From contig JBGAHS010000004.1 in assembly GCA_044226015.1 (NCBI GenBank), positions 416,001-480,000 of the forward strand: a DNA stretch of 64,000 nucleotides, written 5' to 3'. The position numbers were made by a program, and so were the translations under genes. Below the pieces are notes generated by a model. It made no database searches and was not told where the DNA came from. It saw only the letters and a program-made list of their open reading frames with translations. Shown here in pieces: positions 1-64,000 of the stretch; position 1 is the first letter of the stretch; each line of letters opens with the position of its first letter. The stretch is from Candidatus Obscuribacteraceae bacterium (GTDB lineage: Bacteria; Cyanobacteriota; Vampirovibrionia; Obscuribacterales; Obscuribacteraceae).

Positions 1-86
1 TTTTCTTGCGACTCTACAGCTAGTACCACTTCGACTGGTATCGCCCATAGAACTAGTATCGAATAAGACACCAAACCTGAAAACAT
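1..86 (-). CDS. possible 5' end of a gene running off the window
   Basis: ATG at 86 opens MFSGLVSYSILVLWAIPVEVVLAVESQE..., a signal-peptide-like stretch. A second frame from GTG at 144 is also open to the window edge, so the frame is ambiguous. Confidence 0.3.
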   Translation of the reverse strand, partial: MFSGLVSYSILVLWAIPVEVVLAVESQE

Positions 87-268
87 GGATCTTCTCTTGG
101 CAGGCTCTGGCTCGTGAAGATAGAGTTGCTAGATCCTTTTCCACCGTTAAAGGTCCTTGATATGTTTTCTTAGTTTGTGACAGAATCTTATCGGACAAAG
201 CGACTTGCCCTCTATCGTATTACATTGAATCTTGTAAGCTGCTTGCTTTTGCAGGAAAGAGGTCTCAT

Positions 269-1252
269 ATGATTTTAGTTACTGGTGCTGCAGGCTACAT
301 CGGCAGTCACTTCGTACGAAAGTACCTTAGCTCGGTTCCTGATGGCAGCGTTCTTGCTGTAGACAACCTGAGCGCTGGTCATATTGAGAGTTTACCCTTG
401 AGCGATCGAGTCATTTTTCATCAATTAAACGTGGGCGACAAGGAAGTGCTCAGCGAATTGATGAAAAAGCATCAGATTGAAGCAGTGGTGCATTTTGCTG
501 CCAGCATCTTTGTCGGAGAGTCACAAAAGGATCCATTCAAGTATTTCAACAACAATCTTGGACAGACAATGGCACTTCTGGAAGCAATGAGTCTGGCTAA
601 CGTCAAGAAAATAGTGTTCTCTTCAACCTGTGCAACTTATGGTGACCCGCTTCAGGTGCCAATGACAGAGACACATCCACAAGTTCCTATTAACGCATAT
701 GGTCATACTAAGTACATGGTTGAACAGATGCTTTATTCACTGCACGAGACTCTGGGCTTCTCATTTTTTGCGCTTCGATATTTCAATGCTGCCGGTGCTG
801 ATGACAATGGCGAAATAGGTGAATCTCACGACCCAGAAACGCATCTTATTCCTAACGTATTTCGAGCCATCAGCGGAAAGTTAGATTGTCTTGAAGTTTA
901 TGGTGATGACTACGATACTCGCGACGGGACGTGTATTCGCGATTACATTCATGTGTATGATCTTGCCAGTGCTCACATAGCTGCATTAGACCTCCTTTCT
1001 AAAGGATCTTATGCCGAGGGGATAAATCTTGGCACCGGCCATGGTGCCTCAGTTAAAGAAATAATTGATGCTTGCAACGAGGCGGCCGGAAAGACTGCGC
1101 CCATGAAATTGTTTCCGCGAAGATTTGGCGATGCGCCCGTCTTGGTGGCTGACTACGCCAAAGCTAAGAAAGTATTGGGATGGTCTCCACGTTATGAGCT
1201 CAAGACAATAATTAAGTCTGCCTGGAACTGGGAACTTAATCGACGATATTAA
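269..1252 (+). CDS. galE: UDP-glucose 4-epimerase
   Basis: TGAAGYIGSH Rossmann motif, VHFAA, FSST, YGHTK (YxxxK), LRYFNAAGA, GESHDPETHLIP, DGTCIRDYIHV. Confidence 0.95.
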   Translation: MILVTGAAGYIGSHFVRKYLSSVPDGSVLAVDNLSAGHIESLPLSDRVIFHQLNVGDKEVLSELMKKHQIEAVVHFAASIFVGESQKDPFKYFNNNLGQTMALLEAMSLANVKKIVFSSTCATYGDPLQVPMTETHPQVPINAYGHTKYMVEQMLYSLHETLGFSFFALRYFNAAGADDNGEIGESHDPETHLIPNVFRAISGKLDCLEVYGDDYDTRDGTCIRDYIHVYDLASAHIAALDLLSKGSYAEGINLGTGHGASVKEIIDACNEAAGKTAPMKLFPRRFGDAPVLVADYAKAKKVLGWSPRYELKTIIKSAWNWELNRRY

Positions 1253-1318
1253 ATGCCATGCAGCGCATGCCTCTGCCGTGTACAATGCTAGATCTGTGAA
1301 GGCGCAGAGGAATTAAAT

Positions 1319-2200
1319 GTGAAGCCAAGAACCTTTTGCCAGCAGCTTTTGCCAAAAACGGCGGCTTTTGCACTGTCTCTGTTGCTAACGATATTGCAAG
1401 CTGGAGGCGCAATTTCTGCGCCTGCCAAGAAGCCTGCTGGCAAAGCTGCTGCTGTCGGTGGAGCTCCTTACCCTCAGTGTCTTTACCAAGGTTCTAAGGT
1501 TGCAAGATGCATACCCCAGTTCATGCCTCTGAAAATCTGCATTTCACCGGGCATAAGTCTCGACGGTGCGGGTAGCGATCCTACAAGCGGGGGACCCCTC
1601 GACAATGTGGATAACGTGGCTGGTTGGCCGGAATTGGTTTACCAAACAAAAAACAATCCCGAACTCTTTAACAATCTGAGTCAGGCTGAGGGTTACAACG
1701 ACCAGATGTGGCAGGCTGCTGCTCAAGGAATAAATCAATGGAAACGATTTCAAAGTGAGGGGCTTTTCAATTTTGAGGTCACGGACAACCCTGATGGAGC
1801 TGACGTTTACGTTTTCTGGACGCACCATTTTGTGAATAAGCTAGGGTTAGGTCTTTTTGCAAACGACATTCGTGGGTATACGTCGAAGCATTTACTTCCG
1901 TTTTCTGCTATATCAAATGCGCTGAATGCTGGCAATTCTGACCTCATAAACAGAAGTCGTCGACCCATAGTAATGATTCTGCGAACGACCGACCTTACTG
2001 GTTCTCAGTCTGTGCCAATGCCTCTGAATAAACTTGTCTCTGCCGCTGCTCACGAGATGGGACATGTGCTGGGAATTGATGGGCACAGTTTGAACAGAGT
2101 TGATTTGATGAGTGTTAATTATGGCGCAGGCCAAATATCAGGAAATGATGCTGCGTCGATTCGCTATCTCTATCACCGTAACCCCGACCTGGTACCCTGA
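1319..2200 (+). CDS. secreted matrixin/M10-like zinc metalloprotease
   Basis: N-terminal signal peptide; HEMGHVLGIDGH metzincin motif followed by a Met-turn (DLMS). Confidence 0.8.
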   Translation: MKPRTFCQQLLPKTAAFALSLLLTILQAGGAISAPAKKPAGKAAAVGGAPYPQCLYQGSKVARCIPQFMPLKICISPGISLDGAGSDPTSGGPLDNVDNVAGWPELVYQTKNNPELFNNLSQAEGYNDQMWQAAAQGINQWKRFQSEGLFNFEVTDNPDGADVYVFWTHHFVNKLGLGLFANDIRGYTSKHLLPFSAISNALNAGNSDLINRSRRPIVMILRTTDLTGSQSVPMPLNKLVSAAAHEMGHVLGIDGHSLNRVDLMSVNYGAGQISGNDAASIRYLYHRNPDLVP

Positions 2201-2210
2201 GGCTGCAAAA

Positions 2211-2843
2211 ATGCGTAGCTCAGGCATTAAAACAGGCACTCGCAAATCGCTGACCAGCCAGGCTTGGGATGGAGTGGTCGTTTTCCTTTTCAGAACAATC
2301 ATTCCGTTGATTCCCATTTTAGGTCTGGCTTATGTTTGCTCTATGATCATCAATGCCGAAGTACAGGGTGTATACGTAGGAAGCATTCCGGGAAACGGTG
2401 CCTTGAAGATAGAAATCAGCGAAGAGAGTGATCGACTTTCTGGCTTTGCGACTTTGCGCACAAAAGAACGGTACAAAATCGTTGACGGGAAAATGCTCGA
2501 CGATAACAAGTTTAAGCTGCAGTTGCAGGCTGATGATGCCACTGCAATTGGTGGCGTTAGCGCTCATTCCGACAAGGCATCGGTGTCGCATCAACTTGAA
2601 GAGGTACCGGCGGGCAATGAGAGTGCTGTACCTAAAAACCTTAGTGGCTCAGTTATTACAGAAGACGAAAAAATAGGTCCTCTCATTTCCATTGATGGCT
2701 CATTTAGTTTCGGAACTATGAATGCGCAAATCAGCTCTGAAGGGCAAAGTATTCCCTTTGAGGCGAAACGGAATGCTTTTTCAGCTCTGTTTGGATGGCG
2801 TTGGTGGAATCGAACTTTGCGTTATTTCGGCATGAAGATTTAA
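2211..2843 (+). CDS. hypothetical membrane-anchored protein
   Basis: ATG at 2211 lies 10 nt after the upstream stop (ORF track starts at 2112); one TM segment, then a beta-rich soluble region. Confidence 0.65.
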   Translation: MRSSGIKTGTRKSLTSQAWDGVVVFLFRTIIPLIPILGLAYVCSMIINAEVQGVYVGSIPGNGALKIEISEESDRLSGFATLRTKERYKIVDGKMLDDNKFKLQLQADDATAIGGVSAHSDKASVSHQLEEVPAGNESAVPKNLSGSVITEDEKIGPLISIDGSFSFGTMNAQISSEGQSIPFEAKRNAFSALFGWRWWNRTLRYFGMKI

Positions 2844-2865
2844 TTTCGAATCTTGCTGTGCATTG

Positions 2866-3990
2866 CTATTTTTTCTTTTTTGAATCGCAAACTTCGCCGG
2901 CTTCCATAATGACTTTTTTTCTGGCTTGCTCTTTCTTCTTGCTTGAACCTCTGTTCATCAATTTATCTCCACTGTTCAGTGCTTTCAAACCATTCCAGTA
3001 GGGGCTGGTTTTTAGTTTTGCAAGGAATACATCTATGAATTCGTTCGGTCCACCTGCAGCGCAATCATTGTTCTTTGTTTGATCGTTGCAGATCAGCGCA
3101 GTTTTGCCTGCCGGCCAGGCTTTTCTGCAGAGTTCCCAGGCTTCGTTCGCGTGACCTGTGTAAATCAAATCGATCATTCTACTCCAGAGTTCAGAGGAGA
3201 GGCTGAAGCCCGTTCCGTCATTTGATTTGAAGTCCTTGTTATACTCGGCTATCTCTTTTTTGGTCTTTTCTATTAGTGCGTTTAGCTCTTTGTCGCTGGG
3301 TTTAGGTGTGCGCATCAAATCCAGCGCGACCGTAAACTGTGTTCTAGACGGGCGCAGGATGACTACGCCGGCTGGCGAGCCTGCAAATGATGTGTTCCAG
3401 TAAGCGAAGGTGAAGTCTGGACCAATGGCTTCTACTTTGTTATCTCCATCAATGTCAGCGAAAGCAAACGTACCATCTCTTGCGACAATGCTGCCCCACA
3501 AGTGATTCTTTCTATCCAGGCTGTACACCTTGTATGTATAACAACAGTGTGCGCCACCACTCCATTCTTCGAGAATAATTTCAGCTTGGCCATCACCGTT
3601 GATGTCAACGAAGGGATTTTGAGAACGTTTGTATTTTGAGCCCACTACGTTGTACAAGCTGCGATCCAATTTCAATCGCATGCTCTTGTCAGTCGCATTT
3701 GTGATTGGGTGGACGAGCCATCGCTGATTGTCGCTGGCTGAGGATGTTTCCGAGAAGACCGTGCGCTTCCCTCGCTTCACAGTTAAATTGGATAGAGTGT
3801 CGTATTCCAGTGTTGGAATATATGAATAGATGCCTGATCGATATGGCTTCTTTGCTACGTCTCTGTCCTTTTGGAGCTCGTCATAAAACTTGTCCACTTC
3901 TTTTGTTTCGTCAGGTTCGATATTTGCGAAGGCAGGCGCGCTTGCAAGTGCAAGTAATGGCAATATGTACTTTCGATATCTTTTTAGCAT
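2866..3990 (-). CDS. secreted hypothetical protein with SGGAHCC motif and FG-GAP/VCBS-like DxDGD loops
   Basis: Signal peptide from ATG 3990 (track start 4041); DINGDGQAEI, WSGGAHCC, DIDGDNKVE. Confidence 0.7.
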   Translation of the reverse strand: MLKRYRKYILPLLALASAPAFANIEPDETKEVDKFYDELQKDRDVAKKPYRSGIYSYIPTLEYDTLSNLTVKRGKRTVFSETSSASDNQRWLVHPITNATDKSMRLKLDRSLYNVVGSKYKRSQNPFVDINGDGQAEIILEEWSGGAHCCYTYKVYSLDRKNHLWGSIVARDGTFAFADIDGDNKVEAIGPDFTFAYWNTSFAGSPAGVVILRPSRTQFTVALDLMRTPKPSDKELNALIEKTKKEIAEYNKDFKSNDGTGFSLSSELWSRMIDLIYTGHANEAWELCRKAWPAGKTALICNDQTKNNDCAAGGPNEFIDVFLAKLKTSPYWNGLKALNSGDKLMNRGSSKKKEQARKKVIMEAGEVCDSKKKK

Positions 3991-4255
3991 GAATTGAAAA
4001 GTGTGTACTCCCCCTAACTTTTGATATATCCATTGAAGCATTGATGGGATCTGATTCTGTATGTTCTACGTAAAGAGATCCGAAAATATGAGTAGCGGTT
4101 CTAAGAAACAAATCGAGATTAAAAAATCATCGTGGGAATTGAAGATCCTTTTCAGCTGCAGCAGCTAAATATGGGCGTAGAATGCTAACAGAATCAATTG
4201 CTCTGTATATTGATCTGCCACTTATATTTTGTTCCATTCCTTCAGCAGGGATTAG

Positions 4256-5596
4256 ATGCCAGCATTTACGGAAGAACAAGTAGTTAACTTTGCGCCTGAT
4301 GAAAATTCAATCGTGGCAGGCCGTCAATTAGCGTATGCGACGAACTGGGCAAGTCTTGGAGCAAACGAAGTGGCTCTCTGGGGAGAGTGTAAAGGCTCTG
4401 GTTCCAAACCATATCAAGCTTGTATCGATATTGCGGGAGCCGCATTCAAGTGCTCATGCCCAAGTAGAAAAATTCCCTGTAAGCACTGTATGGCATTGAT
4501 GTATCTCAACATGAAAGACAGTGCTTCTTTTGCATCAGAAGCACCATCATGGGTAGAAGAGTGGCTGAAGAGTCGGGAAGAGCGCGCCGAAAAGAAGGCT
4601 AAGAAGGCTGAGGATGCAGCGCCTGTCGACCCTGTCGCTAAAGCAAAGCGGCAGGCGAGTCGACATTCAAAGGTGGAATCAGGGCTGAATGACTTCAGCC
4701 TCTGGTTGCAAGACCGCATTCGGCAGGGCTTTTCTGGATTGGACGCGCAGTCCTACCAATTTTGGGAAAAGCAAGCGGCACGGCTAACTGATGCTCAGGC
4801 TCCTGGTCTGGCGAGGCTCTTGCGCTCGTGTGCTGGTATTCCAAACTCCGGGGAAGGCTGGCAATCGCGATTGATAGAACAATTGTCGTTTATGCATACG
4901 ATTGTTGAGGGATTTCAAAACATCAATGAGCTCCCGGAAAATGTGCAGCAAGATGTTCGAGCTGCAATTGGTTTTGCGGTGAGCCAGGAGGACGTTCTTG
5001 CAAAGCCCGGACTGCAAGATATTTGGCATGTGTTAGGTCAGAGAGTTGATGCGGAGGACAAACTTCGAACACAGCGAACCTGGCTTCGTGGTGAAAAGAC
5101 AGGGCGTTGGGCTTTGATTCTCAGTTTCGCTCATGGCAATGCTCCACTTGATAGTTCATTCAGTGCGGGCTCTTCATACAATGCAGAATTGTGTTTTTTT
5201 CCAGGAAACTATCCTATTAGAGCTCTTCTGAAAAGCAAGGCTGATACCAAAGATGGTATCGCAAGTTTGAGAGGCTATGCTCATTCTGAAGCTTTCCTCG
5301 AAGATTATGCTCTTGCACTGTCTTGCAACCCTTTCATCGAGACTTTTCCCGTATCGATTGAAAATGTAAGAGCCGTTCCTGCTCAAGAAGAGCTTCTGAT
5401 TATTGACTCAGAAAACAAACTCATTCCCTTGAGTCGCTCAAGCGAAGGTCTCAAATGGCATGTGCTTGCTCTTTCCGGAGCTTATCCATTCAGTATATTT
5501 GGCGAATGGAATGGACGCAGACTGATGCTTTTATCGGCTGTTTGCGACGGAACATTTTACCGGCTTGATAGTAAGGCGGTGCCGAGTGTCACATAA
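4256..5596 (+). CDS. SWIM zinc finger protein (YehQ-like)
   Basis: LWGECKGSGSKPY and CSCPSRKIPCKH SWIM motif; RLTDAQAPGLA; first gene of a MoxR/VWA operon. Confidence 0.9.
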   Translation: MPAFTEEQVVNFAPDENSIVAGRQLAYATNWASLGANEVALWGECKGSGSKPYQACIDIAGAAFKCSCPSRKIPCKHCMALMYLNMKDSASFASEAPSWVEEWLKSREERAEKKAKKAEDAAPVDPVAKAKRQASRHSKVESGLNDFSLWLQDRIRQGFSGLDAQSYQFWEKQAARLTDAQAPGLARLLRSCAGIPNSGEGWQSRLIEQLSFMHTIVEGFQNINELPENVQQDVRAAIGFAVSQEDVLAKPGLQDIWHVLGQRVDAEDKLRTQRTWLRGEKTGRWALILSFAHGNAPLDSSFSAGSSYNAELCFFPGNYPIRALLKSKADTKDGIASLRGYAHSEAFLEDYALALSCNPFIETFPVSIENVRAVPAQEELLIIDSENKLIPLSRSSEGLKWHVLALSGAYPFSIFGEWNGRRLMLLSAVCDGTFYRLDSKAVPSVT

Positions 5597-7175
5597 GGAT
5601 GAATTGATATCAGTGGCAATTCTTGGCACTGAGCAACAGGGGCTTCCCGATCTGCTTGGATCTGGCGACTTAACTGCGAAGCTTGAGGCACTGAAACTAA
5701 AGCGTGAAAAGCTGGGACGTGAACGAGCCTTCCTTCATTTAGCTGCACTCGTCTGGCTATATGAAAAATCGGGTCAAGTTTTAGAGACCTATACTGAAGA
5801 GTTGCCAGACTTACCCGCACCACCTGAATACAAAGAACTTGTATCCCCACCTGCCAAAACCTTGTTGCGCAACATACTCGATGCCAGGCAAACGGAGCTA
5901 TTACAGGAATGGCTGAGCCTGGCAAATAAAGCTGAGAAAAGACTGCCTCACGATATGGTGTGTCTCTTGCTAGATGCAGCAAAGAAAGATGAATCATTGC
6001 AAGAACACGTAAAAGAAGTTATCGGAGAGCGTGGTAAGTGGTTGGCTCAGTACAATAGCGAATGGGCCTACATTAACGGACTCAGAACTGCGCAAAAATT
6101 TTCGACAAACGAGCAAACAATTCAAGAACAGTGGGACTTTGGCAGTCTCGACGAGAGATTTGTGGCACTTAAGACAAAGCGCAAAGTTGATGCGAGAGCT
6201 GCTCTCTTCCTATTGCGTTCCACATGGAAAGATGAAAATTCGAGCAACCGTGCGCGACTTGTTGTAGCCCTTGAAGAGGGGCTCTCTATAAATGATGAAG
6301 AGTTTTTAGAAAACGAGGCTCTCGACGACCGATTGAAGGAAGTGCGAAACAAAGTACAAGACTTGCTTTTCAAAATTCCAGCTAGTCGCTTGAACGAGAG
6401 ATGCACACTTCGTGCCGTAAACTGTATCGCCGAAATAAAAGAGCCAAAGGAAAATATCTTCGCAAAATTGGTTGGTGGACGCGGAACCAAGCGCTTTGAG
6501 ATTCTCGTGAATGTTCCTGATGATGTAGACAAATCAATTGTTCGTGACGGGTTCGTACAGAAACCTGTTCACGCTCAGCTCGGTGACAAAGCCTGGGCAC
6601 TCCTGCAGATTTTTTCCATGGTAGACCATCGTAGCTTGCTGGCAAAATACAATCTCTCTGAAAGGGAATGGATTGAAACCATACTCGGCTCCGAGTGGAA
6701 GAGTGCTCTATACAAAGGATTAGAAGCATCTGTTATACGCTTTCAGGACCATGGCTTTGCGCGTTTGTTATTTGAATTTGGAAATCTTGAACGACCCGAC
6801 ATTTTGTTTGGCTTGCTGAATTCTGCTGAGCAGGAAGCTGTTATTACGCGCCTGGTTGAGGAACGTCGATTTTCGCTTGGTGATTACGGACAGTACAGCG
6901 GAAGTGCGCTGCAGCTGCTGTTCTCAACGAGAGGTAGATGGTCAGAAGAGTTTTCGAAGGTCATTCTTCGTTGTATTCGAACACATATCATGCAAAAAAC
7001 GACGGCAGTTATCTGGGGCGCACCGATGACTCAAATCGGAAACTATTTGAATTTGGATGTTTGGAACTCGGTCGCAGATACATGGACTACTGGTTCGGTA
7101 GACCCCGTGCTGACGCCGATGATCAATAATCTTGATTTACGCAAGCGCATTGGTAAGGCTTTCCAGGAAACTTGA
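5586..7175 (+). CDS. DUF5691-like helical-repeat protein
   Basis: AILGTEQ, GERGKWLAQYNSEW and DEEFLE..LDD motifs; position between SWIM and AAA genes; GTG 5586 overlaps the upstream stop (track start 5565). Confidence 0.8.
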   Translation: MSHKDELISVAILGTEQQGLPDLLGSGDLTAKLEALKLKREKLGRERAFLHLAALVWLYEKSGQVLETYTEELPDLPAPPEYKELVSPPAKTLLRNILDARQTELLQEWLSLANKAEKRLPHDMVCLLLDAAKKDESLQEHVKEVIGERGKWLAQYNSEWAYINGLRTAQKFSTNEQTIQEQWDFGSLDERFVALKTKRKVDARAALFLLRSTWKDENSSNRARLVVALEEGLSINDEEFLENEALDDRLKEVRNKVQDLLFKIPASRLNERCTLRAVNCIAEIKEPKENIFAKLVGGRGTKRFEILVNVPDDVDKSIVRDGFVQKPVHAQLGDKAWALLQIFSMVDHRSLLAKYNLSEREWIETILGSEWKSALYKGLEASVIRFQDHGFARLLFEFGNLERPDILFGLLNSAEQEAVITRLVEERRFSLGDYGQYSGSALQLLFSTRGRWSEEFSKVILRCIRTHIMQKTTAVIWGAPMTQIGNYLNLDVWNSVADTWTTGSVDPVLTPMINNLDLRKRIGKAFQET

Positions 7176-7217
7176 AACGTTTCAGAGTTTAGGATTTAAG
7201 AGGAGATTGATAGAACA

Positions 7218-8312
7218 ATGGCTAGTTCAGAGCTTATGGAGATTCTTCGCCAACATGCCGAACAGCAATTCGCAGAAGAATTAGCTGAGCTTGCAAAAAA
7301 CGATAAGCGACAGCGCCCGCCTAACTGGAAGCTTTCTCCACAGGCAGTGTCCACTTATATTCTAGGTGGAACGCTCGATAATGGTTTTGAAATTACTCCG
7401 AAGTATATAGGCAAATCACGAGTGGTTGAGATTGCTATCGCGACTCTCGCTACAGACCGTGCCTTGCTTCTGTTGGGAGTGCCCGGAACTGCTAAAACAT
7501 GGTTATCTGAGCACCTGGCTGCTGCCATCTCTGGAGACTCATCCTTGCTTGTGCAGGGGACTGCTGGAACGTCTGAGGAATCGGTGCGCTATGGTTGGAA
7601 CTATGCTCGGCTACTTTCGGAAGGTCCCAGTCTGAATGCGCTGGTGCCATCGCCAGTGATGCGCGGAATGAAGGAGGGCATGATTACTCGAATTGAGGAA
7701 TTGACCCGCATTCCAGCAGATGTGCAAGATTCATTTATTACTATTCTCTCTGAAAAGACACTTCCAATACCTGAGCTGAATGAACAGGTTCAAGCTGTGA
7801 AGGGTTTCAATGTTATTGCAACTGCCAACGACCGAGACCGCGGTGTGAATGAATTATCTAGCGCCCTGAAAAGGCGATTCAACACGGTTATATTGCCGGT
7901 TCCAGATACACTTGATGAAGAAGTCGAAATCGTTCGTCGCCGAGTTGAAGCGCTCGGGCGTGCTCTGGAAATTCCAGCGGAGGCACCAGCTCTGGAAGAG
8001 GTTCGCCGCCTGGTCACTATCTTCCGTGAGTTGCGAAATGGTATTACCCAAGACGGTAAGACGAAAGTTAAATCTCCCAGTGGAACAATGAGCACTGCTG
8101 AAGCCATCTCTGTCGTCACCAATGGGCTCTCACTTGCAGCTCACTTTGGCGATGGAAAGTTGCAAGCAAATGACCTGGCAGCTGGAGTCATAGGAGCAAT
8201 CGTGAAGGACCCTGTGCAAGATAGAGTCGTTCTAAAAGAATATCTTGAGACTGTGGTGAAAGAACGGCAAGACTGGAAAGATCTGTATCGTTCTTGTCGA
8301 GATTTAGCATAA
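7218..8312 (+). CDS. yehL: MoxR-family AAA+ ATPase, YehL type
   Basis: Walker A GVPGTAKT, Walker B RIEE, TANDRDRGVNELSSALKRRF, STAEA; RBS AGGAG. Confidence 0.9.
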   Translation: MASSELMEILRQHAEQQFAEELAELAKNDKRQRPPNWKLSPQAVSTYILGGTLDNGFEITPKYIGKSRVVEIAIATLATDRALLLLGVPGTAKTWLSEHLAAAISGDSSLLVQGTAGTSEESVRYGWNYARLLSEGPSLNALVPSPVMRGMKEGMITRIEELTRIPADVQDSFITILSEKTLPIPELNEQVQAVKGFNVIATANDRDRGVNELSSALKRRFNTVILPVPDTLDEEVEIVRRRVEALGRALEIPAEAPALEEVRRLVTIFRELRNGITQDGKTKVKSPSGTMSTAEAISVVTNGLSLAAHFGDGKLQANDLAAGVIGAIVKDPVQDRVVLKEYLETVVKERQDWKDLYRSCRDLA

Positions 8313-8322
8313 AGGTCTCGAC

Positions 8323-10851
8323 GTGGCTGCTGAGGATAGGGTCAATATTTTTGGAATCAGGCACCATGGGCCTGGTTCTGCCAGAAGTTTGCTTGCAAGT
8401 CTGAATAAGTTGCAACCCGATTGCATTTTGGTAGAGGGACCACCGGAAGCAAATGACCTTCTGCAGCATCTTGCAAATGCAAATTTGAAGCCACCTGTTT
8501 CATTGCTGATTTATGCAAGTGATGATTTGAAACGTGCTGTTTACTACCCCTTCGCAGTTTTTTCGCCTGAATGGCAGGCCCTCAAATTTGGCGTGAAAGC
8601 TGGCATTCCAGTTCGGTTTATGGATCTGCCAATGACTAATTGGTTTGGTCTAGACAAGCAAAAAGATGACGAATTAAAAAATAGCGAATCGCAAGCTGGG
8701 CTTGCTACTGATGATACCAAATCTGGTGGCGATATTGCAGCCAGCACTGATGCCAGAATAGGACTTGAAGATATAGAGAAGAGTGACATTACGGACGAGA
8801 GCGTGAACGAAAGCGACGCTATCGTAGAGGATAACTCGGCTGACGCAGGGGCTGACGAGACGGATGCTTCCGAGTCAGATGCTCCGGAGGCTGATGCTTC
8901 AAATCCGCAGCGAAATGAACTAAAGCGATTGAGGAAAGACCCGCTCGGTTATTTTGCAAGGCTTGCTGGCTATGAAGACAGTGAACGCTGGTGGGAAAAC
9001 CTTGTTGAGCACAGGCGGCAAGACCTTGATGTGTTTGATGCCATCGCAGAGGCAATGACTGCTTTGCGTACAGAACTCAAAGAAGATGAGCTAATAGGAA
9101 CTGACGTTGACCCCCTGCGTGAAGCACATATGCGTCAGATGATTCGCGCGGCTATTAAGGAAGGTTGTCAGCGCATTGCTGTGGTGTGTGGAGCGTGGCA
9201 TGTTCCTGCACTGAAGAAAATGCCCAGTGCAAAAGAAGATCAGTCGCTGCTGAAAGGGCTGGCTAAGATGAAAGTGCAAGCAACGTGGATTCCCTGGACG
9301 CATTCTCGACTTGCTTTCTCCAGTGGTTATGGTGCCGGCATTGAATCACCAGGTTGGTATCATCATCTTTGGACCTGCACGGAAAATGTCGTGGAAAAAT
9401 GGTTGATCACCGTAGCGCGACTTTTGCGCGCGGAAGATCTCGATGCGTCCTCCGCACACGTAATCGAGACAGTGAGACTTGCTGAAACCCTGGGCAGTAT
9501 GCGGGGGCTTCCGCTGCCAGGCCTGAATGAGATTTCTGAAGCCATCAAATCAGTGCTCTGCTTTGGAAGCGATGTTCCGATGCAGATCATCCACGAAAAA
9601 CTTGAAATTGGAACAATGATGGGCGAAGTTCCATCAGAGCTTCCCGGCACACCATTGCAGAAGAATGTAGAAGCTGAACAAAAGCGTTTGAGAATGCCTG
9701 CTCAAGCTGCTGAGAAAAATTACGATTTAGATTTGCGAAATGCTAACGACCTTTCTCGAAGTCACATGCTGCATCGTTTTCTCATTCTGAATATTGACTG
9801 GGGAAACAAGGTCGACGTCAGCGGTAAGAGCGGAAGCTTTCATGAATTCTGGGCTGTGCGATGGCTTCCAGAATATGCAATCAAATTGATTGAAGCCAGT
9901 GTCTGGGGAAAAACTCTCGCAGAAGCTGCAGCTGCGTTTGCTAAAAACGAAAGTGACAAGGTCGTTGAACTTTCGCAATTAATCCACATTCTCGACAAGG
10001 TTTTGCTTGCTGATCTGCCAGATGCTGTCGATCACGTAATGGATCGTGTGCAAACAGAAGCGGCTGTTGCTGTTGATGTGAAACATCTGATGGCGGCATT
10101 TCCTGCACTGGTTCAGGTCGCCAGATATGGCAACGTACGTAAGACTGACTTGCAATCGGTTAGCAAAATTCTCGATGGTCTGGTGAGTCGCATTTGTGTT
10201 GGACTCGCCCCAGCTTGTTCTGCTATTGATGCTGATGCTGCGGAGGAAATGTACGAACACTTAATGAAGGTCAATGCCTCCGTTGGTTTATTGCAGAATG
10301 CTGAGCACAATAAATTATGGATGGATACAATGCAATATATCGCTGACACCGAAAATATCAGTCCCCTTATAGCAGGGCGCGCCTGCCGCTTACTCTTCGA
10401 CAGACGGCTGATGGAAAGTGGCGAATCGGCTCGCAGGTTTGGACTGGCATTATCCACCGCTGGTGACCCTACTGATGGTGCCCTGTGGGCAGATGGATTC
10501 TTGCGAGGAAGCGGGGCTGTTTTGATTCACGACAGCGATTTGCTCGATGTTGTAGATCAATGGGTGCGTCAGCTTCAAGAAGAGAATTTCAAAGAGATTC
10601 TGCCGCTACTGCGCAGAACCTTTGCGACGTATGCTCCGCCTGAGCGCCGACAGATCGGAGAGCGTATTGCCAGAACTGCTGGGCGAGTCTCTTCCAACAA
10701 GTCTGGCTCAAGCACTAGCTTACTTTTGAACAAAGAGCGTGGGGAAAAGATTCTTCCTATTTTGGACAAGTTATTGGGACTTTCTCCGATTGAAAAAGTG
10801 TCGGACCCAAATACTGACTCTCAGCTGTCAATAATGAAGGACCTCTTATGA
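8323..10851 (+). CDS. DUF5682 / YehM-like protein
   Basis: FGIRHHGPGSA, ILVEGP, YPFAVFSPEW, REAHM, VCGAWH, GYGAG, LPLLRRTF. Confidence 0.88.
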   Translation: MAAEDRVNIFGIRHHGPGSARSLLASLNKLQPDCILVEGPPEANDLLQHLANANLKPPVSLLIYASDDLKRAVYYPFAVFSPEWQALKFGVKAGIPVRFMDLPMTNWFGLDKQKDDELKNSESQAGLATDDTKSGGDIAASTDARIGLEDIEKSDITDESVNESDAIVEDNSADAGADETDASESDAPEADASNPQRNELKRLRKDPLGYFARLAGYEDSERWWENLVEHRRQDLDVFDAIAEAMTALRTELKEDELIGTDVDPLREAHMRQMIRAAIKEGCQRIAVVCGAWHVPALKKMPSAKEDQSLLKGLAKMKVQATWIPWTHSRLAFSSGYGAGIESPGWYHHLWTCTENVVEKWLITVARLLRAEDLDASSAHVIETVRLAETLGSMRGLPLPGLNEISEAIKSVLCFGSDVPMQIIHEKLEIGTMMGEVPSELPGTPLQKNVEAEQKRLRMPAQAAEKNYDLDLRNANDLSRSHMLHRFLILNIDWGNKVDVSGKSGSFHEFWAVRWLPEYAIKLIEASVWGKTLAEAAAAFAKNESDKVVELSQLIHILDKVLLADLPDAVDHVMDRVQTEAAVAVDVKHLMAAFPALVQVARYGNVRKTDLQSVSKILDGLVSRICVGLAPACSAIDADAAEEMYEHLMKVNASVGLLQNAEHNKLWMDTMQYIADTENISPLIAGRACRLLFDRRLMESGESARRFGLALSTAGDPTDGALWADGFLRGSGAVLIHDSDLLDVVDQWVRQLQEENFKEILPLLRRTFATYAPPERRQIGERIARTAGRVSSNKSGSSTSLLLNKERGEKILPILDKLLGLSPIEKVSDPNTDSQLSIMKDLL

Positions 10852-12035
10852 ACAATCCTGATGACGATGAGCGCGTTCGCCGCTGGCGACTTTTGCTTGG
10901 TGGCAATCAAAGCGATGGTACTGGATGCTCGTTGTCTGGCACAGATCTGAGCATGGATAATTGCCTCAGTGCTCTTTATGATGCTGAGCTTGAGGAAGAG
11001 CGAAAAGGCAAGTCACGAAAGTCGGGGCTTGGTGCTTCCGCACCAAACGTGGCTCGTTGGCTTGGTGACATTCGCACTTACTTTCCTGTTTCAGTGGTGC
11101 AGGTGATGCAAAAGGATGCTCTTGAGCGCTTGAACATTCAGCGCATGTTGCTTGAACCAGAGCTACTCGCGTCTGTAGAACCTGATGTGAATCTTGTGGC
11201 AACACTTATGACGCTCTCTCATGCAATGCCGAATAAGACAAAAGAAACCGCGCGGCTTGTGGTCAGGCGTGTTGTGGAAGATCTTCTAAAGCGTCTAGAA
11301 AACAAAACCAGGCAGGCCGTCATCGGTGCCATTAATCGCGCGAATAGAAATAACCGTCCTCGTCATAATGAGATCGATTGGAACCGAACCATTCGAGCCA
11401 ATCTGCGACATTATCAAAGAGATTTTCGCACCATTATTCCAGAGCGACGCATAGGGTATGGGCGCAAGCGCTCTTCAATGCAAGACATTATCTTGTGCGT
11501 AGACCAGAGTGGTTCAATGGCTACATCTGTGGTTTACTCAAGTATTTTTGCTGCGGTACTGTCCTCTATTCCTGCTTTGCGCACGTCTCTTGTTGTGTTT
11601 GATACTGCGGTTGTCGACCTGACTGAGAAGCTTCAAGATCCTGTAGAAGTCTTGTTCGGTGTTCAACTTGGTGGGGGCACCGATATCAATCGTGCATTGC
11701 AATATTGCAAGCAACTGGTTCGAGTTCCTTCTGAAACTGTGTTTGTTTTGATTAGTGATTTGTTTGAAGGCGGCAACAATGATGCAATGCTAAAGTGCAT
11801 GGCGTCTATGGTTCAGTCTGGAGTGAATGCAGTAGCTTTGTTGGCTTTGAACGATGATGGTGCTCCCTTGTATGACCACAACAATGCTGCTGCTTTTGCA
11901 GCTATGGATATTCCATCTTTTGCTTGCACGCCCGACCTCTTTCCGGAACTCATGGCTACAGCGTTAGCGAAACGGGATATGCATCAGTGGATTGCGGCAC
12001 AGGAATTGATTGTTTCGCGTGCTAAAGACAAGTAA
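10848..12035 (+). CDS. VWA domain protein (CoxE/YehP-like)
   Basis: RRWRLLLG, IDWNRTIRANL, MIDAS DQSGSM, GGGTDI, LISD; 4-nt ATGA overlap with the upstream gene. Confidence 0.9.
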   Translation: MNNPDDDERVRRWRLLLGGNQSDGTGCSLSGTDLSMDNCLSALYDAELEEERKGKSRKSGLGASAPNVARWLGDIRTYFPVSVVQVMQKDALERLNIQRMLLEPELLASVEPDVNLVATLMTLSHAMPNKTKETARLVVRRVVEDLLKRLENKTRQAVIGAINRANRNNRPRHNEIDWNRTIRANLRHYQRDFRTIIPERRIGYGRKRSSMQDIILCVDQSGSMATSVVYSSIFAAVLSSIPALRTSLVVFDTAVVDLTEKLQDPVEVLFGVQLGGGTDINRALQYCKQLVRVPSETVFVLISDLFEGGNNDAMLKCMASMVQSGVNAVALLALNDDGAPLYDHNNAAAFAAMDIPSFACTPDLFPELMATALAKRDMHQWIAAQELIVSRAKDK

Positions 12036-12074
12036 TGCGGCGAGATCTTCTGAATCGCCGCATTTCTTCTTTTG
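12034..12074 (+). terminator. intrinsic terminator of the yeh-like operon
   Basis: Stem AATGCGGCGA/TCGCCGCATT followed by TCTTCTTTT, directly after the VWA stop. Confidence 0.7.
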
Positions 12075-12088
12075 ACTATTCAGTTGAT

Positions 12089-12988
12089 CTACCAGTGTTT
12101 CAAACGCGCTAAGTGCTCGTTAATACCTTTGACTAGCATATCTTTCTGCGCTGATTCTTTTACCTTGGCTAGAACTTCAAGAGCTGAGTTCAAGTTCTTC
12201 TTTGCCTTGCCAAAGTTGTTGACTGCAAAGTAGTTTGAACCAAGATTCGCATAGGCACTAGCGTACTGCATGATGATATTGTCTACGAACTCACGATTTG
12301 GCACCTTCGCATCTGGTGTCACTTTGTTGAACGATTCCATTCCTTGCTGGAAGTATTCGATTGCACGCTCGTTCCAAACAATTGCGCTATGCGAGTCACC
12401 AAGTATTTGTTGCGCCATTCCAATGTATGCACAAAGAGGAGCTAGATTCTGATCCTTTTTCTTTGTTGCATCATATTCTTGCGAGCCAAATGCAATGAGT
12501 TCTTTCCACTGTTGCTTGTTTGCCATCATAGCCATCTTGCCTTGAGATGCCCACGCAGTGCTTCCGGGGAAAAACTTTTTGTATTTTAGTGCGATGCTGC
12601 AGACCATTTCTTGCGCGTGAAATGCTTGAAGTTGACTAGCTAACATTGCCACGCCAGCGAATGATGCCCAAATAATTCCTCTGAGAACGAAGCCCAGCAC
12701 GACGGTTACAACTGTCAACCCGACCACTGTCAGCCAATCTACTGGTGAGTGCTTAAAAGCAGTGACGAATCCTTGCGACAGGAGGTAAGAAGAACCAACA
12801 AGAAGAACGACACCGAAGCTAAGCCCACCAATAAATATGGACTTGCACAGCTTGTCTTGCTTGCCAGGCTCCGCTGGAATTTCTGGCGGCTTAGGCATTT
12901 GAGTTTTTGGCATAACTTGTTTCTGCACTGTTTGGCGGCGGTAGTTCTGTACTTTAGGCATCGTCGGCAACCCCTGGGATACGAACAT
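12089..12988 (-). CDS. membrane protein with C-terminal TPR-like helices
   Basis: 2-3 TM segments, then helical repeats (AYANLGSNYF..KAKKNLNSAL). Confidence 0.7.
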   Translation of the reverse strand: MFVSQGLPTMPKVQNYRRQTVQKQVMPKTQMPKPPEIPAEPGKQDKLCKSIFIGGLSFGVVLLVGSSYLLSQGFVTAFKHSPVDWLTVVGLTVVTVVLGFVLRGIIWASFAGVAMLASQLQAFHAQEMVCSIALKYKKFFPGSTAWASQGKMAMMANKQQWKELIAFGSQEYDATKKKDQNLAPLCAYIGMAQQILGDSHSAIVWNERAIEYFQQGMESFNKVTPDAKVPNREFVDNIIMQYASAYANLGSNYFAVNNFGKAKKNLNSALEVLAKVKESAQKDMLVKGINEHLARLKHW

Positions 12989-13148
12989 AATCTTATCAAG
13001 AGAACCACTTGTGAACCCTTTTTCTCAACTCATAATTCTCAAAACTAAGACTGCGCAAGGACAGCTGACGTTAAGACTTGTTTCAGGCAATAGTCAGAAC
13101 TAACTTCCCCGTGAATCTCTTAAAAGTGCTTGGACGGTGCGTAGTAAC

Positions 13149-13844
13149 TTAGTGTCCTTCGATAGCCAGCAAATTTGGGGCAATGTTCAGCTTTGCTGGC
13201 GAATCCTGAAGTGCGTTGATGAGGAGGACTTTTTCTTCCTTACTTATTCCTGCGAGCCTTATTCGGAGAGTCTTTTTCTCTCCTGCTCGAATCACTATTT
13301 CTCCGGCTCCGGGAATCGCAGCGTGATTGACGTAATCGACCTCCAATATTTCATTCCAAAATGTCGTTTTTGACGCGCTGTTTAGTTTGATTCCTTCTCC
13401 GTTCAAGATGACTTTTGAAGCAGTTCGTGATGCAAAAAATAGAGTACACAGAAGAAGCAGCACTGAAAGCGCAACGCTACCAAAACCCAACCATTCTACT
13501 GCCTGGTGACTGGTGGCTACGATTGTTTTGATTATGGGATAAGTAGTGTTGCCTTGAACCCAAGCTGGACCTACAGTTTGGGTCGCACTCGTAATAGGGT
13601 ATGCTTCAATCTCTGCTTTGACGAACGAGTATTTTTCTGGAAGTTTGAGATCGCTCAAATTCCATCCGTCCTGTGAGCGCAGAATCTCGGCTATCTCTCT
13701 GTTCGGCGTTATCACTTGAAGGTAGCAATAAAGTGCAGCAAGAATTGAAAGTGCAACAATTAACCAGTGCTGTCCGTTTCTCGGACTGGGCGCATGCGGA
13801 TTGTAATTGACAATAATTTGTTTGTCGTTCGTCATCAAGTTCAC
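13149..13844 (-). CDS. hypothetical membrane protein, possible bacterial PH-like C-terminus
   Basis: Two TM segments, then VILNGEGI...FWNEILEV pattern. Confidence 0.6.
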   Translation of the reverse strand: MNLMTNDKQIIVNYNPHAPSPRNGQHWLIVALSILAALYCYLQVITPNREIAEILRSQDGWNLSDLKLPEKYSFVKAEIEAYPITSATQTVGPAWVQGNTTYPIIKTIVATSHQAVEWLGFGSVALSVLLLLCTLFFASRTASKVILNGEGIKLNSASKTTFWNEILEVDYVNHAAIPGAGEIVIRAGEKKTLRIRLAGISKEEKVLLINALQDSPAKLNIAPNLLAIEGH

Positions 13845-14143
13845 CGGCTATTAGAGTCAATGGTATCACTCGCTTGCAGGAAGTTCATCGCGCAGAAGTC
13901 AGGGAAACTTCTGCGGCTTGTAAAGCTGCGTGGATCTCTTAAGTGTAGCTAAGAAAGTAAAGAATCGGCTCCTTATCAATGCGGGGCGAGAAGCTTTCTT
14001 ATGCATCCGTAAATCGGTGGATGTCAGTATCTCTTTGCCACTATTAAATTGAACAAAAAACAAATACTATTTCTATGTATCCCATACTGACCGCTTGGAA
14101 ACATCGTAGTTCCGCGGAGTCCAAGGTTCACGAAAGGAGACGT

Positions 14144-14911
14144 ATGAATACTCGTAACAAGGCTATCGTCGCACTGGGTCTCATGGCTGGTCTCTCGCAA
14201 TGTCCGATTGCAAGTGCTCAGGCTGTCGACCCGGTGACTGCCATTGCTTACAGGCTTGCACCTATGGCTCTGCCACTTGCTGCAAGTGTGATATCAGCTG
14301 CGGTACCAGTGGTAGCGAATACAACCTTATTCGGCGCGCGGGCATTTGCTCTGACGGTGCGTGCTGGCTCACTTTTACCAGCATATGCCAAAGAGCGAAT
14401 GGGCGAAATTCCAAGACCTCACTTGTTTCACAGAGACCCAGAGGCGCCAGCTCCTAAGGTCGCCTATGTGCCAAAGGGTAAAGTCTCTGACGACAATCCT
14501 TCCAAGGACATTCCATCCGAAGCGAGTGCAGTTGCCGACCCATCCTGGTCTACTAAACTTACCGATGTCTCGCCTGCCAATGCCGAAACAGAGTTTGCTA
14601 AGAGTAGCGTAAGTGCTGTTGTACAAACTGAACAGGGACAAGCTCTAACAGAGACAACGTCTGCTGCTGGTACCGTAGATGGTTCCACTATTCAGGAAGC
14701 ATTCGCTGAGCCAGGTCCGGCTCTTCGGGGTGTACCGGAATCTGCTGAGACAGCAGAGCCTGCAGCAAAAGCCACTGTTGAACCAGCTCAGGTGGAACGC
14801 GTGCAGGTTCGGGTAAACAAGAAAGAGCCTAGCTATTCCTCGGCAGATGTACCAGTGGTGATGCACAAGGCTAAATCGGATGGTCACGGCGGCTGGTTGC
14901 GCGCTGACTAG
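14144..14911 (+). CDS. secreted low-complexity (Ala/Pro/Glu/Thr-rich) hypothetical protein
   Basis: Strong RBS AAAGGAGA before ATG 14144; signal peptide ending ASA-QA; disordered C-terminal half. Confidence 0.7.
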   Translation: MNTRNKAIVALGLMAGLSQCPIASAQAVDPVTAIAYRLAPMALPLAASVISAAVPVVANTTLFGARAFALTVRAGSLLPAYAKERMGEIPRPHLFHRDPEAPAPKVAYVPKGKVSDDNPSKDIPSEASAVADPSWSTKLTDVSPANAETEFAKSSVSAVVQTEQGQALTETTSAAGTVDGSTIQEAFAEPGPALRGVPESAETAEPAAKATVEPAQVERVQVRVNKKEPSYSSADVPVVMHKAKSDGHGGWLRAD

Positions 14912-17106
14912 TTTTTGATATTCATCGCCTTTTTGAGAAATGCCCATTTGCTGGCATATTCTTCGATTTGTTGTGTACGTGCTTTTTCGAATCCATGCCC
15001 TCCATCACCGGCATGCCCTGCTCTTGCACCAACATAGAGAAGCACTGCATTCTTTTCGTTTGCCTGAGCGCGTTGTGCGGCAGCAGTGAACTTAAAGCTA
15101 TGGGAGGGAATGACTCTATCGTCATTTGCTTCTGTCATTGTCAGAACCGCAGGCAGTCCAACGCCTCGCTTGAGATTATGCAATGGCGAGTACTTTAGAA
15201 AATTCTGGAAGTCTTTTGGATTTGAAGGATAGCCGTATTCCTGCTGCCAACTTGCGCCTGGTCCAATTTGAGGGAAGCGCAGCATGTCGAATAGTCCAAC
15301 TTCAGGAATCGCAGCCGCGAACATGTCCGGACGCTGTACGAGAGTTGCTCCGACTAGCAGTCCACCATTGCTGCGTCCGCCGATAGATAACTTGCTTCCG
15401 TTTGTGTATTTGTTATCGATTAAGTACTGCGCGGAAGAGATGTAGTCATCAAATACATTTTGTTTGTTTACGCCCGTTCCACCTTGATGCCATTTCTCGC
15501 CGTATTCTGCACCTCCACGCAGGTTTGAAACCACCAATATGCCACCATCTTGCAGCCATGGAATGTTACCGTTGTCGAACACCGGAGTTCTATTTATTCC
15601 AAACCCGCCATATCCGTGTAGGTAAGCAGGGTTCTTTCCGTCTAATTCCAAACCTTTCTTATGAACTATGAAAAGATGCACGGGGGTGCCATCTTTGCTT
15701 TTACAGACCTTCTCTTCCGTGACGAAATCATTAGGGTTAAAGGATGTAGGTTTTGATTGAAATTCAGTGTGAGTATTCCCAGTGGATGCATCGCATTTAA
15801 TCACCATATTTGGTGTCGTGAAGTTTGAATAGGTAAAGAAAAAATCCTTATCTTTGTCGGAACCATTTATGCTTCGTACACTGCCTCTCCCTGGGAGATC
15901 GATGTTTTTGATTAGCTTTCCATCAGTGTCGAAGAGTTTCAATTCGCTGCAGGCATCGTTAAGATAGTGAGCAAGAATTTTTCCGCCGACCATTTTTGTT
16001 TCGAGCAGTAGATCCTTTGTTTCTGGAATAATGTCTTTTGACTCGCCAGTCTTTTCGTCAACCAGAACAATTTTATTGTTCTGTGCATTTTTATTGCTCA
16101 TCAATAAGGTGCCGCTGTCAATGTTTGCAAGTACTTCAGGGTGAGAGCCTATGGAAACACTCGGTTCTCTTTTTTCAAATGAAACACCCTTCGGTAGCTT
16201 TGTTGTTTCCTTCTGCGCTTGAATGTCATAAATGACTGTTCGTGTTTTGTCTTGTCCGCAGTCAGCATAGTTAAACTTCGCGAAGTTACCGTCATTTGAA
16301 ATCGTGACGTTGCGCACAATGCCGTGCCCGTCTGCACTGAGTTTGCTTGGGGCGAGAATCGTTCGGGGCTTGTCTCCCAAATTGTCCATCACACAGAGTT
16401 CAGGCTGCTCTTTCTTTCCATCTTGCTTCCACACATAATATTTGTCGCCCTGCTTCCACATATCGCAACGCTGCTCGTAGTCATAAACCTTTTCGAGGCG
16501 CTGCAGCAAATCCGCACGTTGTGGAATGCCCGCAAGATATCGCTCTGTTAAGTCTGTTTGCTTTTTTACCCAGTCTTTTGTTTCTTTTGAATCGGTTTTT
16601 TCCAACCACTGGTAAGGGTCAGCAATCTTGCTTTTGCCATAGCTGTCCTCATAATCGAATCGTTTTGATTCAGGGTAGGTTTCCTCTTTTCCATTGATTT
16701 GAAGCTTGGGCAGTGGACCATTATCAGGAATCTCTTGCGGAATCTTAACAGGCTTTTTGTCCGCTCCATCATTCGGCTTGTTTTTGCGTTCGGGATTGGT
16801 CTTGTCTGTCTTATCTTTCTCGTCCTGCGGGGTCTCATGCCTGTTCGGCTTCGATCTCAGTCTGTCGAAAAATCTGTCTAAGTTTATGAAATTGAGCTGG
16901 GAATCATTAGCCCGACGGTGGCAATCAGTTGTTCTTACGCTTCTAGGAAATCCGCTTAAAGACTCACCTTTATTTACGGGAGCTGCAATGTCGAGGAAGC
17001 TGAGTTGATCGCCCTTGGGATTAGCAGCAAAAAACTCTGTTAGAAGCTTCTCTTCCGCAGAAATGGAATCAGATTTGCTTAAATTCTCAGCAGGAGGCAC
17101 AGTCAA
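14908..17106 (-). CDS. prolyl oligopeptidase (S9A) with N-terminal extension
   Basis: ADPYQWLE, SKDGT, GYGGF, NLRGGAEYG, GRSNGG (Ser), DDRV (Asp), AGH (His). Confidence 0.92.
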   Translation of the reverse strand: MTVPPAENLSKSDSISAEEKLLTEFFAANPKGDQLSFLDIAAPVNKGESLSGFPRSVRTTDCHRRANDSQLNFINLDRFFDRLRSKPNRHETPQDEKDKTDKTNPERKNKPNDGADKKPVKIPQEIPDNGPLPKLQINGKEETYPESKRFDYEDSYGKSKIADPYQWLEKTDSKETKDWVKKQTDLTERYLAGIPQRADLLQRLEKVYDYEQRCDMWKQGDKYYVWKQDGKKEQPELCVMDNLGDKPRTILAPSKLSADGHGIVRNVTISNDGNFAKFNYADCGQDKTRTVIYDIQAQKETTKLPKGVSFEKREPSVSIGSHPEVLANIDSGTLLMSNKNAQNNKIVLVDEKTGESKDIIPETKDLLLETKMVGGKILAHYLNDACSELKLFDTDGKLIKNIDLPGRGSVRSINGSDKDKDFFFTYSNFTTPNMVIKCDASTGNTHTEFQSKPTSFNPNDFVTEEKVCKSKDGTPVHLFIVHKKGLELDGKNPAYLHGYGGFGINRTPVFDNGNIPWLQDGGILVVSNLRGGAEYGEKWHQGGTGVNKQNVFDDYISSAQYLIDNKYTNGSKLSIGGRSNGGLLVGATLVQRPDMFAAAIPEVGLFDMLRFPQIGPGASWQQEYGYPSNPKDFQNFLKYSPLHNLKRGVGLPAVLTMTEANDDRVIPSHSFKFTAAAQRAQANEKNAVLLYVGARAGHAGDGGHGFEKARTQQIEEYASKWAFLKKAMNIKN

Positions 17107-17299
17107 TCCCTATTGACCAGCCGCCGAACCACACCCTATTAGTAGCTGAACTTTGTGGAATTTTCGTTTATTCAGTGCTGTCGGGCATCCAAAGACTTGT
17201 ATGCAAGTTAATCTTTCTGATTGGTCGCCCAGATAACTTGTGATGCTTCGAGATGCTGATGCTTGAGTGTAAAATAGCGTTGGCGTTGAGATTGAAGAA

Positions 17300-18628
17300 T
17301 TGAAGAAGCGACCGTTTAGCCTCATATCGTTTCCCTATGCTTGTCTTCTGGTGTACTGGTTCCTCTTTGCTTTGTTTGGGCTTTTGAGCGAACTCGTGCT
17401 GCCTCCTGCTCTCGTTTTTAAGAAAGATGGCAAAATCGCAATTGCTGACTTCATTTGCTTTTATGAAGCCGGAAAAATAGCTGTTCAGACTGCATTTCAG
17501 AATATCAGTATCTACGATTACAAGATGCAGCTGGACGAGTTGAACAGAATTATTTCTCCGGAAAAAAGCGATCTTGTTTTTGCCATTCCATATCCTCCGC
17601 CTTTCTATCTCTCGTTTGTTCCCTTCAGTTTGCTATCTTTGTCCAATGCATTTCGAGTCTGGTTGGCGATATCACTTTGCTTTGGTACTGCCGCAATAAC
17701 CGCATTATTGAAGTTGCGTGGAAACTTCAGTCGGCTATCAATTTTCATGTTTATTTGTGCTGCATTTGTCAGTATTCCATCACAAATTACGCTCTCAATA
17801 GGGCAGCTAGTCTGGTTTAACCTGGGTCTGCTTTCAGGTTTTGCATATTGTTCTTTGAAAAAACGAGATGTTCTAGCTGGAATCTTTCTGGCTCTCAGTC
17901 TTCTGAAACCAACACTTGCTCTTTTCGCCTTTGTATATTGTCTGGCCGCGAGAAGGTGGCGGATTGTCTGTTCCACTCTGATAACTTATGCGATTTTTGC
18001 TTCGATATGCGTATGCACCTTCGGCTTGAAGTCATGCCTTGATTATCTGCCGTACGTTGCTGCAGCCTCTAGCTCGCCGCTTTTCTTTGGTTTGACTTTG
18101 GAAAGCCAGGCTAATTTGCATGCAATGTTTGCACTATTTCTCCCACGAAATATCGCAAGTCTACTTGCCTATGCAGGGCTGCTTCTTGGACTGGCTCTGG
18201 TCTGTTATGTTGCAAACCAGCAGCGCAAGCAGATTGGTGAGAAGTCTGAGCTGATGTGGAAGTGGGGGCTCGCGTTAACACTGGTAATGTGTCTTTTCTT
18301 CAGTCCTCATGCGCATTTTCCGGATGGACTTTTGCTTGCGTTAAGTGCTGCCCTGACACTACCCACGGTGTCTTTTGTTGAATCGATTAGGATGAAGGGG
18401 GCACTCGGCGTCTGGTCTAGAACGCTGATTTGCTACTCTCTGGTAGGCTTCTTCGTTCTAATTGCGGCTGGGTTTATTTATCAGGTTAAGCCGATAGTAC
18501 TGTTTTTGTTGAACGCAACGCTCTTATCTTCAGGGCTGCTGTACTTTTCTCAGTTAAGCGCAGGCACGAATAATCAACCAATCTCAGGACTTCTTGATTC
18601 CGATGAACCTGATTCCAACCTGGTTTAG
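17300..18628 (+). CDS. GT87/DUF2029-like polytopic glycosyltransferase
   Basis: DFICFY, YPPP, GQ and LKP motifs; many TM helices. Confidence 0.8.
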   Translation: MKKRPFSLISFPYACLLVYWFLFALFGLLSELVLPPALVFKKDGKIAIADFICFYEAGKIAVQTAFQNISIYDYKMQLDELNRIISPEKSDLVFAIPYPPPFYLSFVPFSLLSLSNAFRVWLAISLCFGTAAITALLKLRGNFSRLSIFMFICAAFVSIPSQITLSIGQLVWFNLGLLSGFAYCSLKKRDVLAGIFLALSLLKPTLALFAFVYCLAARRWRIVCSTLITYAIFASICVCTFGLKSCLDYLPYVAAASSSPLFFGLTLESQANLHAMFALFLPRNIASLLAYAGLLLGLALVCYVANQQRKQIGEKSELMWKWGLALTLVMCLFFSPHAHFPDGLLLALSAALTLPTVSFVESIRMKGALGVWSRTLICYSLVGFFVLIAAGFIYQVKPIVLFLLNATLLSSGLLYFSQLSAGTNNQPISGLLDSDEPDSNLV

Positions 18629-19369
18629 TTGATTTGCCGCACAAAGCCTGCTTTCCCATTCATATAGTCGTTCGCTCTGTTTCTCGCTTATATCCTCTTG
18701 AAAGTACCGATAGAGATATGGCAAATCAAGTTCGAGTACTGTAGTGAATTTCTCTTTCAGCAAAGGCATAAACTCAGTTGAACGAAGAACACCATGCTGC
18801 TCGTGGTGAGAGCGTAAATCTGCAAGCAGGTCTTGCGGAATTTGCCCATTCTCGAGCTTTGGTCCGCGGCTCTTGCCCGCTTCGAGATCTGCAAGGACCA
18901 GTGACTTAACCCCGTAATAGAACAATGCTTCTCGCGTTTCAATGCGTTCTATGGCGAAGTCGTCCAGTATTAATTTCCCGCCGTTTTTCAATAGCTCAAA
19001 TGATTTTTCAATTGCCTTATGGGGCGGGTGAATGTGATGAAGCGAGCGACTGAACAGCAAGCAATCAAATTGTTCTGAATGGCTGAATTCGAGAAAATCA
19101 ACAAGCTTTGTCTCAACACCATTCTCTGCTGCCTCCGCTACTGCATCTGCATTGCCATCGATCGCAAGCACATTAAAGCCCTTATTCAACAGTGGTTTTG
19201 CAACGCATCCAGTTCCACTGCCGACGTCGAGTATGCTTGCACCTGTCTTGAGTTGACTTGAAACAAAATCTGCGGTTTGTTCTGCGCCTAGATTTCTCTT
19301 GTTAAAATCAATTTTCTGCTTGCGACAATCTTCGTGTCTGTGTTCGTGAATGTGACCCTGCGTATGCAT
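18584..19369 (-). CDS. class I SAM-dependent methyltransferase
   Basis: ILDVGSGTG, FDCLLFSRSLHHI, LKNGGKLIL; His-rich N-terminus. Confidence 0.88.
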   Translation of the reverse strand: MHTQGHIHEHRHEDCRKQKIDFNKRNLGAEQTADFVSSQLKTGASILDVGSGTGCVAKPLLNKGFNVLAIDGNADAVAEAAENGVETKLVDFLEFSHSEQFDCLLFSRSLHHIHPPHKAIEKSFELLKNGGKLILDDFAIERIETREALFYYGVKSLVLADLEAGKSRGPKLENGQIPQDLLADLRSHHEQHGVLRSTEFMPLLKEKFTTVLELDLPYLYRYFQEDISEKQSERLYEWESRLCAANQLNQVGIRFIGIKKS

Positions 19370-19405
19370 TGCGCTCTCTCTAGAGTTTGTTTGAATAGTA
19401 GAAGA

Positions 19406-19777
19406 CTACTTTGTCGGTTCTCCAAGGACTTTCTTGCACTCCTCGAGTAACTGCACTGGAACAAAAGGCTTGGTGAGTACGGAAATCACATTCAAATTAT
19501 CATACTGTTTGAGTTCGTCAGTTTCGGTTTTTGCCGTGACAAAGATAACAGGAGCATTTGAACCTTGTTCACGTAGTTTTTTTAGAGTCTGCGCCCCGTC
19601 GAACCCTGGCATTATGAAGTCCAGCAAGATCAGCTTGGGCTGCTCTTTTAAGGCTACCTTCAGTGCCTCTGCGCCATTGACTGCGGAGAGTACTTTGCAG
19701 TCCCAGTGGCTCTCAATTGCGTTTTTTGCAATGATTCTAATCGTTGCGTCATTGTCTACCATTAGTACGATGAACAT
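19406..19777 (-). CDS. single-domain response regulator (CheY-like)
   Basis: ILLDFIMPGFDG phospho-Asp, FVTA, TKPF. Confidence 0.9.
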   Translation of the reverse strand: MFIVLMVDNDATIRIIAKNAIESHWDCKVLSAVNGAEALKVALKEQPKLILLDFIMPGFDGAQTLKKLREQGSNAPVIFVTAKTETDELKQYDNLNVISVLTKPFVPVQLLEECKKVLGEPTK

Positions 19778-19941
19778 GATTTCCTCGTTTCAGAAGATGT
19801 TTGATGAAATAGCTTTGATGCGTATGAGCTAAACATATTGCCAAGATTCAACAGTTTTCCATTATGATTACTGCCCTACTAGAGTTTTGATCAAATGCTA
19901 GCATTAACTAGCACAAATGTGGACGTTGCAAGAGTTGCATT

Positions 19942-21312
19942 GTGTCAAATTTAGCCGCTGAAGAATTTAATAGCAGAAGTGAACATGTCGAAAAGCCTAA
20001 CTGGCATGTACTTCTGGCGACATGGTTGGGTGGCATGTTCGATGGCATGGACTCCTCCATATTTGCGATTGTTCTCTACCCTTCTTTGTCAGAAATGCTT
20101 CATACAACCTCACATTCAGTGGTTGGGCTTCATGGGTCTTATGTGGTTGCAGTCTTCATGTTGGGTTGGGCGCTTGGTGCAATCTTATTTGGAGTACTAG
20201 CTGATTACATTGGCAGAGCGCGTACTATGACATTGACCATCCTTCTCTATGCACTCTGCACAGGGCTCTGCGCTACCGCGCATAACTGGTGGGAACTGGC
20301 AATCTATCGGTTCCTTGTAGGTGCTGGTATTGGTGGCGAAATGGGCATTGGAGCTGTGATGTTATCGGAGTGCTGGCCCAATAAGTCACGAGTCTTTGCC
20401 ATAGGAGCAATGGCTAGTTCGCTGGGCTTTGGATACATGGCTACGGCGACGTTGAATCTTTTTCTAGGGCATCATGGCTGGCGTTGGTTGTTTGTAGCAG
20501 GCGTTGTACCGGCGTTTCTCACTGTCTACATTCGAGCGAAACTAAAAGAGCCAGAGCAATTTGTTCAAAGCCAGGCGATGATCGCCGCTGCAAAATCTAA
20601 GCCTGTGGAGTCAAGAACAGAGGATGAACACCGGCTGCTTAGAACAACAATTCAAGAATTGTTCGAGCCGGCAAATCTCAAGAAAACATGGCTCTTAGTT
20701 GCTTTGACCAGTACCGCAATTATTGGATGGTGGGCTGTTCTTGCCTGGATTCCCGCATGGATAAATCAACTGACCGGCCAGCTTGCGGTCGAGCAACGTA
20801 GCATTGCCATGTTCTTCAAAGACACTGGAATGATTCTCTCTGGTTTTGTCGGTTGTTGGGTCATCAGCAAGCTTGGTTACAAGCGAACGACTTTGCTCAC
20901 TTTCGTGCTTGCTTTTCTTTCTTCAACAGGAATGTTCTTGTTGAACAAAACCTATAGCACATCGCTGCTTTGCTGGATTCTGTTGGTTGGTTTTTGGTGC
21001 CATTTACCATTTGTGGTTTTGTGGAGCTACATACCAGAGTGCTTTGAAGCGAGAATTCGAAGCACCGCATTTGGTGTAGCCTTCAACCTGGGAAGATTCG
21101 CTGCAGCTGCGGCCGCATTGCTCAGCGGTAACCTGATTACAATTTTTGGCGGGTCATATGCAATGGCCGCCTCAAGTATTGCCAGCATTTATTTGCTAGG
21201 GTTGATTCCCACCCTGTTCATGCCAAAAACATCAGGAACAATGCTTTTGAACCGACGGGAATCTTCTGTCACCCTTGAGGCGCCTGAAGGAGCTCAAGCT
21301 AGCGAAGCTTGA
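19942..21312 (+). CDS. MFS transporter (NanT/SHS-like)
   Basis: FDGMD, GVLADYIGR motif A, RFLVGAGIGGE, 12 TM segments. Confidence 0.9.
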   Translation: MSNLAAEEFNSRSEHVEKPNWHVLLATWLGGMFDGMDSSIFAIVLYPSLSEMLHTTSHSVVGLHGSYVVAVFMLGWALGAILFGVLADYIGRARTMTLTILLYALCTGLCATAHNWWELAIYRFLVGAGIGGEMGIGAVMLSECWPNKSRVFAIGAMASSLGFGYMATATLNLFLGHHGWRWLFVAGVVPAFLTVYIRAKLKEPEQFVQSQAMIAAAKSKPVESRTEDEHRLLRTTIQELFEPANLKKTWLLVALTSTAIIGWWAVLAWIPAWINQLTGQLAVEQRSIAMFFKDTGMILSGFVGCWVISKLGYKRTTLLTFVLAFLSSTGMFLLNKTYSTSLLCWILLVGFWCHLPFVVLWSYIPECFEARIRSTAFGVAFNLGRFAAAAAALLSGNLITIFGGSYAMAASSIASIYLLGLIPTLFMPKTSGTMLLNRRESSVTLEAPEGAQASEA

Positions 21313-21347
21313 TGTTTTTAGTCTGGTCTATGATCTCTAACTACAGC

Positions 21348-21989
21348 TTATTTGCTACTAAAAGCTTCTTTCAAAGCTGTTCTAGCGGCCAATTCTTTTC
21401 TGAGTGTGACCAAAATATCTTGTTCACGTTCTAAGCGCAGTTCAGTGTCTTCCATTTCGAGAAGCGTCTGCTGTTCTTCAGTTAATCCATAAACGCTTCC
21501 AGCAACCCAGTACGAGAGCTCAAGCGGATCTGTCGGCAGGTCATCAGGGAATTCGATGTTTTTGTCAGACAGCTTCGCAGACAATTTCACAACATCTCGC
21601 AAAACTTCCTTGAGTTCGGTCGCTTTTTCCTTCAAGTCTTTATCGGTAGGATTATCGTCTATCCACTCGACCTGCCCGATTATGTATGGCTTTTCCTGAT
21701 TAACATGAATCAGTCTGAATCTTTGTTGTCCAACTGTCATCAAGTTCATCCGCCCGTCTTGCAGCCTTTTGCAATTCACTATTACTGCTGAGCATCCATG
21801 TTTTGCTGGTTCGCCGGTGGATGGGTCGATCATCACGACGCCGAATCTCGAATCAGTCTTGAGGACGTCATTTATCATCTCTCTATAGCGAGGCTCGAAA
21901 ATGTGCAGCGGTAGCCATCCTCCCGGAAAGAGAACAACTTCGGGAAGTGGGAACAGTGGGATTGCCTCCGCCCAACTGGATGCGACCAT
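21348..21989 (-). CDS. stand-alone LON peptidase substrate-binding domain protein
   Basis: PLFPLPEVVLFPG..LPLHIFEPRYREM, DGRMN, GQQRFR; RBS GGAG. Confidence 0.9.
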   Translation of the reverse strand: MVASSWAEAIPLFPLPEVVLFPGGWLPLHIFEPRYREMINDVLKTDSRFGVVMIDPSTGEPAKHGCSAVIVNCKRLQDGRMNLMTVGQQRFRLIHVNQEKPYIIGQVEWIDDNPTDKDLKEKATELKEVLRDVVKLSAKLSDKNIEFPDDLPTDPLELSYWVAGSVYGLTEEQQTLLEMEDTELRLEREQDILVTLRKELAARTALKEAFSSK

Positions 21990-22166
21990 TTAATGTCTCC
22001 AAAACATAGGGTTCACATATACTCTAGCAAGTTTTATGCAGCGCTTGCTCGATTCTTATCATAAGCGCCTCATTCCTTATACTTCCCGCTTTATTTCAAA
22101 ATTCAGGTTAAATCTGAGCTGTTCATTTTGGGTGACTGTAATCAGATTGTGTGCATAATATTCCGT

Positions 22167-23828
22167 ATGGACACTAATGTCGAAAGTTCACTTACCAAAG
22201 AGCCTTGGGGTCCTTATGAGTTAAGGGCGAATCCCCTTGCGATTCTTCGCTTGTCTCTGGGAACAGCCGGGGCGATTTCGACTGCGCTTCTAATTCCAGA
22301 CATTTTTTCCTTACTTCCAACTGCGAACGATTCATTTATCCTGCTCAGTCGCGCGATGGGACTCTGGGGCTACTGCTACGTTCTCTGGACGACCGGCTTC
22401 ATGTGTATCTTGCACATGGTGAGAATTTTTGGCGGGCGTATTCTACTTGATGAGAATGGAATGAAGCTGGGGCGGCTGGGGAAACCGATTCCATGGCGCC
22501 GTATTGAGGCAATTACTGTTACAGAGCGCAGCCTCTTTGCCAAGCTTTTCTTTGTGCCTGCTTATCTTTTGACCCTTCATTACCAGAATGAAAAGGGAAA
22601 ACGTGTCAGCAAGCAGATTGCATCTTTTCAGTACTTAAAACGAGAGTTCTTTTCACTCTTCTTTCATATAGCTAAGCGCGGATTGAACGTTGAGCCCTGG
22701 AGTCTCGATGTCTTCTTATTCAATGATAGTGGCAACAAGCAACTTCGCAATATCGCACAAGAAGGGCGAGTGAAGCGTGTCTTGCTAACTGCTCTAATTA
22801 CTTTTGGGTTATTTTCTTTCCTGGGAAGGAAGGCTTCGGTCAACTATACCTTTAATATGGGCAACAAGGAATTTGCAGCTGGTCATTATGACCGGGCTAT
22901 TTCATTCTATAGCACCGCATCTGGTATCGAATTCAGTTTTGCGCCAGCGTGGGATAGACTCGCACGGTCTGAATTTAGAATCGGTGATATAAGTGCTGCC
23001 GAAGAGCACTGGAAGGAAGCTCTTAAATGGAAGCCTGATTTTGTTGAATCTAAATTAGGTCTCTCGAAAATATACATGCTCGAAGGTCGGCTCGAGGAAG
23101 CTCAAAAATTGGTGAGTTCTTCCGCAAGGTTGGCTCAGCTTGACGAAGCTGTCTATATTAATGATGCTCAGCTAGATTCAATAATCGGAAAAAACAGAAG
23201 TGCCATCGACAAGCTCGAGAACTTCATAAAGCAAAAGCAGGGTCGCGAGCAAGCTATCTGCATTCTCGCGCGCTGTTATATGAAGGAAGGAGAGTTCGCA
23301 CGTGCGCAACAGCTTTTAGACTCCAACCCTGGACTGTTGCAAAATTCTTTTTCTAGACCATTTTGCATCATGGTTCTGGCAGAACTAAGTATTGCCCGTG
23401 GTGACTTTAAGAATGCGGCTAACTTGCTTCGCCCTTTGAGAATGCAATCTCAGCATGACCCTGAGCTGTTGTTAGACTTAGCGCACCTGGACCTGGCTGC
23501 GGGTAAGTATGCTGAAGCAGACAAGAAGCTTGACCTTGCTGAGAAAATCAACAAAGACAATCCGTGGCTTAGTTTGATGCGCGCCAGGCTTGCAATGGCT
23601 AGTGGCTCAAGCTCGGCCGATTTCTATATTACCAGAGCTAGTAATTGGAAATTACCAGATGCTTGCTTATTGGCGGCTGTTGCCGAACTTTATTTGCGCA
23701 ATGGTAATCTCAGTGAAGCTGAGAGTTGTTCTAAGAAGAGCCTTGCTCTCGATCCGCAAAATCTCATTGCGCAAAAGGTGATGAATGAATTGAAATCGTC
23801 GACTCCTATTAAAAAAGGAGAAACGTGA
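22167..23828 (+). CDS. membrane-anchored TPR protein
   Basis: TM segments and a PH-like domain, then multiple TPRs; ATG 22167 preferred (track start 22128). Confidence 0.8.
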   Translation: MDTNVESSLTKEPWGPYELRANPLAILRLSLGTAGAISTALLIPDIFSLLPTANDSFILLSRAMGLWGYCYVLWTTGFMCILHMVRIFGGRILLDENGMKLGRLGKPIPWRRIEAITVTERSLFAKLFFVPAYLLTLHYQNEKGKRVSKQIASFQYLKREFFSLFFHIAKRGLNVEPWSLDVFLFNDSGNKQLRNIAQEGRVKRVLLTALITFGLFSFLGRKASVNYTFNMGNKEFAAGHYDRAISFYSTASGIEFSFAPAWDRLARSEFRIGDISAAEEHWKEALKWKPDFVESKLGLSKIYMLEGRLEEAQKLVSSSARLAQLDEAVYINDAQLDSIIGKNRSAIDKLENFIKQKQGREQAICILARCYMKEGEFARAQQLLDSNPGLLQNSFSRPFCIMVLAELSIARGDFKNAANLLRPLRMQSQHDPELLLDLAHLDLAAGKYAEADKKLDLAEKINKDNPWLSLMRARLAMASGSSSADFYITRASNWKLPDACLLAAVAELYLRNGNLSEAESCSKKSLALDPQNLIAQKVMNELKSSTPIKKGET

Positions 23829-24346
23829 TGGATACTGCTAAAGCACTTATGATTCTTTTCGTTCGCTGTTTGTTTCTATCTCTTGCGCTTGCCTACCTGA
23901 TGGCTTTTATTGAAGGGCTCAGAACTATGGGGAACACTCCGTTTATGTTTCCCTTTACTGTGCCGCAAACACCACGTTTGCTTACGTCCACTGTGCTGAA
24001 CGACCCTCTTGCGCTTGCGATCGATAACTTTTTGTACGCTTACAATTGTGCATTTCCAGGTGCCTGTAGATTGGGAAATGGAATCGGTTTGTTAGCAGGT
24101 GCTTTCTGGTCTTTGCACAGCACCAGTGTAAAGCCATTTAATGGAAAGCCTGCCTATGTTGAACGATGTGTAATTGGATTGCTGGCAGGATTCATAATTG
24201 GTTCTCGTATGATGTTTATGCTCAGCAGTAGACCCTATACAGTACTTGATGCAGGCATCATTGGTATGCTTTCATTTTGTGTTTACTTGCTACTGGCAGC
24301 CAGAAAGCCTGTGACTCCCAAAATCCCCATAGTCCCGTTTCGTTGA
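23825..24346 (+). CDS. hypothetical membrane protein
   Basis: Overlaps the upstream stop; RBS AAGGAG; about four hydrophobic segments. Confidence 0.7.
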   Translation: MMDTAKALMILFVRCLFLSLALAYLMAFIEGLRTMGNTPFMFPFTVPQTPRLLTSTVLNDPLALAIDNFLYAYNCAFPGACRLGNGIGLLAGAFWSLHSTSVKPFNGKPAYVERCVIGLLAGFIIGSRMMFMLSSRPYTVLDAGIIGMLSFCVYLLLAARKPVTPKIPIVPFR

Positions 24347-24409
24347 ACCGGCGTTCACAGATAGTAAACAAAGATAGTATATAAATTGAAGATGTCTTGA
24401 AAAGGTGAA

Positions 24410-25096
24410 GTGATTTTCGTGCACATCAAAATTCAGAACTTATCAAAAACCTATGCCGAACATGAAGTGAAAGCTCTCACGGACGTGAGTCTGGGTTTCG
24501 AGCGGGGCGAGTTTGTGGCAGTGATGGGTCCAAGCGGCTGCGGCAAAAGCAGTTTGTTGAACATCATCGCTGGAATTGATAGAGCGAGTTCTGGACATCT
24601 TTTTATTGGCGACACAGACATTACCACTCTGTCCGATGCAGAGTTGACTAAATTACGGCGAGACAAAATTGGTTTCGTTTTCCAATTTTTTAATTTGTTG
24701 TCAACGCTGACTGCAGGTGAGAATGTGGCTTTGCCGCTTGAGTTGGCGGGACAACTCTCGAGCAAAGAGATTCGGCTCCGGCGCGACGAGATGTTGGAGA
24801 AAGTTGGATTGTTGAAACGTTGTGATTTCTACCCTTCACAGCTTTCGGGCGGTGAAATGCAACGCATTGCGATTGCTCGTGCAATTATTCACAAGCCGGA
24901 GTTAATTGTTGCAGATGAGCCTAGCGGCAATCTCGATACTGAAAATGGTCAGCAAGTGCTAAACCTTTTTTCTGAGCTGTGTAAAGAAGGTAATCACACG
25001 GCTATAATGGCAACGCATAGCCTGGAAGCCGCTGAAATAGCCAATCGCACTATTCACTTGAAAGACGGAAAACTTTTGGAGTCGAGCAGAAAGTGA
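24410..25096 (+). CDS. ABC ATP-binding protein (LolD/MacB-like)
   Basis: GPSGCGKS, LSGGEMQR, ADEP, ATH. Confidence 0.95.
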   Translation: MIFVHIKIQNLSKTYAEHEVKALTDVSLGFERGEFVAVMGPSGCGKSSLLNIIAGIDRASSGHLFIGDTDITTLSDAELTKLRRDKIGFVFQFFNLLSTLTAGENVALPLELAGQLSSKEIRLRRDEMLEKVGLLKRCDFYPSQLSGGEMQRIAIARAIIHKPELIVADEPSGNLDTENGQQVLNLFSELCKEGNHTAIMATHSLEAAEIANRTIHLKDGKLLESSRK

Positions 25097-27663
25097 ATGC
25101 TTTTTTTCTTCTTTTTCGTCGCTTCATCTGGCGTGATTTGCTCAAAAACAGAGTGCGGAGTACTTTAACAGTTCTGGGAATCGCTCTCGGTGTCGCTGTG
25201 ATGTTGGCAATTTATCTTGCAAATAGTACTGCTTTAGGCAAGTTTCAAGAGAGCATAGACCTTGTTGCCGGAAAGTCGAATATGGAAATACGTGCTATTT
25301 CCGAAAGTGATCTGAACGAGCAAGTACTCGCTTCGCTTCATGAGCTCTGGGACGAGAATGTAAAGTTCACTCCCATTATCGATCAGCTTGCAATTGGTGC
25401 CGAGTCGCCACATGAGGTCATGCAAGTTCTTGGAATTGATATTTTTGCTGACTATGCTTTTCGTAGCATGAAAATTGATCAGAAGTCTCAAGACTCATCT
25501 GGACTGGGTATCTTCAAAGAGAATCATGCATATGTGGGCGAAGCTATAGCCCAACGCTTTCACCTGAAAGCTGGCGATTCGTTCAAGGTTTTGATTAATG
25601 ACTCAGAGCAAAAGCTTTTTGTCGAGGGCATAATCGCAGCTGAAGGCGTCGGAAAGGCTTTCAGTGGCAATGTGATGGTGATGGACATTGGTTGTGCGCA
25701 GAAATTGTTTTCTATGCCAGGAAGAATTTCTCGTGTGGACATGATTGTTCCCGATGCAAAATTTGACGCGGTAGAAGCATCGCTGAAAAAAAGGATTCCC
25801 CCAGGTGTGATAGCTGAGCGACCACAGCGGCGCGGGCAACAGGTCGAAAAAATGTTGAAATCGTTTCAGTACAACCTGACTGCGCTCAGCCTTATTGCCT
25901 TGCTGGTTGGAATGTTCTTGATTTACAACACCATGTCAATTAGTGTTATCAGAAGGCGCTGGGAAATTGGCACACTGCGTGCTATCGGCTTGCCTGCGGT
26001 TGAAATCTTTTCTCTATTTGCGCTAGAAGCTGCCGTGCTTGGAGCAATCGGATCGGCTCTGGGTCTAGCACTGGGAGTGTTTTTCGCTCAGTTCGCAGTG
26101 AAAGCCGTTGCTGGCACAGTGCAGACTATGTATGCGGATCAACCCGGCACAGGTTTGGTGGTGAGTTCGCTGGTGCTTGTGCTTGCTTTTGTCGGGGGAA
26201 CTCTTTTTACCGTCGCAGCTGCAATCGCGCCTGCGATCGAGGCTGTCTCAATAGCGCCAGCAGAGGCCTCAAGAAGGGCTTCGTATGAGCGCAAAGTACA
26301 ACGACTGGCTCCGCTGCTTACATTGATAGGAATCACCCTTTATGTTGTGGCGATGATATCTGCAATGCAAAAGCCTATTGCTGGCTTCCCTTTCTTTGGG
26401 TACTTAGCTGCAGCATGCGCGGCGTTTGGAACTGCCGCATTCTCGCCGCTGATTCTGGACAAAGTGCTAAAGACCCTTTCAATCTTACTTGAGAAAATTT
26501 TGGGCACAGAAGCTCGACTTGCTGCTCTCAGCTTACACGGAGCGCTCGGTAGAAGCTCTGTCACAGTCGCATCATTAATGGTTGGCATATCGATGATGGT
26601 GAGCCTGGCAATTATGATTGGTAGTTTCCGCCATACGGTAATTACCTGGGTTGAGCAAACATTGAAGGCAGATTTGTGGATAGAGCCGGTGTCTCGCAAG
26701 AGCAGTAGCCGCACTGGACGCTTAGCACCAGATGTGGTGAAAACCATTCGCAGAGTTAGTGGTATCGATGCCGTTGACGCATTTTTGGATTTTCCGATTG
26801 AATATGATGGAGACCCATGCAACCTGGGTGCTGGTGAACTGGACGTTATGCGAACGCATGGCAACTTAATGTTTGAAAATGGCGAGCGTTCATCAGAGGT
26901 ACTGAATAGAGTTGACAGAAAGGATTCTGCAATCATCTCAGAGAGCTTTTCAATTAAGCACGGGAAACACAAGGGTGACATCCTGACTTTGAATTCTCCA
27001 AGTGGTCCATTCAACGTGAAAGTAGAAGGTGTCTATTACGACTATGCCAGCGACACCGGTTATATCGTTCTTGGTAAAGAGTCGTTTGTGAGACATTTTG
27101 GCGAACGGCAAGCTACGACCCTGGCAGTCTTTTTGCAGAAGAATCAGAATCCCGAAGCTGTGCGGGCTGACATTCTCGAGCAAATTCCTGAGAATACTCG
27201 ATTGATCATACGTACCAATAATGAACTCAAAACTGAAGTGCTTCGTGTTTTCGATAAGACTTTCTCAATAACTTATGCGCTGCATGCAATTGCAATTACG
27301 GTTGCAATTCTTGGAGTTATGAATGCCTTGTTTGCGCTTACAATGGAGTCTCGTCGTGACCTGGGTATTCTCAAATACCTTGGTGCTTCTGAAATCCAGG
27401 TCAAGAAACTTGTTTTGGTACAAGCCGGAATTCTGGGCAGTTTGGGAAATCTTGGCGGACTCATTCTGGGTTTTGTGTTGTCTTTCCTTCTTATCCATGT
27501 CATCAACAAACAATCGTTTGGTTGGACAATTCAACTGGACATACCAGCTGAGTTTCTGTTGGAATCGTTTGCATTGATTTTCTTTTGTTCTCTGGCTTCG
27601 GGGTTCATACCTGCTGGCATTGCAGCGAAAACGCCAGCACCAGAAGTGGTTCGGTCCGAATAG
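25093..27663 (+). CDS. double FtsX/MacB-type ABC permease (AttF/G-like)
   Basis: Two MacB-PCD/FtsX halves (GIALGVAV; RRWEIGTLRAIG; RRDLGILKYLG; VINKQSFGWTI). Confidence 0.9.
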   Translation: MNAFFLLFRRFIWRDLLKNRVRSTLTVLGIALGVAVMLAIYLANSTALGKFQESIDLVAGKSNMEIRAISESDLNEQVLASLHELWDENVKFTPIIDQLAIGAESPHEVMQVLGIDIFADYAFRSMKIDQKSQDSSGLGIFKENHAYVGEAIAQRFHLKAGDSFKVLINDSEQKLFVEGIIAAEGVGKAFSGNVMVMDIGCAQKLFSMPGRISRVDMIVPDAKFDAVEASLKKRIPPGVIAERPQRRGQQVEKMLKSFQYNLTALSLIALLVGMFLIYNTMSISVIRRRWEIGTLRAIGLPAVEIFSLFALEAAVLGAIGSALGLALGVFFAQFAVKAVAGTVQTMYADQPGTGLVVSSLVLVLAFVGGTLFTVAAAIAPAIEAVSIAPAEASRRASYERKVQRLAPLLTLIGITLYVVAMISAMQKPIAGFPFFGYLAAACAAFGTAAFSPLILDKVLKTLSILLEKILGTEARLAALSLHGALGRSSVTVASLMVGISMMVSLAIMIGSFRHTVITWVEQTLKADLWIEPVSRKSSSRTGRLAPDVVKTIRRVSGIDAVDAFLDFPIEYDGDPCNLGAGELDVMRTHGNLMFENGERSSEVLNRVDRKDSAIISESFSIKHGKHKGDILTLNSPSGPFNVKVEGVYYDYASDTGYIVLGKESFVRHFGERQATTLAVFLQKNQNPEAVRADILEQIPENTRLIIRTNNELKTEVLRVFDKTFSITYALHAIAITVAILGVMNALFALTMESRRDLGILKYLGASEIQVKKLVLVQAGILGSLGNLGGLILGFVLSFLLIHVINKQSFGWTIQLDIPAEFLLESFALIFFCSLASGFIPAGIAAKTPAPEVVRSE

Positions 27664-27728
27664 TCCTCTTGTCGCATGCCCAGCACGAGCATTCCGCCCT
27701 CTATTCGAATGAAGTAATGCGAGGAAAA

Positions 27729-28919
27729 ATGAAGTTTCAAGTCTTTCAAAAAGTTGAGCGTAAGGCAATTTCTACAAGATTTATTGCATTAGTTTGTTTT
27801 TTGCTTCTATCACTTATGAGTATTGCCGCTAGCTTGCCTGCCGCTGAAAGAGCTAATGGACCCATCAAGATCCGAGATATGGAAGCTTCGAAAATCTATG
27901 AACAAGCCCTTCCTGGGTATAAGTATCGATTTCCTGAAGATCATTACTCTCATGACCGATACAGAACTGAGTGGTGGTACTACACCGGTCATTTGAAAAG
28001 CGAAAATGGAAAAGAGTTCGGTTTTGAATTGACATTTTTTCGCTCTGCAAGCTCCGTTGAAGGTGGTGTTAAGACAGGCGCCTGGAGCCTCAACAATATA
28101 TACATGGCTCATTTTGCTATAACCGATATTGATGGCAGAAAATTCTTCAATGACGAGAAACTCAGCCGAGCCGGAGTTGGAAGTGCCGGGGCTAGTCAAA
28201 CTGCTTGCAAGGTTTGGACGGAAAACTGGAGTCTAGATCGCTCGGGCAAAACTCATAATATTCGAGCTGTGGACGGGGAGTACTCTCTGCAACTGGCTCT
28301 AGATGAGGCAAGCGAGCCTGTAATTCACGGTGAAAACGGTGTAAGCCAAAAAGCGTCTTGCGTAGGTTGTGCGTCACACTACTATTCTTTTACTAGAATG
28401 CCCGCAAGAGGCACATTGAAGTTCAACGGAGCAAGTTTCAAGGTCGATGGCGAAGCCTGGATGGATCATGAATTTGGCAGCAATCAATTGACTGCTGAGC
28501 AAGTGGGGTGGGACTGGTTTTCCTTGCAGCTTGATGACAAAACTGAGCTTATGCTCTATGCGATGAGACTCAAAAACTCCAAACTCGATCAGAATTCATC
28601 TGGTACCAGTGTGAGCCAAAAGAAAGTTCAACATCTTCGCTTGAGCGATTACACCATCACCGCAACTAAGCAGTGGAAGAGCCCTCATACTGGTGGCGTC
28701 TATCCCGCCGGCTGGCATGTGATTGTTCCCAGCCTTAAGTTAGAGCTTGATCTTGAGCCAGAGCTTGCCGACCAGGAACTGGTAAGTCATCGCAATGATG
28801 GCATTTCTTATTGGGAGGGTGCTTGTTCTGTGAAAGGCAAAAAGGATGGCAAAGCCATAACTGGCAAGGCGTACGTAGAACTTACCGGATACAACAAGAA
28901 TTTTCATATGAATATTTAA
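27729..28919 (+). CDS. AttH/CrtC-like lipocalin-fold secreted protein
   Basis: FPEDH, EWWYYTGHL, SHYYS, WMDHEF, GWDWFSLQL, YWEG, YVELTGY; likely start 27729 (track start 27585). Confidence 0.88.
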   Translation: MKFQVFQKVERKAISTRFIALVCFLLLSLMSIAASLPAAERANGPIKIRDMEASKIYEQALPGYKYRFPEDHYSHDRYRTEWWYYTGHLKSENGKEFGFELTFFRSASSVEGGVKTGAWSLNNIYMAHFAITDIDGRKFFNDEKLSRAGVGSAGASQTACKVWTENWSLDRSGKTHNIRAVDGEYSLQLALDEASEPVIHGENGVSQKASCVGCASHYYSFTRMPARGTLKFNGASFKVDGEAWMDHEFGSNQLTAEQVGWDWFSLQLDDKTELMLYAMRLKNSKLDQNSSGTSVSQKKVQHLRLSDYTITATKQWKSPHTGGVYPAGWHVIVPSLKLELDLEPELADQELVSHRNDGISYWEGACSVKGKKDGKAITGKAYVELTGYNKNFHMNI

Positions 28920-29031
28920 CGACGCATATATCCTTTGTGCATTCGTTAAAGAGCACTGATTCACGTAGCGTTCACACAGCCTGGTAATAATTCAAATTGG
29001 TTTAGTATGCGCTGTGAAGAGCAAAGAATTC

Positions 29032-30567
29032 ATGGAAGAGAAAGTTTTAGTTTGGTTTAGAAGAGATCTTCGACTGGAAGATAATGCTGCTCTGATGGCT
29101 GCCATCGCCAGTGAAAAAAAAATTGTGCCCGTATTCATCTGGGAACCGGCTGAGGAGAAACCGTGGGAACACACCGGGGCGGCTCTGGTTTGGTTGCACT
29201 TCTCATTGAAATCTTTAGGTGCATCTTTGAAGGAGCGAGAAAGCGGGCTATTAATCAGGCAAGGGAAATTCTGCGATGTGATTTCACAGCTTGCTGCTGA
29301 GTTCAACGTCAAGGAAGTTTATTCCAACAAAATATACGAGCCTGCTTGGCTGAAGAAAGACGAGAAAATCCAAAAAGACTTAGCCAAGAAAGACATTTCA
29401 TTTAAGTTGTTCCCTGGGGCCCTGTTGTTTGACCCTTTCACGGTTCGTACGCAGCAAGATAATCCCTTTCAAGTTTTTACCGCTTTCTGGAAGTCGTGCA
29501 TGGCTAAAGACTCCAGTCCGCCACCGCCTGTAGAGGCGCCAAAAAAGATTCTCAGTCCAAGCAAAGTACATAATGAGTCCGTCGATGCCCTGAATTTCCT
29601 ACCTCAAATACATTGGGACACGGGTATCAGAGAGTCTTGGACTCCCGGGGAAGACGGTGCCCACAAAGCGCTTGAGGATTTTCTGGATGGTGTCGTAGAT
29701 GACTACAGCATTGGGCGGGATGTTCCTGGTGCCATCGGAACATCGAGACTCTCCCCTCATTTGCATTTCGGAGAGATTTCAATTCGCCGTGTCTGGCACG
29801 GCGTAGCTGATGCTTACACGCGGCAAAGCCATCTAAAGAAGCCGACTCAATCTGTACAGATGAGATTGACTTTGGGTGTGTCGCCAAAATCTGCACCTGC
29901 TGAAAGTAAAAAGGCTAAAAAGAAAGAAGTAGAAACCAACTCATTCCATGTTTATTTGAAAGAGCTCGGTTGGCGCGAATTCGCGCATCATGTACTTTGC
30001 AATTTCCCTCACACAGCAACTGAACCTTTGCGGGAGGACTTTGCTAAGTTCCCCTGGAAAGGTAATCGTAGTCATTTGAAGAAGTGGCAGAAAGGGCAAA
30101 CTGGCTACCCGATGGTTGACGCCGGAATGCGAGAACTCTGGCATACAGGTTGGATGCATAATCGCGTGCGAATGGTGGTGGCATCATTTCTGGTGAAACA
30201 TTTATTGCTTCCATGGCAGGCCGGCGCACGTTGGTTCTGGGATACTCTTGTTGATGCCGACCTTGCAAACAACACATTGGGGTGGCAATGGAGCGCGGGC
30301 TGTGGTGCCGATGCTGCACCGTACTTCAGAATCTTCAATCCTATATTGCAAGGTGAAAAATTTGACCCACGCGGAGTTTATGTTCGCAAATGGGTTCCAG
30401 AACTTAAGAAACTGCCAGACGAGTATATTCATCGTCCCTGGGAAGCTCCAGAAGACGTTCTCAGAGCTGCCGGGGTCGAGCTTGGAAAAAACTATCCCAA
30501 ACCGATTATTGACCATGGTTTTGCTCGGCAGAGGGCGCTAGAAGCATTGTCCGAAATCAGAAAGTAA
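29032..30567 (+). CDS. phrB: deoxyribodipyrimidine (CPD) photolyase
   Basis: WFRRDLRLEDN, TSRLSPHLHFGEIS, WREF, GWMHNRVRM, DADLANN, DAAPYFRIFNP. Confidence 0.93.
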   Translation: MEEKVLVWFRRDLRLEDNAALMAAIASEKKIVPVFIWEPAEEKPWEHTGAALVWLHFSLKSLGASLKERESGLLIRQGKFCDVISQLAAEFNVKEVYSNKIYEPAWLKKDEKIQKDLAKKDISFKLFPGALLFDPFTVRTQQDNPFQVFTAFWKSCMAKDSSPPPPVEAPKKILSPSKVHNESVDALNFLPQIHWDTGIRESWTPGEDGAHKALEDFLDGVVDDYSIGRDVPGAIGTSRLSPHLHFGEISIRRVWHGVADAYTRQSHLKKPTQSVQMRLTLGVSPKSAPAESKKAKKKEVETNSFHVYLKELGWREFAHHVLCNFPHTATEPLREDFAKFPWKGNRSHLKKWQKGQTGYPMVDAGMRELWHTGWMHNRVRMVVASFLVKHLLLPWQAGARWFWDTLVDADLANNTLGWQWSAGCGADAAPYFRIFNPILQGEKFDPRGVYVRKWVPELKKLPDEYIHRPWEAPEDVLRAAGVELGKNYPKPIIDHGFARQRALEALSEIRK

Positions 30568-31671
30568 TTACTGAACCTTTCCTCTTGTGGAAATGCGCGT
30601 AATTGTTTCAAGCTTTCCTTCGCGCATGCAATAGTAGTTTTCGTGAAGATTTACTGTGGTGTCGATGTGGCTAGGTACCAGAAGAACCTTGTCTCCGATT
30701 TGCAATTTTAGCTTACCGTCAGCTGATTCCAGAACACCGTGCTCGTCGCCTGCAGGGCGGTAGCTCACTCCCTGATATTTTGAATGCGGGCGGGCGTTGC
30801 CGCTGTCAGTCGAAAGCGATTTCATTCCTGCGTCAATAACTGCCCGATTTTCGACAGGCTTGCTTATCACAGTTGATAAAACATAAAGAGCTTGTCCGAA
30901 GCCTTTCCTGCCTGAGTCTGAGTAAGCCGAGTCCATGAAAATGAAAGAGCCTGCCTGAATTTCAGTGACGCCTTTAACTTCAGCGCACAACTCAAAAGTG
31001 CCTGTGCCGCCAGTGCTTACAATCTGAATATCGAACCCATTATTGCGCAAGAATTCCGCTGTCTCTGTCAGCTTGAGCATTGATTCTTTGCAGAGTCTCT
31101 TTTTCTCGGTTTCATCGGGCATCATTTGAAGATGCCCTTCATATCCCTGAACTCCAATAAGTTGCAGGTTTGGCATTGTCTTGATCAAATTGGCTAGTTC
31201 TAGTGCTTCTTCTTTTGTCTCGACTCCGCAACGGTTTTGTCCGACATTCAAATCAACCAAAACCTGAAGCGGATGGTCAGATGTTTTTATTTTCTCACCG
31301 AGCTGTTTGGCACCATATGTACTATCAATTACAACTTTTAGATTTGGGTTTCTCGTAGCGAGGCTAAGTAGTCGACTGAGCTTCGGTTCGCCTACAATTT
31401 CTGTGGTGATGAGCATGTCGTCCACACCCGCTTCCATCATAATTTCTGCTTCGCTAACTTTAGCAACACAGATGCCAATCGCACCTTCTTCGATCATCTT
31501 TCGAGCGAGCCCCGGCGATTTCGCCGTTTTTAGATGAGGCCGAACATTGAGCCCAAGGTTCTTCGCCTTGTTCATCAACGTCTTGATATTTTTGTCTACT
31601 ACATCTAGCTCGACAACGAGACACGGCGTATCGAGTCCGTCAATCTCAGTTCCCACTTCTGGCGTAAACAA
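30568..31671 (-). CDS. DSD1-family PLP enzyme (D-threonine aldolase / D-serine dehydratase-like)
   Basis: DTPCL, RPHLKT (PLP Lys), QGYEGH, GGTGT, DAGMKS, DEHG, PSHIDTTVNLH. Confidence 0.9.
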   Translation of the reverse strand: MFTPEVGTEIDGLDTPCLVVELDVVDKNIKTLMNKAKNLGLNVRPHLKTAKSPGLARKMIEEGAIGICVAKVSEAEIMMEAGVDDMLITTEIVGEPKLSRLLSLATRNPNLKVVIDSTYGAKQLGEKIKTSDHPLQVLVDLNVGQNRCGVETKEEALELANLIKTMPNLQLIGVQGYEGHLQMMPDETEKKRLCKESMLKLTETAEFLRNNGFDIQIVSTGGTGTFELCAEVKGVTEIQAGSFIFMDSAYSDSGRKGFGQALYVLSTVISKPVENRAVIDAGMKSLSTDSGNARPHSKYQGVSYRPAGDEHGVLESADGKLKLQIGDKVLLVPSHIDTTVNLHENYYCMREGKLETITRISTRGKVQ

Positions 31672-32003
31672 GCGTTTATCTCCTGGCTATCCGAAACGTC
31701 TATATGTTAAAGGAAGACCAGTCAAATTTGTTGGCTTTGCAGTTTCTTGGCAAGGCTTATTCAGATAACATTTCGGGGCTAGGCTGGTAAAACGCGTAGA
31801 TTTAATCTTACAGATGTCCTTGGCAAGTTGCTCGGTTGCTGATTCCAATGCTCCTTCGCTCTAGCTGCCCTTTGACCCTGACTCTAGAATTGTGCTCGTG
31901 ATAAATCATGGTGGCATTCGTTTTTGTGCTGTTTAGTAAAGCCCCGTTATCAGTTCTGCCAGAGCGGGAATTCAGTAGATAGGCAGGTTTACTGTATGTA
32001 GGA

Positions 32004-33968
32004 ATGCTTGGGCACCCGACAATGCCAATGAATGCAGTCGATTTTGAAAAACTTGTTGCAGACCTGGAATCGTTTGCGAAGCTAAAGCCGTTTCAGTACA
32101 AACTGCGTGTTGCTGCACTGGCTTTGCTGGCTTATGTTTTCATCGCGATGACGATTGCTTTTGTTGCCGGGCTGATTTACTGCTGTTTAACCCTCATCGC
32201 GGTGGCGACCAATATTCCCCTCTTTTTTCAGATTGGTGGACTGCACAGCGGAATCATCTTGCTGTACTTCGTATTATTTGGCGTTTGCAAATCATTCTTT
32301 GTACGCTTTCGCCCACCTAAAGGTGTGCTCGTCTCTGCTAGTGACTCCCCGAAAATTTTCGAGCTTGTGAATGATTTGCGAGAACAATTAGAATGCCCAA
32401 AAATTGATGGTGTCTATTTGAACGCTGATTTCAATGCATCAGTTTATTCGTTGCCGGAAATGGGCTTTTTGCCTAACCACAAACATTATCTTTGTGTGGG
32501 ATTGCCTTTGATGCAATCGCTATCGCCGGAACACTTCCGTGCGGTGGTGGCACATGAACTGGGTCATCTTTCTGGGAACCATGGAAAATTTGCTTCGTGG
32601 ATTTATAGTGTTCGATCGAACACGGCGCAGATTCTAGAACTAGTAAGAAAGCGCTCAGCTATCGGTGGGTTTCTCTTAAAACATTTCTTCGAGTGGTATT
32701 ATCCATATTTCAATGCTTACAGCATGGTGCTTGTGCGACAGCATGAATATGAGGCAGATAAGTGCGCCGCCGAAATAGCGGGAGCAAAAGAAGCGGCGCT
32801 TAGTTTGATCAACTGTGAAATAAAGAATCGATATATCGACATTAGATATTGGAAGGAACTGTTTAAGAGAGTAGACGATACTCCGATACCGCCGGTAACA
32901 CCGTTTCATGATCTTTCTGAAGTGATGAGCAATTCAGATATGGACCCTGATGCGTTTCGCTGGTATCAAGAAGCATTGTTGAAAAGCACAGGCGCTGAGC
33001 AAACACATCCATCTCTTAAAGATAGAATTGCTGCTATATCCACGCTTGAAGATGCTTGTTTTGAGTCTGATTTCACAGAGGACGATCTGCGACTTGCCTG
33101 GGGGCTCAAGCGAAGTGCTGCCGAAGAATTTCTGCAAAGTAATTTGCCAGACTATGAAAAAAGAATGGACCTGGCCTGGCATAAAGCTTACGACGCTAAT
33201 TGGCGGTTTCTTTATGACGAGAGAGTCGAAGGAAAAGAGCAGTTGCAGCGATATGAAACGACTATGATGAAACGCGAACTCACGGAGGATGAGCTGCTTC
33301 ACAGGGCGCAGCTTTTTGTTCAGCTACGACCTGCGCGTGAATCGATTGTAATACTTCAAGAAACGCTAAAAATTATGCCAGACAATGTGCAGCTAAACTA
33401 CAACCTCGGCGAACGGCTTCTGGCTAATGGCGAACTCTCTGGAATTCAGCTTCTCGAAAAGGTCATTGAAATGCGTCCCATTTATGGTCTTGAGTTGAGT
33501 GAGATGATCTACCAGCATTTGCTTGACCTTGGTGAAAGTAAAAAAGCCCAAGCTTACTTTGAAAAGTTGATGATTTACAAAACTGATCTACACGTAGCAG
33601 CCCGAGAGCGTGCTGGTCTAAAGTCAACAGATAGTTTTATCGCTCACGCTATGGCGGTGCGTGATTTGAGAGCAATCGTAAAAGCAGTTGAGAAAGTACC
33701 TGAAATCTCCTGCGTCTATCTCGTTTGTAAACAAGTAAAGACTATGACAGAGCGTCCTTTCTACATAGTTGTGTTAGACATCAGATTTCAGTGGTTCAGA
33801 TTGATGGACCATGACGAAAAAAGAGCTATAGTGCGCTCCATAAGTAAAGCCGTAGCCTTACCTAGCGAGGGGTATGTAATAGACCTTGCCAGGGCGCCAC
33901 GATCTTTGAAGAAATCACTACATTCGATACCAAATGCAGTTATCTATAAGCGCGGACAATCCTCATAA
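32004..33968 (+). CDS. M48 (HtpX/Ste24-like) membrane metallopeptidase with TPR-like C-terminus
   Basis: FNA, AHELGH, HEYEAD, THPSLKDRI; N-terminal TM segments. Confidence 0.88.
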   Translation: MLGHPTMPMNAVDFEKLVADLESFAKLKPFQYKLRVAALALLAYVFIAMTIAFVAGLIYCCLTLIAVATNIPLFFQIGGLHSGIILLYFVLFGVCKSFFVRFRPPKGVLVSASDSPKIFELVNDLREQLECPKIDGVYLNADFNASVYSLPEMGFLPNHKHYLCVGLPLMQSLSPEHFRAVVAHELGHLSGNHGKFASWIYSVRSNTAQILELVRKRSAIGGFLLKHFFEWYYPYFNAYSMVLVRQHEYEADKCAAEIAGAKEAALSLINCEIKNRYIDIRYWKELFKRVDDTPIPPVTPFHDLSEVMSNSDMDPDAFRWYQEALLKSTGAEQTHPSLKDRIAAISTLEDACFESDFTEDDLRLAWGLKRSAAEEFLQSNLPDYEKRMDLAWHKAYDANWRFLYDERVEGKEQLQRYETTMMKRELTEDELLHRAQLFVQLRPARESIVILQETLKIMPDNVQLNYNLGERLLANGELSGIQLLEKVIEMRPIYGLELSEMIYQHLLDLGESKKAQAYFEKLMIYKTDLHVAARERAGLKSTDSFIAHAMAVRDLRAIVKAVEKVPEISCVYLVCKQVKTMTERPFYIVVLDIRFQWFRLMDHDEKRAIVRSISKAVALPSEGYVIDLARAPRSLKKSLHSIPNAVIYKRGQSS

Positions 33969-34778
33969 AGACTCGCTGAGGCATTGTCGATAGCCTTCGC
34001 GATAGCTCGGGTAAGCGAGTACTACGCCCAGCTCTTTTATGATGCGGCTGGCATCCACAGCACGGTTGCCTCGCAGTGTTGGGTTGACTTCACTGAGTGG
34101 AACCGAGGGTGGAAGCGGAATCTGCATCTCTGCGCACAACCAGTTTGCGACCTCTGCAAGGCTGCACGGACTTTCATCACCCACGACGTATGTGCTGTCT
34201 TGCATTTTTCCTTTATCGAAAATTGCCAAAATTATCTCAGCCAGGTCATCGATATGAATGCGCGAGACCGAGTTCGAGCCGTCTTCTGGAAGCTTGTACG
34301 TTCCATCTCTTAAGCGCTTGTGCATTCCTGAATTAGGTCCATAAATTCCCGGGGCACGCAATACTATAGCTCCGTGTTCTCTCCAGATGCTTTCGGCTTC
34401 CAGTCTGGGTCGTGCTCTTTCGTCACTACTGTCAGCTTCAGTTTCATCATCTATTCTGCCTGATTTTTTTCCGTATACGCTGGTGCTCGAAATATAGATA
34501 AGATTTCTCGCGCCACTGCATGCGGGTGCAAGAATTTTGTCGGTAAAACCATCGGGTGGAAAAGAAACCAGCATATCTGCATCTTCTGCTAAGCTAGCAA
34601 CAATTTCTGCCGACGGCAACGGCATAATCAATGGCTCAATCTTCAAGTCGGCCAGTTCGAAGATTCTATTTGGATTTCTTGTGCTTGCAGTGATGCGTCG
34701 TCCGTCACGAGCATGTTCCATCACGGCTTTGCCGACCTGTCCCGTTCCCAACAAAAATAAATGATTAGAGTGAGCCAT
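33963..34778 (-). CDS. atypical NAD(P)-dependent SDR/epimerase (YeeZ-like)
   Basis: LLGTGQVG, YISSTSVYG, RAPGIYGP, SRIHIDD, YPSYREG. Confidence 0.85.
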   Translation of the reverse strand: MAHSNHLFLLGTGQVGKAVMEHARDGRRITASTRNPNRIFELADLKIEPLIMPLPSAEIVASLAEDADMLVSFPPDGFTDKILAPACSGARNLIYISSTSVYGKKSGRIDDETEADSSDERARPRLEAESIWREHGAIVLRAPGIYGPNSGMHKRLRDGTYKLPEDGSNSVSRIHIDDLAEIILAIFDKGKMQDSTYVVGDESPCSLAEVANWLCAEMQIPLPPSVPLSEVNPTLRGNRAVDASRIIKELGVVLAYPSYREGYRQCLSESL

Positions 34779-34858
34779 CTTTTTGATCCATTTCTTTTGA
34801 ACCATTCTGTTATCGCTGAAAACTATTATACTTGCGGAGTGTCCTGAGATTTCAAATC

Positions 34859-35338
34859 ATGAAATACACTATAAAGCGTCAAGACTTTGCCCCTGGAGCA
34901 ACTCTAGAGATAGAGCGGGCACCGCTTTCCGGCAAAGTCAAAGTTCGCATGGGTGGTGAGGAGCTTCCAGTTCTTAAAGAAAAAGGACATCCATTCGATG
35001 TGACAATGAAAGACCGCAGTCATCGCAAACTTTATATCAAAGCTCGCTGGCTAGACCCCGTTCCTATGATTATGCTCGACACTGAAGAGATTTTGCTTGC
35101 AGAAAAACTTCGCTGGATTGACTATCTGTTCGGGTGTTTCCCTGCTTTGATGTTTCTTGTATATGGTGCGCTGCCTACAATCATCGCCTTCTTTATGTTG
35201 ATGGCTAACTTCCGTATTCTTCGAACAAAAATGCGCCCCACAATCAAATGGAGCGCAATTTATGCACTTGATATTGTGCTTTTCTGGATTGTTGCTCTAA
35301 TCGTGAAGTTCGTTTGGAACTTCAGTCCAGGGCATTAG
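34859..35338 (+). CDS. hypothetical membrane protein
   Basis: Soluble N-terminal domain and 2-3 C-terminal TM segments; likely start 34859 (track start 34832). Confidence 0.65.
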   Translation: MKYTIKRQDFAPGATLEIERAPLSGKVKVRMGGEELPVLKEKGHPFDVTMKDRSHRKLYIKARWLDPVPMIMLDTEEILLAEKLRWIDYLFGCFPALMFLVYGALPTIIAFFMLMANFRILRTKMRPTIKWSAIYALDIVLFWIVALIVKFVWNFSPGH

Positions 35339-35806
35339 TTATTGGAACTTGAGCAACTGCACGTCAAACACCAGCGTGGAGTTTGGTGGAATATCTGGCG
35401 TGGGGCTTCTTTCGCCATAAGCCATGTTGGCCGGAATAACAAGGCGACGCTTGCCACCAACTTTCATCGTAGACACGCCTTCATCCCAGCCGGCGATGAC
35501 TTGATGCGCACCGAGTGTGAAATCAAACGGTTGCTTGCGATCAAGAGAGCTGTCGAATTTGTGCTTATTCAGTGTCCATCCTGTGTAATGAACATAGACT
35601 TGCGAACCAGGACCCGGCGATGGACCCTTGCCTGTCTCAATATCGTAGTACTGCAAGCCGCTTGCTGTCTTAACTACTTTGTTTTGTCCTTCCAGAGGGT
35701 TCGCATTCCATTGTGAAAATGCGGGCGCAGCGCTTAGCGCTAGCCCTGAAAGTAAAGCGAGCGAGAGTACATTTCGGAAGAAAGAATTTTGCATGTATTT
35801 TTTCAC
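35339..35806 (-). CDS. secreted FKBP-type peptidyl-prolyl isomerase
   Basis: Signal peptide; VHYTG, FDSS, VIAGWDEGV, GGKRRLVIP, IPPNSTLVFDVQL. Confidence 0.95.
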   Translation of the reverse strand: MKKYMQNSFFRNVLSLALLSGLALSAAPAFSQWNANPLEGQNKVVKTASGLQYYDIETGKGPSPGPGSQVYVHYTGWTLNKHKFDSSLDRKQPFDFTLGAHQVIAGWDEGVSTMKVGGKRRLVIPANMAYGERSPTPDIPPNSTLVFDVQLLKFQ

Positions 35807-35969
35807 CCTGTGTTAACGAGAGTAATTATAGATCTTGACTCCTGCAAATGTCGCAAGCGATGACACTTGTTATCGACTGCTGAAAAAACGCGCTGATGGT
35901 TGAATTGTCGAGAGCGACGAAAACGCCCTGACAGTGTATGCTTTCACTCTCCGGAGGTTTACCCCAAAA

Positions 35970-36560
35970 ATGATTCGCTTACTGGTTGTTGATGACCATA
36001 TTCCTGCTAGAGAAAAGGCCGTTGCAGACCTGTCTTCAGGTGATTTGATCGAAATTATCGGTGAGGCTGAAACCTCGGATGAAGCATTCAAGCTGGCTAA
36101 AGCACTTTTGCCAGATATCGTCTTGCTTGATCTTCATTTGCCTGGGTTGATCACAACCTTTGACCTGGTGAAGCGCTTATCGCAGTTGAAAAATGTGCGC
36201 ATAGTTATGTATGCCAGTCAGGGTAAAGCTTCCGAAGTGCAAGATTATTTAGATGCCGGGGCCCAAGCCTATGTTCTAAAGGATGATGCGCCTGCACTTC
36301 TGAGAATGTCGATTCTAATGGTCTATCGGGGCTCTCAAGGTGTCGTTTCGCCTGCTCTACCGAAAAATCTGTTGCGCCTGAGTGCTCAAGAACGCAACAT
36401 TTTGCGCGAAATCGGGCGTCGTGGTGGTGTGCCTAAAGCAGCCGAGCGAATGGGGCTGACCGAATATGACTTAAATCAAATTCTTTTTCATATTGGAAGC
36501 AAGTTAGAAATTGAAGAAGTCGACAAACTTGCAAAATGGTCCAAAAAGAACGGATTCTAA
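35970..36560 (+). CDS. NarL-family response regulator with divergent LuxR HTH
   Basis: LVVDDH, PDIVLLDL, GAQAYVLKD; LSAQERNIL HTH-like region. Confidence 0.85.
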   Translation: MIRLLVVDDHIPAREKAVADLSSGDLIEIIGEAETSDEAFKLAKALLPDIVLLDLHLPGLITTFDLVKRLSQLKNVRIVMYASQGKASEVQDYLDAGAQAYVLKDDAPALLRMSILMVYRGSQGVVSPALPKNLLRLSAQERNILREIGRRGGVPKAAERMGLTEYDLNQILFHIGSKLEIEEVDKLAKWSKKNGF

Positions 36561-36722
36561 GTATTTCGAGCGATTGAGTTTGCCTTACATTAAGAGAAAC
36601 TAGGCAGATGTTCTGCTTGACAATTCGCTTGCTTGAATTTTGTTCAGGTCTGGCACTGCTTTGCAAGTTATAATTCCGAATCTTGTCAAGAAACTGCAAG
36701 TGTTTCTGGCGCGGGGATTCGA

Positions 36723-37940
36723 ATGCTTTTGAAGTCCGTAATCAATATATTCAAGTCGGGACCATTAGCCTGGGCGCTTTTGGTTTTTTTCGGTCTCAAT
36801 TTTGCTTTCCTGGCCTGGAACCCCTTCGGAAGCGTGGACCCTGATGCTCTTCCCATAGCGCGTAATTGGGTCTGGTGGGCTACGCACGAATTCATGGATG
36901 CGAAGAAGCCACCACAGGTAGTGGTGCTAGGCTCTTCGGTAGTAATGCATCCTCTCTGGCACCATGAGGCGGATTACCGTCAGCAAACAGTTGACCTGGT
37001 GGCAGATCACCGCAGTTTATTTCTTGAGAGTGTCATAGAGAAGAATAGTCCAGTCAAAAAAGTCGAGTGTTTCAACTTCGGACTTCCTGGAGCTATGGCA
37101 TCAGATGATTACATGGTGGTGAGAGCTTTGTTCAAGAATGAACAGAAGCCCGCGGTTGTTGTCCTGGGAATTTGTCCTCGCGACATGATAGACAATCGCT
37201 TCAATTGCGCCGGTTCGTCCAAGCATTTCCAATATCTTTCGCGGTTCAGTGAGCCGAAAGAATTGCTCGATTTGTCGATGCCGCAGTGGTGGCAGCGAGT
37301 TGGATATCTTGCTACAGAGTCAGTCTATTTCGCTTCTAAAGCTAGTTCTGCGCAGGTCTTCGCTGCCGAAGCGATAAAGAAAGCGTTCGAACCGATCACA
37401 TCAAAGATGCAGCCGAGTCCGCTAGACCGCAAATCAGAAGAAGACAAACGCTTTGCGATGTTCCAAAATCTTGTGGAAAAAGGCTTCTGGATTGCCAAGC
37501 CAAACGCGCCTTTCATGTTCATGGCTGATACCGCAGACCTGAAAAAGCGATTTAAGAATAAGAACAATCCGTTGTTTGAAAATCAGAAAAAATGGCTTGA
37601 TCTGTGCCTTGAATTGTGCGACCAGAAGGGCATCAGAGTGGTGCTGGTTAACATGCCCAACACTCAGATTGCCAGAGGCGTCATGCCGCCCGGGGTCTAC
37701 GAGCGCCATGTTGCCTGCTTGCAGGAACTCGCGCAAAAGCATAACTGCCAATATGTTGATGCTGATGTGCCAAATCGATATGGCGATAAGGATTTTACAG
37801 ATTGGTGTCATCTCAGTGCTGATGGTGGCAAAAAGGCTTTCGAGTTAATAGGTGCGGCGCTCTCTTCTGACTCGCAGACTGTTGCCAGCCTTGAGCAGCA
37901 CAGTAATCAAATAGCTCAGAAAGAGCTGAAAGGAATGTAG
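36723..37940 (+). CDS. SGNH-like O-acyltransferase partner (AlgJ/DltD/DUF1574-like)
   Basis: N-terminal TM; LGSS nucleophile, FNFGLPGA, DWCH (DxxH); adjacent MBOAT gene. Confidence 0.75.
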   Translation: MLLKSVINIFKSGPLAWALLVFFGLNFAFLAWNPFGSVDPDALPIARNWVWWATHEFMDAKKPPQVVVLGSSVVMHPLWHHEADYRQQTVDLVADHRSLFLESVIEKNSPVKKVECFNFGLPGAMASDDYMVVRALFKNEQKPAVVVLGICPRDMIDNRFNCAGSSKHFQYLSRFSEPKELLDLSMPQWWQRVGYLATESVYFASKASSAQVFAAEAIKKAFEPITSKMQPSPLDRKSEEDKRFAMFQNLVEKGFWIAKPNAPFMFMADTADLKKRFKNKNNPLFENQKKWLDLCLELCDQKGIRVVLVNMPNTQIARGVMPPGVYERHVACLQELAQKHNCQYVDADVPNRYGDKDFTDWCHLSADGGKKAFELIGAALSSDSQTVASLEQHSNQIAQKELKGM

Positions 37941-37949
37941 GGGGAAAAG

Positions 37950-39413
37950 ATGTTATTTAACAGTTTCACCTACATGGTCTTCCTGCCGATAGTCGTGCTT
38001 CTTTATTGGGTCGTGCCTAAAAAAGCTCGAACAGCGCTTTTGTTGTTAGCAAGTTATGTCTTCTACATGTTCTGGAAGCCCATATACGGCTTGTTGATAC
38101 TTGCTCTTACTGTGACTAATTACGGACTGGGCATATGGCTTGATAAAGCACAGAGCAACAGAAAGTTGATTCTTGTTCTGGGAATTACTTTCAATTTGTT
38201 GGTATTGGGATTCTTCAAGTATGCCTATTTTGCTCGAGATTCAGTTAACTGGATGCTGAAGCTTGGTGGACCCACTGCTGCTCAGTTGCCGAATTTCCCG
38301 TTCGAAATTATTTTGCCTCTGGGTATTTCATTCTTTGCGTTCGAATTTATTCACTACATCGCAGATGTCTATAAAGGTACACCTGCTGTTCGTAAGTTTA
38401 TGGAGTTTGCGCTTTTTCCGAGTTTCTTCCCAACGCAAATCGCTGGACCAATCAAACGCTTTCAAGATTTTGTTCCTCAGTTGACTCATGACACGAAATT
38501 CAAAATGGAATATTTGAATGAAGGTGTTGAGCTGGTGCTATTCGGACTTTTCAAGAAAGTCTGTCTTGCCGATAACATCGCCATCGTTGTGAATCGCTGC
38601 TATGCGCACCCAGAAATACTCAGTGCCGCCGATATGTGGCTTGCTACATGGGCGTTCTTCTTTGAAGTGTATTTTGACTTCTCTGGCTACACGGATGTTG
38701 CTCGTGGTTCTGCAATGATGATGGGATTCAAGGTGCCAATCAACTTTGATATGCCGATGCTGGCTTCCTCTATTGCTGATTTCTGGCGTCGTTGGCACAT
38801 CTCACTGTCTACATGGTTACGTGATTACCTGTTCATTCCACTAGGCGGAAGCAAAAAAGGCGAGTGGATTACTCAGCGCAATGCGCTTATCACGATGACG
38901 ATAGCTGGACTCTGGCATGGTGCCAGCATGAATTACGTTAGCTGGGGTCTTTATCTTGGTTTGCTCATAGTTGTTCATCGCGAATGGCAGAAGTTCTACA
39001 AAGGCGTTGAATGGCTGAAGAATATTGTGGCAAGCAAGATGTTCCATGTCTTAGCCATTGCTCTCACCTTCAATTCCTTCAGCTTCGGACTGGTTCTTTT
39101 CCGTTCAAAGGATATGGAAATGGCTTGGTCGGTCATGCGCAAGATGTTGTTGCTTGATCCTTCTCCTGTTGGAACTGTGCCCTGGATTCCCAGCACATTG
39201 AACACTTCTAGTTCTGTGATGTTCTTATTGCTGCCGTTTATGCTTGTTTCTTTCTTGATTGCTCAGATTATCGTGCAAAAGTTCAAAGAAACGCCTGGCA
39301 TAATGCCGAACTTCTTTCCCGGATTTAAGCCTGTCTATTTGGCTGCACTTGCAATAATACTGCTGCTGGTGGCACCCGGCGTTACTGCTCAATACATTTA
39401 CTTCCAGTTCTAA
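37950..39413 (+). CDS. MBOAT O-acyltransferase (AlgI/DltB-like)
   Basis: MLFNS, FKY, LPLGISFF, AGPI, DFSGYTD, FWRRWHISLSTW, GLWHGA, YIYFQF. Confidence 0.93.
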   Translation: MLFNSFTYMVFLPIVVLLYWVVPKKARTALLLLASYVFYMFWKPIYGLLILALTVTNYGLGIWLDKAQSNRKLILVLGITFNLLVLGFFKYAYFARDSVNWMLKLGGPTAAQLPNFPFEIILPLGISFFAFEFIHYIADVYKGTPAVRKFMEFALFPSFFPTQIAGPIKRFQDFVPQLTHDTKFKMEYLNEGVELVLFGLFKKVCLADNIAIVVNRCYAHPEILSAADMWLATWAFFFEVYFDFSGYTDVARGSAMMMGFKVPINFDMPMLASSIADFWRRWHISLSTWLRDYLFIPLGGSKKGEWITQRNALITMTIAGLWHGASMNYVSWGLYLGLLIVVHREWQKFYKGVEWLKNIVASKMFHVLAIALTFNSFSFGLVLFRSKDMEMAWSVMRKMLLLDPSPVGTVPWIPSTLNTSSSVMFLLLPFMLVSFLIAQIIVQKFKETPGIMPNFFPGFKPVYLAALAIILLLVAPGVTAQYIYFQF

Positions 39414-39449
39414 CTTTTTGCCAGCATGCTAATTCAATGCTTTGCGGTG

Positions 39450-40868
39450 CTAGCGTGCGACCTGCTGCCGGTCGGTTTCTTCGCAGAGAATATCAAAATT
39501 TCGTTTTAACTTCTCTATTGATACCGTGGAAATGCCTCTTGGGTTGTTGATGCCTTTGTTGCCAGGGTCGCGTACGGTGACCAACAAATTATTGAGTTTG
39601 TCTTTGCTAACTCCTATCACGCTGAATGCGTGTCCGGGCTTATATCCGTCAGCAGTTTTATTATTGCCATTAGGCGAGCCAAGTACAATAATTCGATTTT
39701 CATTAGCTGCTTTCACGATTGTATTTTCCAGCTCTTTGTTCGAAAGTTCTTTAGTCAGTACAGTTTTTGCATCATGCCCTGTGAGAGTTTCCATTGCCTT
39801 GCTTATTGAGCCGTCCTCACCTGCCCACTGAGCTCGGGTGAGCTTCTCCATCTTCATTTTCTCAATTGGATTCGCCTTGCTGAACACATACTGGCCATAG
39901 GCTTTCGTCATGACAAAAGACCAGTTGCCAAATTTGTTTTTTTCGGAAAAGTAAAGTCCTAACTCATAACTAGAGGGCGCCGTAAGCGCAATTCCCTTCT
40001 CTAAAACTGGAAATTGAATTTGCATTTGGCTGCCGTCTTTCTTAATCATAGAAAGTACGTCTTGGGGTCGAGCTTTGGTTAAAGAACCAAGAGCTGCGTA
40101 GAAGGAGCAATCACCCGCATACCCTTGCTCAACAGCATCTAGCTGAATGCTTTTGGCAGGGTCTCTTTCGAAGGAGAAGAGTTTGTGAGCCGTCAGATTA
40201 CTTTGATTGGCTTCTATGGCTCTGAGACTATGATAAAACTTTGCCATGTTCGAGTATCCGGGAGCGGTTTGTTTCAATGTCCAATATTGATCAATTTCAC
40301 TTCTTCCAATCTTTCCATTTCTAGCAATACTTGCAAAGTTTGCTTTTAGCTCTGCTAATCTTGCTAGATCCTCCGCTGAAGATGTTTTTGACCTTAGTGC
40401 CTGGTCAACATCAGCGATTGTTGCTGCCCCGTTTTTGTCAGAAGCAATTTTTTTTAGATTGCCCTGATCATCAGCCCAGTATGTGAGTTTGTCTGCTTGT
40501 CCGAATTCCTTATCAACCCTGGCTGACTGTTCTGTAAACTTTCGAAATGCAGTATTTGTTATTTTACTAGCTACAGCTGGCAATGGAGAGGCTGATGCAA
40601 TATTGTCAAAACTTCGATATAAAGCACCAGCGACCATTTCTTGCTCTGGTGCTAGCTTTCCTTCATCTAGGGCTTTTGCTAGGGCATCTTTTGAAATGCC
40701 GTTCTGGTCGCCTCTTGATTTGATTACGCTGTCGCCGATTTTGGCTATGTCAGCCCAAAAAAGTTGCTCAATATTCTCATTGCTGTTCTTATGGTGTTTG
40801 CTGACAAACCTTACTTCCAGGGTTTGGTTCATATTCGTCGTGGGAGGTTTTAAGGCTTCAGCGTCCAT
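39450..40868 (-). CDS. calpain-like (C2) cysteine protease, copy 1
   Basis: QGYAGDCSFYAAL (Gln/Cys), TKAYG, LTG, GHAFSV (His), VRDP; degenerate EF-hand-like loops in the N-half. Confidence 0.8.
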   Translation of the reverse strand: MDAEALKPPTTNMNQTLEVRFVSKHHKNSNENIEQLFWADIAKIGDSVIKSRGDQNGISKDALAKALDEGKLAPEQEMVAGALYRSFDNIASASPLPAVASKITNTAFRKFTEQSARVDKEFGQADKLTYWADDQGNLKKIASDKNGAATIADVDQALRSKTSSAEDLARLAELKANFASIARNGKIGRSEIDQYWTLKQTAPGYSNMAKFYHSLRAIEANQSNLTAHKLFSFERDPAKSIQLDAVEQGYAGDCSFYAALGSLTKARPQDVLSMIKKDGSQMQIQFPVLEKGIALTAPSSYELGLYFSEKNKFGNWSFVMTKAYGQYVFSKANPIEKMKMEKLTRAQWAGEDGSISKAMETLTGHDAKTVLTKELSNKELENTIVKAANENRIIVLGSPNGNNKTADGYKPGHAFSVIGVSKDKLNNLLVTVRDPGNKGINNPRGISTVSIEKLKRNFDILCEETDRQQVAR

Positions 40869-40893
40869 CCTTATCTACTTGCCTCATCTAAAC

Positions 40894-42312
40894 CTAGCGT
40901 TCCACTTGTTTTTGGGTGGACTCTTCGCACACGCGGTCAAAATTCTGCATGAGTTTTGCGAGCGAAATCTTTGTCGTTCCTCTTGGGTCGTCCTTTCCCT
41001 TATTCGCTGGGTCTCTTACTGTAATAGCCAATTCGTTGTTCTTCGATGACTCAACATCAATGACGCTGAAAGCATGTGCCGGTTTAAAACCATCGACCGT
41101 AGGATTCTTACCTGTTCCTGTGCCAAGAACGACGATTCGCTTTTCATTTTTTGCCTTTAGAAGCATGTCTCTTAGCTCTGTAATGCTTAAGTTCTTGGTT
41201 GCAGTAAAATTAGCATCATGACCCGTTATTGCTACTATTGCTTTTGCAAGTGAGCCATTCTCTCCAGCCCACTCCGCCCGAGTCATTTTATCCATTTTTA
41301 TTCTGTTAATAGGATTAGTCGTATTGTATACATACTGACCAAAGGCTTTTGTAATTACGAGCGGCCAGTTTCCGTACTTGTTTTTTTCTCCTAAATACAA
41401 ACCCAATTCATAGCTGCTTGGTGCTTGAACTGGAAATGCGCTTTTGAAAATTGGAAATTTTACTTGATAGTTGCTTCCTGCCACCTTAATCATTGAGGCT
41501 ATCTCGTTTGGGCGATTTGCTGCAAGAGAGCCAAGCGCTGCTAATATCGCGCAATCACCTGCGTAACCTTGTTGAATGGCATCTGGCACTATACTCTTAG
41601 CTGGCAGCTTTGCATTTTCAAAAAGTCTATGTGCAATTGGATTTTGTTGGTTTGTTTCGATAGCGCGCATTTCTGAATAGAAGTGAGCCATATCCTTATA
41701 GTCTTGAGCGTTTTTTGCAAATTTCCAATACTGATCGATTTCTGCTTTTCCGATTTTTCCTGTTTTGGCGATACTGCTGAAATTCGCTTTGAGCTCTGCA
41801 AGCATAGCCCGGTCTTGAGCTGATGATTCTTTTGAAGCTTGTGCTCGCTCAATGTCGCTCATTGTTACAGCGTTTTTGTCGGAGGCGAGTTTCCTCAAAT
41901 TTCCCTGGTCATCGGCCCAGTAAGTTAGGTTGTCTGCTTTGACAAAGTTTTTTTCTGCAAGCAGTGCGCGCTCTGTAAATTTTCGGAATTCTCCGTCACT
42001 GACCTTTTGTTCACCTATCTGAAAACGGGAACTTTTCTGAAATATATCAAGATTGTCGTAGAGAGAACCAGCGACCATCTCTTGTTCACTGCTAAGTTTT
42101 CCGGACTCCAAGGCATAAGCTAACTTACTTTTTGTAATTCCATCTTTGTCGCCATTTTGTTTTATCAGTTTTGAGCCAATCTGGGATATATCATCCCAAA
42201 ACAATTCTGCAGTATCTTTCTTTGTAGCGCCGTGGTGCTTGCTGACAAATCGGACTTCTAGCGTTTGATTCAGATTCGCTTGCGGTGTTGAGTTAAAAGA
42301 GTCAGTATCCAT
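40894..42312 (-). CDS. calpain-like (C2) cysteine protease, copy 2 (tandem paralog)
   Basis: QGYAGDCAILAAL, TKAFG, AHAFSV, VRDP; same length (472 aa) and collinear with copy 1. Confidence 0.8.
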   Translation of the reverse strand: MDTDSFNSTPQANLNQTLEVRFVSKHHGATKKDTAELFWDDISQIGSKLIKQNGDKDGITKSKLAYALESGKLSSEQEMVAGSLYDNLDIFQKSSRFQIGEQKVSDGEFRKFTERALLAEKNFVKADNLTYWADDQGNLRKLASDKNAVTMSDIERAQASKESSAQDRAMLAELKANFSSIAKTGKIGKAEIDQYWKFAKNAQDYKDMAHFYSEMRAIETNQQNPIAHRLFENAKLPAKSIVPDAIQQGYAGDCAILAALGSLAANRPNEIASMIKVAGSNYQVKFPIFKSAFPVQAPSSYELGLYLGEKNKYGNWPLVITKAFGQYVYNTTNPINRIKMDKMTRAEWAGENGSLAKAIVAITGHDANFTATKNLSITELRDMLLKAKNEKRIVVLGTGTGKNPTVDGFKPAHAFSVIDVESSKNNELAITVRDPANKGKDDPRGTTKISLAKLMQNFDRVCEESTQKQVER

Positions 42313-42314
42313 GC

Positions 42315-44372
42315 CTATTCCTTATGTTTCCCATCCGCCTGCGGCTCCTCATGTTTCGAGTTGGATTCCTGAGTATCAGGTTTCTCGTTTTTCTCATGGC
42401 TGATTTCGTCTGCTAGCTTGAAAGCATCTTGTCCCTTTTGTACTATTTCGCCAGAACCCTTGGCGCCCTCAATCACATGGGGCAGCTTACTGCCAGCATG
42501 CGCTGCTTTTGCAACAGCTGCTTCACCTTCTACTGTTTGGGCAACATTGTTCACTGCATGTGCAGCCGATGTTGTGTTTTCCAGGCAAGCTGCATCGGCT
42601 GCTATCCCTTCTGCGGCGCAAGATGTTGCACTTGCCTCTGTCAACCCTACAGTCACCGCCTCGGCTGCCGGGAGAGACGATTTTGCCAGGTTTATAACAG
42701 AGCCTGCTCCCATAGTAGAGAGGGAAACTACGACCGTAGCGTCTTCAAAAGCCGCTTTCGAAGTGTCTCTTATTAAGAGCTTTCTAGCTGCGCTTATTTC
42801 CTCAGGACTATAGCGTTCTTGATTCCACAATGTATCAAGTTCCCCATGATTGCTGACATCGGATGCTGCTTTCGCTGTTTCAGCGAGACCCATTCCTGCC
42901 GAGGCAACCAAAGCTGTAACTCCGATTCTTACGCCATTAGCGGCAGCAAACTCAAGCAAGCCGGTTCCTGCTGCCACCACTAATGGTGTCGCCGTGCCGG
43001 CTGAACCAACTTCTACCACCGTAGCCAAAGCAATAGCGCTGCCAACTCCAACAACCGTCAAGACAGTCTCTACAGGATGTTCTTGCATTGTGGTTAAGCC
43101 CTGCATCGTCGCATGACCTAGATGTTCCAACATCTCTTTTCCGCCTTCGCCAACGCTTTGCGCAAGAGTCGAACCTATATCGCCTGCATTTCTTGCTTTT
43201 GTCATTACCATATGAACAGCTTCGTTTGTCCGATGTCCGAGCATTATTGCCGAAGGTGCGTTCTCAACGACGACAGATGTAATTCCTTTTTCGACTGTTT
43301 GCACAGCCTTTTCTACTAGATTGTTTCCGGCTTCTGTTGCGGATTTAGCTTGCTCATTTACAGTTTTGCCTAGTTCTGTGGCGCTTTCGGAAACCTGTTG
43401 TCCGATCTTGCCAATTTCTTTGCCGACTTGCTTGACCATGTGCTCAGTTCCATCTTGTACGCGATGTTGCACTTGGCGGGACGATTTCAGAATGTTGCTA
43501 GTGTTTTCTTGAACCTGGTGGGATACATTTCCGATGCCTTCAACTGCATTTTTTTGTAACTGATGGGCGGTTTTGTCCATTTCATTGAGGGCATGACCAG
43601 CACCATTCGCGAATTGATGCAGACCCTTCTCTGTTTGTTTTACCAGGTTGTTGGCACCGTCTGTAATACCGTGTCCAAGGTCATCAGCACCTTTGTTTAG
43701 ATTGTTTGCTGTGTTCTTAACGTTGTTTCCGACCTGGTGTCCGAGTTCCTGTGCAAATTTTTGTGTGCCCTGGGCGACATCTTTCGTGCCTTTTTGGACT
43801 TGCTGAGAAACTTGTTTCTCCGTTTGTTCGAGCTGCTTTGCTAAATGTTCTACTTCTTTTCCGATGCTTTGTCCCAGGCTAAAGACGGACTTAAGTGCTG
43901 TGGAAGCCTTGTCTGCAGGCGATGCATCAGCGATATTTCTTGTTGCGTTGCTTGATTTTTCAGCGTGACCAGCATCCGCTCTTGAGGCGCTTTTTACAGC
44001 ATCTGAATTCAGGTGATCTGAATTCTGATGCTGTGAGTAATCTCTTTTCGCGCTCTGCTTGAGCGCCTCTGCTGAGCTGTTGTGTGAGGACTCTTTGTGA
44101 AGAGCGTTTGGCGAGTCATTATGTTTGGATTTTTCGACTGGAAGCAAGGAGTCTGCGGATTTAAATCCGCTTGCAGTTGCTCCACTCTTTCTGCTTTGAC
44201 GCTTTTCCTGAACCTGGGCAGTGAGCGTTTTGTTGTGCGCTTCCATGTCTTTGGCTGCTTCGGAGCTGGACTTTTTTTCAGCTCGGTCGCCCGCGGAGGT
44301 TTTAGCACTATGGCTCAGTGCTTTCTCGTTATTTTCGCTTTCAGATCCTGCTTTGTTCATCTCTCGCCCCAA
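42315..44372 (-). CDS. hypothetical protein with amphipathic 11/22-mer-like repeats and a long Gly/Ala hydrophobic segment
   Basis: 685-aa ORF; its stop is 2 nt before the next start; LEA/apolipoprotein-like helices, then VLTVVGVGSAIALATVVEVGSAGTATPLVVAAG. Confidence 0.75.
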   Translation of the reverse strand: MGREMNKAGSESENNEKALSHSAKTSAGDRAEKKSSSEAAKDMEAHNKTLTAQVQEKRQSRKSGATASGFKSADSLLPVEKSKHNDSPNALHKESSHNSSAEALKQSAKRDYSQHQNSDHLNSDAVKSASRADAGHAEKSSNATRNIADASPADKASTALKSVFSLGQSIGKEVEHLAKQLEQTEKQVSQQVQKGTKDVAQGTQKFAQELGHQVGNNVKNTANNLNKGADDLGHGITDGANNLVKQTEKGLHQFANGAGHALNEMDKTAHQLQKNAVEGIGNVSHQVQENTSNILKSSRQVQHRVQDGTEHMVKQVGKEIGKIGQQVSESATELGKTVNEQAKSATEAGNNLVEKAVQTVEKGITSVVVENAPSAIMLGHRTNEAVHMVMTKARNAGDIGSTLAQSVGEGGKEMLEHLGHATMQGLTTMQEHPVETVLTVVGVGSAIALATVVEVGSAGTATPLVVAAGTGLLEFAAANGVRIGVTALVASAGMGLAETAKAASDVSNHGELDTLWNQERYSPEEISAARKLLIRDTSKAAFEDATVVVSLSTMGAGSVINLAKSSLPAAEAVTVGLTEASATSCAAEGIAADAACLENTTSAAHAVNNVAQTVEGEAAVAKAAHAGSKLPHVIEGAKGSGEIVQKGQDAFKLADEISHEKNEKPDTQESNSKHEEPQADGKHKE

Positions 44373-44566
44373 GAATGAGTCTGCATTAGTCTATATGCCC
44401 GATAACCAGACGGACTAGATTAAGTCAGCTGAATCAGCACATGAAGATTAAACCAGAAGATTCTGAAATTTGTTTGAGAATTTTCAAGACAGGAAGAAAG
44501 GTCCTAGCTGGTACAGCTAGATATGTTGTTGAAGTTCTACGATCTCAATGACCGACCATAATCGAG

Positions 44567-46969
44567 TTAATCGGAAAAGTGAGGGTACTTGTCTCTGGCC
44601 TTGTGAGCGCTTTCAAGAAACTGGAAGGCTGGAGATTTCACTGTGGCTCGCGCTCGTCTGTTTGTATACCAGTTTGATGGCAGGTTATTCGAATACACGT
44701 TGGATAGAAGTTTGATCTGATGTTTACTGATCGCGTTATCCAAACCTTGTTCAACAGCCCACCAGCTATCGAGAATCTGAGGATGTTCTTTCTTTGCCTG
44801 GTTTGTGAATCTCTCCATGATTGACTCTACACTATTGAGGTCTGGGTTCTTTCCGTCGAAAGCGTTCCAGATTTTTGATTCCAACTCGTTAGCTACTTCT
44901 TGCTCAAGACTTTTATTCGCGGTTGTATCATGGAAATCCTCAAGATTTCTGGCAGGTCTGTGGTTTATGAAAAGGTCTCCATCTGCGGCTAGTTCTTCTA
45001 GTGTTGCATCAGTATTTTCTCTTCCTGTCACCATCAGGTAATAGCTGTTCTTACCATTACTTGAGTCATTCCTAACTCCAGCCACGAGCTTTAGGTTTTC
45101 TGGCAGTCGCTTTTGTAATTCCCTTGCAAGTTCTCGTTGCTCATCATTAAAGGGAAGATTGTCTCTGCCATCGAATCGGTCCTTGCTATCGAGCTTGTAC
45201 AAAGGCAGTGGCATGTGGCTCTCAGAAGTGTCGCTTCCTTTGCTCATTTCTGTTATTTTCGTTCTTGAAGAATTCCAGATGTCTTCTGCAATCGTGCTAG
45301 CAAGCTTTCCTTTCTCTGCGTGATATGTATCCAGCCAGATACCCGCACCTTCCTTTTTCCTGTAGCTGCGGTACTCGTTGAGAACATGTGCACAACCCCT
45401 CGCAGCTGCTTCTGGTGTCGCCGTATTTACGCCCAAGTCAGCAAGTGTGTGTTGTTGCCGAGAGTAATTTGACGAGAAGTCCTTCAGGTCTGACTGTGAT
45501 AGCAAGAACTTTCCACTGATTGGCGAGCTTGTGTTTGCATTCTTGTCCATCGACGGAAATGCAGCATGAAGATCTAATGTGGGGAAAGCTTTGGCGCAAG
45601 CCTGCAAGGTGCTCTCAGCTTGTCTTAATTGCTGCGCGCTTGGATTGGAAGGCACCACGTCGCCTTCCCAACTTGAGCTTTGAGCTAAGAGGTCTCTTGC
45701 AAAGTCTTGTTTAGGCTCTGAACTAGCTCTGTCTTTTCGTTCAGCCACCACCCATTCATTCGAAACGCTTGTTTGAATGTCTGCGCGTTTACGAAGTGCT
45801 TCCGCCAGGTACAAATCTTTTCCTGTAAGAGCACCTCCATCCCTCATTGGTGTTACTTTTGTGACGCTTACTCTTTCTTCTCCCTCAGCGAACTGCTTAT
45901 CGATGTTTTGAACAAGATTCGCGGCTGCAGCCTTGTCTTTGGCAATTCCTCTATCGAGTGCTTGTACCTCTTCTCTTGCATCAAGACCTGCTCTACAACT
46001 ACCTTCCACATTTTTCATTACCGCTTCGGAGTACTCGCCAAATTCTGGTTTGAAACCGAAATGGGCTGCTAATTCTTTTCTTGTATGGGTGCCAAACGGC
46101 GTGGTTAGCCAACCCATCACTGATTTTTCCCAGAGCGCAGATTCGCCATAGGTGTTTCGGACTAGGCCAAATCCACTCTGGCATTGCTGTGCTGTTTTGT
46201 CATCGAGCGAGCGTTCTTTGTAATGGTCTTTCCACGAGAGTCGATTTTCATTGACTTTATCTCCTGAGAAAAATCGATTCCACGCATCTCTTCCATTTGC
46301 CAGGGCCTGTGATTCATCATCTTTCTCTTGTGCTCTGAAGCCGGAATGTCGTGACTCGGTTTCGGCTTTTTCTAGTTTGTCTTTTTCCCAGGGCCATAGT
46401 TTCTGGCCAAGGAAAGACCGTTTGTAGAGATCTTCCGCTTCTTTATCACCGCTGAATTTATCGTGTGCGATAAGGTCGGCCATTTCTTCTTTGTGTAAGC
46501 TAAGGTGACTTTCTCCCCATGATGAAAGATAGTCGCGTTCGGCCAGAGTTTTATATTTTGGTTCATGAGGAAACCGTGCTTTTGCAAAAAGGTCAGCGCG
46601 TTCTTCATTTGAAAGGCGAGGTCCCTTGCCTTCGGCTTCTAAGAGCGCTTTTTTCGACAGTGCATGATACTTGTTGTCGTTGCCTGCTTCTTGCGACAGA
46701 GTTAAAATCGCTGACTCTTCTGGAGACAGGCGACCATGCTCCTTTTTCTCTAGAAGCCGCTGAAATGCTGCGTTCTTTGAAAAATCGTCAACTCTATCAG
46801 GATCAGCCTGTGAGTTTCGTCTCGTGCCCAGTAACTGCTCTTGCTGTTTAGAAATCGATTCAAACAATTCATGAAAGATTTTTTGTTCTACGCTTGAAGC
46901 GGCTTTATCAGCTTGGCTTGCTGCTCTTTCTGTTTGCTGCTTCTGCCAATCTTCGTTGCGCTCTACCAT
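44567..46969 (-). CDS. hypothetical protein (800 aa)
   Basis: Long ORF, RBS AAGGAGA, hydrophilic; no recognisable domain. Confidence 0.75.
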   Translation of the reverse strand: MVERNEDWQKQQTERAASQADKAASSVEQKIFHELFESISKQQEQLLGTRRNSQADPDRVDDFSKNAAFQRLLEKKEHGRLSPEESAILTLSQEAGNDNKYHALSKKALLEAEGKGPRLSNEERADLFAKARFPHEPKYKTLAERDYLSSWGESHLSLHKEEMADLIAHDKFSGDKEAEDLYKRSFLGQKLWPWEKDKLEKAETESRHSGFRAQEKDDESQALANGRDAWNRFFSGDKVNENRLSWKDHYKERSLDDKTAQQCQSGFGLVRNTYGESALWEKSVMGWLTTPFGTHTRKELAAHFGFKPEFGEYSEAVMKNVEGSCRAGLDAREEVQALDRGIAKDKAAAANLVQNIDKQFAEGEERVSVTKVTPMRDGGALTGKDLYLAEALRKRADIQTSVSNEWVVAERKDRASSEPKQDFARDLLAQSSSWEGDVVPSNPSAQQLRQAESTLQACAKAFPTLDLHAAFPSMDKNANTSSPISGKFLLSQSDLKDFSSNYSRQQHTLADLGVNTATPEAAARGCAHVLNEYRSYRKKEGAGIWLDTYHAEKGKLASTIAEDIWNSSRTKITEMSKGSDTSESHMPLPLYKLDSKDRFDGRDNLPFNDEQRELARELQKRLPENLKLVAGVRNDSSNGKNSYYLMVTGRENTDATLEELAADGDLFINHRPARNLEDFHDTTANKSLEQEVANELESKIWNAFDGKNPDLNSVESIMERFTNQAKKEHPQILDSWWAVEQGLDNAISKHQIKLLSNVYSNNLPSNWYTNRRARATVKSPAFQFLESAHKARDKYPHFSD

Positions 46970-47098
46970 TAGATCTCTCCTTTGTTCTCAGAAGAGAGAG
47001 TAAATTGGAAAAAGTAAATTCGAAGTGAATTACCTGCTGTAGATTTCTGTGGCGCGAGTGTTTTCAGGCTGCATTCATTTGCAGTGCGAAATTACTGA

Positions 47099-47161
47099 GA
47101 GCGATCTCACTCTCAGGCGGAGCGATCTCAGGCGGAGCGATCTCAGGCGGAGCGATCTCAC
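47099..47161. repeat. intergenic 15-bp tandem repeat
   Basis: TCTCAGGCGGAGCGA x3 exact (47111-47155) plus TCTCA; GAGCGATCTCAC at both ends. Confidence 0.95.
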
Positions 47162-47224
47162 AGACAGAGTGATCGTTGACCTGTAGAGACTTAATCTTTT
47201 CTCCGCAAAGAAAATCCGTATGTT

Positions 47225-47995
47225 TTACTTGAGCCTTGTCTCGGGAAGAAGAATGAAAGCGCAGACAATATAGCCTAGATAGAGAGCCCCAGCAATTATG
47301 GCAACAAGCTCACGTCCAGAAAAACCATGCCTGGTCAAAAGTCCTGGTTTCTCAACCGCATCCCAGTATTTATTTAGGGCATGTTGTACGAAGGCGGCTG
47401 GAATGGCAGACAATAAGAACAGCAAGTACAATGGACCGTCGAGAAATGATAGGTACGACAGCAAGAACGCTGCCGCAGTAAGGGTTAACGACCAAACCAC
47501 TGGATGTTTCCCTGAGAAATCAGCCTTTTCCTGGAGTTTTGCAATTCCACAAGCTAAGGTGAAGAACAAGTAATCGTTAGCATAGGGAATCAACCAAAAA
47601 ACTGCGCGAATGTGCGGGCTGACATCTTCAAAGCTCTCAAGATGTTTCGGTGAGATTGACTCAAGCAGGCTCATTTTTTGAGTTGCTGGAGCAAGCTGGG
47701 TATTGTCGTCGGGTAGGCGCTCTCTTGATAGCTCCACAGCTACATCTATTTTGTGTGAGTCTGTGTTTGCTCTTGCATGCTTTGCTTTGTGTTCAGCGAG
47801 ATCTCGCCAATTCTTGAAGGCCCAGTAGACCAGATATAGTTTGAAGGTCAGCATCGCCAAAATGAGTACATGCCATACTGGCTGCTTCAAGGACATGCCG
47901 GAGTCTTCTGGGGGTGGCGGAAACGTATTGATGTCGCTGCCCTTTTTGTGCTCTTCTTTGCTGGCTGAAAATGAAGTAATGATCGTAGTACCCAT
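47225..47995 (-). CDS. hypothetical membrane protein (DUF4234-like)
   Basis: LTFKLYLVYWAFKNW motif, VQHALNKYW, about five TM segments. Confidence 0.7.
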   Translation of the reverse strand: MGTTIITSFSASKEEHKKGSDINTFPPPPEDSGMSLKQPVWHVLILAMLTFKLYLVYWAFKNWRDLAEHKAKHARANTDSHKIDVAVELSRERLPDDNTQLAPATQKMSLLESISPKHLESFEDVSPHIRAVFWLIPYANDYLFFTLACGIAKLQEKADFSGKHPVVWSLTLTAAAFLLSYLSFLDGPLYLLFLLSAIPAAFVQHALNKYWDAVEKPGLLTRHGFSGRELVAIIAGALYLGYIVCAFILLPETRLK

Positions 47996-48146
47996 GATGT
48001 ATATGCGTGTGCCATGCTGTGGCTAGATTATTCTACTTGCAAACAGCTAATTCTGTTTCCAATAGTGAAAATTGAAGTACACAGAGAAGGCAAGATCGCG
48101 GATAATTTGCAGGTTGATATTTTTCAGGGGTTGCCGGGGGTAAGCC

Positions 48147-48497
48147 ATGGTTAATGCTGTTATGTTAGTTGGACGCGTCGGCAAAGATCCCGAAATGCGT
48201 TATTTTGAGTCGGGTAGAGTTAAGACGACTTTCAGCGTCGCTGTTAACCGTCCTACTAAAGAAAAGGAAACAGATTGGTTTGATGTCGAGCTCTGGGGCA
48301 GACAAGCCGAGGTCGCAGGCGAATATGTTCGCAAAGGCAGTCTGATAGGCGTTGAAGGACGCCTGGATTTCAGCAGCTGGACCGATGATGGCGGCGTGAA
48401 GCACAGCCGTCCTTACGTCCACGGAACCAACTTGCGATTGCTGGGAAGCAAGGGCGACCGTGGTGGCATGGAGCGCTCTCCATCCGATTTTGACTAA
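48147..48497 (+). CDS. ssb: single-stranded DNA-binding protein, short type
   Basis: LVGRVGKDPEMRY, TDWFDVELWG, KGSLIGVEGRL, acidic DFD tail. Confidence 0.95.
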   Translation: MVNAVMLVGRVGKDPEMRYFESGRVKTTFSVAVNRPTKEKETDWFDVELWGRQAEVAGEYVRKGSLIGVEGRLDFSSWTDDGGVKHSRPYVHGTNLRLLGSKGDRGGMERSPSDFD

Positions 48498-48508
48498 GGA
48501 TTTGACCC

Positions 48509-50140
48509 TTGCAAGTCGGGATAATTGATTATTCGATAATCATAGTCTACTTTCTTTTCGTGCTGGGCATCGGCTTTGCTCTCAAAAAGCAGATGGTCAG
48601 CACGGAAGACTTTTTCCTGTCGGGAAGATCTATTCCTAGCTGGATTACTGGGCTGGCGTTCCTGTCAGCAAACCTTGGTGCTATCGAGGTTATGGGGATG
48701 GCTGGGAATGGTGCCGAATACGGTATCATGACCACACACTTCTACTGGGTTGGTGCTATCCCCGCGATGCTCTTCCTGGCTGTGTTTATGATGCCCTTTT
48801 ACTATGGTTCGAGAATCAAGAGCGTTCCCGAATATTTAAAGCTTCGCTTTAACGAAGCAACCCGTGGGTTGAATGCTATTTCATTTGCATTCATGACGGT
48901 GCTGATGTCCGGTATCAATATGTACGCAATGGCGATGGTATTTAACTTGCTATTGCAATGGGATATGAATGCTTCTATCTGGGTGTCGGCAGTAGTTGTT
49001 TTGTCGTACACCGCGCTTGGTGGCTTAACCTCATCAATCTACAACGAGGTTCTGCAATTCTTTTTGATTGTTCTGGGCTTTTTGCCACTCACTCTTATTG
49101 GTCTTACTGATGTTGGTGGTTGGCAGGGACTGGTCAGCAAACTGCCTGATGGCTTTGGCCATCTCTGGGTCAGTACCGGTGTCGGAATGTCGAACCCAAT
49201 GGGAGCTGACTGGATTGCGATAGTAAGTGGTCTGGGATTTGTACTTTCATTCGGCTACTGGTGTACAGACTTTCTTGTGATTCAGAGAGCCCTGGCTGCG
49301 GAAGACTTGCCCGCTGCTCAGCGAACTCCTCTAATTGCGGCCTTTCCTAAGGTTCTGTTTCCAGCAATAACTGTATTGCCAGGTATGATGGCTCTTGCCC
49401 TCTTCCCGCAACTTGGACATTCGCCAGACCCACACTTCAAATATGACATGGCGCTGCCATTGTTGCTCGGCAAGTATTACCCATCTGGAATGCTTGGAAT
49501 AGGTCTTACTGCGATGCTTGCAAGTTTCATGTCGGGTATGGCAGGAAACATCACGGCGTTCAACACCGTGTGGACATACGATATTTACAAGAACTACTTT
49601 GTCAAAAACGCAACTGAAGAACACTACCTTTTAGTAGGCCGTCTTGCGACTGGCGGCGGTATTCTAGTCAGTATCTTCGCGGCTTATGGTGCCATGAACG
49701 CCAGCAGCATTATGGATTATATGCAGGCTATTTTTGGTTTCTTCAATGCACCGTTATTCGCCACATTCCTTCTCGGAATGTTTTGGAAACGGGCAACTCC
49801 GTGGGCTGCCTTCATTGGACTGATGCTTGGTACCCTGACTGCAGCGGTGCACTTCATTCTGTCTGGTTATTACCCAAGCCACGAGCATCCATTGCTTGTA
49901 TATACATCTCCTATGGCGGGCAACTTCTGGCGTGCGTCCTACGCCTGGGTGGTATGCTTTATTGCAACAATCGCGATTTCGTTTGTCACTAAACCGAAAC
50001 CGATTGAAGAGCTAGAAGGTCTTGTCTGGGGCACTGGTGTTAAAACCGAAGTTGCCGCTATGTCCTGGTACAAGAATCCGAAAGTTCTGGCTCTGATTGT
50101 GGGGCTGTTCACGTTGGTTTGCAACCTAGTATTCTGGTGA
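48509..50140 (+). CDS. sodium:solute symporter family protein
   Basis: DFFLSGRS, SANLG, SVPEYLKLRF, GYWCTDFLVIQRAL; about 14 TM segments. Confidence 0.93.
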   Translation: MQVGIIDYSIIIVYFLFVLGIGFALKKQMVSTEDFFLSGRSIPSWITGLAFLSANLGAIEVMGMAGNGAEYGIMTTHFYWVGAIPAMLFLAVFMMPFYYGSRIKSVPEYLKLRFNEATRGLNAISFAFMTVLMSGINMYAMAMVFNLLLQWDMNASIWVSAVVVLSYTALGGLTSSIYNEVLQFFLIVLGFLPLTLIGLTDVGGWQGLVSKLPDGFGHLWVSTGVGMSNPMGADWIAIVSGLGFVLSFGYWCTDFLVIQRALAAEDLPAAQRTPLIAAFPKVLFPAITVLPGMMALALFPQLGHSPDPHFKYDMALPLLLGKYYPSGMLGIGLTAMLASFMSGMAGNITAFNTVWTYDIYKNYFVKNATEEHYLLVGRLATGGGILVSIFAAYGAMNASSIMDYMQAIFGFFNAPLFATFLLGMFWKRATPWAAFIGLMLGTLTAAVHFILSGYYPSHEHPLLVYTSPMAGNFWRASYAWVVCFIATIAISFVTKPKPIEELEGLVWGTGVKTEVAAMSWYKNPKVLALIVGLFTLVCNLVFW

Positions 50141-50143
50141 TAT

Positions 50144-50347
50144 ATGCTTGATTTAAGACAACCAATTGGAGCGTATTTCTTGATCAATGCCGCAATTTTG
50201 ATTGTTGGTGGTTTGATCTCACCACACGACAGCAAGATTGGCACAATGGTTCTCAACCTGAATCTCTGCTGGGGCGCCGTCATGGCTGTTTTCGGTGCTT
50301 TCATGTGGGGACTTTCATTGATGGATAAGAAATCGAAATCTGAATGA
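50144..50347 (+). CDS. small 2-TM protein associated with the symporter
   Basis: Starts 3 nt after the SSS stop; LDLRQPIG and NLNLCWG; two TM segments. Confidence 0.75.
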   Translation: MLDLRQPIGAYFLINAAILIVGGLISPHDSKIGTMVLNLNLCWGAVMAVFGAFMWGLSLMDKKSKSE

Positions 50348-50682
50348 CAGAGTTTTTCGTTTTCAATTTCTTTCCAGTTTTGTTTGTCGAATGCCTGGTG
50401 CTGCGGCTAACGAAGTGGGGCAAAATCTGGACCTGCCTTCTTGATGCGTTGATGATGAATTTTGCATCTTTCGTAGGCTTGATGTTGGGTATTGCTCCTC
50501 CCATAGCCAATTACAGCGCCCTGGGCATCTTGCTTTATTTCATATACTCGACTCTGGTGGAGCTTTTTGTGCTTTGCTTGCTTGAGCGTCAACCAATTAA
50601 ACAAGCGGTTTATTCAGCCTGCTGTGCAAACCTTGCCAGCGTCTTTTATCTGGCTATCGACTATCAGCTTATTTACGCTTAG
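50344..50682 (+). CDS. hypothetical membrane protein with internal duplication
   Basis: ATGA overlap; two similar halves (LFVECLVL..NFAS / TLVELFVL..NLAS). Confidence 0.65.
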   Translation: MTEFFVFNFFPVLFVECLVLRLTKWGKIWTCLLDALMMNFASFVGLMLGIAPPIANYSALGILLYFIYSTLVELFVLCLLERQPIKQAVYSACCANLASVFYLAIDYQLIYA

Positions 50683-50838
50683 CCCATAATAGATGTCGAT
50701 TACTGCAGGTGTTTCTATTGGCTCAAGAATCGCTCACTGAGCTTTTGAAAATTAGATTTCCTATTGTGCAGGCGCCTATAGCGAATCAAGCAAATGAGCA
50801 GGATTAGTCTATTGCTGACCAGCCACTTCTATTGCTGA

Positions 50839-51018
50839 CTAGCCACCGTAGTCACCGTCTTCCTCTTCATCTTCCTCTCCAAAGAACTCGTCATCATCGG
50901 CGAATTCTTCGTCCTCGCTTTCTTCGTCAGATTCTTCGTCTTCGCTTTCTTCGTCGTCTTCGTCCTTGTAACCTTCGTTTTCCTCGTCGTCGTCACCTGT
51001 ACCAAGAATAATCGACAT
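50839..51018 (-). CDS. very acidic small protein (59 aa), not in ORF track
   Basis: GGAG RBS before ATG 51018; MSIILGTGDDDEENEGYKDEDDEESEDEESDEESEDEEFADDDEFFGEEDEEEDGDYGG*; 35 of 59 residues are D/E. Confidence 0.7.
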   Translation of the reverse strand: MSIILGTGDDDEENEGYKDEDDEESEDEESDEESEDEEFADDDEFFGEEDEEEDGDYGG

Positions 51019-51248
51019 AGACTCAACTCCTAAATTCTGGGGTCAGTAAATGGCAAGCAAGATTCTAAATCACTAGTACCCAAGATTTTGTGCTCTTCGC
51101 ACTTTTTTTGTTCAATTTGCGAAATGATACTAGGATATTATTTTGCCGTTTATTCGGAACAGCACCTTCTTACTAGCCAGAACAATAGATGCTCATGCCC
51201 TGGTTTGCCTTGATGCACTAATCTGAATAATGAAAGTTCTTTTGCTTA

Positions 51249-51288
51249 GCGTCCAGGAGTCAGGCTTTTGTTGCGAGATCCTGGACGC
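51249..51288. terminator. inverted repeat, possible terminator downstream of 51321
   Basis: 10-bp arms GCGTCCAGGA / TCCTGGACGC; no clear U-tract. Confidence 0.4.
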
Positions 51289-51320
51289 ATTATGACAAGA
51301 CAACTGATTGGCTGAGCTGC

Positions 51321-52445
51321 CTAACCGATAGCTGTTCGATTGTACTGTCTTAGCCTATTTTGTTCTTCAATGCTGGGGGGATTTCTTTTGGTCGTATCAG
51401 CATTTGGATCAATAGTGTTTCCACTTTGATCAACTTGAGGTTGCTTGTTTCGATCATCACCTTTAGCTTGTTCGGTGCCTGGTAAGCTGCCGTTTTGGCT
51501 GCCGGATTCCTTTCCAGTTTCATTGGTATTCTGACGTTTTCCGGGCTCGTCAGCGGTTTGTTGTTTTCCTGGTTTATCAGTGGGCTGACGTTTTCCAGGT
51601 TCATCAGTGTTTTGTCCCTTAGGTCCGCTATCGTTAGGATTTTGACCGTTTGGATTATCTACTTTTGGAGATTTTCCAGGCTCTGTGTTTGGTGCGTCAG
51701 GTGGTTTTCTTCCATCTGGTGTTTTGTTTCCATCTGGTGACTTTTCTGGCTCGTCTTCATTGCCATTTTCGTTAGGCCTGCCACCTTTTTTGGGAGCTTT
51801 CCGCCGTCCACCGCCTTTTCTGCGGCCGCCTTTGCGTCCCCCCTTACGGCCGCCTCTCTTTCCACCTTTTCCTCTACCTTTGCGTCCGCGTGATTTTCTG
51901 CGACGGCGTCTGCCACCTTTTCCAGGTCGGGCTGGCTTTTCCTTTTTCTCTTTCTTTTCGCGCTTTTCGATTTCTTCCTTAAGCTTCTTTATCTCAGCAT
52001 TAAGTTTATCGATTTCCGCTTTGATTTCCTCTGGACTCTTTTCCTTTGGTTTGTCAGTCGGTTTATTTTTGTCGACGTCTTTTGCATCTTTGTTTTCTAA
52101 TTTGTCTTTCTTCGGATCAACCGGGTCAGCATTTGCTGTGCGTTCTTTGTTTTTTTGATCTGCAACTTCTTTTGCTGCTCTGTCTCGGGCAGCTGGATCT
52201 CCGCTTGCGTTTGCTTGTTCAGCAAGTCCTTTATTATCTGCTTTATTGTCTTTTTTGCCGCTATCAAAAAGTTCCAGCGATGCTAGTGTAGGTGTGGCGC
52301 TGTTTTGACGGTCAACAGAGAAGCGTCCTGTGCCGTCGCGAAAGTTGTTCACTTCGGCTTGTGCACCACTTTCGCCACCATTATTTTTTCCAGCCTGACG
52401 ATCGCCTGCGTCTCTGAACGCAGACCTGTGCCGTTCCGATTCCAT
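51321..52445 (-). CDS. disordered protein with coiled coil and Arg/Lys/Gly-rich basic tract
   Basis: Likely start ATG 52445 after GGGAGG; EEIKAEIDKLNAEIKKLKEEIEK coiled coil; KGGRRRRRKSRGRKGRGKGGKRGGRKGGRKGGRRK; xxDEPGK repeats. Confidence 0.75.
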   Translation of the reverse strand: MESERHRSAFRDAGDRQAGKNNGGESGAQAEVNNFRDGTGRFSVDRQNSATPTLASLELFDSGKKDNKADNKGLAEQANASGDPAARDRAAKEVADQKNKERTANADPVDPKKDKLENKDAKDVDKNKPTDKPKEKSPEEIKAEIDKLNAEIKKLKEEIEKREKKEKKEKPARPGKGGRRRRRKSRGRKGRGKGGKRGGRKGGRKGGRRKGGGRRKAPKKGGRPNENGNEDEPEKSPDGNKTPDGRKPPDAPNTEPGKSPKVDNPNGQNPNDSGPKGQNTDEPGKRQPTDKPGKQQTADEPGKRQNTNETGKESGSQNGSLPGTEQAKGDDRNKQPQVDQSGNTIDPNADTTKRNPPSIEEQNRLRQYNRTAIG

Positions 52446-52713
52446 TTGTCCTGCCCTCCCATGCAGCACGAAATGCTTGCTTCTCGAAGCAAGAGAGTCT
52501 GCTGCATTTCAACCAAAGACGCATCCCAAAAGCGCTTGGGGTGCTCTACTGAGCATATGATTACTAAAAGAGAATGCGTCCTACCAAAAACATCCTATGA
52601 TGATCTACGTAATTTTACTAATTAAATATTGGCACCAGAATTGAATCGCTTGAATCTGTAAATCTGCTTGCTGCAATGCGTACACGTTTTCGTGTATGGT
52701 AAATTTTTTTGTG

Positions 52714-52807
52714 TCACGGATTCGTTTTTTGCAGCTTTTATAGATCTAGTTTTTGCAACTTTTCTGGTTGGTTTTGCAGCTTTTACGGGTTGGTTTTTGC
52801 AGCTTTA
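52714..52807. repeat. four degenerate 21-24-bp tandem repeats spanning the TPR gene stop
   Basis: Core TTTTGCAGCTTT (one copy TTTTGCAACTTT) recurs at about 52727, 52751, 52772 and 52795. Confidence 0.8.
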
Positions 52808-53547
52808 TTCCTTTCGATCATCTTCTTGATTCTGGCAATGTAATCAGTGCAATCCTTTTGGTCTTTTGGATCCTTTGAATGGGGAAGAGATCGAGTGAAC
52901 ATCTGAAGTGCTGCGTCGAGATCTTTTTTCACGAAAGAACACTCTGCAGAATTGAATTCTGCTTTGAATTCGTCTGGGCGCAAGCGCAGACTTTCGTTAT
53001 AGCTTCTTAGCGCATCATCTAATTGATTGGCGTCTTTCTGCGAATTTCCCATGTTATACCAGGCTGAAGCAAACGAGGGTTCTAGCTCAAGTGACTTCTT
53101 AAATTGTTCGATTGCTTCTACAAATTTTGCTTTCTTGTGCAATGCAATTCCTTTATTGAAATAGAATGTTGCATCATAGGGATAGAGTTGAATGGCTTCG
53201 TCATAACATTGAAGAGCCATCGTATAGTTGCCTTTTTTTGCGTAGATAACGCCATCTTCAGATGCGTCAACCGCTTGTTTCCAATTACTGTAGTCACCCT
53301 TGTTTGGGAAATCTCCGTTGGAGTCAGCTAATGATGATGTGTTAAAAACGAGCATGATGAGAGTAGCTCGCAAAAAAATCGACGAAATCTCTTTATATGA
53401 AGAGCCTTCATTCAGCTGCTTCCACTGATGAAATGCGTGTTGGCACATGTGAATAAATTTGGAATTGGATCTTGTAGGCAACTTGTGTGTGTGTCTTTGC
53501 TGATGGTTCAAGTGATTGCTCGTGTTCAAGTGATTGCTCGTGTTCAA
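52783..53547 (-). CDS. TPR protein; true start probably downstream of 53547
   Basis: Four TPRs (YDEAIQLYP, FKKSLELEP, AWYNMG, YNESLRLRP); the ORF-track N-terminus lies in a tandem repeat. Confidence 0.8.
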   Translation of the reverse strand: MNTSNHLNTSNHLNHQQRHTHKLPTRSNSKFIHMCQHAFHQWKQLNEGSSYKEISSIFLRATLIMLVFNTSSLADSNGDFPNKGDYSNWKQAVDASEDGVIYAKKGNYTMALQCYDEAIQLYPYDATFYFNKGIALHKKAKFVEAIEQFKKSLELEPSFASAWYNMGNSQKDANQLDDALRSYNESLRLRPDEFKAEFNSAECSFVKKDLDAALQMFTRSLPHSKDPKDQKDCTDYIARIKKMIERNKAAKTNP

Positions 53548-53601
53548 GTGATTGCTGATGGTTCAAATATTTGCTGATGGTTCACGTGTTTGCTCTTGTT
53601 C
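53496..53601. repeat. about six copies of an 18-19-bp degenerate tandem repeat
   Basis: Units TTTGCTGATGGTTCAAGTG, ATTGCTCGTGTTCAAGTG x2, ATTGCTGATGGTTCAAATA, TTTGCTGATGGTTCACGTG, TTTGCTCTTGTTC. Confidence 0.9.
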
Positions 53602-53803
53602 TATTGAGTGTCTTAAGAGACACGTCAGCGGATGTAGGAGATGTGTTCGTGTCGTGCGAGAAGCCTGTGTCGTGCAAATAAAACAAGCATAGTTTCGAAA
53701 GCAATTTTCCCTCTGAGAGGACAAATGTTTCGCTGCCTTGATGTCAAGGGTTCTTTTGGGTAAGTATTGGGTAGAAGCAGAATAGTGAAGTTGGAGACAG
53801 ACG

Positions 53804-54049
53804 GTGAAAACAGAACTTTCGGAGTCGATTGCCGGAGTGCAAAAGTCTTTTCAGGAAAAAAATACAGTTCTGAAAACCATTGTCTTCGGAATTTATAATA
53901 TCGCGGCGTTTCTCTGGGTGATGATGCTGTTGTCTGTTTATTTTCTTGTGGCTAATCAACGCGATCGAATTGCTGCTCTGAGGCAAGTCATCAAAGAAAA
54001 GGACTTGGCTTACCAATTTATTGATAATAGTGGAAACGGAGCCGGATAA
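53804..54049 (+). CDS. small single-TM hypothetical protein
   Basis: GGAG RBS before GTG; one hydrophobic helix. Confidence 0.55.
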   Translation: MKTELSESIAGVQKSFQEKNTVLKTIVFGIYNIAAFLWVMMLLSVYFLVANQRDRIAALRQVIKEKDLAYQFIDNSGNGAG

Positions 54050-54153
54050 TCTGGGGATCCGATTAGAGTTCAGGGGGGTAACTTGTGGATTGCGTCTATC
54101 TTTCCGCTTGAGGAATCCACTCTTTGGCGTTAAATGTGATGAGGTGAGGTCTT

Positions 54154-54513
54154 ATGAATCTCATTAAGAGAGGGTTAGTCGCTGGACTACTGGTATTGTC
54201 TTGTGTTGCAGGTATTGAAGTCCTTACTTCTCCTTCAATGCTGCCTGCAGATTCCGGCGCTTCAGTGCTGGCTGCAGATTGCGGTCCTTCAATGCTAGCT
54301 GCAGGTTGCGGTTCTTCAATGGGCGCAGATTCCGGTCCTTTAATGCTAGCCGCAGATTCCGATGTCGTAGCGTTCAATACATCGAATGGAAAGTACCACG
54401 ATAAATCTTGTAAGTGGGCGATTAAATGCACTGCCCATTGTGTTGACATTACTCGTGCAGAGGCTCATCGTAGGGGAGGCATCCCTTGTAAGGTTTGCAA
54501 TGGCGGCGAGTGA
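54154..54513 (+). CDS. small secreted protein with 9-aa repeats and Ada-like metal-binding C-terminus
   Basis: RBS GAGG; signal peptide; five PSMLAADxG-like repeats; NTSNGKYHDKSC...EA...GGIPCKVC. Confidence 0.75.
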   Translation: MNLIKRGLVAGLLVLSCVAGIEVLTSPSMLPADSGASVLAADCGPSMLAAGCGSSMGADSGPLMLAADSDVVAFNTSNGKYHDKSCKWAIKCTAHCVDITRAEAHRRGGIPCKVCNGGE

Positions 54514-54576
54514 CGGCGAATGAAGGCGAGGTCACTCGGGCTCTGATTTGGCTGGGTTCGTTAGTGACTCAGCTAT

Positions 54577-55935
54577 TTAGCGTTTCCTTTTGCGTGGTGC
54601 TTGAAGAAAGGCATCATCAGTAACCAGGTCTAAGTCCGCGCCGCCATTTCTTTCGATTCCAGCAACTTTGCCGGTGTCTCCGGCATATTGCCAAAACTGA
54701 GCTTTCTTCCACGGTGCAGGGACGTTCATTTCTGGCACTTTCCAATTCGCTAACCAGAGTTCGTATTTCTTAAGGGAACTGTTATCTGTTCCTAGATTTT
54801 CTCGCGCAAATCGAGGATTCATATATAGTGCAATTCTCGTATCCGGACCAAGCATCTTCTTCACACCATCACAGAATTCGTTGATGATTTTTACTCTTTC
54901 CGCGGAGGTGTACTCATGACCATCGGGAGCTGTCTTCCACATTGGCTTGGTTTCATCCTCCTCTACATCCATGACGACTGGCAGTCTGTTATCGGTTTTG
55001 CCAACAGTTTTTGCAAATAGCTCTATTTGAGCTTGCATTGATGCATCAGGTCGAAAGAAATGATAATAGCCCAGCTTGACACCATTGGCGGTGGCATTTT
55101 CTCTGTTCTGTTCGAATTTGGGATCTACAATTGTGGTGCCATCTCTTTTTGACCCTGTTGCCTTCAAGAAAGCAAATTCAACGCCACTTGCTGCTACCTG
55201 CTTCCAATCGATATCGTTGTCCCAGCGGGAGACGTCGATTCCTCTTGTCTTATTCAAAGTCTTTTCGACTCTATCTGTTATTTCTTTATTTGACCAACGC
55301 TCGGGCTGATCTCCGATCTTGTAAGCACCGTCGTGTCCCAGGTCACGATGAGAAATACGCCTGGCTTCCATATGGATTTGTTCGTAGGTCCAAGGAATTT
55401 TGCCGAGCTTGTTTTCTGCATTCATTCGTATCAGAACCTGTTCAGGTCCTTCGCCTTGTTGCAGTTGATCAAGCTTAAAGTTCTTGCTGTTGAAGAGGTG
55501 ATTGAAATAAACCTTCTCTGCTGCTTTTCTTTCTTCAGGTGTTCTTGGAGCCGTGTCACCACTTGGATTGTCTTCAATTTTTACTGGTTTCACATCTTTA
55601 TTTGCCGGAGCGGCGGCACCATCTTTAGCTGTTGTGGCAGTGGCTTCTGGTTTTGAAGCATCCTTTTTCTCAGTGTTAGGTTCGACTTTGGTTTGCTCAG
55701 GTTTGCTTTCTGCCTTTGGAGAATTTAATTGTTTCCCTTCAACTATTGATGGCTTTATTTCAGGGATAGCTTGAGCTTCTATTTTGCTTGGATTTGGTGA
55801 CTTGCTAGGATTGGCGCTATCAACAACAGTGCTAGTTGTTTTGCGCACGGAAAATTCTTGCGAAAGTGCATCTGAAGCTTTTTGCTCTTCACTCTTGTTT
55901 TTTCCATCTTGCTTTTCGATTGATATGTCTGCCAT
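54577..55935 (-). CDS. GH25 lysozyme/muramidase with long disordered N-terminus
   Basis: GIDVSRW, IDW, FAFLKAT, GYYHFF, PVVMDVE (DxE), LWLANW, FWQY, DLD. Confidence 0.9.
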   Translation of the reverse strand: MADISIEKQDGKNKSEEQKASDALSQEFSVRKTTSTVVDSANPSKSPNPSKIEAQAIPEIKPSIVEGKQLNSPKAESKPEQTKVEPNTEKKDASKPEATATTAKDGAAAPANKDVKPVKIEDNPSGDTAPRTPEERKAAEKVYFNHLFNSKNFKLDQLQQGEGPEQVLIRMNAENKLGKIPWTYEQIHMEARRISHRDLGHDGAYKIGDQPERWSNKEITDRVEKTLNKTRGIDVSRWDNDIDWKQVAASGVEFAFLKATGSKRDGTTIVDPKFEQNRENATANGVKLGYYHFFRPDASMQAQIELFAKTVGKTDNRLPVVMDVEEDETKPMWKTAPDGHEYTSAERVKIINEFCDGVKKMLGPDTRIALYMNPRFARENLGTDNSSLKKYELWLANWKVPEMNVPAPWKKAQFWQYAGDTGKVAGIERNGGADLDLVTDDAFLQAPRKRKR

Positions 55936-56358
55936 TGTTTTTTTCCATTAATTCGTTGAACAAGAGTAAACAGGTTTCAAGTGAAAAGACTGTGAAACGG
56001 CCCGTAATCCATCTAGTGAAGGTCGTAAGTACTGTCGAATTGATGTGCTAAATGCGCTCAGGTTCTTATTTCTATTATTCCCAGTTATTTCTACTATAAG
56101 ACTACCTTTTCTATATCAAAGTTTTCGAAATACAGTCTTTTGCTGTGTAATTAAACAGCTGGTGATCACAAGTTTTTGTAGTTAGAAAATCACTGTGCGT
56201 TCTTGCAATTGTTCGTCAATTTTGAACTGTAGTCCGAATGATACTAATGCATGAATCACCAGTTGATTATTCACGCAATTTTTGCTCCTATTAGTCTATG
56301 TTAGCTGCATGTAATGTTTCAGAACTTCTCGTTTCAACGAGTATAAGGACACCCCGTA

Positions 56359-56781
56359 ATGTCAACAAGCACTGAAAAGAACGGAAATTTGGCGCGAGGA
56401 CCAAAGATGCGGTCCATCTCGCGGAACGCAGCTCTTCGTACCTCTGCGTACGAACGAGTAGAAGCTAACTCACTATCATCTAAACGTCGATCATATCAAG
56501 ATCGTCAACTTCGCTACCGGAGCTTAGGTGTTCGGGACGCTTCTAGCAAAAGGCGAAGCGGAAACTCTAGGGCATCATATACGGTGCCACAAGCTGCAGG
56601 GCATTTCGACATGCTCGGAAGGCTATTCAGTAAGATATTTTTGGCGCTCTCAAAGCCTGACACGCAGGACTATTATGACCAATATGATCCGATGCGAAAA
56701 ATACTCGCAAGCCAACAAAGTTGGAGATCAGACGGTGAATCTGATTACAAACCAAGTGGATACGTATCGGGGCATTTTTGA
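56359..56781 (+). CDS. hypothetical Arg/Ser-rich protein
   Basis: AAGGA RBS, 140-aa ORF after an AT-rich intergenic region; no recognisable domain. Confidence 0.5.
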   Translation: MSTSTEKNGNLARGPKMRSISRNAALRTSAYERVEANSLSSKRRSYQDRQLRYRSLGVRDASSKRRSGNSRASYTVPQAAGHFDMLGRLFSKIFLALSKPDTQDYYDQYDPMRKILASQQSWRSDGESDYKPSGYVSGHF

Positions 56782-56816
56782 GCGCGTTGAGTGCTGAATC
56801 CAGGCGCGAGGACATT

Positions 56817-58346
56817 TTAATGGAAGAAATGCATCAATTGCTCGTCACGATCAACCTTGTAGCGCCAACCTTCCATTAAGTCTTGGCCGATGCAGCATCC
56901 GGCAAAACCACCTATTCGGACACAGAACTCATCTTTCTTGATGGGACCCACTCTGATGGTGACATAATCCTTCACCATGCTGATGGAACCACCAACACCT
57001 GTGCCGCGCTCAAGCTCGCCATTTAGATCTAACCCGATTGCTTTTGCAGTCGGGTAATCTATTATGGTGGCAAATGAGCCGGTATCAATGAAGGCGCTGA
57101 TTTTGTGCCCGTTGATTTCAACCTCAATTATGTCTTTACTTGCGATGTGATGGCATGGTATGTCGTATAGAGGATCGAAGTTTGCTTCTTTTTTCAGTTT
57201 CTTATGAAGGTCGACTCTGCCTGCCTTATCATCTATAGAGTATTGATAGCCGTAAATGAAATCTTGTCCAATTAGATTTGTGGAAAAATCATTTCCGGCT
57301 GCTGCTATTCTGATTGGAAGTTTTCTTTGGAAATTCCCCAATTTAATTTCTGCATCTGTCTGAGTTATCGGTATGGATACACCAGCCCAACCACGAGCAT
57401 AACCAGCTGGTTGAGCATTGTTAATATCAACTCCTGCTTTCTTCAGTGGCTCATCGTAGAAAAAAGCACTCGCGCCCGTATCAAAAATCGCTTTTACTGG
57501 ATGCCCGTTTACCACTAGATCAACATTCATGTGTCCATGTTCGCCGCGTTTAAAGAAGAAACTAGCTGTTTCTGGCAGCGAGTCTGCATCCGAAGGTCTG
57601 CTCAATTCTTTGATGTCTAGTGTTAAATCTGCAACAGATTCCAACTTCTTATTAGCTGTATCAGATGCTCCCGGAGCCGGAACATCGATGCCTTTCTTTT
57701 GATAGGGTGCGGGGTTCGCGTCTGAACTCATGAAGTAATGAAGTATGGCATTTTGTTTCTTATCTGGAACTTTTGGCCAGGGGTTCGCAGGTGACGAGGA
57801 CTTTACTGCAGCAATTGCAGCATCGTCGAGAGGTTTGAATCCAGATGATTGAACGACCTTGATGTTCGTTAGAGTTCCATCCTTTTGAGCGATAAATCCT
57901 ATTGCCACTCTGTAGGGTGTTTTCAACTTTGGTGGATGCCAATTGTATTTTAGTTTTCGTAGCAGTTCTTTGTGGTAGGTGGACCAATCCTCATCAGCTT
58001 TGCTTTGTCTCATGCCGAGGTCCATTGTCTTGTATTGAGAGTTCAGCGCGTTAGTTAGATAGTCAATTTTTGCAATTAAAGTATCTTCCGGCTCGCCTTT
58101 TCTAGCAGCGATCTCAATTTCTTCCAGCTTGTCCAAATATGGACCTATTCCCATTCCTAAAGATTTTGCTGTAAGAAGCTTTTTGAAAATAGCTTGTCTC
58201 TTGTCTAAAGCAGGACCCGGCGCAAATTGATAGGTTGTTGGGTCTTGTTTTATTATCTGAACGGCTTTTGCTATTGGAATCGCGTTGAATAATAGGATTG
58301 CAAAAAATAGCGCTACCCAATTGAAGGTTTTCATTGAAACTCTCAT
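56817..58346 (-). CDS. secreted TonB-C-terminal domain plus tandem retropepsin-like aspartic protease
   Basis: Signal peptide; KDGTLTNIKVVQSSGFKPLDDAAIAAV (TonB_C); AIFDTGAS...LIGQD and AFIDTGS...CIGQD. Confidence 0.82.
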   Translation of the reverse strand: MRVSMKTFNWVALFFAILLFNAIPIAKAVQIIKQDPTTYQFAPGPALDKRQAIFKKLLTAKSLGMGIGPYLDKLEEIEIAARKGEPEDTLIAKIDYLTNALNSQYKTMDLGMRQSKADEDWSTYHKELLRKLKYNWHPPKLKTPYRVAIGFIAQKDGTLTNIKVVQSSGFKPLDDAAIAAVKSSSPANPWPKVPDKKQNAILHYFMSSDANPAPYQKKGIDVPAPGASDTANKKLESVADLTLDIKELSRPSDADSLPETASFFFKRGEHGHMNVDLVVNGHPVKAIFDTGASAFFYDEPLKKAGVDINNAQPAGYARGWAGVSIPITQTDAEIKLGNFQRKLPIRIAAAGNDFSTNLIGQDFIYGYQYSIDDKAGRVDLHKKLKKEANFDPLYDIPCHHIASKDIIEVEINGHKISAFIDTGSFATIIDYPTAKAIGLDLNGELERGTGVGGSISMVKDYVTIRVGPIKKDEFCVRIGGFAGCCIGQDLMEGWRYKVDRDEQLMHFFH

Positions 58347-58544
58347 TGTTTCTTTTCTGTTGTAGTAGTTATACTCGGATCCATTTTCAAAAATGGATCT
58401 CATCCCTAAGACCTAATTATAGTTCTTCGGGGTTGCATAGTTTGCTGGCTTGTCGATGAAGATAGAACACTGATGCTTCTCAAGTGGTCGCGTGTATCTG
58501 CTATATACGATGCCGACTCGCTCGTTGGTATTTTACCGAGGTCT

Positions 58545-58584
58545 GGTAGAAAAACTAAATCGTTAACGATTTAGTTTTTCTACC
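58545..58584. repeat. perfect 40-bp palindrome with no spacer
   Basis: GGTAGAAAAACTAAATCGTT|AACGATTTAGTTTTTCTACC; all 20 pairs checked. Confidence 0.97.
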
Positions 58585-58607
58585 TAAGGGTGGGAAAAGT
58601 GGGGCTT

Positions 58608-58674
58608 AAAAAAAAAAGTTTCGCAGGCAAACAGACACTGCCGAAAACCTGGCAGTGTCCGTTTGCCTGCGAAA
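58608..58674 (-). terminator. long hairpin plus U-tract downstream of the IS1595-like gene
   Basis: 24-bp stem (58619-58642 / 58651-58674) with one mismatch that is G-U on the minus strand, 8-nt loop, then a T10 run on the minus strand. Confidence 0.7.
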
Positions 58675-58764
58675 TCAAAAAAATATGCGGTAAGCCATTT
58701 CATCATGGCAGAAAAATGCCGAAAATAAAGTAAGACAGCCTGCCTGCTTCTAACGTGTTTTTTC

Positions 58765-59787
58765 TCAGGCTACGATTGTGTCCAAGGGGATTCGAACATT
58801 AATGGGAGAAACGTAATTGCGAAGTTCTTGCCTGCTGGCAGATTCTTTGTCGAGTATTTTGAAAATAAGATCATGCTTTTCCCATATGTCTTTTTGAATG
58901 GTTGACCAATAGAGAGCCAGATGCAATTGAAGGTATTTTCTACTTATGGTCTGCGCTATTCGTTTTATATTTTCGATGAAGTCAATTACAACCTTTTTGC
59001 TGCTCTCAGGCAGATTTATTGACGAACTATTTTTATTCTTCTTGGACAATCTAAATTGATGTCCCGCAAGTGACTGAATGATTCCCTTCATTTCAAGCGA
59101 AGTAAGGAGAAATAACAGGTCCGAAAAATCAAGCATAGTGGCATCAACCAATTCGTCTAAAGTTGAAAGTTCAACAGTCATTAGTTGATTGAGCAAAGAT
59201 TTCTCCATGTCACTAAGGGCAACGTCTTCCAATTCGTCGCATTCAGGTTTTGCAGAGGCGTCTTCTTTGTCTGTGTTTTTTTGTGCAGCATTAGACTCTT
59301 CCATCGTTGTTTGTTCAGCCCTTGGATGTTGTCTTGCAGGCGTTTCGGTGCTACGGCGAGCGAAGATTTCAGTGAACTCACTAGACGGCACCGTTGGCAG
59401 AATTTCCATCAGCTCTAGCAAATTCAGAGCAATTGTTTTCGCTATACGTTCGGCGGTGTCAGACGTTACTTCTAAATATTCAGCGAATTCACTACAGGAA
59501 AATCTAATACCCATTTGTAAGAACCAGAGTCCGGCGAACCATGCGCGTATTCGCCTGATTCGCTCTAAAAAGGTCCCGGCGAAGATCCAATTTTCTGAAC
59601 CACATGATGAGCATTTGCGAGTTCGGAAAGAATCTGTAGCTTTTAAATCTGTATTTCCACATGAAGAACAAGGTTTATTTTGATTCCAGCCTTTTTCAAA
59701 AAGATAATCAACTACACTCATTTCGTCAGGGAAACGTTTGTTGAATTCAGGAAACATGAGCACAAAGGCACTTGGCTCTCTATTCAT
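58765..59787 (-). CDS. IS1595-transposase-derived protein: Zn ribbon, HTH and DprA-like winged helix, no DDE core
   Basis: FPDE..CSSCG..CSSCG, AGTFL..WF, EFAEYLEVTSDTA HTH; LDELVDATML..LLTSLEMKGII..AGHQF wHTH; ISRKYLQLHL tail. Confidence 0.7.
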   Translation of the reverse strand: MNREPSAFVLMFPEFNKRFPDEMSVVDYLFEKGWNQNKPCSSCGNTDLKATDSFRTRKCSSCGSENWIFAGTFLERIRRIRAWFAGLWFLQMGIRFSCSEFAEYLEVTSDTAERIAKTIALNLLELMEILPTVPSSEFTEIFARRSTETPARQHPRAEQTTMEESNAAQKNTDKEDASAKPECDELEDVALSDMEKSLLNQLMTVELSTLDELVDATMLDFSDLLFLLTSLEMKGIIQSLAGHQFRLSKKNKNSSSINLPESSKKVVIDFIENIKRIAQTISRKYLQLHLALYWSTIQKDIWEKHDLIFKILDKESASRQELRNYVSPINVRIPLDTIVA

Positions 59788-59793
59788 GGAACC

Positions 59794-59837
59794 ACCTCAC
59801 AGGAATTGGCGTATATTCCTAATAACGTTGGTGAGGT
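59794..59837 (-). promoter_or_regulatory. RBS-sequestering hairpin upstream of the IS1595-like gene
   Basis: ACCTCAC (59794-59800) pairs with GTGAGGT (59831-59837) and AGGAAT with ATTCCT; the minus-strand RBS GAGGT lies in the stem. Confidence 0.55.
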
Positions 59838-59988
59838 CAAAAAAGTTCAATGAATAAGGTTAACTTCTTCTGGTATTTCTTGCTGACAACGAATCGTTCT
59901 CTTGTTTTTCACACGGTTGCTGCTTAGTCAATTTCGCCTGAATCTCATTCGGGAGTCTGGCTGCTGTGCATCCGAGTTCAATGTAGTT

Positions 59989-60032
59989 GAAAAGAAAAGA
60001 GCTTTCCCAATGGTGGAAGAAGCTCTTTTCTT
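59989..60032 (-). terminator. intrinsic terminator after tryptophanase, possibly bidirectional
   Basis: Arms AAGAAAAGAGCT / AGCTCTTTTCTT with T-rich tails. Confidence 0.7.
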
Positions 60033-60055
60033 AATAGATAAATCGATGTCTGAAA

Positions 60056-61429
60056 TCAGGCCAGGCAGGCTGCTTTGACTGTTTCAAACTTCGCTGTGAA
60101 GTGTCTTAGATGGGGCGCCTCTGACACAATCTTCATGCCGCAAACGGAATTGCGTCTTTCATACACGTTTCGTGCTGCTTCAATCACGTAATCGTAGTGG
60201 CTTTGAGAATAAACTCTTCTGGGCAATGCCAGTCGCACTAGGTCTTGCCTTGCAGGAGTTTGCAAACCGTCTTCGCGAGTTTTTCCGAACATCACGGTGC
60301 CGATTTCACAAGCTCGTATTCCTGCTTCGAGATAGAGTTCGCAAACGAGTGCTTGTCCGGGCAGTTCTGCCGGAGAGAGGTGTGGCAAGAATTCTCTTGC
60401 ATTCAGATAGATTGCGTGAAGACCCGGCGGTCTGACAATTGGAATATTGTTCAGAATGAGTCCATTTGCAAGATAACTTGCAGATGCATGACGGTAAGTC
60501 AGGTAGTCTTCATCCGTCGCTTCCCATAGTCCCGTAGCAATTGATTCTAAATCGCGTCCGGCAAGCCCACCATAAGTTGGGAAGCCCTCAGTAATAATCA
60601 ACGTGTTTTTCAGCTCTGCTGCAAGAGATTCGTCGCGAAGCGCGATGAATCCGCCCATGTTTGAGAGCCCATCTTTCTTTGCGGACATCAAGCAAGCATC
60701 TGCAAAGGAAAAAATGATTTTTGCAATAGAGCGAACGCTGCTGGTGTTCATTCCTTCTTCTCGAACCTTAATCAGAAACGCATTCTCTGCAAAGCGCGCC
60801 GCATCAATAATGAGTGGCTTATGGAATTTCTTTGCCAGGCTGCTAACCATGCTTATGTTTCTCATGGACACCGGTTGTCCACCAACTGCATTGTTTGTAA
60901 TCGTTAGCATAATAAAGGGCACTTTTGTGCTATCTTTCTCCAAAAGCTCTGTAAGTGCGTTGATGTCTATGTTTCCGCGAAACAACTCATCGTACTTATC
61001 AGTGGACGGAAGGTCTAAAGCTGTAGCTCCAAGAACCTCAATATTTGCTCTTGTGGTGTCGAAATGTGTGTTACTGGGAACGATATCGCCGGACTTCACA
61101 GTTTGTGCAAAGAAGATTCTCTCTGCTGCTCTACCCTGGTGAACAGGTATAACGTGCGGGAATCCGAAAATTTCTTGTATTGATTTTTCAAATTTGAAAA
61201 AGCTGCTGCACCCTGCGTAAGACTCATCTCCTATCATCATTCCTGCCCACTGCACGCTGGAAAGCGCAGAAGTGCCGCTGTCAGTCAGGAAATCGATTAT
61301 CGTGTCTTCTGCTTTTATTTGAAAGAGGTTGTATCCTGCGTCTTGAAGAAGTTCTTTTCGCTCTGTCTCAGTTGAAAATCTTATGGGCTCTACTACTTTT
61401 GTTCGAAAGGGTTCGATGATTGTTTTCAT
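60056..61429 (-). CDS. tnaA: tryptophanase (beta-eliminating lyase)
   Basis: IDFLTDSGT, GDESY, HQGR, HFDTT, GGQPVS, MSAKKD (PLP Lys), EGFPTYGG, LRHFTA; SAKKD, FPTY and His in RHF favour Trpase over tyrosine phenol-lyase. Confidence 0.82.
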   Translation of the reverse strand: MKTIIEPFRTKVVEPIRFSTETERKELLQDAGYNLFQIKAEDTIIDFLTDSGTSALSSVQWAGMMIGDESYAGCSSFFKFEKSIQEIFGFPHVIPVHQGRAAERIFFAQTVKSGDIVPSNTHFDTTRANIEVLGATALDLPSTDKYDELFRGNIDINALTELLEKDSTKVPFIMLTITNNAVGGQPVSMRNISMVSSLAKKFHKPLIIDAARFAENAFLIKVREEGMNTSSVRSIAKIIFSFADACLMSAKKDGLSNMGGFIALRDESLAAELKNTLIITEGFPTYGGLAGRDLESIATGLWEATDEDYLTYRHASASYLANGLILNNIPIVRPPGLHAIYLNAREFLPHLSPAELPGQALVCELYLEAGIRACEIGTVMFGKTREDGLQTPARQDLVRLALPRRVYSQSHYDYVIEAARNVYERRNSVCGMKIVSEAPHLRHFTAKFETVKAACLA

Positions 61430-61829
61430 TGGAAGGTCTCTCTAACAGGATTGATTGCTCTCTAAAGCAGAGAAGGCAAGTGCTCACCGGCACGCTCATA
61501 TTTTGCACTCTGGGTAAGTATCGCTTCTATCATCCTAAGGATTGATCCGCTTCAGTCCAGTAATGCATAAGGTGGACTACACGCAGCGGTTTATAACTTT
61601 AGAACTGGTGAGTGTTGAGATAAAATGGCTGCCTGCGTAGTTCTCTCGCTGCTATGCTTGGGGCGAAGAAATTCAGTGCGTTGCTTCGAATTAACGAATT
61701 TTAGATTGCCAAGCTTATGATCTCTTCAAATAACTGTGCTTCAAGTTTGATTTAGCATTCTACTTCCACGGACTTCGCAGTAAAACAAACAGAGCTGTGG
61801 AAATTATCTCAGCAATGGTGGCGGATTAT

Positions 61830-62447
61830 TTAGGCTGTTTGCAATCGCTCTAGATAGTAGTTTCGTACAGACACTGTTTGTGGATGAATGGGGCGAGCCG
61901 TCTCCATCAGGTGCAGTAGTCCCAAGTCTGTAGCTGTGACGATAGCTTTATTCACGTTGAATTCATTGTCGTAAGACAAAGCTGCCCAAATTGGCGCTGT
62001 ATAATCTGCCGGACGTGTGTCATCGAGGCAATCTGCAAGATAGAGTACTTCGGACAATTTGCACATCGGCACATTGCCTAAAGTGTGCTCGGCAACCGCC
62101 GCGAGAAGGTCATTGTTGGTTATGCCTAACTCTATTCTGGCGACAGCTGCAGCAACCGGTCCGTGTAACAAATGTCCATGCGCTTCTTCAATCGGTCCAA
62201 AAGGGACGGCCAGCTCTCTTGCTTTTGCAACCAGAACATCAGCTTTCCATTCTTTGCATGCATCATGAAGCCAGCCACCGAGGCGGGCTAAATACACATC
62301 GCAATCATGTCTTTCTGCGAGTTTTTGTGCTACTTTGACCACACCCTTGATGTGTTTCAATCGCTTTTGTGAAACCCTTGGCTCTAGCCATTGTTTGATA
62401 TAAGTTTCGTCTATTTGCGGCGGAATACCCTCGATTGAACTGGACAT
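61830..62447 (-). CDS. yqeK: HD-domain Ap4A hydrolase, YqeK-like
   Basis: RLKHIKGV, LHDACK, LLHGPVAA, EHTLG, LYLAD. Confidence 0.85.
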   Translation of the reverse strand: MSSSIEGIPPQIDETYIKQWLEPRVSQKRLKHIKGVVKVAQKLAERHDCDVYLARLGGWLHDACKEWKADVLVAKARELAVPFGPIEEAHGHLLHGPVAAAVARIELGITNNDLLAAVAEHTLGNVPMCKLSEVLYLADCLDDTRPADYTAPIWAALSYDNEFNVNKAIVTATDLGLLHLMETARPIHPQTVSVRNYYLERLQTA

Positions 62448-62552
62448 TCGGATTTCCTATATTTTGAATAACCGGCTCTGAATATAAATCAAATTTGCTT
62501 CTTCTTCAATGCGGTAGCGACTCGGCAGAAAGCATAGTTTCTTGCCAAGTGA

Positions 62553-64000
62553 CTAATTGCCGGCAAAGGCAGTCAGGCTTGGTTTTGTGTATTGTCTGTA
62601 ACTAACCCCACTGCGATTGAGTTGCGAGATAACTGCCGCTGTTTTTAGCATGTGAGAAACGAGTTTCTTGGCATGAGGCTTTTGGGAAGCCATCAGCGAA
62701 CTAATCGGCTCTACTCTGTCGAATGCTGCAGGTAGTGAAAATTCTGATTCGAACATCACTCTTCCATCACCCGTCCTACTGCTCACGAGATTTCTGTGAG
62801 GAATGGTTTGGGCTGGATTTATTTCACTGAAGTTATCTCTGAATGCGATTGTGCAGTGTCTTCCTGGGGCAATGGCAATACGTTTTCCGTTAACAGTTAT
62901 TTCGACTGCTCCACGATGGGCATCATCAAAATTGAAGACAGTGAGTCCGTTTGCATGCTCCATTACGAGAACAACCGAGCCTGCATCCACCTTAACGTTG
63001 CCAACCTGCGTTTTCACAACTAAGTCTTGCTTCGGGGCGAACAAAATGGAGTTTCCATTCATATGGAACGTGTTTGGAATTGTAACTTTGCTAACGCCAC
63101 CAGTGAGAAATTTAGCTGATGAATTCAGGTCTCGCGCGACACTTGCGCTTTGTTCATTGTTGAACCCGGCCGTATCTGATTCGAATTCAGTCAAAAAATC
63201 CGCGATGATATCGGTGGCAGTCTCTTGAGATTTTGTATTCTGTAGATTCTGATGAGCCCGAGCTGTCGGAACGTTTGAAGAGTTCATGCCGTTGTGTGCC
63301 TTAACGAAGTTTTGGGCTGCGCTTGCATTGTTTTGGTCAAATGCAGCTATGTTAGCGTGGACTACTTGAGCAGAATAGAAGGATGGCATCGCAATTGCGT
63401 AGCTAGCAACATTTTTGACGTTGCTGGATGAGCTCGCGTGCACTGTCGTGTTGAGCGAGCCATTAGTGGTGCTGGTTTCGGTGAAGCCGTTAGCTGTGCC
63501 GATGGCGCTTCCGTCAAAGTTCAGTCCGTTTTCGGTGACAGCTTCGGTTTGAATCTTACCGGAACTGATGAGAACGTCGCCGACCACTGGTGGGTCCGCC
63601 GTCACGATGGCGCCGCTATTCAGCGTTATTGCGCTAGCTTTTGCTTTGTTAGTACTGAAGATGACATTCTTGCCAATTGCGTTAACGTTAGCCACAGGAG
63701 TGCTTGTTGGTCCGGTGATACCATTTGTACCAAAGAAGATGTTGCCACCACCAGCCGTGGAAGTAACCACGTTAGTTGGTGTCGCGGATGTCGTTGGTGT
63801 TGTTGGAATTGGACCGACAACAATCTTCACGTCTTTGCCGCCGACTCCTAACGTCTGAACGGTAGAGTTGCTGCCAATGATGATTTTGCCAGCAGTGTTT
63901 GTATTGTTTAGAGTCAGAGCACCATTATTAGCAGTAATGGTGCTGCCAGGCGATGTTTGCAGTGTACCTGCTTTTGCTACGATGCTTATGTCACCGCTGA
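62553..64000 (-). CDS. 3' part of a large secreted beta-helix/adhesin-like protein (partial)
   Basis: Frame stays open beyond 63830 to the window edge (SGDISIVAKAGTLQTSPGSTITANNGALTL...); Thr/Asn/Gly-rich; C-terminal beta-sandwich-like domain. Confidence 0.75.
   Translation of the reverse strand, partial: SGDISIVAKAGTLQTSPGSTITANNGALTLNNTNTAGKIIIGSNSTVQTLGVGGKDVKIVVGPIPTTPTTSATPTNVVTSTAGGGNIFFGTNGITGPTSTPVANVNAIGKNVIFSTNKAKASAITLNSGAIVTADPPVVGDVLISSGKIQTEAVTENGLNFDGSAIGTANGFTETSTTNGSLNTTVHASSSSNVKNVASYAIAMPSFYSAQVVHANIAAFDQNNASAAQNFVKAHNGMNSSNVPTARAHQNLQNTKSQETATDIIADFLTEFESDTAGFNNEQSASVARDLNSSAKFLTGGVSKVTIPNTFHMNGNSILFAPKQDLVVKTQVGNVKVDAGSVVLVMEHANGLTVFNFDDAHRGAVEITVNGKRIAIAPGRHCTIAFRDNFSEINPAQTIPHRNLVSSRTGDGRVMFESEFSLPAAFDRVEPISSLMASQKPHAKKLVSHMLKTAAVISQLNRSGVSYRQYTKPSLTAFAGN

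Follow-up and report, generated by a model that had tools for sequence, protein, structure and literature searches.

The window analysed here (the whole 64,000-nucleotide stretch of DNA from a Candidatus Obscuribacteraceae bacterium) contains an open reading frame that an earlier note, made from the letters alone, had described as an IS1595-like transposase scaffold with its DDE core replaced by a DprA-type winged helix. That note took the product for a catalytically dead, domesticated DNA-binding protein or else for a non-autonomous element of new architecture. The question raised by this locus is what such a protein is and what it does.

Domain architecture of the window protein

Reading of the open reading frame confirmed that it is intact and that it carries the motifs quoted in the earlier note. 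Its parts are as follows.

58765..59787, minus strand: 340-aa open reading frame, an IS1595-derived scaffold without the DDE core and with a DprA-type winged helix (Pfam, profiles, model)
59599..59727, minus strand: IS1595-type zinc ribbon, residues 21-63 (C40, C43, C59 and C62 invariant, R55 nearly so)
59407..59550, minus strand: three-helix helix-turn-helix region, residues 80-127 (homologous to the IS1595 N-terminus)
59314..59355, minus strand: family motif R-S-x-x-T-P-x-x-x-H-P-x-x-E, residues 145-158 (conservation)
59047..59220, minus strand: DprA-type winged helix, residues 190-247 (predicted ComM-docking module)
58792..59007, minus strand: C-terminal helices with the ISRKYLQ motif, residues 261-332 (homologous to the IS1595 C-terminus)

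In Pfam, residues 190-242 match DprA_WH above its cut-off (E = 4.9e-6), residues 21-63 match Zn_ribbon_IS1595 below its cut-off (E = 4.3e-4), and DDE_Tnp_IS1595 (PF12762) gives no match at E <= 1. The NCBIfam models returned nothing for the window protein, NF033547 included, and identified two distant hits of the family search, from other families, as IS1595 transposases. A family profile, built from an alignment of 87 sequences from the window genome and its relatives, aligns with the N-terminus of a true IS1595 transposase (probability 98.1, E = 7e-14), with a second IS1595 transposase over 247 columns including the C-terminal helix (probability 98.0), and with the C-terminus of the host's DprA (probability 98.4, E = 6e-15). 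Both the scaffold and the winged helix are thus as the earlier note had them, and the loss of the DDE core is borne out as well. The AlphaFold2 model (pLDDT 91.8, pTM 0.81) is helical, with short strands only in the zinc ribbon, in one pair and in the wing, and it contains no RNase H sheet; the positions aligned to the IS1595 catalytic signature (given as E-D..D..N-x-I-E in PMC12561309) are replaced in the family, and the catalytic glutamate is not conserved in the C-terminal helices. E158 is the sole acidic column conserved in at least 90% of the family alignment, and the family therefore has no D-D-E triad.

Invariant in the alignment are the four cysteines and R145; the columns conserved at 90% or more are F15, R55, T72, S146, T149, H154, P155, E158, L231, G242, R283, K284, Q287 and Y289, the last of which is H in the window copy. 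The R-S-x-x-T-P-x-x-x-H-P-x-x-E motif begins just past the position of the lost first catalytic aspartate and is retained in variants without the winged helix (see below). The helix-turn-helix region is likely to be the part that reads the arms of the palindromes described below. By its homologies, the window protein is a descendant of an IS1595 transposase in which the DDE core has been exchanged for a winged helix resembling that of the host's DprA. The description 'catalytically dead' holds for DDE chemistry, the only chemistry for which it is shown. The AT-richness that had been remarked on is real and modest (the gene has a GC content of 0.409, its neighbours have 0.427 and 0.460, and the window as a whole has 0.458), and it is not peculiar to this gene, given that a TPR gene nearby also has a GC content of 0.409.

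Four other neighbours on the minus strand encode a GH25 lysozyme with a long disordered N-terminus (54577-55935), a TonB C-terminal domain fused to two retropepsin-like protease domains (56817-58403), a tryptophanase-like beta-eliminating lyase (60056-61429) and an HD-domain protein (61830-62447). None of the four accompanies the family gene in the relatives checked.

Copies, selection and element ends

The window genome contains 8 dispersed copies of the gene on 5 contigs, about 35-63% identical to the window copy, and the only other profile match in this genome is the winged helix of dprA. Family matches (E <= 1e-40) occur in 87 of 104 Obscuribacterales genomes, with 1-20 per carrier genome, in none of 300 genomes from other families of the same phylum, and in none of the viral contigs searched. 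The family forms about 690 clusters at 50% identity (E <= 1e-30), and its ESM Atlas clusters are commonest in Melainabacteria. Among the paralogs, one of 527 aa (L037:4026-5660; G000:C4:83725-85305) has a linker with a long acidic insertion and short Gly-Val-Asp repeats, and the 16-20 matches per genome in G206 and G051 (genus g6; L197-L224) include long forms of 400-530 aa with additional Cys-bearing C-terminal segments.

In a quick tree of 88 rows, the 8 window-genome copies form a single clade (SH-aLRT 99), as do 10 of the 11 copies of G100 and the 20 rows of G124 and G148, and genus g2 has four ortholog groups that are kept from one species to the next; copies therefore duplicate to new places within lineages and are inherited thereafter. 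The family is under purifying selection (dN/dS of 0.12-0.42 in 20 of 23 pairs, the other three being saturated). The word 'domesticated' is apt with respect to selection, but this is no lone tamed gene, because its copies multiply within lineages.

Close paralogs have flanks in common over variable lengths, without sharp fixed ends. A comparison across 89 copies found upstream and downstream flanks alike in five (in four of them by way of the palindromic site) and no terminal inverted repeats at fixed ends, which upholds what the earlier note had observed for the window copy; for the family, neither a fresh insertion with a matching empty site nor fixed ends were found from which a 7-9-bp target-site duplication of the IS1595 kind might be read. 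No IS1595 transposase was found in the window genome by a profile that detects them in relatives. Genuine IS1595 in one relative, G197, provides a positive example, with terminal inverted repeats and 8-bp duplications; this genome holds three copies of an intact IS1595-like element of about 1.0 kb with terminal inverted repeats and 8-bp target duplications (L221:1391-2393, L223 and L225).

Palindromic sites around the family genes

A palindromic site with a CG-N4-CG core lies beside the gene in 68 of 89 copies (at most 320 bp upstream or 400 bp downstream), in most copies just upstream of the promoter motif. Many sites are perfect zero-loop palindromes of 40-64 bp; the family site spans about 28 bp, its arm sequence is paralog-specific, and the outer arms vary from copy to copy. 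The window copy has a single site, without a surrounding halo of further sites, on the far side of its likely terminator.

58608..58674, minus strand: likely intrinsic terminator, a 24-bp hairpin followed by ten T (common to the closest paralog)
58545..58584, no strand assigned: cognate palindrome, perfect over 40 bp, zero-loop, core CGTTAACG

The stretch that resembles the closest paralog begins at the promoter motif, takes in the gene and the terminator, and ends just past this palindrome. A five-unit array of the window copy's site type (L038; G000:C11:295153-295478) lies about 1.4 kb past a 5S rRNA gene and 81 kb from the closest paralog, and a tandem array of about 29 units of a different repeat type is found on G000:C11 near 156 kb.

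We mapped sites in the window genome by a location-blind rule (core plus repeated half-site), which yielded 276 sites, distributed over 78 loci. Of these loci, 41 are no more than 50 kb from one of the 8 genes, a span amounting to 9.5% of the genome, compared with a mean of 6.9 and a maximum of 30 over 10,000 random placements; 52 lie within 100 kb. Paralog-specific palindromes are thus clustered around the genes, and most copies lie within a halo of sites of their own type. The clusters vary in core and arm type, and many are tandem arrays (periods of 27-29, 51-58, 62-74 and 80-116 bp), with 65-69-bp units recurring at many loci.

Similar halos are seen in relatives: 36 of the 50 sites listed (of 52) in G201 lie within 50 kb of 3 genes, 19 of 27 sites in G153 are near family genes, and in the closed genome G080, 25 of the first 50 listed sites (of 76) surround 2 genes, a third gene being surrounded by a third arm type. 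G067 has few satellites, and 10 of its 25 sites are simply the upstream sites. Compared with its reversed control, a single site pattern shows enrichment in 51 of 87 carriers and in 1 of 17 non-carriers, counts that overstate the association because the genomes are kin; in the lone enriched non-carrier, G204, there is a copy of the gene truncated by the end of its contig. The other 36 carriers show no enrichment of this one pattern, which was derived from carriers and misses other core types. In genus g2, sites stay at orthologous intergenic places between genomes of 74-86% DNA identity, indicating that new sites arise rarely. In one ortholog group of this genus the gene is bracketed by two sites 1.2 kb apart, and G027 lacks a 3,165-bp segment between two sites, with a hybrid site remaining; this is the only clean site-to-site deletion seen, other breaks lying both close to and distant from sites.

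Promoter motif and putative regulon

Upstream of the window copy lies a further conserved feature.

59821..59850, minus strand: ECF-sigma-like promoter motif, TGAACT, a 16-nt spacer and CGTT

The motif (TTGAACTTTT, spacer and CGT), which we take to resemble ECF sigma promoters, is found shortly upstream of 79 of 89 family genes (chance rate 1.3%), upstream of comM in 29 of 30 genomes (chance 3.8%), and upstream of yraN in 8 of 12, the window genome among them. A matrix built from 67 sites of other genomes has 38 matches in the window genome, including all 8 family copies. An NCBIfam scan of 18 of the 38 downstream genes, plus dprA, left six without a match; the best matches of the others were to an ECF sigma factor, YifB/ComM, ComEC, DnaB, DnaE, XseA and RecJ and, below their cut-offs, to ComF, RadC, SbcC and Spy/CpxP-like proteins. 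The ECF sigma gene at G000:C1:118244 (L111) is preceded by the motif.

Because the motif is common to comM and other transformation genes, the family gene likely belongs to a competence or DNA-stress regulon, and this sharing suggests that the motif acts as a competence promoter. A search of the 2.2 kb upstream of dprA did not turn it up, and this, together with its presence before dnaB, dnaE, xseA, recJ, sbcC and Spy/CpxP-like genes, means that the regulon may be a broader stress response. Judged from motif occurrence, Obscuribacterales would have an apparently autoregulated ECF sigma regulon comprising comM, comEC, comF, radC and yraN together with the other genes just named, which is possibly the competence regulon of this lineage. 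No documentation of competence in this lineage was found in the literature searched.

Predicted docking of ComM

The winged helix of DprA, a preprint reports, binds and recruits ComM, and in Helicobacter pylori it does not bind DNA (bioRxiv 10.1101/2024.10.21.619469). The predicted complex of window protein residues 184-252 with ComM of the same genome scores an ipSAE of 0.78, compared with 0.00 for the best of three controls; the mark for this score is one reached by 116 of 157 solved pairs and by 2 of 215 mismatched pairs. From run to run, no fewer than 97% of the contacts are the same, and the partner pLDDT is at least 77. The predicted interface includes residues 229, 232 and 233, which by our own motif mapping would correspond to the tested Vibrio residues L350, E353 and L354; at the position matching E353, 61 of the 87 sequences have E and 18 have Q. 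The complex score may reflect likeness to the DprA-ComM pair. On these predictions, docking of ComM is a better reading of the winged helix itself than DNA binding. The earlier note had neither the cognate palindromes nor the promoter motif common to the family and the competence genes.

Variants lacking the winged helix

Five of the 9 copies in the closed genome G197 have no winged helix, and the same is true of 7 copies retrieved from G096 and of one copy each in G084, G088 and G163. Most of these variants nest inside the family (FastTree on shared columns), so that loss of the winged helix looks secondary; L234 and L235 are basal, with modest support, and L234 additionally lacks the R-S motif and the promoter motif. 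These two loci (L234:1685-2590 in G201; L235:391-1134 in G163) encode IS1595 derivatives with neither DDE core nor winged helix, and are possible evolutionary intermediates.

In these variants the halos give way to tandem arrays of sites beside the promoter. Directly upstream of 13 of the 14 motif-bearing loci without it we counted 4-21 cores (strict count), and the fourteenth has a degenerate array; periods are 35-37 bp, and 48 in L235. Among the 88 copies with the winged helix, a single one has three or more cores in the 700 bp upstream, and there is no array there. In L026 (G088), seven sites centred on GAATTC lie between about 100 and 440 bp upstream of the gene, separated by unique spacers, unlike the near-identical arrays of the other variants. 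The contrast is seen within one genome, G197: each of the five copies that lack the domain has an in-place array of 11-23 sites, and the five together have one weak distal match within 40 kb, whereas the four winged-helix copies have 1-2 sites upstream and, at a distance, 0, 4, 1 and 2. No sites occur in a control region of G197 that surrounds a true IS1595. The comparison, which involves small numbers and losses mostly in one genus, suggests that the core goes with amplification of sites and the winged helix with their dispersal. Copies without the winged helix have also multiplied (the five of nine in G197), and ComM docking is thus not needed for duplication of the gene, unless it is lent in trans.

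A proposed mechanism and its alternatives

We propose, with a probability of roughly 0.5, that the protein is a site-specific adaptor, active at competence, through which ComM is put to use in the local copying of sites and, sometimes, of the gene. The protein would likely be made during competence and would likely bind its own palindrome of about 28 bp, a dimer reading both arms, whether in the duplex or in a hairpin formed by single-stranded DNA on its way in. It would pair two sites, as transposases pair ends, and its winged helix would, by the predicted contact, dock or load the host's ComM helicase, which (probably with the YraN nuclease) would extend strand exchange from the site. The outcome would be variable-length copies, site-to-site deletions and duplications, and perfected palindromes; sites would be copied nearby and the gene itself moved rarely, with variable flanks, the protein acting in cis close to its gene. 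The hybrid site of G027 and the variable length of the flanks common to paralogs speak for this reading; against it count the lone site of the window copy, the few satellites of G067, the multiplication of copies without the winged helix and the rarity of new sites. That the protein binds its sites and contacts ComM, a joint claim of this reading and of the one considered next, we hold to be quite probable.

The same contact could serve protection rather than spread. The protein would then itself act, at its sites, as a roadblock or decoy that stops incoming DNA lacking the gene from overwriting the locus, and sites linked to the gene would protect it and hence pile up. According to PMC12378983, comM is a frequent target of disruption by mobile elements, which its product may in turn remove; SsnA with its repeats lowers the integration of repeat-bearing DNA, according to PMC11893778. 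Such a role would suit a protein that can act solely in cells already carrying it, as well as sites that persist at orthologous places though their flanks diverge, and the predicted complex fits both readings alike. However, protection leaves unexplained the new 28-bp sites tens of kb away and the 65-69-bp units recurring at many loci, and in carriers comM is intact and has kept the motif. We consider this explanation unlikely.

A new catalytic centre is a second possibility, and one that we regard as rather improbable: R145-S146-T149-H154-E158, together with R283-K284-Q287-Y289, would form a site-specific recombinase or nickase acting on 11-6-11 palindromes, with the winged helix extending its range. 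These residues are 90-100% conserved and are kept in the variants without the winged helix, which still amplify sites, and the natural core folds compactly (pLDDT 93.6, pTM 0.90). The ortholog group with a bracketed gene and the hybrid site of G027 would fit such a centre too. Yet R145-S146 aligns with the Gly/Arg/Lys loop of IS1595, and SRKY, too, comes from that ancestor, so that structural or DNA-binding roles suffice for these residues. The window copy, moreover, has H at 289, and slippage can make tandem arrays once binding sites are under selection.

We give little credence to an ordinary domesticated DNA-binding regulator or nucleoid organiser, for which the palindromes would be operators or bidirectional terminators with no role in recombination. 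The placement of sites is what such a protein might produce, in that most copies have a site immediately before their promoter motif (68 of 89 have one beside the gene), and 76 of the 78 repeat loci are intergenic, 30 of them between convergent genes (crude open reading frame call); orthologs are also stable and under purifying selection. But the sites track chromosomal distance from the cognate gene and not gene function, copy number varies from 0 to 20, and the predicted ComM-docking surface is left unexplained. Finally, the earlier suggestion of a non-autonomous element, in its classical form of an IS1595 derivative moved in trans by intact transposases, has its IS1595 ancestry and the intact IS1595 elements of some relatives to recommend it and is largely refuted, there being no terminal inverted repeats or defined ends and no IS1595 transposase found in the window genome, the IS1595 ends in G197 being unlike the palindromes, and a dN/dS of 0.12-0.42 not being needed by such an element.

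Relation to known systems

The zinc ribbon, helix-turn-helix and C-terminal helices are homologous to those of IS1595 DDE transposases (NF033547; PF12760, PF12762) and stand in the same order. Unlike these, the family has no DDE triad, RNase H sheet, terminal inverted repeats or fixed ends, the winged helix replaces the core, and there are a host promoter motif and old, diverged copies under purifying selection. With respect to the DprA winged helix (PF17782), the family consensus closely matches the C-terminus of host DprA, and the predicted ComM interface is on the same helix; in DprA, however, the domain sits on a Rossmann fold that binds single-stranded DNA and loads RecA, and here it sits inside a sequence-specific transposase scaffold. 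The DprA Rossmann domain (TIGR00732) has no match in the window protein and does match host dprA.

REPINs, the palindromes of RAYT transposases, are genome-wide, unlike the sites of this family, which form halos around each cognate gene. As described for RAYT-REP/REPIN systems (PMC3337134, PMC3116915, RAREFAN), a persistent transposase-derived gene is accompanied by cognate intergenic palindromes, both single and in tandem. RAYTs are HUH tyrosine transposases, a fold that the window protein lacks (no Pfam match to HUH/Y1 at E <= 1), and the family differs further in its zero-loop site centres and its predicted ComM-docking domain. The Ssn/NTS system of Neisseria and others, as presented in PMC11893778, is similar in that the gene is flanked by its own hairpin repeats of about 28 nt, the repeats are homolog-specific and there is a link to natural transformation. 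SsnA is a small GIY-YIG nuclease that cuts single-stranded DNA (PMC11893778), unlike the 340-aa multi-domain window protein, which is predicted to borrow a helicase and has no Pfam match to GIY-YIG or to another recognised nuclease domain. Membership in IS1595 proper, DprA, RAYT/REP or Ssn/NTS was rejected for want, respectively, of DDE core and terminal inverted repeats, Rossmann domain, HUH and GIY-YIG. We found no account of the family in the literature searched, the coverage of which is incomplete. We rate its architecture and genomic behaviour as categorically new, and the mechanism as a proposal.

Implications

Most known mobile elements oppose transformation, either breaking comM or keeping competence repressed (PMC12378983). 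This family, by contrast, appears to join the competence regulon and to mimic the ComM-docking surface of DprA. Somewhat short of even odds, in our estimate, is the view that it represents a new selfish system, which would have abandoned catalysis, adopted a host DprA docking domain and a competence promoter, and come to program ComM/YraN at its own palindromes. Beside RAYT/REP and Ssn/NTS the family is a third independent origin of a gene with its own palindromic repeats, here without a recognisable enzyme.

Variants with and without one domain, which differ as halo from in-place array, make the spread of bacterial palindromic repeats directly testable, and the roughly 690 diverged clusters with differing site arms are a natural set for the study of protein-DNA specificity. 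The family possibly offers a way to load ComM at a chosen site. If the proposed mechanism is true, nature would have provided a compact protein that loads a branch-migration helicase in a sequence-specific manner, available as hundreds of diverged protein-site pairs, and the family would seed recombination sites around each of its copies.
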